Positions 1 through 64,000 of a DNA stretch of 64,000 nucleotides are shown here, piece by piece. Where the stretch lies: assembly GCA_021432655.1 (NCBI GenBank), contig MU271222.1, positions 41,519-105,518 of the forward strand. Direction: 5' to 3'. Source of the DNA: Atractiella rhizophila. Lineage: Eukaryota. The notes under the pieces were generated by a model. The model searched no databases, was not told the origin of the DNA, and saw only the letters and a list, made by a program, of their open reading frames with translations. Each line of letters starts with the position of its first letter. The first letter of the stretch is position 1. Made by a program: the position numbers and the translations under genes.

Positions 1-1299
1 AGAACTGTGTTAAGAGCGGCCCCAGTGCACTTCGTATGGTAGGCTTTAGACGACTCCATTGTAGCTCTGCTCTGAAGATTCACGCAGACCTAAATGAGAT
101 CAAGTGGAGATGGATCACGTGCTTCAATAATTTCTTGAATGACATGACGTTCTTCTTGTTGTGTTTGAGTTCACCATGACCGCCTCTGGAACTGCAAAAA
201 CCCATCGATGCATCTCTTCTCATAATCTATGCGAGGAATCTTCGTATCTCAGGACTTTAGTCTCCGTTGGCTCAGGTGGTTCCCATCCCCAACCATCAGA
301 AAGGAAAGATCAAGCAAATGAGTCAATGCAAAGGTGGTATGAGCTCTTCATTATTGCTGTCACCTTCAGCTCTGAGCTGCGAGCCTCAGGTTATCTCCGG
401 CATAAAAGTTGTATTGAACACGCAAGCCGATCCAGTCTAGAACAGTGAAGGGACAAAGAAGTGAAGACCTCCAGTTCTCGTAAGCAAATCAATCAAGGTA
501 CTTCTCATGAATGCTGGAAAGGATGCATACTCTCCACCTTGTACCTCCTCTAGCCCAAGTTACTGGTCATTACGACCCTGATTGTGACTGATGCCTTTAC
601 CCGCCAATGATAAACTTGACGGGGATGGTGTGCAGAAGTGATTTCACGGCCACAATCACGATTCCAAAATCAGAGCTGAGACTGAGTCCATAAATGCCCG
701 GATGCACGCCAGAAAGGACTCGACTCGCGTGAATTCGCAGTGAGGTCGAGAGCGCAGTGGAAGTAGAATGAACGAGCGGATGTCAAGATCTTTAACGATC
801 AATGTAATCCTTTTCAGGAAGTTTTGAACGAATATTGCTCGCTCCAGCACATAGGCTTCATTGACGCGAAAGGAACGTTCCGCTTTGACTCGACGTCTCA
901 ACGCAGCTCATAGAGCATGACACTTCGCAACACGACTGAGGCGCTCCATCCCACGAGAGTCTGACTGAGAAGAGGGATGAGTAGAGGTCAAGCTAAAGCT
1001 GGCGCACATAAAGCAAACAAACTTTTAGACACTGCTCACTAACGATTCTTCCTTCCTTGCTGTATTTTGTTTCCGTCATGCGGCCACTTTCCCATTCGTT
1101 CTTGTTCTCACGATTCTACCAAGCGCAGTGTGAGGGTACTAGGCCGCCCTAATCTCGGACTCGTATGAGCTCAAAATGATCATACTCGTCTCCCATCCTT
1201 GTATCTTTTAATGTCTCGTGTATTCCACGCAAAAAGCCATATAGACACCATCACACTCAAATCCAGCAAAAATCTGACCAGCGCGCTCACCTTTTCCTT

Positions 1300-1465
1300 A
1301 CTCTGCCGAAAAATGTGGGACAACCGGCCAGCCCCGGTGGATATATAATCAGTGCTCGTTGCGTTATGTAAAGTTAAGGACGACTCTGCCGAAAAATGTG
1401 GGACAACCGGCCAGCCCCGGTGGATATATAATCAGTGCTCGTTGCGTTATGTAAAGTTAAGGACG
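1300..1465 (+). repeat. Perfect 83-bp tandem duplication (1300-1382 / 1383-1465) of the GST-kappa core promoter
   Basis: ACTCTGCCGAAAAATGTGGG...GTAAAGTTAAGGACG occurs twice head-to-tail. Each unit contains GATATATAA. The second copy ends 12 bp before the ATG at 1478. Confidence 0.95.
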
Positions 1466-1477
1466 AAGTTTCTGAGA

Positions 1478-2511
1478 ATGTCAACAAAGATCAAGTTCTA
1501 CTTCGATCCCGTTTCTCCTTGGGCGTACTTGGCCCTCACTGTGCTCCGACGCTATGTGAAGCCCTGGGATTTAAAGGTCGAATATTGTCCTGTGTTTCTG
1601 GGAGGTGTAATGCTGGCTGCAAAGAATGATCCACCCATAGCCAACAAAAATAAAGGTGAACTGTTCACCATGCTTCCTGCTACTTTTACTCATGACTGTA
1701 GGCGCATACATGGTACGCCATTTATGCTAACTGCAGTAGACATAGCACCAGACGACTTTGGACACGATAGGAAAAAGTTGATTTGCCTCTGGTATCAGCT
1801 TATTTTGACGTGCCGGTTTGTGCTCCTTCACAGCCGCTGTACTAGAGATTTCATATTTGACAAGCTGCGACGACGCCCTGTAGACCCTGACCCAGCGAAG
1901 AACTTCCCTCCGTCCTCTGTATACATATCACGCCTCTTAATCTTGATCAAAGCACTGGAGAACGAGGAGAAACTGCTGCAAGTCATGGACCTGATTAACG
2001 TGTGTTGGTTTCTGCTCCATGCTGTATATTTTGCGACGCGCTGAATCCATCACGACACAATTGAACAGCAAGCATACCATATAGAACTGAATATGAAGGC
2101 TTTTAGCGCTCCGGAATGGTATTCCCTGCTTGTTCCTGCGGCATTTTCCAAAGAACGCTTGGACGAGTTGGTAGCGATTTCAAACACGACTGAGCACAAG
2201 GAGAAGTTGAAGCGCGAAGCAGGCGAAATGGCTGCGCGGGGTAGGTACTTTCTCTTCATCAGAAAATGCCTAAACTTTCAATCGGTAGGGCTTACGGATG
2301 CCCATGGTGGGAAATTGAGAGGCCTGATGGTGCTGTTCTCAATCTTTTCGGGAGCGATAGGTTCGAGGTGTTAGCGTGGTGGTAAGGTCGTTTCCCTTCC
2401 TCCAACAGCATACAATGAATGCACAACAGGTTGGGCAAACAATGGAACGGTCCATATCCCGATGGCAGAAAGGTCAAACCCTTGAGCTTGAATATCTCGC
2501 TAAAACTTTGA
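1478..2511 (+). CDS. Kappa-class glutathione S-transferase / DsbA-like (HCCA isomerase family), spliced
   Basis: MSTKIKFYFDPVSPWAY (catalytic Ser motif), PVFLGGVM..N.PP, KGAYM, GAYGCPWW, FFGSDRFE, WNGPYP; stop TGA at 2509-2511. Central exons are not fully resolved. Confidence 0.88.
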
Positions 2512-4500
2512 CTGAAGTGGAGGATCAATCCCTATGACTCCTAGTATGGAGCAAAGTTGTGTGCAGGATTCCATTCATTGTAATTCATAACATCAATATT
2601 TGAGGTCAGCGTTGCCATTCAAAGGGTTAAGAGCTCAAGAGACCTAAAGTTCATGTATTTGACTTCGCTCTTGACTACACTTGTCTGGCAGAAGTACATA
2701 CATGCACACATGCCGCTCAAAGACGATGTTTCAAGATGCCGCCAGACTAAGGAATAGCGTCATAAATGAGACACCCTATACTCCTTGTACGGATCCCTCG
2801 CCAGCACTCCCTCACTTCCTGTTGACCAAATAAAGCTTTAAACAAACTAGGTCATCTTTGCACCAAACGATGAGTTGCTATAATGATATCAATCCACCAG
2901 ATCACTCAGGTTGAAGAGGGACCTTGCTTGAACAGTAAGAATACGCAATCACTCCAAGTCGCTCGGAGTGCCAGTACTCAGTTTCCAATGAATATTGTCA
3001 CGTTTGAGCAAGCTATCACAGAGGCATCCCGTTCGTGTCTATAATTCAGCTTTACAAGCATAAATGTCCATGCACATCAGTTTGACATATCACAAATCAA
3101 TTTTCAATTTTAGGAACAACAAGAAATTTAGAAAGTACCATTGCCCAATCCTCAAACGGAACTTTCAACGCACACATTTTACCACAGACGCAGTTTACCC
3201 ATTATCAAAGTTCCACCCACGTTCCACTTTCGTCACTCCTCAACTCTGCTGTTCCCGGCGCCAAGCTCGTCACAGTGCGACAATCCCCTTTCGACCAACG
3301 AGAATAGAAGCTGGTTCGTCCGATTCGTAGTCGTGAGATTCTGGTGATGTTCGTTGTTGTTTGTGTTTGTGTGAATGACCAGCCAAGATGCAATCCCAGC
3401 TTGCTTTTCCGAACTCCTTCTCTTCACAGTAAGACTGAGCGAACAGCCATTAGAAACGGAGACGGGAGGGGATAAATCGGTTGAATTGAGCTGAGATTTG
3501 CCCATTATAACGTCTTGGGATTGGGACAACACTGGACAACACAGTCCGTGGGTTGGATGGAAGGTGACGTCGGTCAGACGGTATGGTTTATTCCTATGGA
3601 TGCAGTGGAACGGTACAGATTTCGTGTCAGTGATCATGATTTGTGCAGCTTAGACAAGGAGCTCAGAAGAAGCTGGAAAAACACCTTCCTGTCGAATCTT
3701 CTAAAAACTGACTCCCTTGACATTTTTCTTCTCGTACCGTATTGGGAGGCAAGAGGGGAGTGCATTGCGTTTCCCTCTCGTCAGTAACTCCCCGAGAAAT
3801 CGCAAAGCAGATATGTGAATTGTTCCTTCTCCCCGAAATCAGTCCGATTTATGTGCTGTGCGACGTTTTAAAGTCAGAGAGGCAAGCAACGGGACTCAAC
3901 ATCCTGGTGCCTAATCCTATACCAACTTCCTCCGCACTGAATATGTGCACCACCGCACCATCTATAAGCGTGATCATACTTGAAGTTATGCTTCGTTTTA
4001 TTTTTCTAGGCTGAGATTGTGAGGGAAGGTCGAGATAGCTGACTGATAACTCACCTGAAGTCAAGGACCATTTGACCATTTGCATATTCTCGAGCGCTTC
4101 ACTTTCCCTTGCGTGTACATTGCAATTGTGTGATAAGGACGCCATTACAGTTACAGCTGTGCTCACCGTTCCACAACTATCGCGAACGTCTCAGAGTTGT
4201 AAAATTAGATGTACAAGAAGATTTGTGGTTGTTCGCATGCGAAAAGACAAACAATCAGTGATTTTCAGCGTTGTTTGTTACATTACATTGGTACATGTAG
4301 TGTGGAGGTAAACCGTGTGCGTCTGGCTGTCTGATGCTTGCCACTTGCGCGTCCTCAACGAAGTACGCGTCCCTGATCAACAACATTTCATAATCATTAC
4401 GCGTCCTGCTGCGAATCACTACACGGTTATTTATGTTGCTTTCCCACCATCTATACCATCATACGGCCTTCGACAGGTCAGGAGTAGATAGAAACTCAAA

Positions 4501-5540
4501 ATGGACGCCCTTGTCTCTCGCTTCTCATCCTCCAGTAAGGTGGAATGTAACTTTCCTGAAGATGGGCAGTATGCTTTACCCGTAGGGAAGAATATGCAAA
4601 TACTTTCCCCTCTATTTAATGTACCAAATGTTCCTGACGTGAGTCCAGAAATCTTTTCAATTGTCAGATGGCTGATTGATACATTAGCCTTCAACATGGC
4701 TCGCTACACATACCAGCAATGAAGCTCCAGATGCGAAGGTCAAAATCAAGCACGGTACCACGACACTCGCCTTCATTTACCAGGGAGGCATCATCGTATG
4801 CGTTGACAGTCGTGCTACAATGGGATCATTCATCGGCAAGACTCCTTACATTCTTTGGTTCTAGTTCAGAAAAGGTTGCAGGTAGCGGAACAGTCAAGAA
4901 AGTTATGGAGATAAATCCTTATCTGCTGGGAACAATAGCTGGAACAGCTGCGGATTGCCAATACTGGCTTCAGCAACTGTCGGTCCAGTGTAGGTTGTAC
5001 GAGCTTAGGAACAAGGAGAGAATCAGCGTCAGCGCCGCCTCGAAATATTTCGCGAACCTCGTCTATAGTTATAAAGGGATGGGTCTTTCTATGGTTTGTC
5101 CCAAGTTCTTATCTGTGTCACTTCTAATGGAGGTGTAGGGAACCATGCTCTGTGGGTATGATAGTTGTGGACCTCACATCTACTATGTCGATTCCGATGG
5201 TGCAAGGATGAAGGGAAATCTCTTCTCAGTAGGCAGCGGAAGCACCTTCGCGTATGGCGTCTTGGATCAGGGATACAATTTCGACATGACGGACGAAGAA
5301 GCTATAGACCTCGCGAAGAGAAGCATTTACGGTGCTTCCCATCGTGATGCCTACAGTGGGAACTCGGTCAACGTTTACCACATGCAGAAAGATGGGTGGA
5401 AATTCTTGGGTGAGCATACACACCCTCTTCCTATCAAACAGGTCACTGAAGTATGTCGAGCAGGCAATTCAGAGTTCGATCAGTTAACTTACGAAGAGGG
5501 TTGGGGATACCAGCAAAGGACTAACCAGTCTGTTGATTGA
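4501..5540 (+). CDS. PRE2: 20S proteasome beta5 subunit (PRE2/PSMB5 family), divergent
   Basis: Propeptide ending KHG|TTTLAF (Thr1 at 4757), DSRAT, KKV (Lys33), [34 protein letters not shown]; four introns. Confidence 0.96.
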
Positions 5541-7593
5541 AAGAAGAAGCGTTCAATAGTTTCGAAAGGTGTTGCCCACGCAGCTAGTGAGTGCATTTTT
5601 TTATGGAGTTCAATTTATCAACAACATAACCGGCGCAGAACGCATGAGAAGAAACCAACAGGCTGCAATACCTTTCCCTACGATCAACTTTATCCCGCTA
5701 CTCCTTCTCCTTCCAGCCTCGTTCGTCCTGTCATTGAGTTAACTACGTGTAAATTACTGCACAATTCTGCGCAATGATGATTAGCATGTCATGCAACAGG
5801 TCATGATGGATACATTCCTCCCTTTAGTGCCTCCTCTGCCTCAAATTCCCTCACTGTTTTGATCTCTGCCTGTCAATGGGAACAACCATAGATATCATCG
5901 ATCATATACTAACAACATAAGTTCGAGTGAAAATGGTGAAAATGCATAAAGAGTGTACAGGGAAGTACTACGATATCCGTACGCGTACGTCCTAGTTCGA
6001 AGCAGTACACCGACACACAAAGTAAACACTCTGATTCTCGATTCACTTCCATTGACCTACTTTTATTGCAGGTTATTCACTCGAAAACGTTCGTTCTACG
6101 TGCTCTTACCACAATATAAAACATCTCAGTTGGATTAATTCATCAAGTGCGACGCTTCCCCTGGTGGGAAGGAAGTTAGTTTCGTGACTTCCGCAAGTGT
6201 CCTGGCATTTTTCAGCCCGTGAATTCCGCTGTGTAAGCGATAATACTTGCACTGAGCTCTGCAGCGCGAAAGGGGTAAATTATGTGGACTTTTGATCGAG
6301 ATTCAGAAGTACCCTAGCTAAGCTTTGCTCTTTCCATCGTTGGATTTCCAGGAGTTGGAGTTGGAGGATAGAGGACTTGATTAGGACCGAAACTCCTCCT
6401 CTCAGTCCGTTCAAAGGTGGTTAAATAACTGGTAGTGTTTATCAGTAATGTAATTGCGTCCTGTCCTGCTCCTTTGACACTTTTGTTTCATTTTCTTTCT
6501 CGAGAGGGCATTTTTTGACGATGCCTCTATCCCTCCTCCCAAACGACCTCACTGCAGCAAGGTCAACGGAACCGTAGAATAGCAACAGGAGCATTGCATT
6601 CGATCCATCCATCATTCTGACCTACGTTAATCAGCATCAGGTTCAATCGCGACTTCATGGCCAGCAACGAGCACCGCCAGGTTTTTCTCGACGGCGACGA
6701 CAGGGTGGTGAAAATCGGCGTTCATTCCAACTTGGATTTACGTGTTCAGTCAGTGTTGCAGTGCCGTCTCGATTTGCCAGACGGCACAAGCGATCAGCTT
6801 GAATGACAATGAACAAACTTACACGGGCGATTGTGCGTTAGCAAAGTTTGTACTGTTCTTATCTGGCATGGGAGTCCTGAAGAACTGTTGGGGATACAAG
6901 GATCTTTGATTCCGGAAAGATCCTTTCCTAATTTTCTTGTCTTTCTCTGTTCAATTCGATCGCGGGTTTGGGATGCCTTCTGCCTTCTGCGCGCACCTGC
7001 CTGGATTTCTGGACAGGTATCGTCAGATCCCCAAGTCGGATCGAGTTGACGGGCGAACATATTGTGCATCAGCTGCGAAGACCGCAGCGAGGGCTTCGCA
7101 CCCTTTCCATCGCATCGAGTTTATCGACGCTGGAATTTAGAAAGCCCATCAGGGAATGATCTGGATTCAGTGTGAAGAAGGTGCCGAGTTGGCTCGCTTC
7201 CTTATTTCGTGGGCCTAATGGAGAAGATGCTCGTGCCTTGTTCGCTCCCTTTCCCTTTCAGCTGCCTTGGCTTGTTCACCATCTGTACCTTGCCTACCAG
7301 TTCGGCGGCCTAGCAATGCTTCCGTTGTTGGCTTCCGAATTGCATCGCTCGTGATAATTCGCACACGTGTCTTCCCCATCTTCGTAGCTCGTTGGCATGA
7401 AACAGCCAACCCGTTTGGTAATCTCATGCGTTTGAGCCAGTTTGTCGGATGCACTTTTGCTTTCTTTCATGTTCGATCGAGTGTTTCGATCAACAATTAT
7501 AAAAGAGTCTTCTCATCCCTTCCGTCTCCATCAGAGCACGAATAATCCTTTGATCGCCACCAATTCTTTCACATTCTTGCATTCTCAATAAAC

Positions 7594-8422
7594 ATGAAAT
7601 CACAAACACCAGAACAAATTGCTAGCACCTCGCAGACCCCTTCACCTCCTTCCTCCGCGGTATCGACGACCGCTCCGAAAAAACAGAACAAGACCAAGAT
7701 TACTCGTAACAGGAAGTATTTGGCTTGTGATGTTGGTCTTTCCTCTTCGTCCCCCTCCAGTTCTCATAATGCTATTTGTCACCCGTTAGGCGTGCCGTAA
7801 ATGGAGGAGGAAGTGCGAGAAGGAGAGTGAGATGGACAAATGCAAGGGTTGCAGTGACAGGGAGATCTGGTATGCTTCTTTCACAGGTATCAGCCCCCTT
7901 TCTCACTTGGTTGTACAGCTGCGAAACCACCTATGTCCGTAAACCTCGATCAAGTGATAAAGTGACAAAACAAGCCGAGGCTGTCAAGTAGGTCCTCACT
8001 AGCTTTTCGGCTTCGATGTTGATCGTCAATGGACATCATAGATTCCTTTCTCAGCCTCCCAACTCCGTCAACGCGTTATACCCTTCGTGGGGTATGCCTT
8101 TTCCCGTCTACCCACAAGCCATGCGAGCACCCATTTTCCCTCCGTTCCCACTGGACAACCGTCTGAACGATCAAAGTTTGGTCGGCTCTATTCCACCTCC
8201 GTTGCTTGAACGTGAGTTTTCAACTCGAAATCCAAGGCGACTACTCACTGTCTCGTAGACTTCCAATTGACATCTGCTCTACAATCCCACGTTCAAAACG
8301 CATACCCAGTCTCATACGATATGCTACGTCTGCCTAGTCTTCCGGAAGACGTCAAACCGCCGTTACCCACCGTTTCTGCTGCACATATTCCGTATCATTT
8401 GGTCAATGCCAACGGCTTTTGA
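7594..8422 (+). CDS. Small Zn(II)2Cys6 transcription factor (~190 aa)
   Basis: Spliced exons give ACDACRKWRRKCEKESEMDKCKGCSDREICC (C-x2-C-x6-C-x8-C-x2-C-x6-C), followed by a Pro-rich tail and TGA at 8420-8422. Confidence 0.88.
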
Positions 8423-8869
8423 TCCTCACCGTGATTGTATGTTTGTTTCTTTGGCACCGTTTGTAGACATCATTGTTCGACTTTAGAGGACTTGAGATTT
8501 TTTCAATTCCGTGCCCATATGCCTTCTGTTTCTAATTGCGCAAGAAAAAATATTTCAACTCGTTGTAATTAATGGCCCCATGACTGCTTAAATAATATTG
8601 TTGATTCCCTGGGTAAATTGATGCTCACATTGAACATTAATAGTCTAGTGTTCTTCCCTCGGATGTTATATACTTGCTCTAACTCACAGATGCCCCTTCC
8701 CTAACGATCTCCACCCCTCCTTAGCTTGCTTTCCAATCCGTCTCGTCTTCCATGAATCACCCCCTAGTCACTCTTTCCTCGCTTGTCTCCTGACCCTGAT
8801 TTCCGATAGAATTCGAGGTCGATACCTAATCCCAGGGATCCCCAAACTCAAAGCGAAACTCGATTTCCC

Positions 8870-11067
8870 TTACCCTTCTCCCAAACCAGTCAACACAGTC
8901 CAAACCCGCTCATTCCACGTCTTTTCCATCCTGTCCATTCCTATCTCTATCCATCCATCCGCTCCGTGCAGCGTACTGCTTCTCTTCCCCAACCGCAACA
9001 CAACGCCGCCATTCGGGTTCTTCCCAACTGTGCGAGGGACGACATCGCCTTCCTCTGCTGAGATGATGATGGATACGGATGTGGGAGTAGAGGTGGGAGG
9101 TGGAGTATTGTTGAGGTCGACGAGTTCGACTCGAGCTTCGGAAGCAGAGAGATTGGGAGGTGGGACGCGAAGGGTAGGAAGGAGATGTTGAGACGAGAAA
9201 GCAGGGTCGCAATCGTAAACGAATACCTTCTTGATGCCCGCCATTTCAATCGCGACAAGGGCATCGCTATATGCTTTCCCGGAGCATTTCGTGATTAGCG
9301 CGACTGTACGAGACGTTACCGCATTGATGGGAGATAAGTTCTCGGTGATGGTTTTGGAGAGGCAGGAGGCGAAAACATTGTGCGATGTCGATGACGACGA
9401 GGTCGGCAAGCGAGTGATGACGTCGCAGAGGGAAGTGGAGCTGGATGCATCCGATGCAGGAGGCGGGAAGAAATTTAACACTGCACCTGCGAAGGAGGAA
9501 GAGGAAAGAGCAGTTTGGATGGTTTCGACGTCTGAACATTCGAACCGGATGTGAAGGTTGAGTGAATCCGCCTTTTCCTGTAACTCTCTTCGCCATTCTA
9601 GACTATGTCCAGACAAGAAAACCGTGCGCATCACTTTCAAGCCAGCAAGAAAGAGAGATTCTTGGATCTGTGAGAAAGTGAGATCTCCATCGTCATCGAA
9701 TATTGATGATGCGGAAATTGGAGTGAGAAGGGTGTTGAAAGTGCGAGACAGCTGTCCTATCCTCTCAGTATTATAAGCGATGACAGGTTTGTGTCCGTCC
9801 ATCCCCATCCCCATACCAACATCATTAAGAGAACCCCTCAACCGTTCCAGGTCTAAATTATCTTCCATCCGGTGAGCTTTCCTGACCAACCGAAGGATCG
9901 AGATATCAAATTGTTGAGCTAAGTCGAGACTTGGTTGGACGTTTTTAATACACCACGGAGTCGTCTGGTTCAAATCGATATCCGTCCCGATAAGATGTGT
10001 AGTTCCCCTCGAGCGAGCCAGCCTCTCCAGCTCGTCCGCTCCCAGTCTCAGCTCGACATCAACAAACTCGCAGCCTATCTCAACTCCAAGGCGTAGGAGA
10101 TCAAGGTATCTCTCCTTCCAAGTGGCGTCCTTCATGAAATCTGGAAAGCTCCCTCCTCCCAACACTGTCCGGACCGTAAAGATGATAGGCAACGTAGTGA
10201 CGCTCCGTATCTTGGATATAGATCGGGCCACAAAATCCCTACCCTTCTCTCTCTCTTCCGATGACAACAGTTCACTCTTCACCAGGTCTATTCGCACTTC
10301 AATCACATTCGCACCCGTCGTGTCCTCTTTCCGCAGCGTAGTGGGATCCTCCTCACAAAGTTGCAGCGCGTATGTTCTTCGCTCAGAATCTGATGCGTAA
10401 GAGAGAAAATCAAGCCGTTGGGAGTGAGGAGATGACGGTGTGGACTGTAGGATGAAATGGAGAAAACGCAGAAAGGAGGTTTCAAGCGGCTTGAGAACCA
10501 TGGAGGGTGGGGTTTGAGGGGATCGCAGTGCAGTGAGGCTGAAATAGGTATGTGTGGAGCAGGCAGAGAAGAAGGGAGTGCGTCTTTCCCAAACTGATCG
10601 GATATGTTCGTCCCACAACGGTCTATCGCCGGCATTTGTTAACGACCGACCAACCAACAAGACGCAACTAGAAGGACCAACCTGGTCTTTTCGCTTACTA
10701 AATACTTGACAACTTCTCCTTCGTCCCTCCGCACGTGGATAACCGTCCCACCACTCCTCCCAAATTCCTTCAACAACTCTCTATTCCTCTCTCTCTCTAC
10801 GACCCCACCTCCGCAAGCAACTACGTATCCTGTTCCACATTTGTCCAATAGACCCTCCAAGATTCCGGTCTCTTCATCCCTAAACCGTTCCCATCCATTC
10901 TCAGCAACGTATGCTGAGATAGTCGTCTTATTCTTAGAGGAGAACAATGCATCCGCGTCAATGAACGGTCGAGAGAGGGAAGTGGCAGCGATCAACCCAA
11001 GCGTGGTCTTACCCACTCCCCTCATTCCGATGAGGATCAAGCTGCGAGGTGAGGTGGGCGCGTCCAT
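8870..11067 (-). CDS. QutR/qa-1S-like repressor: shikimate kinase + type I dehydroquinase-like + degenerate shikimate dehydrogenase domains
   Basis: LIGMRGVGKTT P-loop, CGGGVVE, IEVRIDL, PIIFTVRT..GG.F, FVDVEL, GQLSR..N.LLTP, ENLSPINA. One intron near 10625-10681. No DHQ synthase or EPSP synthase domains. Confidence 0.85.
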
Positions 11068-12672
11068 TCCAGATCTACGCTCTATATATCGAAGCCTATG
11101 GGAGTGCAAATCAGTGGAATTATTGGTTGTGCACAAGAATCAAGATTCGAAGAACCACGGTGGAAATGAAGGCCCGCCAGTATTGAGGTTCGCACGCGAG
11201 GAATTCTGCTGCTTTAGGGATTAGGCAAACTATTCATGGTCCTACTTCTATTCCGAGACATAACGGAACCGTCGTCACACGGAATTGAATAACGACAAGG
11301 GTGATGAATCCCAAGCATTTCATGATGCTTAGGATAAAAGAAGCTCAAGATCTCGCAAGCAATTCCTTTAATGTGGTAAGAATTTGATGGGAAAAGTGAA
11401 TGGAAAGAATCTGGACAGTTTACACCACTCAGGACTCAGGCAGTCAGGTTAAACAAGAAATAACAATATGCTTTCGCGCGAGTTGTCAAAAACGAAGCAG
11501 AAATCAAATCTCACACCTTGCGCGGTGATGATCCTGATGAAGGGACTCGGAGGGTACACAAGGACGATAAACTGAATTGATTTGCAAGGGCATAAGGTGC
11601 TTCAAGAAATCTTGTCGATAATACACACAAATTTTAAGACAATGACATCCACTTGACAGCAGTTACTGAAAATTGTGATAACACATGATATTGAACCGTG
11701 AAATGGCACTGAAGCAGAAGTTCGCACATCCACATCCAGTGTTCAAGTTGACAGTACAAGAAGAGAAAAAGCTGCTCACAATTCACTTGTCAATTGATGC
11801 CAAGCTACGTCCACTTCAGCCCTTCTTCCACAGCAAATACAACACGCAGATGTACCATAAGCTGTCACGTGCCAAATGGTTTATATCAGGACTAGACTAC
11901 GGGGAAGACGTCTCCTCCAAGAACTCTGAGGGAGAGGAGTGATTGATGAAAATGACCGAGCGTGGAAACTCAAGGTACCTACGTAAACGTGAGTGTATGA
12001 TGCGGTGCAGCTGAAATATTTGTCCGTCTGGGAAAAGTCAGGCCGACAGAATGCTGCTTGTTCCCTTTCTTTTGAGAATTTTGACTTTGTGGGCTACTCT
12101 GTTTCAGTGCTTCCAGTACTTGGGCAAGTAGTTTGCAGTAATAGTCCTCAATGTTCATTGATATTCTTTTCCTTTAGAGGAGAACTTTGAGGTTGTCAAG
12201 GTTGCAGACTAGCTCAAAGACACCCATCTCATCTTTCCAACCCAAGTCTTTCTTATGATCCTTCTCACGCCTACCTCGTAGCCGCGCCGAGGCGGCTTGT
12301 GATCGAAATCCATTACTGCGAACCAATGCGTTGTGAACGATAGCAGCGGCGAAGTCACCCAAAATTAGGTCTCCCGCTCCCCAAGTTTCTGAACTCGATG
12401 TCCGTAAAGACGAAGAAGTGCTCCTTCAAAGTCCTTCAACCTGGATTGGTTGATGCCTCGGTGCGAGTCAAGATAGGGGCAACAAATTACGGGAAGCTCC
12501 ATCGTTCCATTTTCATCTTGTCCATAGATAGTCCCATGACCGTGGCTGGAACTTCTGTGCCAAATTGGGACAGCCAAGATGAGCAGCAGCAACAGCAGCA
12601 TATAAATATGACGCGCTCTTGAGTCGTCCTGTTTCCCCTTTTCACTCCTCCCTTCTTTCGCACCGCTTTACC

Positions 12673-14789
12673 ATGGCAATCGCATCACACGCTCCCCAAT
12701 CAAGTCGAAAAGGATATCTGCTTTCTGCTCTCGCCCTCTCTTTTCTCTCACTCGCTTCGACTGTAGACGCAGCACTTCATGAACCTGATGGGAACCAGGT
12801 GCTTTTCGGGGTATGGATCAATCCTGCGGCTGGTACGTCCGTCCTTTCTTGCTCACAATTTCCCTGAAATCTCAACTTGAAGGCTACTCCGATACCCCTG
12901 CTTGGTTTAACGAGCGCCTTGGCCTGTTAGTATCCTGACTATTCTCCTCACCAGTGTTTTGACCACCAAGCAGGAATGTTCCGGTCTTTCAACTCTCCCA
13001 GCCCATCCCCCGGCCCGCCTATGTTCGTACTCTCCATGTGCCGCCGATTGAAAGGAATTTAATGAAGGGACGTATGTGCGTAGGACTACGTTACAGGAGC
13101 GGGAGGGCCAGCACCTGAAGGGTTGATCGAACAGAGTGGAACTGATGCTGTGCGTTCCTTTGTTCCATTGCTGGTCGAACTTCGGAATTGACATATGTTA
13201 GGCAGGCTGTCTTTCTCACTGTTTACCCCACCAGTTTGGATGCTGTGACGGAGGATGACATGAACATTTTAGCACAGCAGATAGCTGATTGTCAGTTTCT
13301 TTTCAGTCACTTATTCAATATTAACGCAAGCCTCCTCTAGATCAGAACCGGACAGTTTTCGTGAGATATGGACCCGAAATGCAGGGAAATTGGTTTGCGT
13401 ATGCCGCATTACTTCAATTGTTGAGCGGCAAAGGTGAAGGTGTTCTATGTGAACAGGTATGGGCGGAAACCGACCGAATATATAGCCCAATGGAAACAGG
13501 TACGGAGCATGTGTGACCGATTTTGCAGAGTTAAGTTTAAGACGCTGTTTACAGGTGTATACCGTCTTGAAAGCGAAAGTGCCAGATGTTATTATGTATG
13601 CATCTGTTTTTGCTTGTGTAGAAACGGACGGTGACGTGGATGTACGCAGGGTGTGGGCACCTAACACTGGACAAGGGTATGATTTCTTTCCTTCTTGAAG
13701 TCACACTTTTACAATATCCACCGTAGCTATCCTTACGATACGGACACAAGCGATATCACGGCTGCCGACCTTACCGTTTTGGACACGAACCAGAACGGGC
13801 AATTAGATGACGGCGATGATCCTTACAGTCCTTACTTCCCAGGAGAGGATTACGTGGATTGGGCGGGATTGTCCATCTGTGCGTCCCTTACATCCCGCAC
13901 TCATAGACAAGGTGACTCAGTGTTCTTTGGGAAGCTCAGACTATAAGGGGACGAATGACGATACTACCAACGTTGTACAAGCAACGGGCTACTGCTCAGG
14001 CGTCTTCGATGGTACTCTTAACGTCGGTAACAACTCGAATTTCTACCAGGATTACTGCGTTCGGTACTCAAGTATTGCTTGCATGGTCCATTTCTACTTG
14101 CCGCCGCCTCCTGCACGCTCTAAAATATGATGGAATAGACATCCGAATCTGGTGCTGCCTATCATGAAGCGGATACAACAGGCGTATCGCGGCTTCAGCT
14201 CCAAACAGGCTGGATTAACGATTGTATCACGAGCGCAACATTTTTGGATAGCCATCCTCGTGTCAAAATGGTAATGCATTTCGAACACGAGAAGAATGAA
14301 ACAGACAACGCAGGAGGGACCGATTTGCGGGATTATCGTATCACCAACGAGTCGGACGTACTCGCCGTTCTTCAAGCTGGTTTCTCGTCGATGAGCGATC
14401 GGTTTTCTTGGTTCGTGTTTCCTGCTTCCATCTCAGGGGCGTCGCAAAAGCATTTAATAAGTGTCAATAAAGGGCGAACGTTCGCGAGATCCCGACTTCT
14501 CTTTCGTCACCCGGTGCCGCTGCGCCGATAACAGATTCCCTAGGGCATACATCTTCCACCCCTCCTCCTGTTATCACCGCTACGACGCGACCTCGAAGTA
14601 GCCAGTTTCCGCTGCTTTTCGGCGACAAGCGTGATCCTACCAAGTCAGACGGAATAATGACTGAGGTTGTGGAGCTAACGACTGTCGTGTTGGCAGGAAT
14701 TGCAGGTATGGCATTCTTTCCTGAAGATTTGTACACCTACAGACGAGCTGTGTGATACAGGAGTTGCTTTCACATTTAGGTGGTTGTGA
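12673..14789 (+). CDS. Secreted or membrane-anchored GH26-like glycoside hydrolase
   Basis: Signal peptide, FGPEMQGNW (acid/base Glu), MVWAPN, DPYSPYFPGEDYVDWAGLS, SESGAAYH (nucleophile), Ser/Thr/Pro linker and hydrophobic C-terminus. TATAAA at 12601. Confidence 0.85.
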
Positions 14790-15507
14790 GGGTGTGAATA
14801 CTTCTGGCACGATCCTGGTAGAACAGTGTTGAGACTGGTCCTTGAGAACCTTAAGATGATGGACGTGAGTTGGCGTTTAATCGATTATTGTGTATACGGG
14901 CTTTGGTCTTAGTGAAAGTAGTAACCGCTATACCTGTGTGAGCTGATCTAAAGCTATGACATTCCATCCAGAAACAATGTTTACAAACCTTCTTTCACCT
15001 GTATCCACTGCAACACATGAGTTGGAGAGTGAAATGGTTCTCTTGGGATATTAGGAGAGCTGCAGTAATCAGGTGAATCCCTACAGGTTGTGTCCTTAAG
15101 TGCAGGTCTACGCTGTCGCAACTAGAACTGTGAAGATTGTTGCACAGAGAGAACAATGTTTTTCCGGCCTTATTCCACGAATCTTCGCTTCATACGTTCT
15201 AATGTTATGAGGGTGAAGCGTGATGATTAATGAAGCTCTCAACTCTAACGTCTTAACTATTACACTGAGGTTTCTCTCCACTTTCGGCAAGCAAAGCCGA
15301 TGTCTCCTCGAGGAAAGTAATTGGCAATAATTCCAATGGGTCAATACAAACATACAAACTCAAATTGCGGATTGAAACGACACGAAACGACATAGTGACA
15401 TCACTCAGTTCTGAGTAGTTCAAGAAGGGGAGAAGCCAGTTGAAATTAATTCAAGGCGTCGCTTAAAGCTGTCTCGGCTTATCTTTCACTTAGGATCCTC
15501 AGGAGCC

Positions 15508-16263
15508 ATGCAGCCATCAGAGGCGAGCAACAACTTGGAGTTCTCCCCTGAAGATTGGTCACAGGAAGAACTTGCCAATGCTTTGAGTAACTTCAACACT
15601 AACTTCAACACACTTCAGTTCACCAATGGTTTGCCACCCGAGGCATTCCAAGCCGCTCCGAATGCTACTAGTTCCTATGTGGATAGCATTTTTTCCGGTC
15701 CGCCTTTTATTGTTATCTCGTGAAGTTACCGTCGAGTATTGACAAACTGTTGATCCTGTCAGATCCCGCTTCTGATCCTTCATCCGAAGTCTCTTCGAAC
15801 TTCATGAATACGCTTGCTGAAGGTGAAATAGAACCGGAGGAAGCTACGAGAAAGGTAGGCAGGCGTGGGCGGTAATCGACATTCAGCATTCAATGAGATC
15901 ACCTGCAGGAACGACCCGATGGCAGTGGAGAGTACCGATTTCCGAATGGTGAGACAAGAGAGGAAAGGATGCAGAAGAACAGGATATCAGCTGCAAAGTC
16001 GAGGAAGAAGAGGAAGGCCTGGATCGACGGTCTGAGTGAGAGTGCGTTCTTTGATGCTGCTACTCTGCCTCACCTTCTGAACCTTGTTGTCTGTCATTCG
16101 CGTAGAGGTGGACGAGCTTCAAACTGAGAACATCAAACTTAAGACAATCATCGAAGGTCTTAAGCAGGAAAAGGATGTGATGAACCGCGACCTATCGGTC
16201 TGCAACCACCAGAGTCACATTTGTGCTGATTGCCTCAAGACCACCTCGAATGAGAATATCTGA
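15508..16263 (+). CDS. ATF/CREB-like bZIP transcription factor, paralog 1
   Basis: Basic region ERMQKNRISAAKSRKKRKAWI, zipper L..KVDELQTENIKLKT, tail CNHQSHICADC; stop at 16261-16263. Confidence 0.88.
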
Positions 16264-18008
16264 ACATTTGTGAGCCCTCAAACAATGCATGCTCTCCGTC
16301 TTTAGCCCAGCTCACTTGGATGTAGGTGCCCTTCTTTGCAGTGTCCAACATTGATGTTTGCCATACCACGCACAGTTTTCCGTTTTTCCATGCACTTTCC
16401 TTCCTGCTCTTCTATCTCTCCATGGAGGGCAATGCCTTCATTCCGAACAGGATTTATCGACACATTTTGCGTTCTCAGATTTGCCACTTTGCCTCTGTCT
16501 CACTGTATTTTGTACCATCGTCATGCCACTTCACGCTTTGAACGTTTGAACCGCGGCCAAATGTTCCCTCATGTAGCGAACAGCTACATCGCGAAGACAC
16601 TCGAATTCAACTCTCTGCTTCTTTGGTTTCTTTATTTGTCATCTCGTCGCTCTCAAGATGTCCACGAGTTTTTATTCAATATATTCCTACAACTAGTCGA
16701 AGAGTATTAACGACGGAAAACAGGCGTCGGCTGTCTGTGAACCAGGACGTCGACCAGGTGCCATACTACCATCCTAAAGTTCTGCTGATGATTGCATGCT
16801 GGAAGCTTCCAACGTCTAATCTCCTCGACAGCCGCCGAGCCCATTGGCAGGTCCAGTTTGCGTAGTCCCCATCGCCCTGAAGTTATATGCGAAATAGATC
16901 AGCGTGACCTCTTTGATGACCTCAAATGACTGCTCGTGATGCGCGAACTGGATATGAGATCATCGACGATGTCGATTGTCATTAAGGAAGGGAGGAGAGA
17001 AGGAACGGCGGGTTCGTCAGGCCATGGTCCGAGCGACTGTCTGCAGGAAGGAGGAATGAGAGGCTCTGCCTTGTGGTGCACTCAATGTGTGAGAGATTCC
17101 ATTTGCCTGAGAGACACGAAAGAGATGGGCTGTTTCTGGACGTGACGTGTTCCTTCACAAGATCTAGTTTGGAAGCGTTGCTTCCATCTCCTTATTGTTA
17201 TCAAACTTGGGCAAACCAAAGAAGTCAATGGTGAGTACAACAGTGACATTAGATATTGAGAAGTGGAGATTATTGCTCGCTTTATAATACTTTCATTCCT
17301 AGAGCTTGTCGATTCTGAAGCTCTTAGGGAGACTTTCAAGTCACAACTCGAAATCCTTTAACCTCCCCTGTAACAAGAGCAGGAGTAAACGAACTATTCA
17401 CATACCTATTTCCAGCGGACAGACGAATACCTTTAACTTTGCTCAACATTTCCACTCCTCTCACCGCCTTTGAAGCCAAGAAAACATTCATTTCTGCACT
17501 TCTTCGCGTGCACTAAGTTCAAGTAGATGCATGGAAAGACTTTTTATGGAATGATGAAATCTAAATTCATCACCAGCACAAATAGGCAGCTAGGAGAAGC
17601 TCATGCAATTCTCCATGAACATGTCACACCCATCCCAAGGAGCCGCTTTCAAATTAGCAAATTTCGCATGACCCTCGCGTCAACTCTGCACTATTGAAGT
17701 GCAATTTTCAACAAAGCTGTCCACGCGTCCACATACCACTTGAGGGATTCATGCAATACTGACTTGCATCTGTTCAAGTTCTGATCTCGCTTTTGACAAC
17801 TTTGATCATGATCAATGTGGTAGTTCAGGATCAATTCACTGTTCTTATTCAGTAACGACGACATCATGACATCCTTCTCCGCCTGTCATACTCCCAAAGT
17901 TTCGCCAACGCTTCCACTTCGCCGACGTCGCCTGCCTCCACAAGCCAGCCACACCTTGCCAACGCTTAACAATTTTTTCAGCAGAGACTTGGTTGTTCAG
18001 AGCTCAGC

Positions 18009-18739
18009 ATGCAACCAACGGGTGATCCTCCCCCTCAGTTGAACCCAGACGATTATAATTTCATGCCGGACATTCATACCCTGCAATACACGCCACCTGA
18101 AGGTTTTCAGGGAACGCCGATCGCTCAAGATGCCTACTTTACTGGCAACTTTGTCGGTAAGTCTTACTGGCGATGGTTGGCAAAGGGTAATGGGAATGTT
18201 TGACTGCCCAGTTCCCCCTCTCAGTCCGATGTCTTTACCTGGGCATTCCCTCGCTCAACAACAGTCGGATAATGCTATGTATGGACATCCCTTTTCTTCC
18301 TTTAGGATCTGAAAGTGTAACCGTTACTTCGGACGATTCCTTCTCTAACCCCTTCCTCTTCGCTGTCCTCTCGATTTACATCAAAGTGAGAAGGCAAAAC
18401 CTCCCAAGTTCGGTGATACGAAAGAAGAGAGGTTGGAAAAGAATAGGATATCGGCTGCGAAGTCGAGACAGAAGAAGAAGGCGTGGATCGAGAATCTTAG
18501 CGATAGTCTGTCTTCATTCTCCTCCCTTTCTGGCAAAACACTCCCTACCCGATGCCGGTTTCTGATAGCCTGATTCTACAGAGGTAGAAGAACTCCAAAT
18601 CGAGAACGTCAAACTTAGGACGATTGTGGAAGGTCTCAGGCACGAAAGGGATATCATGCGCTATGACCTCTCCACCGTGCGCACGGCGTGTTCTCATCAT
18701 CAGCACGCTTCCTGTAGCTGCCGAGGGCAAACTAGGTAA
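18009..18739 (+). CDS. ATF/CREB-like bZIP transcription factor, paralog 2
   Basis: ERLEKNRISAAKSRQKKKAWIENLSDKVEELQIENVKLRT, with the same intron position as paralog 1; tail CSHHQHASCSC; stop at 18737-18739. Confidence 0.88.
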
Positions 18740-19170
18740 TCAGATCGTAGAACGTGGGGTTCGTCCTCCTGCATCTCTCTGACTCAAACTCACTGAATCC
18801 ATCAAGTTTCGTAATACTTTCCAGCTCCAACTACAATGATCTTACTCTTCTTCTTTTTCGATATATGTTCCATTTAAGTACCTTAAGCCTTTCTTACTCA
18901 ATGTTGGATCTCGATTCAGTTAGTGTTTCGTACCAAGGCTAGGCTTTTACCATTCTCCACACGTCTGACCAGTTCGACCCAAAAGACCATGCGCGCCGAA
19001 AGACCAACTTTTGCCTGTGTTACAATACGTTTGTCTTTCACCACAGTTTCTGCTGCTTGGCTTAGGGATTCGACAAAGACTGTAACTGCAGTGCTTCCCA
19101 ACTCTCAATAACCGAATAGTGATCAGCACCCTACAGATCTTAAAACAAAGTAGCATGCAACACAAAACCT

Positions 19171-20525
19171 TTACGCCGTCTCCCCCTTCCCTTCCACGCC
19201 GAGAAACCTCCTCATCTCCTCCTTCACATGCTCCTCTTCCCCCTCTTCCATCCGTTCGAATCTCACCAAGTCCTCCTCCACACCGACCCTCGTCAGTCCC
19301 TTCGGAGCATTCCCAAACGGTCGGTCATAGAGCGTGGAGTCGGACATGGAGAGGGAAGCGGATTGGGAGGCGAGTTTGGTGAAGAGCGTTGGGTTGTTGC
19401 GGTACATCCTATAGGCAGGGCAGGGGTCAGTTGTTGAACGGACATGGGAAAAACGACAGAATTTTCATAACGATGTAGAGCAATAAAGTCCGCTTCCAGA
19501 GAAGCAATTAAGTTTGAAAAAGTTCCTCTAGCTCAGTCTACGACATCCTGAGCAGCAATTCAAGCCCACCGAGGACTACCGGGCTTCCTGCTCCTCCAGA
19601 AAGCCGTCAACCAAAGAAAACATAGATCCAATGCGGCGTGACCTGATCAACGTCCGATAGCTTCCCCATTGCTGGAGCAAGCATATTTTGTATGCAAACC
19701 GTGATAAAAATGAAGAGCAAGTCGGAGAAGTCATCATGAAGAGCCGACGCACCGATATGCCTCCAAATTCGCGCATCCCCTTTCAACCAGTCCCTCCAGT
19801 CCGTTTCTCTTAAAACTCGCCTTCAAAAAGTGCAGGATATGGAACAAAAAATCCTTCCTCGGTCTCCATCGTGGGAACCTGCTCTCAAGGTTAAACCTCC
19901 CAGTAGAAGGGTCAATGAGAGGATGGAAGACGTTCGTAAGGGAAGTTAAAGTGGGAAGAACTGTTGGGGATGGGTACGATGATGGGATGGAGAGCGTGAA
20001 GCGGAGCAGGGAAGGTGAGTAGTACCCTCTGTGTAAGAAGAGGATGATGTGCCAGACTGCGACAGGAAGTGGTTTGTGAGTTGCAGAATTGAAACGCTGG
20101 AAGGGATGATGGCGAACACTTACCGTTGATATTCCCTTTTTCCGGCATAACATACATGCCTAGAGGGAGATGTTGAGGTTTGTCCAGAGCAGCACTTTCC
20201 ATGAATATTCCATCAGCCTACTTCATGACAGATTGCAGAGAGGAAAAGAACAGCTTTTAAAACGTGTGCAAGTAAACATTTATGGACTCTATCCATTTAT
20301 TCGTAGTAACAATGGATGTTCAAGCCACGAGAAGTCAACTACTCAGCCTAACGACAGCATTAAAGCTTTTGCATTTCACATCTTCTATTACGCGACATGC
20401 ATGAACCGACACAATAGAGACAAGTTGGGATCATTCACGTAGAAGTTCCATCCAACGAAGCAGAATTATCTGAACAAAGCAAAAGAAGAGACATACAACT
20501 CCATCATCACTTCTTGTCTACTCAT
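19171..20525 (-). CDS. AKTIP/FTS-like inactive ubiquitin-conjugating (UEV) protein
   Basis: Spliced MSRQEVMMEFAALDKPQHLPLGMYVMP...WHIILFLHRGYY...VFHPLID..G.FNL (no catalytic Cys)...NLEAYRMYRNN. Introns at 20195-20496, ~20067-20123 and 19409-19752. The start could extend upstream. Confidence 0.82.
19530..19742 (-). ncRNA. Candidate intronic box C/D snoRNA
   Basis: Inside the 344-bp intron: C box ATGATGA (19737-19731) and D box CTGA (19536-19533), with CTCT/AGAG flanks. Target not identified. Confidence 0.45.
20262..20441 (-). ncRNA. Candidate intronic H/ACA snoRNA
   Basis: Inside the 302-bp intron: stem TACGTGA/TCGCGTA, then H box ATAGAA (20388-20383), then a second hairpin closed by GCAA/TTGC, ACA (20267-20265), 3 nt and a T-run. 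Confidence 0.42.
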
Positions 20526-21527
20526 CTTTGCGTTTTTGTCTGAAGGATCTTGTACCACTCCACACCTCACTAAACGCCACGTTCGGTTATCTAGTTCGCT
20601 GGCAAGCTTGAAGTTGACGAGTGAAAGTGCAAGGCTTACAGATGCTCAGGGGCTAAAACTTTACCATGTAACCACCGGGGGCTAACGAGGTGTTCAGACC
20701 CTTTTGAAGGCAAAACCGGCAAAACGAACGTTGGCTATAAACGCTGTAGCCGTCGAGGAAGCTGTCCATTTGAATCTCTGTTGGGAAATCAATGTGACCA
20801 AATATTATTTGTAACCTGGAAGAGTTCTGTCCGACACGACGAAAGCGGTGAGTGTCACCATCATCAATGCCTTCAGGTGACATGAGGAAGCACAAGAAGG
20901 ATTTGGAAGGTACTGATAGTGCATGCTTCGCGATTGACTTCTTTGACGGAAAATTAACTGAGCTAGCTACTGTATTCACGCGATCGCCCACCAGAGGACC
21001 ACTTTTCTCCCGTCCCTGGCAATAGGCGTTGACATCTTTGTTGTGCGTGAAGTGAAGACGCTCGCAGAGCCTAGCACGCACTCACCTTACATGTGGATGT
21101 GATCAGCGATGGGGAGCAACTTCACTTCGAGTTCGTCTTGAGCTGCATCCCCTTTCCTCCCTTTCGCAACACAGAGTGTAAATAGCACTAATACACATTA
21201 TTATACGCCACCCATACCCATACCTCGCACTTCATTATCACAACTTTCTTCCTACTGCACGGTTAAATTGAATATTCTTTCCAGTCTCAGTGTGCGTTGA
21301 TGTTTTGCTTCTGTTCGGCTTGTTGACACCCACTCCTCATGCTGCACAGAGACTTTCTATCTCTGCCGAAAGGTTGGCAATCAAGCCCGCTTCTAGTCTC
21401 CGTAACGCATGCAACCATGGCCGTCGAGCCTATCTCGTGATTAATATGTGGTGGCCTTTGAGCGAATGACAATTCTTCCCTTTTCGATTCTCTAAAGCTC
21501 TGGACCGGTATATATTGATAGTTTAGG

Positions 21528-23350
21528 ATGAAGCATCTATATCCACCTACATTCCTCTCTTTTTCCAAGTTCAGCTTGCTGTCGCTCTTTTTTGATACAG
21601 TGCTTGCAGTTTTGAGGACAGAAATTGTCGATGACATTGTCAGTGATCCCCACCCCTCGGTGTCTTATCAAGGGGTACGTCTCTCTTCAGGACTGTCAAG
21701 GGAAGCGACTGATGGAATTTTTCGATGAAGAAATGGACAAACAATCCAGCCCATCCGGATCTCTACTACAATCAAACAGCCCACCACGCCGCCAACGAAG
21801 GGTCCATGGTGACGCTACGCTTTAATGGAACTGTTCGTCCTCTCCCTCTTCATCCTCCTTTCCTCCTGCCCTTTTTCATACTCAAACCCTCCGTCTTTGC
21901 ACAGGAAGTTCACTACGTCGGTGTAAGGAACACAGATCACGGTTCTCTATCCTGCACTCTCGACGGTGGCCAAACGACGACAGTCAACGGGAAAGGGACA
22001 TTCGAGGCGCATTCAAATTTGTGTTCTTTCTCTGCGTTGGACAACGAGACTGAACACTCCCTGGTGGTGAAGAATGAGGGAGGAGGTAGCATGGACATCG
22101 ATTACTTTCTTGTCACTTTCGATGATAGGACGGAGGTGTTACAGCAGAGCTTGACGGATGACCAGATCAGGAACCAAGGGTTTAAGAGGACTGTGTCGGT
22201 GGATGATCGCGATCCAAGCATTGTCTACGAAGGGGTACGGGGTGCTTGTTCGATTTCGGAGGGTGACTGATGAAAGGGATGAAGGTGTGGGAAGCGAAGG
22301 ACCACCTGAGCTTCTTCAACCATTCAACACACACTGCCAACACCACTGGTGCACGAGCGACCATAACATTTCAAGGAGCTTCAGTAAGTTCGTCCCTTCT
22401 TTTCCTAATCTCTCTCGGGCTCTTCCTGCTCTATTCTACTTGCATGACCCAACCCTCTTCGCAAAGTAGGCAATCTCTTTCTTGGGTTCCACGAAAGCAG
22501 ATCATGGCCTTGGAACGTGCGAGATTGAAGGCGGCCCACGATCCACGTTCAACGGAAGCGCTGCTACACAGGGATACACGCGGGTGTTCTGTGGATTTGA
22601 TGGATTGGATCCTACGCAGGAACATGTACTCCATGTTGTGAACTTGGAAGATAAGTTTCTCGATGTCGATCTCTTCTTGTTGCGTTTCTTTGTCTACCCT
22701 TGCGCTTTTGAATTGAAGAATAGCAGGTTGACAATTGATTACTATCCACCTTCGACCGGGGGGAAGAACGAAGAGAGTGGGAGTGCAGACGGCAGTGAAG
22801 CTAGTAGCAGCAATTCGGGATCTCCAGTCGGTGCAATTGTGGGAGGCGTGTCTTCTTTCCTCAGCTCGGTTTTATATCACGAACTAACCACCATCTTCAA
22901 GGCGTAATCGGGGGTCTAGCTGTCATCGTTCTCTCCATCTTCCTCTATCGTCGACACAAAAGCTCGCATAAACGAATTTGGTCCCATCAGGAAGACTCAA
23001 CTGCAGTCCTAGGCACGATTGAAAAGCCTTTTACCCCGTCACCATTCACTCCCCCGCCTTCAAGTCAAACAGGTACAGGAAGCATCATCTCCTTCGGCGG
23101 CATGGAGAAATACTACGCAGGCGGGATGGGAGTTTATGGGTACAACGCAGACAGTGGAACAAACGATGTACGCAACGCTCACCAATTGCGATCGTCGCCA
23201 CCTGGCAGCTCGAGGCTCAGTGGTCTTAGCGTTCCGGGTGGTGGAATAGAGCAGAGGAGAAGGAGCGAGAGTGGTTATGGAGGAGACCCCATCCCATCAC
23301 AATTTCCTGAAATTCAGGATTGGCATGGGAATATGGGACGGAGTCGCTAG
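21528..23350 (+). CDS. Type I membrane protein with two 'VDD...I.Y.G.W' extracellular beta-sandwich-type repeats
   Basis: Signal peptide; repeats IVDD..SVSYQG / VDDRDPSIVYEG ending DIDYF / DVDLF; TM segment VGAIVGGVIGGLAVIVLSIFLY followed by RRHK; low-complexity cytoplasmic tail. Confidence 0.78.
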
Positions 23351-24507
23351 AGAGATAAGCAACAATCTGAAACTTGGATGAGGTTTGCGAATTTGCATTG
23401 TTTTTTCGTTACTTATCTATCTACACGCTGTTTGTCGCTGTAAGAACGTGAATTCTGGTCTGAGTCAGATACAGAAATGTTGGCGTTTGCGTTCACAACA
23501 CTTGTGCCAACTAGAAACTGAATAGGAATCGAAACACTCTGAAACTACAGAGACACGATCGCCTTCTTCAACTATCGCATTCTTTCAGCTGTTGCCCTAT
23601 ATCTCCAAGCAGTGCTCTGACTTTTGGCTGGCTTCTACAGTAGCTCGGCTAGGGGGATCAGTTTGTGCGAGCAGAGTGCATGGTTGCTTTGTGAAATAGC
23701 CATCGCATCTGCCCACTGCTTAGGCACCAAAGGGGATTGGACGGTCACAGCGTTCATCCTGGCTTGTCTGTAGCGCTGCTCGCCATTGGGCAACTCGAAA
23801 CTTAGGGGACTCAGCGCTCTTTCTAGTAGTGTAGATGAATGGAGAGGAGAGGAGATCTCGTCATGCCCATCCATAGCACCCATCGTAGTTTCTGGAGAGG
23901 GAGAGAGAGACTGATGATTCGCATAGGGGACACGGAATGACGGATTACTTATAAAGATAAGTCAGGATTTTCGAGTTTCCCAAAGTTCATTAATTATCTT
24001 GTCGTGTTTGTCTTGTTGACTGAGGAAACAGATTCTAGAGGATTGTAGGGTGGTCTTCGATCACGGTGAGCGACGAATGAGTAAGTGAACCACCAGCTGA
24101 ACAAAGCGAAAACCTTCATTTTCATTTATTCGAAACAAAGGTCGAGGACGACACGGAAGTCCTGACGGAAGTTGCGACGATGCATCCAGTCACGGTATTG
24201 GGAGTCAGAGAAGTAGAAGGAGAAACATTGACAGCTGGCGAAGGTTGGCCACAGCGGTACACAATTGTCAGAGCCACTAGTATTCCGCTCGACAGCTTCA
24301 CCGCGGACGTTTTGCCGATCTAGTGTCATTCGTGAGCGCTCCACTTCGTCTGTGATTGAGTTCTAACTTCTCTCTACTTTCTTCTGCTCCCCGACCATAG
24401 TCGCGAAGCATGCCGTGTCTAGGTCTTGATGTGGGTCCCGGGGACCCTCCAGCAAGGCTTTAAAGCAGCCCAATGTCCTACTTGGGCGGAATCAGGAGTA
24501 GCAGAAG

Positions 24508-26291
24508 ATGATGCTTTTCCTTCTTGTCGCCATTGCGTACGCGCTCGAAACCGCCCATGATTTTGAGCGACGCGAAGTCGAATTACCTGCTAGAGGAACA
24601 GCCCAAAGAATCAAGTCTTTGACTGAATATTGTGACTCCAATAGCCCTTTCCCCGGCGTCCTGGGAAGACGGCAATCTTCTTGCACAGATCCTGGCTACG
24701 GGAAATGCAACTCGTACGATTACTGTTGCCCGCTAGGTGGGAAATGCTGTGGAAACAACAGTGAGAAGCGATTTTTCTAACTGTTTTCGACTAAAGTGAA
24801 GCGGGCAGAATGTTGTAGTTCTGGGAAATGGTGTTATTCCACTGGTCACTTCCTCGTTCTGTTTGCTTTGCAGAGAGATAATCAAGGAGATCAGGTTGTT
24901 GTTATAACAACGAGAATGGCTGTGATTCCAAGGGATGCTGTCAACAGGGAGAGCAATGCTGCAAAGGTTGAGACCCTTTCCTCACAACCGAATTTATCTA
25001 AATTTCGCGGGTTGCAGGAGGAGGGTGTTGCGAAGCCGGGTATGCCTGCTCCAACGAAGACCAAACTTCGAAATTAATCATTGGGAGAACCCAGCACGCA
25101 TTGCATCAAGTTTGCCAGTGGAAACCCTGGCTGTTGTCACACTGATCAAGGCTATTATCCTTGTGCAAGCGCACTCCATGACTTTTGTTGCCGTTAGTCT
25201 TATGACCATTTTTCTCGCATGCCTGGTCGCTCATAATATTGCGGCAGCGCTCGGTTCGACCTGCTTCGTCGATGACTTAGGTGTTCCGAAGTGCAGGTCA
25301 TCTGGTAGCGTCCCAACGTACTCACAGCTCACCAATACGCGTGGGTGCCTCAGCTCAATCCTCTTTGCGGAAAGAGCTCACACAGTGCATAAGCTGCGGA
25401 GGAAACGACGTCGCCAAATGCTGCAGAAACTAGCACGCAAAGTTCGACACGAAGCCTCTCTATCCCAACATCCTCCACTTCGAGTGATCGTGCGTCTATG
25501 TTTCAGAGTGGAATGAGCGAACGGGACTGAAGTCAGTACAAGTTGCCACGATTACTCCAACTCCTCCGAGTGTTCCACGCTCAACGATTCAATGGGTCCC
25601 TCTTGATGACCCAAGTTTTATTGTTTGGTCTGGGGATTGGACCAATTCCGGCTCGCCTTGCAACAGTAGCGATAGCTCTCGATCAGCCCAAGGTACCGGG
25701 GATTTTTTGGTATCCTTATCCCTTCGGGTTGCTTTCGTTCTCCCAATGTTGGTCACATTCGTTCTCCTTCAAGCACCTCCCGCTCATGTCAGCATTAACA
25801 GCTGGCCAAGGAATCTACATAAGCTTCAGAGCCTCAAGACTCACCGAATACTCCATTGGTTTTATCAATAACCCAATTGTCCTACGTTGGCAACTCTGCT
25901 GCAACAACGCCGACGGAAGATGATGTCTGCGACGACGGCATTGCATTCGAAAGTCACTCCGAAATCACATCAGTCGAGTTGAGACTTGTGGGATATGCCT
26001 CAAGTTCGAGTGGTAAGATGCTTCAAGCAAGGCAAGAGGCTCCGTTTTGGTTGAAAGTGAACGGCCTTTGGTGCGTTGCGCTAGTTGCTAGTTGATGGGC
26101 TCATAGCTAGGTTCTGGCATAGGACATACGACTTAGACCCTTCCAGTGCTACTTCATCTCCAACGTCATCCGCGAGACCTTCCGCAAGCTTGGTAGGAAA
26201 CATTGGGTCGACGGCGCACAGAATATCTACGACACCTCGGTGGGCGATGCTTGTAGCAGCACTTTGTTGGTTGTTTCTGCCACTTATGTGA
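24508..26291 (+). CDS. Cys-rich secreted, probably GPI-anchored protein, paralog A
   Basis: Signal peptide, RR|Q site, many CC repeats (YCCPLGGKCC, GCCQQGEQCC), Ser/Thr linker, WVPLDDP domain, DDVC..., RQEAPFWLKVNGLW, hydrophobic C-terminus. Confidence 0.8.
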
Positions 26292-27025
26292 TATATGAAA
26301 CTACATTCTGAAGGATGAAAGGATCATGTAACTTAGGGACGACAACAATGATATTTGTATGTGCAACTCGATGTGCAAGAATTAGATATCACTCCCACAG
26401 AACTCAGATGAGAGGGTTGGATGGAGGAAGGCAATTTGCGATATCAGTTGTGGTATCAGTTGCAGATGAACTGATTCCTGTGCTCAGGAAGCATAGCAAA
26501 TCACAATTGTTGGACTATGCGCAGTGCAAGAGGGAGTCTTAAATCTGACATGAATGAAAATTATTCGCTTTGTACCAACAATGCTGAAGTTATGAAGTAC
26601 TAATGAAGCTAAAAGCTCGAACAAGGCAGAAGGAGGATAATCCTTTCGAATGAGTAATGGGATACCTGTTGCCCCTGATCTGGAATCATGCAACGACAGG
26701 AATGCGATCACTCAAATTGCTCGCACAATTCCCTCTGAGGCATTTAAACGCTGTGACAGCAAAGCATCAAAAGGTCGGAAAATGCGAAATATACCTTCCT
26801 CCAGGTCCAGACCCTGACTGGTATTAAATATAAAACAGGAAATTAGATCTTGATGCAGGATTACGAAGAACATGACTGTTTGTTGACTCGGCTCGACAAT
26901 TAAAATCATTGAGCACGTTGTTACCATGCTGGAGGTGGGCGAACAGCCTTGCTGGGACTATAAAGAGGCAGGAGTAGCGAGTCCATCCTCGTTCCCACCT
27001 TAGATTCCAGGTGCGGCGAATCAGA

Positions 27026-27970
27026 ATGCGTTCTCTGCCTAGTTTAGCCTTGCTCAGTTGTTGCGCTCTCACCATCGCTCAAACCACCGCTGATCCGCCT
27101 TATAAATGGGGGTACTTGGCATTTCCCAACTTTACAGGCTTGGTGCGACTCTTTCCTCCTTCCCCTACATTCTTCACAATTTTAAAACCCGGCGCAGGAT
27201 ATCTTCGGTCCACTTGAATTCTACGGCATAGGCGCATTTAGCACCCGTCTTGATATGGCAATCATTGCTTCGGATCTCTCCTTTGTGCCTTCGACAGCGA
27301 AGACGAAGTCTGGACACCCCACTGCTGGCGTCATGCCTACGTCTACGTTCAATGATCCCAAATCGTATGCCATAGATGTCTTGATCATCCCTGGCGGTGC
27401 AGGAAGCAGAGTCGCAATTAAAGACCAAATGTTGTTGGACTATGTTAGAGAAGTAGGGAAGACGGCAAAATATGTTCTAAGTACGTGTACTGGTGCACAA
27501 ATTTTAGGTAACGCTGGATTGGTACGCGCCACTCATGTCACCTCTACAACAAAAGCATAACATTCTTGGGAGGCAGCTCGATGGAAAGCGCGCGACGACA
27601 AACAAGTTCTCCTGGCGTGAAATGGTACAGAGCTGTCCAGATACAATTGAATGGGTTCGTCCATAGAATTGCGTTTATTATTATCTGTTACAATTCGACT
27701 CAGGTCCCGAAAGCACGTTGGGTGGTAGATGGAAATATATGGACATCATCAGGGGTGACTGGTACGTCACTTTCCTCCAAAATTTTTGCTGAAAGAAGCT
27801 GAACCGCTTCAACTCAGCTGGAATGGATATGATCCACGCCCTTTATCAGCCAAGTGATGCAGAATGAAACACTGGCTGATCGAGCGGCAAACATCATTGA
27901 ATATGAGGTGCATCGAGATCCAAGCTGGGACCCTTTCAGCGGGGTGTGGAATGCTACTTTCCCATTTTGA
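27026..27970 (+). CDS. Secreted DJ-1/PfpI family protein (isocyanide hydratase-like subfamily)
   Basis: Signal peptide MRSLPSLALLSCCALTIA, FPNFTGLDIFGP, DVLIIPGG, STCTGA (nucleophile Cys), LDGKRATTNK, ARWVVDGNIWTSSGVTAGMD, IEYE...WDPF. TATAAA near 26959. Confidence 0.9.
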
Positions 27971-28499
27971 AAGTCAAGTGGATATCTAAAAATACTCATA
28001 CAAGAGACGGAATGGCAAGGCTCGTTGTATTTACGCATTTTGGCCTTGAGAAAAAGATTAGAAATTGAATTAGCAGATCACAGCCTCTTCAGGAACTTGA
28101 TGGCAACCTTTGTCACCTACCTCTACGTTACTGTACTGAAGCAGCAATTTGAAAAATCAATTCCATGAAAGCACGGCACGCGAAAGTATGGGTCATGAAG
28201 CAGCGTGCGGGTGAAGCAGATGCAGATTCAAGCGCAAAGCGCACCACGATCCATCATCCCACACTCATCCCTACAACTTCACCTACTTTTATCAATCCTT
28301 ACCATTCCATAATGCCCCATGTTGTAGTTAGTTTCAACTGTTGATCTTTCAAACCTTAATGCAGTAGTTCTTTTCACTTATTGAAGCAACGCCACCCAAC
28401 TATTTATGCCTGGTTCCATCTCCAAAACCCACATGACCTTCTCAATTGCATAACAATCGACTGGTGAGATATTGGGCTAAGGCAGCACTCAACCAGTCT

Positions 28500-28865
28500 C
28501 TTAGTTACTCCCGATTCCGCAACTCTTCCTATGACCATAAAGCTCGATGTGGACGACGTTTGCGACGAGGAACTTTTATCGAAACCAATTACGGTGCCTT
28601 TGCAACCAGGCAAGAGGCCCCTTTTTGATAAAAGGTGAACGGCCTGTGGTTTGTTCATAGCTCCACAATCCAATGTTGTGAACAATTGGTTGGAATAGGT
28701 TTTACAGTTTGTTGTCCTCATCCACTGTTTCCTCGACACGGTCGACTTCTTCACAAAATCTGCAAGTGGCTCTTCAAGAATCAGCGACTCTGTCACTGCC
28801 ATCTTGCCGGTGACACTTAGGGCTTTGTTGGATCGATGCTCTTCTGGATGATTTTGCATTTCTGA
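28500..28865 (+). pseudogene. Decayed 3' fragment of a third Cys-rich/GPI paralog
   Basis: DDVC.. and ATRQEAPF-TGA-TAA-KVNGLW (stops at 28626-28631, where paralog A has TGG TTG). The last exon resembles that of paralog B. Confidence 0.8.
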
Positions 28866-29808
28866 TCTGCAATGAGGGAACTGTATGTGAAGCTCATGAT
28901 GTCTTGCTGATTCATATTGTGATGCTATTATTCAGTCGTCGGTCGTAAAGGTTCTTATTCAATTACCCTGAACATCATTCGCAGAGGGAATGATTATTGC
29001 TTAGATCGCACGTTGAGGGCGACCTTAAGGCAGGCCGTCCGCTCACCCGTTTTATGTTGCACGATTGCGAGAGCTCCTTCATTTTGATTTTGCAGCCACC
29101 ACTTATTCGCAAGCTCTCGGCGTGAGAATTGGGGATTGTTGTTTCCTTCCCTCTCCCTTCACGCCGGTAACCGGTGAAGTGGGACGAACATTGACAACCT
29201 GAATGAATCTGCAGTACTGCGTTTAGAGTTATTTTGAAACCCCTTCTCCAGCCCAATGCAATTCCTTTTGCTCTGGGACATGAGATCAGAACGAAGCAAG
29301 TATAAGAGGCCTGGTTGCCTTTTACGTGACAGGCCTTTGATATCAACGTATTAGCTCTTCCATTCAATAAGTTTTTTTACTCATCCTTCGAGAATTTTTG
29401 TGTTTCATTGGCTGGCTGGACGCCTGTGTCTAATTAGGCTAGGCCGCTTTTCCAATCCAGAAGGAACTTTTCAGGCTTCAAAGTTTCAATACAGGTTGAT
29501 GGGTGGGGCACTGTTTAGTGGGCGAACATCGACACTCCAAGCTACCTTCAGCAATCCACACATATTCAGTCTTTAAATTAGCGTCCGATTTGGGGAGCAT
29601 GAGTGCTGCTTTCATTGTCACTTCGCATTAACAAACAACCTTTCGTACCGAACAAAGCAGCGACGTTGTGGGTCTGGAAGGGCGTCTGCCTGCGTGCAAT
29701 TGCTGCTTGGTCATGGGCAGCGACAAGAAAACAACATAAATACAAGACATGTAATTGAGCCCAGTTCCCTTTAACATCACCACCTTTAGCTGTCTTGGAT
29801 CACCAAAG

Positions 29809-31283
29809 ATGGTGCTGCTTGCTTTCTGCAGTCTTTTGAGTTTGGTGGTCGCTGCTTCAAATTCTGACCTACAACGCGCCAATATCCTTGGTGAATTCAA
29901 GACTGGGCGGGCAACGAGTCCCTTTTCAAGCTTATTGAGCAAACGGCAATATTATTGTGATGCCGGATACTCGTCGTGCTTCGATGGGTGTTGTCCAGTG
30001 GGAGATGTCTGCTGCACGGATGGTATATTTCAATCCGTCCTTCAAGTATGCCCTTCTCACCTTGATATCAGCATGCTGCTTTCCCGAGTACGCCTACGCT
30101 TATTATCGGTGGAGCAAATTGAATGAGGCGCCTGAGTTAGTTATCCAGAGTGCGTCCATGCGCCGGATGGAACCCCTGGATGCTGCCGAACTGGTTATTT
30201 TGCTTGTGTAACACCAGGAGTCAGATGGTGCTGCAGTTCGTTGTTCAAACATCATGCAGCAATTCTCTGTGATAACTTAGCTGCACTTAGTAACGCCAGG
30301 GTCGCCGTGCTATTATGATAGTCAGGGTGTGGGAAAGTGCGGCACTCGACCTGAGACGGAAACGTCGACGGGTCAGTAATCATCAGCTACTGTAAAATTG
30401 ACATCGCATTCCGCAGCTCCTACCACTTCACTCAGTTCGACTTCGCTTACCAGCGATTCGCTACCGGCACCGTCTGCCTCGAGCAGTGGTACATTATTTC
30501 ATTCACCACATGAAGCTTTTTTGACAGTTTGAAGGTGTACCTTATCCAACTACTCCAAGCGTCTCCAGTGCAACATTCATATGGATCTCTTTGGATGACC
30601 CAAATATCAATCCCATCTGGCTCCCGCCCTGGAACACATCCTCCTCGTCGCCTTGCAATGCCTCTGATGTCTCTAAATCAGTTATACCTTCTGAGTTTGA
30701 TCAAGTTATCTCTTTCATGTTTGACCTCCAAGGTTCGTCCCATGGATTTTCATTTTCACGACAAAGTAAAATCAATTGTATTTTATAGTGGGCCAAGGTG
30801 TGCAAATAGGTTTGAGAGCAAGAATAGGCGCACAGTACTCAGCAAGCTTCTTCCTCAGTCCGGCACCACCACGTCCTGCCTTTATAGGAAGTTCTTCTGG
30901 TGCCACGCCGGACGATGACAATGTCTGCGGAAACGGAACCTACATAGAAAATGTTTATGATCAGAAACAGACGGTGCTAGTGTCGCTGGATTCATTCACC
31001 TCTTCTTTCAGCGCTAGGAAGACGCTTCTTGCAACAAGGCAAGCGGCTCCGTCGTGGCTCAGGATCAACGGTCTTTGGTTCGTGGAAAGTTGCGTAGCCC
31101 AGCATTATTGGCTGACTTCGCCAGGATAGGTTTTATAGTTTATCACCGCCATCAACCGCTAGTGGACCATCCGGCTCTTCAGGAATTAATGACTCTGCCT
31201 CTGTCACGTTGTTGGTGACACCTTGGATCTTCGTTGGATCGATCATCTTTTGGTTATTTTTTGAGGTCTCTGATCAGTATTGA
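29809..31283 (+). CDS. Cys-rich secreted, probably GPI-anchored protein, paralog B
   Basis: Signal peptide, KR|Q site, YCDAGYSSCFDGCCPVGDVCC, WISLDDP, DDNVCG, TRQAAPSWLRINGLW, hydrophobic tail; stop at 31281-31283. Confidence 0.8.
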
Positions 31284-31635
31284 ATCAATGAGGAAAGATT
31301 TCCGAATCAAATGTGGTGTAGTTTAGTTGGAGGTGGTGCGGTGGGATTGTGTTTCTAACCGTGTTTTGACTCAAGAAGCTCAGATAGTGTATGATCCACC
31401 CTCTAATGAGATGGAAGGGATATGTTTAAGGATCATTACATACATCTGGGTCGACTAAGAGGACACCGATCTGGTCCTTACATCTGCCCCTTCCGCGTAT
31501 CACAATAAAGTTATACAAAGATAACGAAAATGCACGACGAAGGAGTCAACAAGTTGAAGCTCGAGGGGGACAAGTGGGGCAGGTACCTGAGAGCAGCAGA
31601 TAAGCCTGTAGTCGGCGTGGACACTCCTTGGAGCA

Positions 31636-34600
31636 TCAGCGAGGGGTGTGCAAAGCTGAGCCGTGAGCATTTTGGCTTGCTATCGGAGGCTGCATTACCA
31701 TTATTGGAGGGACAATAATCGATGACCTGGTAGGCGTCTTGCTTCCCTTTTCGCGCCGTGACTTTATGACACCTTTCCAGCGATCCTTAAGCTTCTTGTA
31801 CAGTGTCTCTTCTGCTTCCTCATCCATTCCATCTGCCATGCTAAGAGCTTCTCGCTCTTCAGCAAGAGTATTAATACAGACCCCCAATGTGCGAAGTGAG
31901 CGATAACTGGCCGTTGCGCCTTTGGCCGCTTGCGTCGAGAGAGCAATGGAGGAAAGTTGACGGAGTGTGTAAAGAATGACGGATATCTGGTTGAGAGAGA
32001 TCGGAAGCGGAAGCTCCTCTGGCAATACGATGACTTGCGAAGTCGAAGCCCCTTCAGGAGTTGTTCTGGCCTTCCCTTTGCCATTTGACTTCTTGTTGGA
32101 AGGGATTATGAAATCTGGAGTAAATGCGGTCTGATTTGAGGGGAGAATCTTGATGATTAAACGGACGACACCGAGGCCCATCTTGTCCTTTCGGAACTCT
32201 AAGACCATCGCAGCTCCTATATGGCATGAGGTTGGGTTAAAAGAAAATGGGGAAAATCCACCTGCATGACCACTTTCCTCAGCCTGGATATCCTGCTGAC
32301 CAGCAGTGAACTTACTCTCACCGTGCCTAAAAAATGTCATCCTGATATTTACACCATAAGAGAGGAGGAACACGCACCACATGAGAAACCTGAGGAGGCT
32401 TGACCAATTATCAGCCTCGATAGCCCAAGTGCTCAACTCTCTTTCGCTCTTATTCGATAGTTCCAATGTCCTTGGGAACTGACCGTCCTCTAAGGATGCT
32501 GGATTCAACTCAGTTCCAGCTGTATCTCCCCCTGGCCTTCCGAAGCGGACACCGGTGGCGAAGACAGCGTTCATCGTGCGTTCTCCGTTGGGTAATTCAG
32601 TGTTCTCGAGAGATTGTGGGTTGACCATCGGCGGCGATGGAACAGGTATCTGGTTCAACAGTACCGTAGAGGGTATCGTGGGTGTCGTTGAACGCGAAGG
32701 GGGGTCAGGTTGAAAGGCTGTTGGTTGCTGTGGTCGCGGCGCTGAAAACGTCGGCGATGGTATAGCAGTTGAACCATCAAGAAAGGAAGAACGTCGTGAA
32801 GTTGTAGGCTCTGTGACTTCTTCAATAGTGTACATAGAAAAGTTGTCGTGAGGTATTTCGGCGTGGACGAAGTCACCCTCTCCTTCCTGTGTAGATGTGG
32901 GAGAAGATGGGGCGGGATTGGGGTCATCTGAATTTGAGGAACCTGAACTGTTGCGAGAGTTCGAAGGCTGCGTGTTTGTTTGAGTGGCACGAAAGGGAGA
33001 AGAGGGTTGATCACCAACAGGTGAAGCTCGGGCACTGGGAGACCTAATCAACGTTGTGGTAGATGATACAAGGCTTGGGGAGCCTGGACGTCTAGCAGTA
33101 TCCCACTGGTCCCTATTAAAGCTGGACTTTCGCCGTAAAGAAGAAGGTGACGTTGGGGATTCACGGCGTTCTTCCGGCTTTTCCGAAGGCGATTGGGTGG
33201 AGGTCGGAGAAGTTCGTATCAGCGGCGGTTTTGGAGGAGGTAACTTGTCAGATGGACTTGTCAGATCGGATTTGAGGTCGTTAAGAGGAGAGCTGGAACG
33301 CATGGCAGGGAGCAGGATGAGAGGTGAGGACCAAGCTGCCCCGTTCTCTCCGTGGGATGACTTGGGTCCGTCAATCCGCTCCACAGCCGAAGTCTCCTTC
33401 TCTAACCTCGCTCTCCGTAACCGCTCCTCTTCTCTACTTAGTCGTAGAGCTAATTCAAACATCTCCTCTTCCTGCCGCGCAACATCGACAGGACTGAAAC
33501 CATTGTCTAGCGGAGCTGCGCCAGGTGGTAACCAGCCATGTTGACCTCCTGGATTTGCCCACAGATGACCAGACTTCTCATTTCCAGCTCCGAAGAGAGT
33601 TGGTGTCCCCAACAACTGGGAATAGAAGTTAGGTTGAGCAGATAGAACATAAGTCAGCGGTTGATCTGTTTCCGCACGCGGGGGTGAATGTTGAGGATTT
33701 GTATCGTCTTCTTCCTGCATGCCCCAAGAAATGTCAGCCATAACTATTCCAGTGCCAGTTTATATGATGAGGAATTGGCCACAGTTGCGAATAATGGCAT
33801 TCTCATGACCGTGGGGGAGATGGTGCAGCGTGTATTCCAGAGAAAAAGGCTGGTCAACGCCGTTCAAAGCAACCAAAAGATGTTGACGTCCGACTCGTAA
33901 GAGATTGACGTACATTCTTCTGTCTATCCTGTCCTCCTTTCCTACTGTTCTCTGGGAAATGCCGTGTGTCCCGTTCCTCGACTGCAGCTGGCTCCTCTCT
34001 CTCCGGCCGTTGCCTCTCCCTCTTCTTCGTGAACGCAGTTTGCTCCCCTCTCAGCTGACCGACCTGGTCCGCAGGTTCTCCCAGAGTTGCTTTAAATAAT
34101 CCCAGCTTCGTCAACAGTCGTGAAACCTCATGAGTAGACAGCGCCGTCGATTCGTTTGCTCCTGCAGAAGCCAAAGGAGTATCAACACCGTTATTCGTTG
34201 ACTGGCTACTGGAGGACGAAGCCCTGCGTCTATGACGTCGCTTAAAGAGGGAGGCCAATCCGTTGAAATCTACATCTCTGTCTGATGGCACATTAACGGT
34301 TGGAGATGGTGGTGTTACAGAGACGGCTAGGAAGGGAGGCGACGGTGAGACCTTCCAAAAGGAGCTGATGGAATGCCGCAGTCGCGGCTTAGAGAGAGAG
34401 TCTTTGAGGCGGCTCACTGGGCCGACGAGGAGCGGAAGCGCTGAACTGGACTTTGGGCGCGGAAGCGTGCTCACAGGTGCACTTGTGGTTGGGTTCGACA
34501 GTCGGCTGGAGCTCGACGGGTAGGAGAAAGTTGTGGCTGTTGTAGGGATGGTAGTGACGGAAGTGGGAGGAGCGGAGGTGAGAGGGAATGCGAAGAAGTC

Positions 34601-34780
34601 GCTCGATGTCGAAGGAGATGCAGCATGTGTCCCGACCGAATTTAGTGAGGCAGAGCGCTTCCTATTCTGAGAATGGCTTTGGATGGATGGAGAGGGCGAC
34701 AGGTGATAGTAAAAGAACTCTTCTGTATCAGCCGAGATAATGCTATAGTGGGACCTTCTGTCAGCGTTAGTGGTGGCCAT
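31636..34780 (-). CDS. Large Ser/Pro-rich protein with a ubiquitin-interacting motif and a folded C-terminal region (may be two genes)
   Basis: Long ORFs 34780-33914 and 33741-31636; UIM-like EEEMFELALRLSREEE. Joining them needs introns with weak donors, and the 3' end is uncertain. Confidence 0.6.
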
Positions 34781-36193
34781 TGGGCTAATCGAAGGTTCAG
34801 AATCTGGGGACGCCTTCAATGGAGATTCGAAGACTGTATCTTCCCCTCAAAAGATAAGTAACAGAGACGAAGCACATCGCCCTTCGAAGCTATCTAAGTA
34901 TCCCCACGGTATTTTCGTCCCTCCAAGGACATTGGGAATCCGCCGAAGTCATGCCATCCCTTTTGCCGAGCGAAGGAGGCGGGCTACAAGAGCAACAGAA
35001 GCAACAGACCGAAAAAGACATGAGCATGAGAATGTAGTCAATCTCAACTCAGGGCAAGTAGGCGAGACTCAAAATGCTAACAATCATTCGCATTGGGTCA
35101 AGTAACGCTTCAGCGTCCTCAGCCAGGAGATTCGCATACATATTGGATCACACATTCCTGTTTTGCAAATCAAAGTCCGACGGATTCCGACTAGTTTGTT
35201 TATTATCCATCCTTGTCAATTCAGCTTCTGCCATTGTTTTTGGCAGTTAACCAAAGTTAATGGATGATCTCTGCGCTGCCAGGTCACAGAGGCATCTCTT
35301 CCCACAAAAAGTTGCTGAAGGAATATTGGCAATTGGTCATCTTTCGATGGATTCTTGTTGATAATTCGAACAGAAAGGAATAAAGACAATCTGAACAAAA
35401 TGCGATATAAGTTATAGATAGGTTTTGGAGAGGATTGATTTTTTGAACATAGCTTTTGGAGAGTGGAAGGAACTTGGAGGTTGTGCGCTGCAGTTGCTCT
35501 TCAAGCTGTGCGCGAACATCGAAGCGTCAAATGCTCAAACAACTTCAATGAAAGAATCAAAGAACAGGCTGTAGTCGAGGCAGCTGTACTATTGAATAAC
35601 ACTGAGGCTGCACAGTCCACTGGCACTTTCCGGTCTGGTTGTTTTACAGACCCTGGTCAACAAGCTATATAGCATTTCTCGATCTGATTGCTACGGTAAA
35701 GGAAATCATTTATGTTACACCTCTGAAAAAATTTAATTGGATGTTCGGATGACCAGAAAAAGGTGCACAGTGCCAGTGTCCGTGTCCACAAGGCTCTATT
35801 GTTGACGAAGCAGTTCGGTCGGACGCCATCAAAATAGCAGGTCAACTTCGGTGACGCCCAAATACAACTTCACTGGAATGATACAGCAGTATCAAGTTTG
35901 GAGAGCAGGAATAGTTGATCGAAGATCAAAGAGAGGGTAGGGGGAAAGGGTCGGGAGGGAGAAAGAGACCCAGCCCATTAGAATTTTTAGGGCTAGGTGG
36001 AGGGAATTGTTCCATGTGACTCAGCTCGTAACAAGCTTGATGCAATGTTTAGGCAAAGTTCATACGATAGGCAGGTATAGTGATATAAAACACGACGGGT
36101 ACAAGAGCGTAAAGATATAATCCTCACACAGGATTGACAACAAATCACCCAAGGACGAAGGCATCAACGGAAAACAACTTGAACATCAACCCT

Positions 36194-39100
36194 TTAACTG
36201 AACTCTCCAACACCAGGGCCGAAGTATCCCTTCTCCGGCAGTTCGAAAAGGCGACAGGCCTCTCCATCGCATCCGGCGTAAGGCCTAGTGTTTCCAGACC
36301 AAACAAGTTCGGCACCCGGCCACTGGATGGCGAAGAAGATGACGATTCCACCGATGGCAATAGCGCTCGTAAACGCTCCGGAGGTGATGTAGTTGTAGCG
36401 AGACCACCAGCCGACGAAGCGACGCTTGATGTAGTAGTTGAAGAGGAAACCGATTGGCACGGTGGGCCAAGCGTTGGAGAGACCGTATGGCGCATAGATG
36501 AGCGATCCGGCAATGATGACTGTTCGTTCACATGTTAGACAGGCGGAACTTGAAAGGAAGGAAGGACAAACCTGGGATGTGGATGTATTCCGCCCAGCTG
36601 TAGCGCTTCCTGAGATAGTAGAAGGGGATGGGGATGAGAGCTCCAGCCTGTGAATTCAAAGATGAGGATCCCTCTTACTTAAAGAGAACGCAAAGACGTA
36701 CAAGGAAACCGAAGAGGAGGTATTGGTAGAGGGATCCAGCACCGAACATTCTCTTCGGGCCAAGGGTACCCCACAGGACGGAAGCGGTGAAGAAAGTGTT
36801 GATACCAGGGCAAGTGAACCTGTCCTTCTGTGTGGGAGAGCAGACGTCGACGATAGAAGTCATCTGGAAGTTGACGACGGAGATGGCGACGAAGGTGGAG
36901 ACGATGGTTGCGACGTTTTGGATGTGGAAAGTGACGCGAGGTGGGATGTGAGTGTAGTGTGCAAGTTTGAGGTCTTGTGCGAAGCGGACAGTGTGAGCGG
37001 TGGTCACGTATCCGTAGGTCTTGAAGTAATTCATAGAAAGAGCATCTCCAGCGAACCAGAGACCTCCGAACAACTCAGCGAGTACGTTAAGCGTGATTTC
37101 GACGTTGGTGATCGACTTGATGATACCGATGGGAATACAGAAGATGAGGGCCAAGAAGAGACCATAGAATACGACACCTGTATGTGCCTGTTAATACCTA
37201 CCGCCATACTGGCTGGACTGCAACTTACCAGGGGTGGTGTGAGTGGGGTAAGCGGCGACACCAGCGATTCCGAGACCAACGGAAGCGAGGAGGATAGCAG
37301 CGTACCACGTCTCGGGAACCTCCTTATATTGCCTCATGAGGCGCATATGGACGTCTTCGTGCTCCTCAGTTCGGCGGCGGAAGAGGGACTTGAATCCATT
37401 AATGATCTCAAATCGGTGGTAGAGGTAAGCGTGGACCTAATATCCCACCCATGAGCTTGGGCGAAGGGAAGCGGACGAGGGAGAATACGTACGACAGTGG
37501 CAGTGTAGATCATGAAGAAGAAGCAGTAAAGAAGAATGTTGGATGCCGCAAGGTAGGCAGGTGAGTATTGCCTGTAAGCCTCGATATCGAAGTGTCCATC
37601 CGCGTCAACGATACGGGACACATTGTACCTGGTTCCCTTATTGTTGAAAACTACAGTCCAAGGCATCAGCCCTTCCTTTCGAATACACAATATAATGGTG
37701 CGAACCTCCGTTGGAGTTGATGGGAAGATATCCGGTGTAGTAATGGTTCGAGAACCACACGGCGGCGATGACGGGGAAGGCAAGGGCAGCACCGACGAAG
37801 TTGTTGACGGTAGCGTAGAAAGGGGTGATGAGAGGGTCGAGGGAGAGCTGCAGCACATATGTGAGCTTCAATAACCAGAAGGGAAGAAGATGAGCAGCAA
37901 CAACCCACCCAGTTCCAGTCCCACGTCGGCCAGGGGTTCAATCCCAATCCGCTCACGTTTCCGGTGATGGCAGCAAGCTTCACGTTCGAAGGATCGATCC
38001 AGCTGAGCCGTTGCATTCTCCGTCAACAACGGGAGGAGGAAGGAATGGAAATATGTGACGCACGTGATCCAGTTGAAGTAAGTCATGGCTTCGCAAATGA
38101 AGTTGGGGAACCAGAACCAGACGAACATGGCGAGGAAGGAGTAGAGGAAGTACCTCATCCTGCTCATCCTCCATCCACCCTCCACGGCCTATTCCCAAGG
38201 AATACCAAACATTAATCCACGATTCTCAAGCAGAAGCAGAAGGGAATATGAATTACCTTGGAATCGTGCTCATGGAAAGCCCTGTTCAAAGCGATGGTGG
38301 CCAAGTTAGCAGGCCACACGCTGATGACAGGGTAGACCAAGAATCGCCTAGTGATACCGGCGATACCGTAACCAATAAAGTTGGTCGACAGAGCAGTCGT
38401 GATCTGGTATCCGTAATCCATGGCCCACTTCTGTCCAAAGAACCTATCGGGGACTTGGACCCAGACGATGTTGGCGGTGTAGGGAGTGTTGAATCCAACG
38501 TTAGCCATGATGGTGATGACCATGTGCTATTACCCCAACACGTCATCAGATTTCCTAGATTTAAGCGAGCAGTGTGGAGGGAAAACAAACCTCCTTCTTG
38601 CTGAAAGGTCCAGGGTTCAAGTTGAAGTCGTATCCAAAGAGAGTGAATCCCCAAGAGGGAAGGACCTTGGCGAAGAAAGTACCGGCGGGGTAGGCAAGGA
38701 TCTGTGCTACGTTGGAGTAGACGTAGATACCTGGCTGACGGATGTCGAAGAACTGATTGATGAATGCTCCGGCGGCAACATAAACCTGCACAGTAGTGGT
38801 TAGAAAAAGGAACGAGCAAGTAAGAAAAGACTGACAAGACCAATGATCCAAGCTCTGATCGTCAAACACGGCTCGGTGGGATCATCACTGTTTTTACAAC
38901 CATCAATCTTTGCCAAAAGAGCGCAATAAAAAAACGCACTGATTGTCGACCACAGCTCTGACCTCGGTATAGGGACTGTTGACAGTGATGAGGGCCATTT
39001 CGACCTTCAACTCCTGCCAAGCCTCAGGATCGGTAGTCCTCAAATCCTCGTCCATCGCCCGCCTGACGAGAGCCTGAGCGTGAGCAGGGAAATTGGGATC

Positions 39101-39458
39101 CGCGCCATGGTATTCTTGGACGTAGTGAGCCTTGTCGAGGACTTGGTCGTCCGACATCGTCTACTCGACGAAACGCAGGTTAGAGATGAGTATCCAGGAA
39201 GGAGGGTTTGAAACATGCCTTCGAGTACTCGATGGCTTCTGCCAGATCTTCAGCGAGAGCTTCGAATGTCCTCTCTGCTGCATGAGTTACTTCTTGAACA
39301 GCCTACAGTTGATCCACATTCATCAATATTGATTCAGTGAGAAGGAAGGAGACACGAACAGCATAAGCCTCAGTCTTCTCATCATAAACCGATCCATCCT
39401 TCTTATCCAAGCCCGCCTCCTCCACCTTCTGTTGCCTTTCCAAATCGACGTTCGACAT
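36194..39458 (-). CDS. Oligopeptide transporter, OPT family (Isp4/Opt-like)
   Basis: NSPYTEVRAVV, NPGPFSKKEH, WFWFPN, QDLKLAHY.HIPPR, FTCPG..FFTASVLWG, WWSRYNY. Confidence 0.96.
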
Positions 39459-42055
39459 TGCGCTTCTTAATTCTTGCACACTTCAAGCTGAACTTCTAGG
39501 GAGACGAAGCAGCAATCCCAAATGGGAGTGGCGAAAAAGACAGAAGAAAAGTCAAGGAAAAACCTCAAAGGAAAGGGGATGAATGGCAACAGATGGTGCT
39601 TATATGGTGTGGAGGGGGAGAACAACGCTATAGCGACGGTCGGTGTATGTGTCACGCAACTGGAGCGGAGAGAGGCGCGAAGGGGAGATAGGGATTGTGA
39701 ATGTGAATGAGTGTTGGTCTTGGCGGGATTCGATTCCGTGCATTACACAGCTATTTTTGGATCCTTTTATCGCCATGTCGATCGTTCATTCAGAGCTTCC
39801 CGAAGCGTTAGTGGCATTACTTTTTCACACGTAACAGCGATTCATATATTCAGAGGCATCATGAAAGCAATCGCGACATTCCAACCACACTTCTCCTGCA
39901 TCCATCCCGCTCTCTTTGAGACATCCACCGAATATCCACTCGACTTAACAGAAGCAAAGGCAAGTGAAGGTAACCGGCGGCAACAGCGACTGACCGGACC
40001 ACCGTACGCCAATACACCGTGGTTTCTGCATGACTAATTGATTGATTGGCTCGAGAAGCAAGATAAGCTCGGGACTTTGGGATTGCTCCTCGCCTTTTCG
40101 TGGTGATCTACAGCCTCTCATCCTTCTATCCGCCTTATCAGATTCTTTCTGAGCACCATGGCTTCCCGTCTCTCTGCATCTGTTCCCACATGCGATCACT
40201 CCAGGATGAGGAGGAGCAATATTCCTTGCTTGATCCGTGGAAAGTGGAAGTGGTAATTTCAGATTAAAACCTTATTGAACGAATTAACAGCACATACAAT
40301 GCAATCAATTCAACAGCTGGGCAGCTGAAAAAGCTTAACAAAGCAGAGCTGAGGAGAGGAGAAGAGGAGACATCGAGAGGCAGCTCTGAGGGGATAGACA
40401 TTACTGTGCTGAGGTGAGTGGAAGTTGGCTGGAGTGAATTGCCCTTCAGCTTGTTCAAACCGTGAACTTGTGAAACGCGGTGCAGCGTATGCTCGTGCAG
40501 TCTAATGATTGAATTTTTATTAGTAACAATAATTCATTCATGACGATGTTGCGGTGGTCAAGGGCAAGGTTGGGCGGCGTCGAGAAGCGTGTGGCACAGA
40601 TCGTTCGTTCGTTCGAGGTTTCCTCTTTTATTCAATACTGGATTCAATCAATGTCCATCTCGGGGCTCAGCCTGTCTTTCTCTGCAGAGCTACATTGACT
40701 CTCTGCGGGGTGAGCTAGATGGTTACTGTTAAGGCACACACAAGGAAGCTTACTCCTCATGACGATGAACTTTTCTTCCCAAGCCTGAGATGTGTGACCT
40801 GTCAAATTGTCAAAGCGTCAACGGCCTCTGCATCATGCTGACAGTGGCAACCACGCGAAATTAGAAATACAATGGGAGACTCGCAAAATGTGGAAGGTCT
40901 GAGCGTGGGAAGTTATTTTATTAAAGCCTGAGTTAAGTGGTGAGATAGAGATAGTTGGACACACTGTCAATCGTGCTTGTGCCAGTGTGCCGTCGTGAAC
41001 TTTCAAGCTCAAGCTTAGCTTCAACCCTCAATGAAATCGGCAACTTCGGTGTCCCATGTAGGAGTTCTGCACCTCGAGAGGTTTACTATTCTGGAGAGTT
41101 GGATGCAAGCTACGAGAAACGGCCCCTTTGTGTCGGCATATTTGCAGCACATAACTTCCTATTTCTTCTCCAGATCTTACAGACCTGACGCCCTTTCTTG
41201 CTTTCCCTATCATATACATGCCAGCAAAAGATGCAATCTAGTCCTTGGCCTGTGGACTCCTCTTCATGCTGTGTTGTTGTCGTTCTGAGCGTAGTAATCC
41301 GTTGCATTCCTTCGTTGTAATTCTCCTGAGGAATGGAGCAAGTTTTAATCCAATTCAAGGCGAGAAGCCATTGTATCGACTCTGCGAGAACGTATGCTGT
41401 CAGCGCAAACGTCCTTATTTGTGCTACATGCCACGATCACGTGAGAGACAACTGCAGATGAAAGATGCGCAAAGAAGCTGTCCAACATGCCGCAGTGCTC
41501 CAAGGCTGGAGAGATCATCTCAATTAAAATACTTAACGTCTGTAATATTTGGATGTATCTGGTTGACGCTTTGATTGAGTTATTGAAGTTAGCAATTTGT
41601 CAATGTGAGTTTAAGATTTGAATGATTTGTTGGCCTCGAGTCTCCACTTCATCCCGCCCAGATTAATTTTTCATGCAGAGATATGCAGCTAACGCTCTCT
41701 TGCTGTGAAGCAGAAATGGTCTGGCTGGCTTGACTTTTCTGCTATCTTTGTCGTCCCAGAAGCACATCTCCTCAGACTCAGCGAGAACTCTTTAGCGAGA
41801 CCGTGCTCCGCAAGTCGGGGAATGCTCGTCGAAGCCTCCCCTTTCTCTTGCTTGTTCTGTCTGGGCAAACGAATGGACAATCATTGCTAGGATAATTATT
41901 AATGAGACCCGCACTCTCCACACTCCCCTCTCTTCTCCAAGCCGAGCTGTATGCCAGTGAGGAAAGCTCAAATAGGTGACCTCCTCTCCGTCTCTCTCTT
42001 TCAACTTCGTTTTTTTTTGGCAACCGCACAACTGCCAGGTTGAAGAAGCACCAAA

Positions 42056-43743
42056 ATGTCGACAATGAAAGCTGTGGTATACAAGGGAGCCTTTAAGGTG
42101 CACATCTCCCCTCAACCTCATATGCCGAACCAAGTTAACAGTTTCATGATAGGTGGCTGTAGAAGAGGTTCCAAAACCGACGCTTCTGCATCCCGACGAT
42201 GTCATCGTGAAAGTGACGACGTCCTGCATTTGCGGGAGCGACTTGCACATGTACGAGGTGCGCCGTGGTCATTTTATGCAGTCAATGTCTGCTAAGAAAG
42301 CGTTAGGGTCGAACTGGCGCCGAAGCCGGAATCGTGTTCGGACATGAGAATATGGGTATTGTTGAGGAGGTCGGGAAGGGCGTTTCGCTCTTGAAGCAAG
42401 GCGACAGGGTGGTCATGCCATTCAACGTGGCATGTGGGAGGTGCTTGAACTGCGAAGAAGGCAGGACTGCCTTCTGTACAGTCGTGAATCCTGGTCAGTC
42501 ATTTTTCTTTAAATCCGTGATTAGAGGATGAATGGAGAGTGCAGGTTTCGCCGGCGGTGAGTGTGATACTATCGGTTTATGCGAGTTGACAGCCAGAAAT
42601 TTCCGAATAAAGGTGCTTACGGTGCGCAGTCATTTCCTCTCCTATTATCGCTTCTATTTACTTGATTTAAGGCTATGTATCAATGGGTCCATACCCTGGA
42701 GGACAAGCGCAATACATTCGAGTTCCTTACGCTGACTTCAATGCGCTGAAGCTTCCTCCTGGGAAAGAACATGAAGCTGATTTCGCACTTCTGGCCGACA
42801 TCTTTCCAACCGGTGCGTTAGATTCCTCACTTGGATGCTCAAGGGGCTCATGGGGACCGGTAGGATGGCATGGCGTTGAACTTTCTGGTTTCAAACCTGG
42901 AGAAACTATCGCTGTCTTCGGTGGAGGACCCGTGGGACTGATGGCGGCTTATTCAGCTGTCATTAGAGGTGCTTCAAAGGTGTTCCTGGTCGATCGAGTA
43001 CCGGAGAGGCTGGCGAAAGCGAAGGAGATCGGCGCTACGCTGGTTGATTTCTCCAAGGTACATACACTTGTCTTTCATACTACTTAAAATGGGCTAATTA
43101 AACTTCTTACTAGGGAGATGCTGTTGACCAGATCATCAAACTCAACGGAGGGATGGTAGACCGCGGTTCGTCTCTTCGTCTCTCGTCCCCCCGCCGCCAC
43201 TGATAATTTAATAGCGGTGGATGCTGTCGGATACCAAGCGGTGAATGACGCTGGATCGAAGGAGATCCCAAATGCCGTCCTCACTTCTCTCATCAGGGTC
43301 ACAAGGCCATGCGGCGGGCTTGGGATCCCAGGCTTGTATGTTCCCAAGGCATGTCTCCCCGTTTCCGCCCTTCGCGAAGCCTCAATACCCCGTTTACACC
43401 GCTGACATTTTGAAAGGACCCTGGAGCACCGGACCATACCTCTGCCAAAGGAGAGATCTTGCTTCCGTTTGGCAGCTTGTTTGAGAAAGGATTGACATTA
43501 GGAACGGGACAATGTAATGTCAAAAAGTGGAACCGATATCTCAGAGATCTCATCAGTGCGTCCTTCCCCTTCACTCTCAGCAAGTTACTTGCTGACAAAG
43601 ACGGGTCAGTTTCTGGGAGAGCGAAGCCATCGCTCGTTGTCACACACGAGATAGGAATCGATAAAGCAGTGGAGGCATATGACAAGTTTGACAGGAGAGT
43701 GGAAGGCTACACGAAAGTCTTGATCCATCCTAACGAGTGGTAA
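42056..43743 (+). CDS. Zn-dependent MDR dehydrogenase, glutathione-independent formaldehyde dehydrogenase-like
   Basis: CICGSDLHMY, GHENMG, PFNVACGRCLNC..C, GGQAQY.RVPYADFN, ADIFPTGWH, GGGPVG, DAVGYQA, GIPGLY, GTGQC. Confidence 0.93.
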
Positions 43744-43902
43744 TTATTCAGGGAAAAAAAGGTTCAAAATTTTATTGCAGCTTGGATAAGGCCATGGTAG
43801 GCCTGTATTGATACGAAAAAGGTTACTTGTAATTTTAGCCATGTTTAAGCTTTGCCTCAGTACATAACCCTCTTGCTTTCCACACTCCGTTGAGATGTTG
43901 CT

Positions 43903-44968
43903 TCACCACAATCTGTTTGGTTTGATTAATCGTTAATGAGGTGTAGAGGTAATTGCTCTTACGTATAACCTCCATCAATCACAACATCGCTCCCTGTCAT
44001 GTACGGACTTCTTCCGCTTGCAAGGTAGACCATCAGATCACCTACTTCTTTGCTGTCCGCCAACCGCTTCTGCGGTACCAGTTGCTATACCGCTGTCAGG
44101 CTCCGGCCAGAAAACAGGAATAAAACGAAACGTACTGCCCACTCTGCTTTCAGGTTTTCAACGAGCATGGCAGATTCGATATACCCTGGTGAGACGGTGT
44201 TGACGCTGTGACGTAACAACAGTCAAACATTCCAGCTACAACTAAGGGAAAACGCACCGAATATCGTGTTCTGCCCACTCGACCGCCAAACTCTTGCATA
44301 ATTGGATAAGACCTTTTGTTTTCCTTATTTTCAGAGGACAGAGTAAGGCGAGCGACCAACCTGCTTTAGAAGCATTGTAGAAACATTGTCGCTGAGGCTT
44401 GTTAACGATCTGAGCGCTAATAGATGCCGTGGCTAGAACAACTCCAGGTTTTTTGCGGGCAATCCAGCATCTGCATCTTACGTCAGGACTATTGAGTATT
44501 ATGACAAGAGACGAACTTTGCGGCTGTCTGTGCAAGCCAAAAGACTCCCAAGAGATTCGTCTCAAAAATCAAGGAGGCGTCGTCTTCGTTCATCTCCAAG
44601 GCATCTTTCTAGCCCACGCCCTCAATCTAATGTAGATGCTACAGAATCAACCTTACGTGGATGCAGGCACCTGCGTTGGCAATCACGATATCAACACCGT
44701 CAAAACGTTCATCGATCTCTTTGAAAACTTCTCGTATGCGTTTGGGATCACGGCTGTTGAGAGAATATGTGACAATGGATAAGACATCAGGGTACGAGGA
44801 TTGCAGCGAAGAAGCGGCTGATTGAGCAGATCCTGGGTCCGAGCTGTAATTATCATTGGTTTGTGACATGAGTGATTCGTTGCAAACTTACTTGTAGGTG
44901 AGGATGAGGTTCTGGACCCCCCGCGGAGCAGAAAGAATTGCATATCGCTAGGCCGATGCCTTTGTTAC
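43903..44968 (-). pseudogene. Short-chain dehydrogenase (sorbose reductase / mannitol dehydrogenase-like) with a +1 frameshift; first exon not found
   Basis: GNKGIG, ANAG, TASIS, PQRQCFYNASK (YxxxK), LAVEW, VNTVSPG, MTGSDVVIDGGY. A 6-base run at 44917-44922 breaks the frame. Confidence 0.72.
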
Positions 44969-46733
44969 CTGTGTGGGGTTAAACGAATAAGGATGAGTGG
45001 TGTTTCCACGAGCCGCTTCTAGCTTGACAAACGCCTTAATAGTCCAAGGCCACGTCTTGCATATCCTGGAATGACGGTTCGAACCGACAGTTCCTTTGAG
45101 CTACTCTTAAGGATGCCGTAGTGGGGAGGAAGCTTTTGACCTCGTTTTAAGCTTCGAGTGAAGAAGAAGCTTCGGCTCTCGAGTATGGATAAGAAGCAGG
45201 ACTCATATTATTCATGACTCTCATACTAAGCTCAATTTACATGCAACTGTTTCAAAGCCACCTAATTCAGGACATACTTTTCCTAAGACGAGGGAAGAAT
45301 TGTCTAGCCTTTGCAGACCATGACAACCATGTAAACAAAGAAGTGGAGAGAGAAGCAGAGGATAACATCCGATCTACCTTCAGTCAGATGACCATGAAAT
45401 TTGTGTCCGAAGTGCGCTTTTATTTCCATCCACAATCGTTCACCCGGCTGAAAAATTACAAAATTACTGATACCTGTTGAAAGCAAAGGTTTTCTACCGA
45501 AGGAGACCATGTCGATAAAGCTAGGGTATAAAGGAGAACTTCCTTCCTTTATGCTCAAAACAGGAACGACTGTATTGCCCACGCAGAACAACTTGCATAT
45601 GGCAATTGTTGCCATCTACACGCTGCAGAACACGCAACGTGACAAAGCCAAACCAGAAGGAGATGTGCGAAAGTCTGGATAGAACCGTGCGATCACTCGA
45701 TAAAGCCATGTCATCCAACTCCCACATGTTCATGCTGCCTTGAGGATCCGATCATGAGAAAAGCAAAGCTTCAGAAAGACCGACCATAACCCCAGCCACA
45801 TCTGAATTGAACAGGGAGGATGCAGCATGAAAACTTGAAGCTGAACTCACAACAGGGCGAATCTCAGCTGCCCAGGAACACTAAGGAACGTACCTCCAGT
45901 AACTAGCACTGTCTTTCCCTTTAAATCGATCTCGAAAACCATTGCTTCAATCAGTAGCCCTTTGTCGCCGTTTCAATCCTAACCAATCCTAACCTCTAAA
46001 TCGCAGACAAAGGCAAAGAAGGGGAACTCGTGATCGATCCCGAATGGCGGACGTGGTAGTTCGCGCAGGGGACGTACTTTACCTTCACGTGCACATTATG
46101 GCTCTGATCAGGATTCTGCTTTATTCGTGGCACATGGGTGTGATATATCGATAATCTCTGGATCAGTGATTCGTTGAATACAGAGTAAAGGTACGCCTCG
46201 TTGAGAGAGGAGAGGGAGACGTTGCTTCTTCTTTCAAGTAATGTGTTATGCGCTACATTTCAGCGTCTTTATGGCACTGAAAGACGTGAGAGAGATATTG
46301 TTCTCTCGAATTCACATCTACGTATGACTGGTATTACTGTTCTTGCCCTCCAATCTTGCACACTTCCTCCGGATTAGGAAATAATCGGCGGGCTTCCATT
46401 CTTTCAGAGGCATCCCATATAGACTCCAGTAGCTTGTCCATGTTGGATCAGTGTGTGTTACTCCTGTTTCAAACGAAGTGCCGGCGGAGGGAAGGCCGTG
46501 ATGCAGACAGTCATTTGTTACAAGGTGCTGAGAACTGCGAGATGGCGTCGTAGTAGCTCAAGTTGAGAACTTGAGGAACATTGGTTGTGGAAAGCTCACT
46601 GCGCCATCTGGACGGAAGGTTTTCTGACCCTCAACTTCAAATGAGAACGATTCCCAATGAAAAAGTGGCGACGAGCATGCTGTTTCTTAGACAGTGAGAG
46701 TGAAAGAGCGGATATGATTATTTAGGGAGAAAA

Positions 46734-47431
46734 CTAGTATGCGTCAGGAAAGCTGCAAGCCCAATTTTGCGTGGGAGGCAATGCACCTGTGTTGGGGATG
46801 TTTGAACTTTCCCTGAACTCGACAATCTGTCTCTTTCCGCCTCCGATATCCTCGATGACAGCAAAAGCGCCGTCAGTGTACCATATATCTGTCCCCAGTC
46901 TCGTCCTTCCGCCTTCCCAGCCCGTGACCTGGGCAAATCCACCCTTGTCTCCATTCGAGTTTGGCGCCGCGTAGATGGACAAGAAACCATGATCGAACTG
47001 CTGGAAGTTGGTACCGATCGTCTTATTCACTCCGGTATACAACGTCTTAAATCCGTTGAAGTCGAACCTCGAGCCATTGAAGCTCGCGAGGACAGAGGGA
47101 GAGAAGACCTCGTCATACGCGGACGCCCAGTCACCATTTGCAGGGTACGGGAAGAAGTCTAGAATAGGTGGTGACTTGTCAGTGACTGAGTCTGAGCAAA
47201 GGTGGGAGACGGACGGTTCACTGAGCATGCGAGCCAGTTTCCAAGGTCGACTGAGGCGTTGGTCGCTGGTGCGGTGCAAGGGTCGAAATCGGCGTCGCGG
47301 GGAAAGACCCTGAGACTTGGGAGGACAGAGGCCGTCACAGTGGAGGCGAGAGCTATGGTTCGAATCGTCAGCTCCTGCTACCCCGTCGAAGCTTGAAGGT
47401 TGGGCTTACCGAAGGAGGCTAGGAAATGCAT
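46734..47431 (-). CDS. Small secreted protein of unknown function, possibly NTF2/SnoaL-like fold
   Basis: Spliced MHFLASFALASTVTA signal peptide, then WASAYDEVFSPSV.ASFNG...RQIVEFRES. Minus-strand TATAAA near 47486-47491. The fold is an inference. Confidence 0.75.
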
Positions 47432-47907
47432 GCTCGCAAGTTTTAGAAGTGAACTTGAATGGGAATGTCCAGCACGGTGATCCCCTTTATATCTCCCTCT
47501 GCAATCTTAGCCGCTGTCTAACCGAGGCTGCCTACATGCTGAGCAATGTTCCCTTCCGTGTTTGTAAAGGTTCGCAACGCCGTAACGCATCACGTACTAA
47601 CAACTTGCGGTGTGTGGACTGGAGGGAGCGCATTCCGCTACATTCCGCAGGAGATACTAACCGAGCCCAGGACTGCCAAACCTCAACGTTGTGTCAACGT
47701 CGACATCCATCATCCACGTTTGTATGCTGTCCGGAACGGGAGGAGAGTGCACAAATGGAGAAAATGGGAAAGCGGAAGTGGAGATTCCAGCCTGAATGTC
47801 CGCAGTGCAGTTCAATTCATGAAATCCATGTTAACTGCTCAGTTCGGTTGACCCAGGTTGGCAGAGGGAGCGAAAGTAGTTTCAAAACGCGTGTAAATTA
47901 CACACCT

Positions 47908-50294
47908 TTAAACAGTTTCGTCCATTTCTTCGTCCGTTTTACCTTCCACCTCAACTTCCACCGTTACTTCTCGAACAGCCATCAAGTCAGCACTTCTTAC
48001 CGTCGCCCGGTCTAAGCTATATTTACGGAAGAACAGCACTGTGCAGACTTGTGAACTTCCTGAGACAATAAAGTATGACACTGACCGCTAATAAAGCCTG
48101 TGCAAGCCAGAGGCGTTAATACAATCCAAACGAACGAGAGGCTCTTCGCATAGGCTCCGACAACTTGAACTCTCAAAGACTCCGGCTGTAGGAACAATTG
48201 AGCGAGTTGTGGATTTGGAAAAAGTTCTCGCACTTCAATAGCTTTCAGAGCGTCGAGGTCGTTCAAGTTCCCAGAAAACTCATAGTCATCAAGTTTTTTC
48301 AACCTATTCTTCAGTTCCGTGCCATAAATCGCGCCAGCCATTGATATCCCTAACGATCCCCCGAGATTTCGAAACAGGGTCAGAGCTGCATTTGCGGTCG
48401 CCATGTCTTCTGCTCGTCAGTTCAAGCTCTGCGATAAGCAGAAAGTAGAAACCTTTTATCGTAACTGCGGCCGTCAGAGCAATCTCCGGAGGGGTAAAAG
48501 CCAGTCCAACCCCTGTACCAGCGATTGCAGGCAGGAACTCCTTCTCAAAACTGGAGCCACGAGTCAGAACAATATGTCGTGAAGAGACAGCACACACCGA
48601 GATGACTTGCTATCGAGTCGGATCATAAGCCCAAAGCCTAGGGAGAGGAAAAACTGTTCTTTTGTTCATAATTGATGACGTGAAAAAATTGCAAACCCCT
48701 CACGAAAGCAATCCAAGTGATCCATCGATAGTCACCCGTCCTGGAAATAATGAATCCACTGAGCGCACCAAGAATGCAGCTCCAGAAAATGAAGGGTATT
48801 TGCTCAAATGCAGACTTAGAGGCGCTGCTACCTAGAGCTTGGTAGTAGAGAGGAAGGTAGAATGCAGCAGCATAATAACATATGGCATGCAGAAAGACGC
48901 AAATGAGAATGGCGGCTGTCGTGCGAGTCTGTGCCGCAAATTGAATCAGTCTTAAATTGTGAGAGGTTAGAGGAAGATCACTTTGAAGAGACGTGGAGGG
49001 ATGATGGGTGATTTTCTTGTTCTCACTTCATAGAAGCCCGTAGCAATCAAAAGCACACAGCCGGAGGTCACGGTGGCAATCGTATAAGGTGCTTGCCAGC
49101 TGGTCTCACCATTCGCGAATCCGAGAAGAAGAAGTGTGACCGCGGCGGTCAAACCAGCCAGGCCGATGAAGTCGAAGGTCCCTACTTGCTCCCGGAAGGA
49201 TAAATTTTCCGCTCTGGGATTGAGGTTGAGGAAAACGGCGAGGACAACGACAGCCGCAACTCCGAGGGGTAAGTTGATCTGACAGGTCTTCAGTAATCTG
49301 CTCAAGGTAAAGGTGGGTATGAACCTACAAAGAAACCCCATCTCCAACTCTATGACGAGAGACAGGTGAATAGAGCGTTTCAGCAGACAGGAGGCTTTAC
49401 GACTTACAACATGGTCTGCGAAGACCTGATGCTAGCCGTCAAGCGTTCTTCTGGAGAAAGGACTGGACTACTCACTCCTCCAAGTATAGGGCCTACATAT
49501 TGTGAATAAGATATGCAATAGCGCAACAAGGCACTTACCGAGCAAGCTAGAGATTCCCCACGTCGCGGCGAGCGGTGCAAGATACTTGCCCCTGTCCTGC
49601 AAGCTAACGATATCACAGATAACAATGCCAGGTACTGTAAGACAGTTCAGAGCAGTGCGCACTTTCATTAAAAGCGATACACACAGACCAGTACACCGCT
49701 TCCACCAATACCTGGACCACGAGTCAACAAAAGCTAACTAAGGATCAAAGTCGTACCTTGAATCGCTCTAGCGACGACAAGCCATTTCATGTCCTGAGCT
49801 GCCCCACAGAGTGCTGAACCGATCAGAAAGACAGCAATGCTGAAGAACAAGGGCGGTTTTCTTCCCAGGAGGTCTGAAAGCTTCCCGTAAAGAGGTGTGC
49901 AGCATGAACAGGCCAGGAGGTAAGATGTCCCCTAATAACTTCAACAAAAGGACGCGTAATGAGGAAGTACTTACCACCCATGAGTACAGGTCAGATTGCT
50001 TTCCTTCTAGGTCGCGCGAGATGGTGGGTAAAGCGGTAGCAACTCTACAAATGTCGAAGGAGATTAGGACGATTTTCTCTTTCCACACATACTTACATGG
50101 TTTGATCCAAAGCAGCCAAAAAGGTTGCAAGGATGAGTCTACAGCGCTTCTTATTTCAGAATTTTCAACCACAGCGAGAGAAAAATCGACCCTGCGAGGA
50201 CAATCCATAACCTGTTTTCTGGTAAGACCTGCCTCTCGCTCTCCCTCCATTTTGCGCCAGCCGCCCTTTTCACTTTGCTTCGCCCTTCCATCAT
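47908..50294 (-). CDS. MFS drug:H+ antiporter (DHA2, 14-TM), paralog 1
   Basis: ENRLWIV, LAALDQT.VATALP, YGKLSDLLGRK, IVSLQDRGKY, WRWVFFINLP, PIIPPRLFK, RNLGGSLGIS. Confidence 0.93.
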
Positions 50295-50522
50295 GATCAC
50301 TCTCCTTGGCAAACCGATGTGCACTGGGTCTTTTATAACCTCATAGAACGTGTAACATTCATAGTGAAGTGTCGTGTGAGAAAAAGGAATCCTTGTGTCG
50401 TGTGACCGTGTCCCGAGTCACATGCATATAATTTTGTGGATTCCTCCCCTCAGAGAACAAACAGCGGACGATTTGAATCACCCTGACTTCAATAACATCT
50501 GGTTACAGACGAGCTACATTGT

Positions 50523-53500
50523 CTAAACGTTGAGCTTTGATTTCATATCTTGTACAGCGGTATCAGGTTGACTGTCTTCGTCAATCATGAAATCATCATG
50601 CCCTTTTGCATCCTCTTCCACATCGTCTCGCTTCTCCACCTCTTCCTCAATCAAAGAATCCCTCTTTTCAGCCGCATCCGCGTCTTTGTCCTCCTTCTCG
50701 CCACTGGCCTTTACGATCACGCGTTTTAGTGTGTACTTCCGGTAAAGGAACACTGATACTCAGAAGTTAAAAGGAGTCTATTCAGCAGCTGAGAGGCTAA
50801 CGCACCAACAAGTGTCCCGACTACTGAGCAGGGAACCAGGAAGATCCAAACGGTAGTCAAGCTCTCTGCATAAGCATGAAGAACTTGTCGGCGTAGTTCA
50901 GGGGGCTACACAAATGGCTGAGCCATCACATCAAGAGGTAAAGTGATCACCAACCTGAATATGCACGAGGTCCCGAACATCGTTTCTGGCTGCGGCTCCA
51001 GTGGGTCCCACATAGTCTGGAATTTTTCCTAATCGTCTGGTGAGTTCATTGGCGTATATTGTCTGCCCTAGTGAAATTCCAATTGATCCGGCGAGTTGGC
51101 GGGCAAGTAGCAACGCAGTTGTGGAAGTGGCCATCTGAGATAGACTAGTCGCGGCGTTGATCGCAATCAAAGGTGCAACGAAAAGACCTGTTAGATGTTC
51201 CATGATCAGCTCTGTGTCGTGTGAGGAACGCGCAGGACATACCTCCGACGCCGAATCCTGCGATAAAGGGATAAAACTCCTTCTCAAACCTGGAAGATGT
51301 AGAATCTAACAGCACCATGGTTCCAACACCAACAGTCTGGATTACCCATGAAACCCAAGACACCCAGCGATACTGCAGGCGGCGTCAGTAGTGGTTGAAA
51401 ATTATAGAAAGCAAGCGCGTACGTCGCCCATTTTCGAAATGATTATCCCAGCAGCTGCACTGACAAGAGAACTGCCAACAGTGTAAGGAATCTGGATCAA
51501 AGTTATCGCTTGAATTGGAAGCTTAAACACAGAAGCCTACCTGCTCTAGAGCTGAAGTAGTGGCACTAGAACCGAGAATTTGATAGTAGAGGGGGAGATC
51601 TGTTCATTGATGAGGCAACGGATCGCGAGGAGGGGAGACACCCACAGTATGATACAGCAAAATACACAAGTGAGTGGATGAAAACTGATATCAAAACTGC
51701 AATAGTGGTTCGAGTCTGAGACAGACGGATGAGCAGAAGAAGACAGATAGACGAGGGAGTACCTTGAACAAACGTGGGGGCAGTATTGGCAATTTTGTCG
51801 TATATGCATCGTAAACACCCGTAAACAGTATTAATGACCCTCCGATCGCAATGGTTGAAATCGTTAAAGGATCGCTCCAAGTCTCTTCGGCGTGACTGTC
51901 ATTCTCAATAAGTTGGAGAAAGGGGTAGCTAGGAAAGCTCACTTGAATCCAAGCAGCAAAAGGCCGACACCAATTACAAGGCTTGCCAATCCGACGAAGT
52001 CGAAGCTTGCGAATTGCTCTTTCAAAGATTTCTTCGGCATGGGGTTCAAGTTGAGAAAAAGTACAAGGATGATGACGGACACAGCTCCAGTTGGGAGATT
52101 GATCTAGGACGGTGCAGCCTCGTTAGGTTTGACTTTGTATGACCAATGGACATACATAGAAACCCCATCGCCACGTCTACATAGGGTCGTCAATGCCTTC
52201 TGTCAAATGCAAGTAGAAACGTACCACGTGGTCTGCGAACACCTATTGGAAACGAAGATGAATGAGCTGGACATATTTTCGAAGACGCTTGGAAACGTAC
52301 CCCACCAATTAATGGGCCTGTGACAAAGTCAGAACATCAATAAGGCGACATAGAGATGACAAACCGAGAACGCTGGCAACCCCCCACATCATCCCAATAA
52401 TTCCAGCATAGTTGCCTCTCTTATCCAACGGGACAATGTCTCCTGTGATGATATTCGCCATGGTAAAGATACCTCCTCCTCCCATGCCTTGGATAGATCT
52501 GGCAACAATGAGCATTTTCATCGACTTGGCCGCTCCACAAAGTGCAGATCCTGTTTCGGATATTATCAGAATCGAATTTATAGCTGATTGGGACATGCAA
52601 ACCTAACATGAAGAGGCCGATCGCAAGAAATATCACTGGTTTCCGTCCAACGATATCTGAAATCTTTCCAAAGAGTGGTGTGCAACATGCAGATGCAAGG
52701 AGGTATGACGTTCCGACCCAGGAGTATAAATTAGCACCACCAAGGTCTCTCACGATAGCGGGAAGCGCGGTCGAAACTCTGACCATGGACTGAGCTCACA
52801 TTCTGCACTTCGATTGCAGAAGGACGCACAAGGTTTGATCCAGAGCTCCAAGAAAAACGGCGAGCACTAGCCTGCTCCAGTGTTTAGTTGTTAGACCGGT
52901 GCCTTTATCAATCAAAGAAGCAAGTGCATGTCAAGCAGAAAGGTGCATTTCAAATATAGATATGAGCAGTAGTCGTCTTTATCAATAAATAGAGCATGCA
53001 TCTGCCTGATTAGCAGATTATTTACATTGCAGTGCAATCGCACGTCTGATAATTTGCTTGCTTGCCAGGATATTGAACAGTGGGAACCAGAGGACAAATG
53101 AAAGAACTCGTGCAATATGGGGACGCGATCGAGACACCTGGCTTTAACTGCCAATTGTTGGTACCTAAAACTTCCCAAGCTCGGGTACCAATGCCAAACA
53201 GGAGATGCAGATATAAGTCCACGCAGATGAGCTGTTGTCAAATCGAGTCTCAGCAACCAGTAATTGTCAGCAAAGCGATTCCATTGCTCCGCTCTGCCTA
53301 CGAATATCCATACTCAACAGCAGATGCCAGATATGAGGTAATGTTTCATATATCCTCACTGCATCCAAGCCCCAACATGCTTTCAGTGCATGAGGGGCAA
53401 AATTCTTGTCGGAATGGCATTCCGCCGTTGCACGAAAGGAAGAACACCTTCATGTTTACAACATAGAGTTGCAAGAAGAAGGGTACGCACCCAGTGAACA

Positions 53501-53666
53501 CGATCCACATCCGATTCTTAGGCAAATGATGCTCCTCCTCCTTCCTCCCCTTCCAACCAGCGCCAGCTTCTGCACGTTTCTTCTTCCCGTCCTTCACAGC
53601 ATCCATCTTTTCATCCGTAACCTCAGCCGTTTCCAGGTCCTTATCTACAACGTCGCCACCAGCCAT
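50523..53666 (-). CDS. MFS drug:H+ antiporter (DHA2), paralog 2, with a 619-bp first intron
   Basis: KNRMWIV, LGALDQT, FGKISDIVGRK, QGMGGGG, DIVPLDKRGNY, WRWGFY.NLP, ILPPRLFK, RQLAGSIGIS. Intron 1 at 52872-53490. Confidence 0.93.
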
Positions 53667-55006
53667 AGCTATCCAACCAACCTAGCTTGCTTCGAGTCAA
53701 AATGGAGAGCCAAGGGGGCGTAAGGCATCGTGCCGGTTTTTATGTTTTTTTCCCCAGATTCGGTTTGAAATTCTGGTCGGCCGTGATCGAGTCTTCGACA
53801 TTTTCGCCTCTCCTCCACGAGCTCGAAGTTTGTGACAAAGCCCAACGGACTAGGTATGACGTTCCGACCCAGGAGTATAAATTAGCACCACCAAGGTCTC
53901 TCACGATAGCGGGAAGTGCAGTCGAAACTCTGACCATGAACTGAGCTCAAGTTCTGCACTTCGATTGCAGAAGGACGCACAAGGTTTGATCCAGAGCTCC
54001 AAGAAAAACGGCGAGCACTAGCCTGCTCCAGTGTTTAGTTGTTAGACCGGTGCCTTTATCAATCAAAGAAGCAAGTGCATGTCAAGCAGAAAGGTGCATT
54101 TCAAATATAGAAATGATCAGTTGTAGTCGTTGTTGATAAATAAGGATGCATCTGTCCGATTAACAGATTGTTTACATTGCAGTGCAGTCGCCAATCTGAT
54201 AACTTCCCTGCTTCGCAGGATAGTGAACAGTGGGGACCAGAGGACAAATGCAAGAACTCGTACAATATGAGAACGCGATCGAAACACCTGGCTTTAACTA
54301 CTAATTGTTGGTGCCTAAAACTTCTCAAGCTGGGCTACTAATACCAAATAGGGGATGCGGATAGAAGCCCACACAGATGAGCTGTTGTCAAATCGAGTCT
54401 CAGCAGCCGGTAAGGTTGGCAAGGCCATTGCATTCCTCTTTTCTTCCTACGAATATCAACACTCACGGTAGATGCCAGCTATGGGGCATTGTTTCATGTA
54501 TCCCCACTGTATCTAAGCCCTAACGTGCTTTCATGCACGAGCGCCTGTTGCAAAAATTCTTGTCGCAATGGCATTCCGCCGTTGCACGAAAGGAAGAACA
54601 CCAGCATGTTTACAACATAGAGCTGCAGGAGGAAGGGCACGCACCCAGTGAACACAATCCACATCCGATTCTTAGGCAAATGGTGCTCCTCCTCCTTCCT
54701 CCCCTTCCAACCAGCGCCAGCTTCTGCACGTTTCTTCTTCCCGTCCTTCACAGCATCCATCTTTTCATCCGTAACCTCAGCCGTTTCCAGGTCCTTATCT
54801 ACAACGTCGCCACCAGCCATAGCTATCCAACCAACCTAGCTTGCTTCGAGTCAAAATGGAGAGCCAAGGGGGTGTAAGGCATCGTGCCGGTTTTATGTTT
54901 TTTTCCCCAGATTCGGTTTGAAATTCTGGTCGGCCGTGATCGAGTCTTCGACATTTTCGCCTCTCCTCCACGAGCTCGAAGTTTGTGACAAAGCCCAACG
55001 GACTAG
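52701..55006. repeat. ~1.15-kb tandem duplication (52701-53851 / 53852-55004) of the promoter and 5' exons of MFS paralog 2
   Basis: Both units start AGGTATGACGTTCC and end CCCAACGGACT; there is a 2-nt AG microhomology at the junction. Confidence 0.95.
53740..54820 (-). pseudogene. Truncated 5' copy of MFS paralog 2
   Basis: The exon-1 peptide is identical. The frame runs from WVGTSYL into duplicated promoter sequence and stops at 53740. Confidence 0.85.
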
Positions 55007-55562
55007 ACGGCGAAACGAGAATTAAGAGACACAGTATTACAATACGTTAGCGTATGCAGCAGGGCTAGTGGGTCGTCACCGGCTTCGTTTGTATCCACTG
55101 GCCGTGATTCGAGCGAGCTCGAGCAAGGGGAAATAGCAGGAGGTTGACGGATGACAACAAGTTAATGATCAGGTAATAATCGTGATGCACGTGTTGTACG
55201 ATATGGAGTCTGTACGTTTCTCCATTCGTGACTGGGAAGTGGAAGTCTGCGCTTGACGGGGTCGCAGCCATTGGCAAGTCGCAAAGAATTAAGCGTGCTG
55301 TGTGACAACAAGTAATAGTGCTGTATGATATGTCTCGTCTGCTTACACACCATCCGGCGGAGCAATGGATGTTTTTTTATTAAAACATCTGCCCCTTGCT
55401 CCTTGTAGCCTTAACTTACTTTTTATGACCATATGATACGGCTGCACTTTACGCAGTCTAAAAAGCTGTAAACGCACCTTCTGAGGTGGGGTAAAGTCGA
55501 GACACTCAAACCTGCAGAGCTTTGTCTTGCATAAAGCTGTGGTAGGCTGATTCTTCCTGTAG

Positions 55563-56975
55563 GATTCAACGTCACTGCCGCACTTCCCGTTTCTGGGACT
55601 CCCAACAGAACTTCAAATACACATCATCGCTTCTCTCCGAACCGATCGTTCTCCGCCCATTTCATCACCTTCACCATCATCAACTTTCCTTGCTCTCAGT
55701 CTTGTCTCCAAGCATGTGAGAGAGATTACTGTGCCGTTCCTTTTCCACGAAGTTCGCATCCCCAAATCACTGGAGGATGAAGACGAGAATATCGGGCAGC
55801 CTAAGCCAATAACTTCTGTTTTGCCTACTGATTGCGTTCTCGCAGCCAAATCTTTGTCAGTTCGGTTGCGCGTCAGGCATCTGACTCGACCTGGATATCT
55901 GCATCATCAAATATCTGAGCTGCTTTCTTTTCCCGGCAGCAAGTTTGAATCCGTCAGGCTTCTTGTCGTGGAAGAACTAGTCAATGTGCTCAATGAGTAC
56001 CAATCGAAATCGATCGACGAAGCAGTGACTCCAATTTTTTCCATACTTCTAACAAGGCCTGCGATACAAACGTTAGATCTGGAGATGGGAGGAGGGCCGT
56101 ATCAGACTGTTGCCACATTCTTTGCTAAGCGACTTGCAACGTTGGACTTGAACCGTTCTATCGATACACTCGCCTTAAGAGGACCCTACACAGAGGGGGC
56201 AGATCTCATCACGACTTATTTTCCAGCTTTAAAACCTCTCCACCTGGATTCTTCACATTTTCCACAATCCGATTTTGGATCTAAACTTCCTATCAGTCGA
56301 GTGTTGCCATCAATACGAAACTTGGCGGTTGTCCTTAACCCTTTTGACTCGGAAGAGAACCGATGGGGTCTACGAATCATCAATATGATACATTTACAGG
56401 GTATACTAGATGCGTTGGCAGGGTCTCTCGAGTTCCTTTCCATCCGTCAAATCCTCAATTTTGGAGAATTGGACGCTATACTGGACTCGAAACCGTTAAG
56501 GAAGTTGAAAACTCTAGAGCTGATCGATGCACCATGGCTCAACCAAGGGTACAGCTATCCCCGAAGCGAGTTTCCACCTCTGGACCTCATCCTGCAACAC
56601 TTCTCGTCATCTTCGGCAGAGACTCTCTTCTTGGATCAGCTTCCTACGCTTGGTCCACCATACCCCTTGGACTGTCCACACCTCCCCGACACCTTCGATA
56701 AGACATTCCAACCCCGAAATGAAGCTCTCCGTTTCGAAAGAAAGTTTGCTCTGCTCCGTCACATCCGGTCACGGTTTTGGGAATACGTCTTACATGCTTT
56801 GAAGCATCAGAAGATGAGTGGGGGATGGACCGAGCTTAGGAGAGTGCGGTTGGGACCTTATGCTAGTAGGATGGTTTTGACGGATGGAAGGAGTAAGACG
56901 TTCTTGGAGAATTTGGAGGAAGTTGGAGTGATGGTTTCCGTTTATCAGCAGTCTGAGATGGCGCTCAAGATGTAG
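55563..56975 (+). CDS. F-box / LRR-like protein, paralog 1 (first exon not resolved)
   Basis: FPFLGLPTELQIHII...LALSLVSKHVR F-box; LRR-like LxxL segments; splice acceptor at 55562. Confidence 0.8.
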   Translation, partial: DSTSLPHFPFLGLPTELQIHIIASLRTDRSPPISSPSPSSTFLALSLVSKHVREITVPFLFHEVRIPKSLEDEDENIGQPKPITSVLPTDCVLAAKSLSVRLRVRHLTRPGYLHHQISELLSFPGSKFESVRLLVVEELVNVLNEYQSKSIDEAVTPIFSILLTRPAIQTLDLEMGGGPYQTVATFFAKRLATLDLNRSIDTLALRGPYTEGADLITTYFPALKPLHLDSSHFPQSDFGSKLPISRVLPSIRNLAVVLNPFDSEENRWGLRIINMIHLQGILDALAGSLEFLSIRQILNFGELDAILDSKPLRKLKTLELIDAPWLNQGYSYPRSEFPPLDLILQHFSSSSAETLFLDQLPTLGPPYPLDCPHLPDTFDKTFQPRNEALRFERKFALLRHIRSRFWEYVLHALKHQKMSGGWTELRRVRLGPYASRMVLTDGRSKTFLENLEEVGVMVSVYQQSEMALKM

Positions 56976-57186
56976 ACATACTGTAGTGTTAGATGTCCTT
57001 TCCTATGGTTGGAGCGTGATGTGTGCAAAGCAATATTACTGAACCTTGGCTTAGCATTGTATTTTAGCAAACTCACGTGCCTCTTGATCGGGAAACAGCC
57101 TAACCAGAGTCACGAACGTCATCCCTCCGCCGCAACGAGATCAGTCCGAGTAAACACACCAGCAACAACCAGCAAAGCAAAGCACG

Positions 57187-59016
57187 ATGATATCCCTCCT
57201 CACGCTCCTGCCCTTCCTGCCCCTAATCGCCTCCCTCCCGCCACCCAACCAACACCCGCTCTCCCTGCCCACCCCTAACCTCTCACCTGAACTCTCCAGC
57301 CTCGCCCTCGCCCACGCTGAGGAGCTCAACGAATGGCTAGCAACCAACAGCCAGCCTGCACTTGTCGAGTTTGAGGGTGGAGAGAGGAAGTGGACGACGG
57401 AGGGTGGGAAGGCTTGGTTGGTCATGGAGGGGAGGAAGTTTGTAGACATTACCCCAACAGCAAAAAGGGGTGAAGAGTTGGTTGAGGGGAAGAAGAGCTT
57501 TAAGCTCGCTGAGAGCTATGCGGACAAACTGCGTGCGTCTTTCCTTTCTATTACGCGTTGCGTGAGAGCAGCGGTCCAAGACTATCGAACTTATTCTTAT
57601 TGCTTTCTTTCCTTGTCTGTTTCTGTTTGGAACAATGTAGGGGTCAACTACAAACCCTCCGACCTGTCTCCAGCCTTCGACGCGATTCCAAACGAATCCC
57701 AAACCCTCGAATGGCTGAGGAAGTTCACGGCTTTCCGTACGCGTCATTACAGGACGAGCACCGGCGAAGAGGCGTCCAAGTTCCTCCAGGCGCATTTGAA
57801 GGAGGTCATCGCGCAGGCTAACATCAACGATTCCCTCAGGCCCACCGTCGAGGGGTTCAAACATTCGGGATGGGGACAGGAGAGTGTTGTCGTCAAGTTC
57901 CCTGGGAACGAGGTATGTCTTCTTGTTATAGAATGATGGAAAGGTGGTTTCTGGTTTTCTGGTGTCTGATGTGATGTGTGGTAGGATAAAGAGAAAGTGA
58001 TAGTTGGTGCCCATCTGGATAGCACAAACTTCCTCCCCTTCCTCCCCGCTCCAGGTTCGTCCATTCCCTCCTTCCTCCAACCTCCAACTCGAACCTGAAT
58101 TGAACGCTGTGAACAGGAGCAGACGACGACGCTTCCGGCACCACGTCCATCCTCGGCGCGTTCCACGGCCTCGTCGGTCTCTTGGAGAGCGGATGGAGCG
58201 TGGAGGACCAGGCGGCGGTCGAGTTTCATTGGTATTCGGCGGAGGAGGGAGGGTTGTTGGGCTCTAAAGATGTTGCGAGGAGTTATGTCAGCCGAGGGGT
58301 GCAAGTAAGGGGAATGGTTCAGGTGAGCATCTTGGTTTTTGTTTTTGAGGAGTGGTTGTTGCCATATTATGAACACGATGTGGATGAACGTCCTTCTAGC
58401 AAGACGGATTTGCTTTCTTTTGATCATTCGTTCCTACGAAGTAGATGTGGAGAGCAGAGTGCACGCTATGCTTGGCGGACAATGCTGACAGTGATTTGGA
58501 TTTGGATAGATTGACATGACGGCCTTCGTGGACGATGAGAACGATGAAACGATCGGTATCTTTGAGGACAACGTGAATCCCCACTTGACAGACTTCATGG
58601 AGAAGATCATATCCACTTACTGTACGCCTTCCTCCCTCCTCACGTTCACTCCGCTGCTCGAGACTATACACCCTATTGGTGCTTATTGATTATTTTGGGG
58701 ACAGCCGACGTCAAGTCGAAGCGCACAACCTGCGGGTACGGCTGCTCAGACCATGCGTGCGTTCTTCCTTCCTTCACCTACCCCTCCTCGCCTTCAAACA
58801 GACAAGTTGCTGACTGTACGCCTGGGCAGGTCCTGGAACAACGCCGGAGCTCCAGCGTGCGCAATCACGGAGAACGTGATGGAGCGAACCAACAAGCGTA
58901 TCCACTCTGGCGGAGACACCGTCGATCAGGGCGGGTATTCTGTCAAGCATGTGAGGGAGTTTTCGAAGATTGTGGCTGCTTGGGCGGTCGAGTTGGCCGG
59001 GTGGAAGAAAGAGTAG
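57187..59016 (+). CDS. Secreted M28 leucine aminopeptidase
   Basis: Signal peptide, FRTRHY, IVGAHLDS, GADDDASG, FHWYSAEEGGLLGS, QIDMT, CGYGCSDHASW. Confidence 0.94.
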
Positions 59017-59163
59017 ATGGTTCTTGGAGGATGTCTGTTCTGTTTATTTATGTGATGAACACAGAGCCAATTTATTACTCTTTGCATTACTATTACGGGT
59101 ATATTTCAGGATCGCACGTGCCAGCACAGACACTAAATAGTTCTCTTTCCGTATGTTTCTCTC

Positions 59164-60588
59164 TCAGTGCTTAGAGCGCTTAGATCTGAAGGAACAAATC
59201 CAACCCTTTGGCGGAATCTCTGGCTCTGCATAAGTGGAAACAGAGATGCCTAGACCCTTGAGAACAGTGAACCATTTGAGCGCGACATCTTCATCAGACG
59301 AGAGGGTGTCGCTTGCATACTGTCCGAAACGAAGCCGTTCGAGTTCTTGCCATCGACCTGTGCGCTTCTCGTGAGCTAGTGTATGCATAGCATACTCCCA
59401 GAATTGAAACCGAATGTCACGTAGCGGCGAGAAATGGAATCCTAGGGTTTTGGGACGGCCAGTAAGAGCGATTTCCCAGTCCGCTTGAAGATCTGGATTT
59501 GGGTTAGGTGATGGTACCTGATCTAGGAACAGGGTGGATGCAGAAGATGTAGCGAAACAATCAAGTCCAAGGATCCAATCGATCGGTGCGAGCTGATGCA
59601 CAAACGTTGCGCGATCGATCAATTCCAAAGTTCTCAAGTTGGACAATTTTGGATAATCATACTTCTCGTCCACTTTGTGCAGTTGAAAAATGCGTTGAAT
59701 GGAGAGAAATTGCAAAGAGGCAGCAAATAAAGCCAGCATGTCGCATAGACCGCTCCACCGCAATTCTTCGTCATCGTTCACGGTAGCACAAACAGTAGAA
59801 ACGATCTCTAGCGCTTGTATTGGTGGAAAATGGGTCAGTGAAGTTTCTGATGTAACGGCGCCATCAAGGGAGCTAGAGGAATCCAGACGAAGAGATCGAA
59901 GGGATGGAAGACACGATGCAATGTCACACGCTCCCTCGAGATCGCATCCCCTCAGCACAAGATCGGTGATAGAACTGTTCATATTGAGGCTTTCGAGGTG
60001 ATCGTTGAAAAAGTACAAGGACGGCTGTCCATACTCGCTTTGCATCTCCAGCTGAAGCTTGCAGACCGATCGTGCCGACCACACGGAAAGAAAGATATGG
60101 TTGACGAGATTTCTTCTGCTATTCACATATGCATCAGAGTGTGAATCTACGTCTTCTATCAGCTCTTCTGTAACAACTAGTCGGACGAATGGAATCTCGT
60201 TCGTGGAGAAAGTAAGGACCTCCTGTAACTGCTGATGTAATCGCAGTGGCTGCCACAAGTGACAACCTCGCAACTTGACTGTAAAACGCGTCGCTGCAAG
60301 AACGCATTCCAAAGGTAAGATAGAAAATGAAGGTTCAGTGTCATAATCCTCGAAAGATCTGTCATGGCGCTTCTTCCATGCAGGGAGAAACAGGTCCTGA
60401 AATAGTAAGGGTATGATAAGTGTGCGCATATGTTTGGAGACAACGCTGAGAGCTAAAAGGTTGGTCTTTGGGGACGGAGGTGAGCGGATAGAAGGTGGTT
60501 GGTGTAAAGTCATAAGGATCTCGATTTGGAGTTCTACTGGTAGGTCAAGGAATCGAAAAGAAAAGGTTGACACAGAAGGTTTTGCTTC
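59164..60588 (-). CDS. F-box / LRR-like protein, paralog 2 (first exon not resolved)
   Basis: FRFLDLPVELQIEIL...LALSVVSKHMR; shares CVLAA, LxTLELID, TLFLDQ, FWEY and GxWxEL.R with paralog 1. Confidence 0.82.
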   Translation of the reverse strand, partial: EAKPSVSTFSFRFLDLPVELQIEILMTLHQPPSIRSPPSPKTNLLALSVVSKHMRTLIIPLLFQDLFLPAWKKRHDRSFEDYDTEPSFSILPLECVLAATRFTVKLRGCHLWQPLRLHQQLQEVLTFSTNEIPFVRLVVTEELIEDVDSHSDAYVNSRRNLVNHIFLSVWSARSVCKLQLEMQSEYGQPSLYFFNDHLESLNMNSSITDLVLRGCDLEGACDIASCLPSLRSLRLDSSSSLDGAVTSETSLTHFPPIQALEIVSTVCATVNDDEELRWSGLCDMLALFAASLQFLSIQRIFQLHKVDEKYDYPKLSNLRTLELIDRATFVHQLAPIDWILGLDCFATSSASTLFLDQVPSPNPNPDLQADWEIALTGRPKTLGFHFSPLRDIRFQFWEYAMHTLAHEKRTGRWQELERLRFGQYASDTLSSDEDVALKWFTVLKGLGISVSTYAEPEIPPKGWICSFRSKRSKH

Positions 60589-62553
60589 CTGCGCAAACGT
60601 CAGCCAGACCTATTGAGAGATATTATGCATAAAGCACAGCGGGGGAAACAGCGCAGAGTGGCAATAAGAGTTGTTAGAGAAATCAGGAATTCAGGAGACG
60701 CAATTATGCTAACTCATACCACTGAAAGATCATTGGGATATTGCCTGGAGATCAAGAGTACCTCCCATAGCATAACGGAGCAAGACCCTTCCTTTCGTCG
60801 ACAAGTTATATGCTAAGCATTGACTAGTTTGTCATTTCATGTCAAACGTTCCGTCCACGAGTTTGTGTAAGACCAATCGACATCAAGCAAGAACATTGAC
60901 AAAATGAACCAACGCAGTTGACATACGCTGCGAACAGGAGAAGCAACAGCCCGATTAATATTAGAAAGACACGAACTTCTTGCCCCTTCAGAGATCCATC
61001 GTCAGAGCCATCGCATTCAGTCTCCATCCCTTCTTAGCCCGGTCCTGCACCAAAAAATTGTTGCTTTGTTCCCCAGTTCTCTTTGTTGCATCAGTGCAGC
61101 ATCACGTGAACACCCCCTCTCATTCTGGGCAGCGGGACTCCTCTCCAAATTTTGCGTGGAAATTGACTACTGAAGGCGTGTGGAAAGTGAATAGCCCGTG
61201 TTATTCCATGGACGGGGGACTGAAGAAAGCAAGGCGAGTATTGTGTTTATTCGGGAGATAGTGGTAAACAACCACGATCATAAACTTACTGCATTGAAGC
61301 TTCAACAGGCAGGGATTGATGGTTCTCTCAAGTTCTGCAATTCAATTCTAATCTCCTTCTTGTTGTAAGTTATCACGTCTGTGTGCGGGCGAGGTAATTT
61401 CTATTTGGATCACAACTACATTCATAGCCTACTATATATGGAAACCCTCTTGCAATCCAAACAATGGGCGGCTACCATCAGTGTGCACCATTGATTGTCG
61501 CATCTGGACGATGATGATGATCCACATTGTCGAATGCAGCTAGGTTTCTCATTTAAGCATGGGTCTGAAGGATTTCCTTTCGCCGGGGTCTTATCCCCTA
61601 TATCCAAGGTGCTGTGCGAATTGAAGGACAGGGTTGAAGAATTCAACCATGAATCACTATGAATTTACTCCTTGTTTTGATTGACGTGATTCTCAGTCAT
61701 TAACCATCTGTGATTGCTACTTTTCATCTTGCGTACCTCTGTTCGCTCTGTGGCTGTAGGTTCCAGCACCACAGTAGGACATGTCTTGCAGCTATAGTAT
61801 CCTTTGTCGAGAATGACAATATGGGTGGGTGGCCTTTCGGCTTTAAAAGGATAGAACCGTAGACCCACGAACGTTCCCTTTGACGATATGCAACTTATGA
61901 CCAGCCTTGCGCTAGCAGAGAGAACGAGGACGTTCGTCCGATTCACTGCTTCAGGAATGCTCGAGTCTGACCTGAGATCGTCTGAGCCTTGGTTGAGGCA
62001 CTGATTGAACCTTTGTTAACTTTTCCGAAACCATGCTCTCCAGGGCACACGTCCTTCTGCCACAAGGGAACAAGGGAGTGGTGGTGGATGGAGGACGGCG
62101 GAAAATATCGTTCGCCTCCAGAACCTGTCAACGTCCGACCGACATTTTGCCTTCTCCATTGTTGTTCTGGAACTGTTTCCGCGGTGTGGCACTTCCCAAG
62201 TAAGACCGTGTGTTATTCAATAGTCCGCGCCCCTTAGCTTCCTTTGCAAGGGAAACTGGGATGAGCCCGCTGTCCCCACGTCTCTTGCTCTCGTCCGAGA
62301 ACAGGGCACGGATGAACTGAAGTGCAATAGCTCATTGTTTGCATTTGGACTTGGCGACAGCCGAGTACTGACAGCGATGGCATAGCATTAAGAATGCTCT
62401 AGGGCGAGTGGCTGAACGTTCAAGATAGGGCGAGGACGATGTTTAAAACAACTGTTGTTCCCTCCATCCACCTTCACACCCTCTCTCGTCTACCACAGCT
62501 CAGCCAGGATCGATATTTCTCCTGTGCTGCCTTCAAGGCGCCAACACAATTCA

Positions 62554-63798
62554 ATGGACTCGACGTCCAGCTCTCACACACATGACGCTTCCTTTTCGCC
62601 GTCTTCTAATCCGCTTCTAGGCCTCCTTTCGACTCCTAGTTCGCTGCTGAACGGCTGCTCGATTTCTAACAGCTCCACCGAATCATTTCGTTGCGTCGAA
62701 GCCTCCCGTATCGAATTCTCGGTTGCTGTGCCTCGAACGCAAATATTTTTGAGGCGGCGCAAGACAAAAGGGCTCAGTCAGCAAAAAAAGAGTCTGGGAG
62801 CGGAAGAGGATGACAACAGCCACCCTTTTGCTCCAGCCGACCAAAGGCAGCGGACACTTTCCTCTCACCTTGTGCAAAGCCCTGATCATTGGGACCGCGC
62901 TCTTCCTTCTAGTGCTCCTGCGGATTCTCGACTCACCTTTGAACGTGGCTCCAGCCCGACCAGAGCGAACACCAAACTCCCAAGCCACCCACCTAAGCCA
63001 TTATTCTTTCTGAGGAAACGAAGACCTCGCCCTCGGTTCACCCTCCCTCAGGATTCTTACACCACATCTTCTTCGTCAAAGCCAACATCGCGTGCACCTC
63101 CTCCTCTCGTACCCTACTTCAATGGCTTTTATACTGAGGAGCAGAAGAACATGTTGGAAGAGTCTGCCAAGGCAGTAGCCAGGCGAAGGTCTGATATGTC
63201 TCATCGGAGAGGAAAGAGCGAGCCTGTGGGCTGGGAGAGGGACAACTCCATGGCGGATTGCGGAAAATTAGTTGCGCAGAAACGTCATCTTGTGATTTGG
63301 GAGAAAGAGGAGGGACAAGAGGTTACCTTTCTCTCAAAGACTGAGCCATTGTTCTGATTAGACAATCTAATGTAGGAAAGGAATCATGAGATCGTAACGA
63401 GTCCTCTGAACAAAACGGCAGAAGTCCCTCCTGCCACAGAGTTTCCTTGTTCACCACAATATCGCGTGGAGAAGATGCACCATGCTCGCTCTTTCTCGGC
63501 ACCTACAGCCTCGTACAAAGGCTCCTCTCTCCACGAGGTCCTCGCTCAGGAGAGGAACTGGACAGAAGACTTGCTCCAACTTTACCTTGACGATATCGAG
63601 CTTGACGAAAATGCTCGCGCTCGCGCTCCCGACTTCAAATCCCTGCCTACTTTAACCGAAACCTCTCCTTTGCCTGTTCCCTCTACTTCAGGATCTAAAT
63701 CGTCAAGCTATGACTTTGGGCTTGTCCCGAAAGAGAGGAAGTCGGCTATGATGACGATTCGAGACATTGATGGCGAGCTCTTCGAGTTGGTCAAATGA
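62554..63798 (+). CDS. Hypothetical low-complexity Ser/Pro-rich protein
   Basis: Two long ORFs joined in frame by an intron at 63322-63375 (GTTACC...CTAATGTAG). Confidence 0.65.
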
Positions 63799-64000
63799 AG
63801 AATCTGTTTTCGAACAGTGTTATCCAGATCTCAAGATTTCAGTTTTGGGTTTGTGTTTGTTGCATTAGCCATAAGTTCCATTCAACGTCACAGGATCATC
63901 TTTCCGAGAGAGACTGCTGCGGCTGGTCCGCCTTTGTTCAATTGTTGAGGTTCATAGTTTCAGGGCTTAAGTTTAACTGTTTCCTCTTTCCTCGTTCTTA

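Follow-up and report, generated by a model that had tools for sequence, protein, structure and literature searches.

Vertebrate immunity is known to employ alternative catalytic subunits of the proteasome, and producers of proteasome inhibitors are known to have resistant extra subunits. The vertebrate beta5i (PSMB8) and beta5t (PSMB11) are beta5 paralogs that replace beta5, changing the S1 to S3 pockets; beta5i carries Cys or Ser at residue 48 and differs at residue 27 as well (PMC11819894). Among the producers, SalI of Salinispora tropica is an extra beta subunit with an altered residue 45 that protects against the inhibitor (M45F and A49V; PMC5721123), and Aspergillus nidulans uses InpE, a proteasome subunit kept beside the housekeeping copy, for resistance to fellutamide B (PMC10734572). 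The initial annotation of the locus described here had drawn on both producers as precedents for self-resistance by an extra subunit. For salinosporamide this holds, with the change at residue 45, whereas the fellutamide gene inpE is a homolog of beta6, not beta5 (PMC10734572). It had also named M45I as a change of inhibitor-resistant cells, which is borne out by the literature (PMC8297691, PMC6766463, PMC10198959, PMC5721123). In yeast, M45I is reported to confer 21.4-fold resistance, and the same change appeared in THP-1 and KBM7 cells (PMC8297691). It was found in a myeloma patient, and patient-derived beta5 mutants are described as having reduced catalytic activity (PMC6766463). In Plasmodium, the substitution is reported to give 15-18-fold resistance to boronates and 8-26-fold resistance to epoxyketones, as confirmed by CRISPR editing (PMC10198959). 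In the stretch of 64,000 nucleotides of DNA from the root-associated fungus Atractiella rhizophila that was analyzed (the window), we find a beta5 gene that naturally encodes Ile45 and may give inhibitor resistance or a distinct proteasome.

This PRE2-type gene lies at 4501-5540 on the forward strand and comprises five exons with 846 nt of coding sequence for a product of 281 aa. Over 281 aa, its translation shows 100% identity to the protein P0001, for which NCBI gives the name 'beta 5 subunit of the 20S proteasome [Atractiella rhizophila]', and the NCBI gene model is the same. Its structure is as follows:

4501-4638, 4688-4835, 4882-5093, 5139-5409 and 5464-5540 (+): exons, from the spliced translation
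4639-4687 (+): intron 1, 49 nt, GT..AG; the X3 contig joins 4638 to 4688
4836-4881 (+): intron 2, 46 nt, GC..AG, splitting the Gly27 codon; the X3 contig skips 46 nt
5094-5138 (+): intron 3, 45 nt, GT..AG; spliced translation and X3 contig
5410-5463 (+): intron 4, 54 nt, GT..AG; spliced translation and X3 contig
5538-5540 (+): stop codon, from the spliced translation
5587-5638 (+): 52-nt GT..AG intron of the 3' untranslated region; in the X3 contig, 5586 is followed directly by 5639

A public contig of 976 nt from sequencing run X3 contains exact joins over all four coding introns and the 3' untranslated intron, so that a joined, transcript-like form of the gene exists; as run X3 is of unrecorded kind, this contig might be DNA of a processed copy instead of RNA. 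The reading of the chain with Ile45 and Thr48 requires the removal of a GC-AG intron between residues 26 and 28, which is exactly what the X3 contig removes. The join at this intron has two letters of ambiguity, and GC..AG is the sole near-canonical placement. A retrocopy origin of the window gene itself was ruled out by the presence of its four coding introns.

On the strength of its sequence, the gene can be assigned to the proteasome beta5 catalytic subunit family (PF00227). Matches to this profile occur on exons 2, 3 and 4 (E-values of 1e-05, 1.3e-14 and 1.6e-22, respectively) and jointly span profile positions 1-188 of 189. The best solved relative is yeast Pre2 (E-value of 1.3e-95), with which the protein is collinear except for one single-residue gap. 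Among the matches listed to solved structures, all 60 are beta type-5, type-8 or beta5-named chains, and the named database matches are beta5/PRE2. The parts needed for maturation and catalysis are present:

4501-4756 (+): propeptide, 69 aa, interrupted by the intron at 4639-4687 and ending in His(-2) Gly(-1); spliced translation
4751-4753 (+): His(-2), by codon reading
4754-4756 (+): Gly(-1), by codon reading
4757-4759 (+): Thr1, catalytic nucleophile (mature chain); matches yeast Pre2 Thr1 in the alignment
4805-4807 (+): Asp17, catalytic, intact; codon reading
4899-4901 (+): Lys33, catalytic, intact; codon reading
4941-4943 (+): Gly47, by codon reading and alignment with yeast Pre2
5235-5357 (+): Ser130, Asp167 and Ser170 (direct count), aligned with yeast Pre2

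By comparison with yeast Pre2, Thr1, Asp17, Lys33, Gly47 and the Ser/Asp/Ser network are thus all kept. We take the three residues of this network to be those conventionally numbered Ser129, Asp166 and Ser169. The junction between propeptide and Thr1 reads [11 protein letters not shown]; its His(-2) and Gly(-1) are described as beta5 propeptide features (PMC4792962).

The substrate channel departs from the family. The pocket stretch reads [10 protein letters not shown], and the canonical form with Met45 and Gly48 (GTMAGGAADC) is absent, a departure within the family that leaves beta5 membership standing. The altered positions are:

4820-4822 (+): Met22 in place of Ala (Ala in 146 of 156 rows); codon reading and alignment
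4835 and 4882-4883 (+): Gly27, codon split by intron 2; codon reading
4905-4907 (+): Met35, ATG (Ile in 150 of 156 rows); codon reading and alignment
4935-4937 (+): Ile45 (ATA) replacing Met45, the S1 pocket floor; codon reading and alignment
4944-4946 (+): Thr48 (ACA) replacing Gly48 on the S2/S4 ridge; codon reading and alignment
4968-4982 (+): Leu56 Gln57 Gln58 Leu59 Ser60 (Leu56 at 4968-4970); codon reading and alignment

Codon reading and the identical NCBI model confirm the residues that had been listed for this chain at the outset, namely Asp17, Met22, Gly27, Lys33, Ile45 (ATA), Thr48 (ACA) and Leu56. Met35 and the grouped departures at residues 56-60 were absent from that list; at the latter, the family has E, T, Y, (L), G as its consensus (96-99% conservation) and the protein departs at four of the five. 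Several of these positions have a described role: residue 45 is given as a major determinant of S1 (PMC4792962), residue 35 has a role next to Met45 (PMC11452676), residue 48 is treated as an S2/S4 pocket position (PMC11819894), position 22 contacts ligands near S3 (PMC10721928, PMC11452676), and support for both 22 and 27 as S3 positions is found in PMC11819894, PMC10721928 and PMC11452676. T21, A49, A50, C52 and C63 are unaltered, and I45 is the only member of the validated resistance set that is present.

How rare these residues are was counted over 156 regular beta5 rows out of 177 fetched, after exclusion of 14 without the T1 motif and seven irregular models. Both M45 and G48 occur in 143 of the 156, while L45 is present in eight, T48 in nine, M22 in five and G27 in five. 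I45 occurs once, in the variant itself, and in none of the other 155 rows, so the combination of I45 and T48 is not shared across the clade. The initial annotation had regarded both residues as unusual. This stands for I45, unique among the 156 rows, but not for T48, which recurs in beta5 proteins of Mycena, Irpex and Auricularia, including two from Mycena floridula. Met22 and Gly27 weigh less than had been proposed, since they are common outside Basidiomycota (M22 in 23 and G27 in 48 of 93 beta5-family rows, a sample across eukaryotes drawn from a search of 50%-identity representatives). The same search did not find a closer relative. T48, L45, M22 and G27 are also found in other basidiomycete beta5 proteins, some of them possibly the main copy of their species, so that an ordinary housekeeping role would be consistent with such changes.

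The proposal that the gene might be a second beta5 is supported by a canonical beta5 listed under the same species name in the protein database (P0018), with A22, A27, I35, M45 and G48. It lies on another contig, of 217,381 bases versus 140,263 bases for the contig of the variant, which makes the variant a second copy; the count of two beta5 genes in Atractiella rhizophila is that of the protein database. The two proteins are 76% identical and are sisters within Basidiomycota in a fungal beta5 phylogeny of the kind that the initial annotation had called for (SH-aLRT of 98, and 96 with the five pocket columns masked). Their end branches measure 1.07 for the variant versus 0.057 for the canonical copy, or 0.70 versus 0.056 with the pocket columns masked, a 12-19 times longer branch for the variant. 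Horizontal origin and orthology to PSMB8 or PSMB11 were both ruled out by this sister relationship to the species' own beta5. JGI metagenome contigs were searched with a degenerate pattern for genes encoding [13 protein letters not shown], the window's own letters included, with zero matches, and this pattern search yielded neither environmental orthologs nor added left flank.

Differences between the two Atractiella copies fall on 19 of 139 conserved columns versus 32 of 73 variable columns (Fisher p = 2.7e-6), which shows constraint. At the 139 conserved columns, the variant departs at 20 versus three in the canonical copy. These departures are concentrated in the channel: the variant is off consensus at five of 12 channel positions named in the literature versus 12 of the remaining 124 conserved columns (odds ratio of 6.7, p = 0.008; with the polymorphic residue 35 left out, four of 12, p = 0.036), in a test that is partly post hoc because the position set was assembled after the sequence was seen. 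Variants among sequencing runs in the mature chain amount to eight synonymous and one non-synonymous (M35I). With its catalytic residues intact, its conserved columns avoided, its exact splice joins and this eight-to-one ratio, the second copy still looks functional.

How the unusual residues arose can be explained in several ways, one of which is that they are an artefact of contamination, chimeric assembly or faulty gene modeling. The reading does hinge on a non-canonical GC-AG intron, and Met35 is found in none of the runs X1, X3 and X5, which read ATT (Ile35) at 4905-4907 where the window assembly reads ATG; Met35 is hence either polymorphic or specific to this assembly. Against such an artefact, the gene is most closely related to the beta5 of its own species, the NCBI gene model is identical and all splice joints are confirmed by one contig. 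Moreover, when the runs were checked for ATG and GGA at the two decisive codons, 4935-4937 and 4944-4946 had the same letters as the window in all covering runs (X1, X3 and X5). This explanation is largely refuted, and its probability is close to nil. Another explanation holds that relaxed constraint is letting a redundant duplicate drift toward loss, with the pocket changes as tolerated noise. The very long branch, the 20 departures at conserved columns versus three in the canonical copy and the difference in residue 35 between assembly and runs would all speak for drift, and possibly degenerate second copies do occur in Mycena (P0341 with D47 and the irregular P0327). Yet, the frame is open, with all splice sites intact and no catalytic residue lost, the changes avoid conserved columns, synonymous variants predominate in the mature chain, and a spliced form exists. 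We consider drift toward loss improbable.

Two further explanations grant the gene a function. In one, it would be a producer's self-resistance gene in the manner of SalI and InpE, with biosynthetic genes outside the window or unlinked. An essential target has indeed been duplicated and bears a resistance-type residue, and only 4.5 kb of left flank falls within the window, on a contig of 140,263 bases. The neighbors encode DSBA-like, shikimate kinase/dehydroquinase, bZIP, DJ-1 and F-box proteins, OPT and MFS transporters, dehydrogenases and an M28 peptidase. No Pfam match to an NRPS, PKS, terpene synthase or other core enzyme was obtained in 245 of the 266 stop-to-stop frames of at least 75 aa in the 64-kb window, in agreement with the earlier remark that no biosynthetic cluster is visible nearby. 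Linkage to such a cluster is thus not supported. Of the hallmarks of SalI/InpE-type self-resistance, the extra copy and a substitution at a residue known to lower inhibitor binding (I45) are present, but a location in a cluster is not seen in the window. In addition, the available part of PMC8707610 names no proteasome inhibitor made by a basidiomycete, and a producer origin appears very improbable. The other explanation is a specialized isoform unrelated to inhibitors, which would serve a certain stage, tissue or stress with another cleavage pattern or other substrates, like vertebrate beta5i and beta5t. The same evidence for a functional paralog with a changed channel speaks for this reading, and position 48 differs in beta5i, too. 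Five unnamed beta5-family rows of the representative sample carry T45 together with T48; we take these to be beta5t-like. Pocket positions also change repeatedly in Basidiomycota, with at least six changes each at positions 45 and 48 in a tree of 68 rows. On the other hand, the most unusual residue, I45, is the exact change that inhibitor selection has produced in three kingdoms. An isoform of this kind is conceivable, albeit on the unlikely side.

The reading that we prefer, and to which we give about even chances, is that of a working alternative beta5: a fast-evolved duplicate, made at the DNA level in the Atractiella lineage, now under purifying selection and putatively inhibitor-tolerant. 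The housekeeping PRE2-type gene would have been duplicated within this lineage, after which the copy evolved quickly and came to be held by purifying selection. What 20S assembly and self-maturation demand is kept (the full propeptide, His(-2), Gly(-1), Thr1, Asp17, Lys33 and the Ser/Asp/Ser network). The substrate channel is remodeled at S1 (Ile45 and, in this assembly, Met35), at S2/S4 (Thr48) and at S3 (Met22 and Gly27). The variant subunit may then occupy the beta5 place in a share of the proteasomes. With the beta-branched Ile45, the S1 pocket is predicted to be stiffer and shallower than with the flexible Met45, which would lower the affinity for peptide-like covalent inhibitors with a bulky hydrophobic P1, such as boronates, epoxyketones and aldehydes, and would necessarily shift the cleavage preference. 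The most likely selected benefit would be a proteasome that keeps working despite inhibitors from soil or root microbes, i.e., target-duplication immunity in a non-producer. A wider generalization can be offered tentatively, and we rate it as rather unlikely: basidiomycetes may repeatedly evolve alternative proteasomes, with A22M, A27G, M45L/I and G48T recurring in independent beta5 duplications or lineages, the I45 copy of Atractiella being a stand-by catalytic subunit that provides a non-producing root fungus with immunity against the inhibitors of neighboring microbes. Basidiomycete examples of recurrent channel changes come from Atractiella, Mycena, Irpex, Flagelloscypha, Auricularia and Rhodosporidiobolus poonsookiae, the last of which has a pair of beta5 genes on one contig.

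Among the literature matches listed for fungal or basidiomycete beta5 duplication and self-resistance, none describes a fungal second catalytic beta5 with a remodeled pocket, and those listed for Atractiella rhizophila concern ecology or taxonomy by their titles. If the stand-by reading is true, the gene would be the first case of a eukaryotic catalytic isoform of the proteasome that tolerates inhibitors and has no tie to a biosynthetic cluster. If built into the 20S core, the variant would offer a natural experiment on the S1-S3 residues that set inhibitor sensitivity and cleavage preference, and it might serve as a marker for chemical warfare within the root microbiome. For resistance-guided genome mining, it would be a warning that a duplicated target need not mark a producer. 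If the variant behaves like the canonical copy, it would simply be a lineage-specific duplicate.

Set against the described systems, the window gene shares its fold family, subunit type, His(-2)/Gly(-1) propeptide and catalytic set with housekeeping beta5 subunits (yeast Pre2, human PSMB5). It differs from them in Ile45, Thr48, Met22, Gly27, Met35 (in this assembly) and the changed residues 56-60, and in being an extra copy with a longer branch beside a canonical one. The vertebrate beta5i and beta5t are likewise beta5 paralogs with changed pockets, but they are not orthologous to the window gene, and beta5i keeps Met45. SalI resembles it as an extra beta subunit altered at residue 45, yet is bacterial, is encoded inside the salinosporamide cluster and carries A49V, whereas the window copy retains A49 and has no cluster in the window. 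InpE provides the fungal parallel of an additional proteasome subunit beside the housekeeping copy, but it is a beta6 homolog instead of a catalytic beta5 and sits within an NRPS cluster (PMC10734572). The inhibitor-selected mutants of yeast, THP-1 and KBM7 cells, the myeloma patient and Plasmodium falciparum have the same substitution at the same position. Theirs are point mutations of the sole beta5 gene from the laboratory or the clinic, whereas in Atractiella a natural second gene has Ile45 fixed, along with further changes in the channel.

On sequence grounds, the variant beta5 gene of A. rhizophila is a real, expressed-looking and selectively maintained second copy in which the substrate channel is remodelled and one residue is a classical resistance change; its function is predicted. 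The gene (window 4501-5540, +) has five exons and encodes 281 amino acids, the same sequence as the database protein P0001 (NCBI name 'beta 5 subunit of the 20S proteasome [Atractiella rhizophila]'; contig of 140,263 bases). Its coding introns measure 49, 46, 45 and 54 nt, the second being of the GC..AG type, and three exons separately match PF00227 in Pfam. Yeast Pre2 is the best solved relative (E 1.3e-95), collinear save for one single-residue gap, and the Ser/Asp/Ser aligned with its catalytic network are all kept. Every tested defining beta5 feature is present, except the canonical Met45/Gly48 pocket. The chain and coordinates read in the initial annotation (T1, D17, M22, G27, K33, I45, T48 and L56) were recovered by spliced translation and are correct.

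Exons (spliced translation) and residues of the variant beta5, numbered from Thr1 of the mature chain
4501-4638, 4688-4835, 4882-5093, 5139-5409, 5464-5540, + strand: exons
4757-4759, + strand: Thr1, start of the mature chain, preceded by His(-2) Gly(-1)
4820-4822, + strand: Met22
4905-4907, + strand: Met35 (ATG)
4935-4937, + strand: Ile45 (ATA)
4944-4946, + strand: Thr48 (ACA), following Gly47
+ strand: Gly27, codon interrupted by the GC-AG intron
+ strand: Asp17 and Lys33, both present in the mature chain
+ strand: Leu56, in the mature chain

Four public sequencing runs were compared with window 4300-5800. At the codons of residues 45 and 48, runs X1, X3 and X5 all agree with the window, and the ATG/GGA reads against which the initial annotation had cautioned are found in none of them. 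X1 carries the intron-containing form across all of 4300-5800, and one 976-nt contig of X3, a run of unrecorded kind, has exact joins at all four coding introns and also splices out an intron of the 3'UTR (52 nt, GT..AG; 5587-5638). Its joint at intron 2 has two letters' play, the sole near-canonical placement being GC..AG. This joined contig is most simply a transcript, the alternative being a processed DNA copy; no listed run is recorded as RNA. It stops at 5768, where 36 loose letters resemble the window about 57 nt downstream; a second 3'UTR intron beyond 5768 is possible. Position 4907 is T in X1, X3 and X5, giving ATT and Ile35, the family norm, whereas the window has ATG; Met35 is therefore confined to the window assembly or allele. 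Since residue 35 packs against residue 45, Met35 amounts to a second change in S1, absent from the other sources. Across the runs, 8 of 9 variant sites in the mature chain are synonymous, and the propeptide variants divide into three synonymous and three non-synonymous ones. Over parts of the gene within 4480-4887, X1 has two contig versions of comparable depth, one (nearly) identical to the window and the other with 4-6 differences, mostly synonymous, which suggests two haplotypes or nuclei.

The supposition that the species has a second beta5 was borne out in the protein database by P0018, from the same named species and on a separate contig (217,381 bases), whose mature chain is canonical (A22, A27, I35, M45, G48). 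P0018 is also the closest relative of the window protein (76% identity; remaining database matches 52-69%). For the tree, 68 named, full-length rows of regular layout were picked by hand from 177 fetched; metagenome proteins without a name, fragments, gene models of irregular layout and fish fusion models were set aside. P0001 and P0018 group as sisters (SH-aLRT 98; end branches 1.07 versus 0.057), and remain so with the five pocket columns masked (96; 0.70 versus 0.056). Because they are sisters in both trees, the window beta5 is a lineage-specific duplicate, made at the DNA level, that evolved 12-19 times faster than P0018. Horizontal acquisition was rejected, the protein being the sister of its own species' beta5, as was a retrocopy origin, given the four introns.

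The changes are concentrated around the substrate channel. In 139 conserved columns, P0001 departs from the consensus 20 times and P0018 three times, all three in common with P0001; the other 17, found in P0001 but not in P0018, fall at 22, 25, 27, 35, 45, 48, 56, 57, 58, 60, 83, 101, 121, 147, 156, 162 and 191. Among twelve channel positions taken from paper passages (20, 21, 22, 27, 31, 35, 45, 47, 48, 49, 52 and 53), five are changed, compared with 12 in the remaining 124 conserved columns (odds ratio 6.7, p 0.008), or four without the polymorphic residue 35 (p 0.036). As this set was compiled after the sequence was seen, the enrichment is supportive rather than decisive. Several of these residues have precedents in passages of published work: in human beta5, Ile35 displaces Met45 in the direction of the active site, and Met35 is natural in Trichomonas beta5 (PMC11452676); S3 includes residue 27, and residue 48 sits between S2 and S4, where beta5i has Cys or Ser for Gly48, narrowing S2 (PMC11819894); Met22 is natural in Plasmodium beta5 and contacts an inhibitor (PMC10721928). 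The occurrence of M45I in proteasome-inhibitor-resistant cells, named in the initial annotation, is upheld by passages of three papers. M45I confers 21.4-fold bortezomib resistance in yeast and has emerged in THP-1 and KBM7 cells too (PMC8297691, Table 1). It was carried by a myeloma patient on bortezomib, drug binding being impaired and activity reduced in all four mutants (PMC6766463). In P. falciparum it raises resistance 15-18-fold for boronates and 8-26-fold for epoxyketones, as confirmed by CRISPR editing, and makes the parasites more sensitive to one vinyl sulfone (PMC10198959).

Of 156 regular rows, most of them from Basidiomycota, 143 have M at position 45, 8 have L and 4 have S, with I in P0001 only; at position 48, 143 have G, 9 have T and 4 have S; M22 and G27 each occur in 5 rows and M35 in 1. 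In the 93 regular rows of 145 diverse representatives, the main counts are M 75, L 7, T 5 and I 3 at position 45 and G 76, T 6, S 5 and C 4 at position 48, with M22 (23 rows) and G27 (48 rows) being common. I45 and T48 occur together only in P0001 across both sets, and a degenerate DNA pattern for the pair had no match in JGI metagenome contigs. A sole beta5 with clade-wide I45/T48, considered in the initial annotation, is thus not what is found, as canonical P0018 exists. In Mycena, T48 is widespread, whether accompanied by L45 or not, and it is also present in Irpex lacteus and Auricularia subglabra; many of the Mycena proteins (P0042, P0099, P0112, P0113, P0153, P0159, P0165, P0324, P0326 and P0328) have T48, most of these with L45. 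M. albidolilacea, M. pura and M. filopes have a canonical beta5, two M. floridula entries carry T48, and in one of these Asp replaces Gly47, and M. leptocephala has two beta5 entries with the same longest contig. The M22 and G27 pair recurs in Flagelloscypha, Coniophora and one Peniophora model. In Rhodosporidiobolus poonsookiae a canonical beta5 is accompanied by a faster-evolving copy with M22, L45 and G49 (branches 0.027 versus 0.35, about 13 times); this independent pair (P0081/P0148; locus tags 008299 and 008302) lies three genes apart, apparently on one contig, as the longest contig listed for each is 167,670. In Rhodotorula toruloides, whose canonical entry is P0044, the irregular row P0139 has Ala at the expected catalytic Asp17 plus L45, and may be an inactive or mis-modelled paralog. 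The masked 68-row tree requires at least 10, 7, 6 and 6 changes at positions 22, 27, 45 and 48, counts that may be inflated as the tree has poor resolution, with 30 of 65 inner branches drawn open. From these surveys and counts, the channel positions are recurrent targets of change in Basidiomycota, and in some species the altered form may be the principal beta5.

A Pfam scan covered 245 of the 266 stop-to-stop frames of at least 75 aa in the 64-kb window, the 21 omitted being beta5 frames and frames overlapping longer ones.

Neighbouring features in the window (Pfam)
1349-2041: DSBA-like gene
6932-7156: weak galactokinase signature
8873-11139, - strand: shikimate kinase (PF01202) and type I dehydroquinase (PF01487), one gene region
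15897-16124: bZIP
19737-20159: E2-like fragment
27186-27557: DJ-1/PfpI
about 37.2-38.9 kb: OPT transporter
42.7 and 44.2-44.9 kb: dehydrogenases
48.6-52.8 kb: MFS/TRI12-type transporters
58.1 kb: M28 peptidase
within the window: F-box/LRR proteins

EPSP synthase, dehydroquinate synthase and shikimate dehydrogenase had no match in frames neighbouring 8873-11139 (-), which is therefore unlike a full five-domain fungal ARO1. The long open frames 31639-33759 (-, 707 aa), 33857-34846 (-, 330 aa) and 55563-56972 (+, 470 aa) match no Pfam family at E <=1 beyond chance level.

We propose that the variant beta5 would slot into the 20S core as a drop-in replacement of its canonical counterpart. Ile45 would make the S1 floor stiffer and shallower, Thr48 would render the S2/S4 ridge narrower and more polar, and Met22 with Gly27 would reshape S3; peptide-like covalent inhibitors with a bulky hydrophobic P1 would then bind more weakly, and cleavage preference would shift. 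A functional altered-pocket paralog is very likely; that its selected benefit is inhibitor tolerance is about half as probable. The main rival is a specialised proteasome isoform without relation to inhibitors. A producer self-resistance gene is disfavoured, since the 245 frames scanned contain no NRPS, PKS, terpene synthase or other core biosynthetic domain; this agrees, within the window, with the earlier statement that no biosynthetic cluster is nearby, although the left flank of the gene spans 4.5 kb and a cluster further left is possible. Neutral drift of a duplicate is likewise disfavoured by the constraint data. The mature chains of P0001 and P0018 differ at 51 of 212 positions, and the differences shun conserved columns, i.e., those with 90% or more conservation across 133 other beta5 proteins (a set of 134, with P0018 included, in the departure count): 19 of 139 are affected, against 32 of the 73 variable columns (Fisher p 2.7e-6). 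This bias, the intact catalytic residues and splice sites, the contig with joined exons and the 8:1 ratio of synonymous to non-synonymous variants jointly point to purifying selection acting on the variant now. An artefact is essentially excluded.

Among the papers listed by our literature searches, we found no description of a second catalytic beta5 in fungi, although the supplements of PMC10734572 could list beta-subunit duplicates, nor of the proteasome genes of Atractiella. The altered-pocket paralog is proposed to work like SalI and InpE, the cluster-encoded resistance subunits of salinosporamide and fellutamide B producers, yet it is not a member of this group, as no cluster is visible. 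According to passages of the respective papers, SalI is bacterial and carries M45F and A49V (PMC5721123), and InpE is a beta6 homolog (PMC10734572), whereas the window gene is a fungal beta5 with I45. Nor does it belong with vertebrate beta5i and beta5t, to which it is not orthologous.
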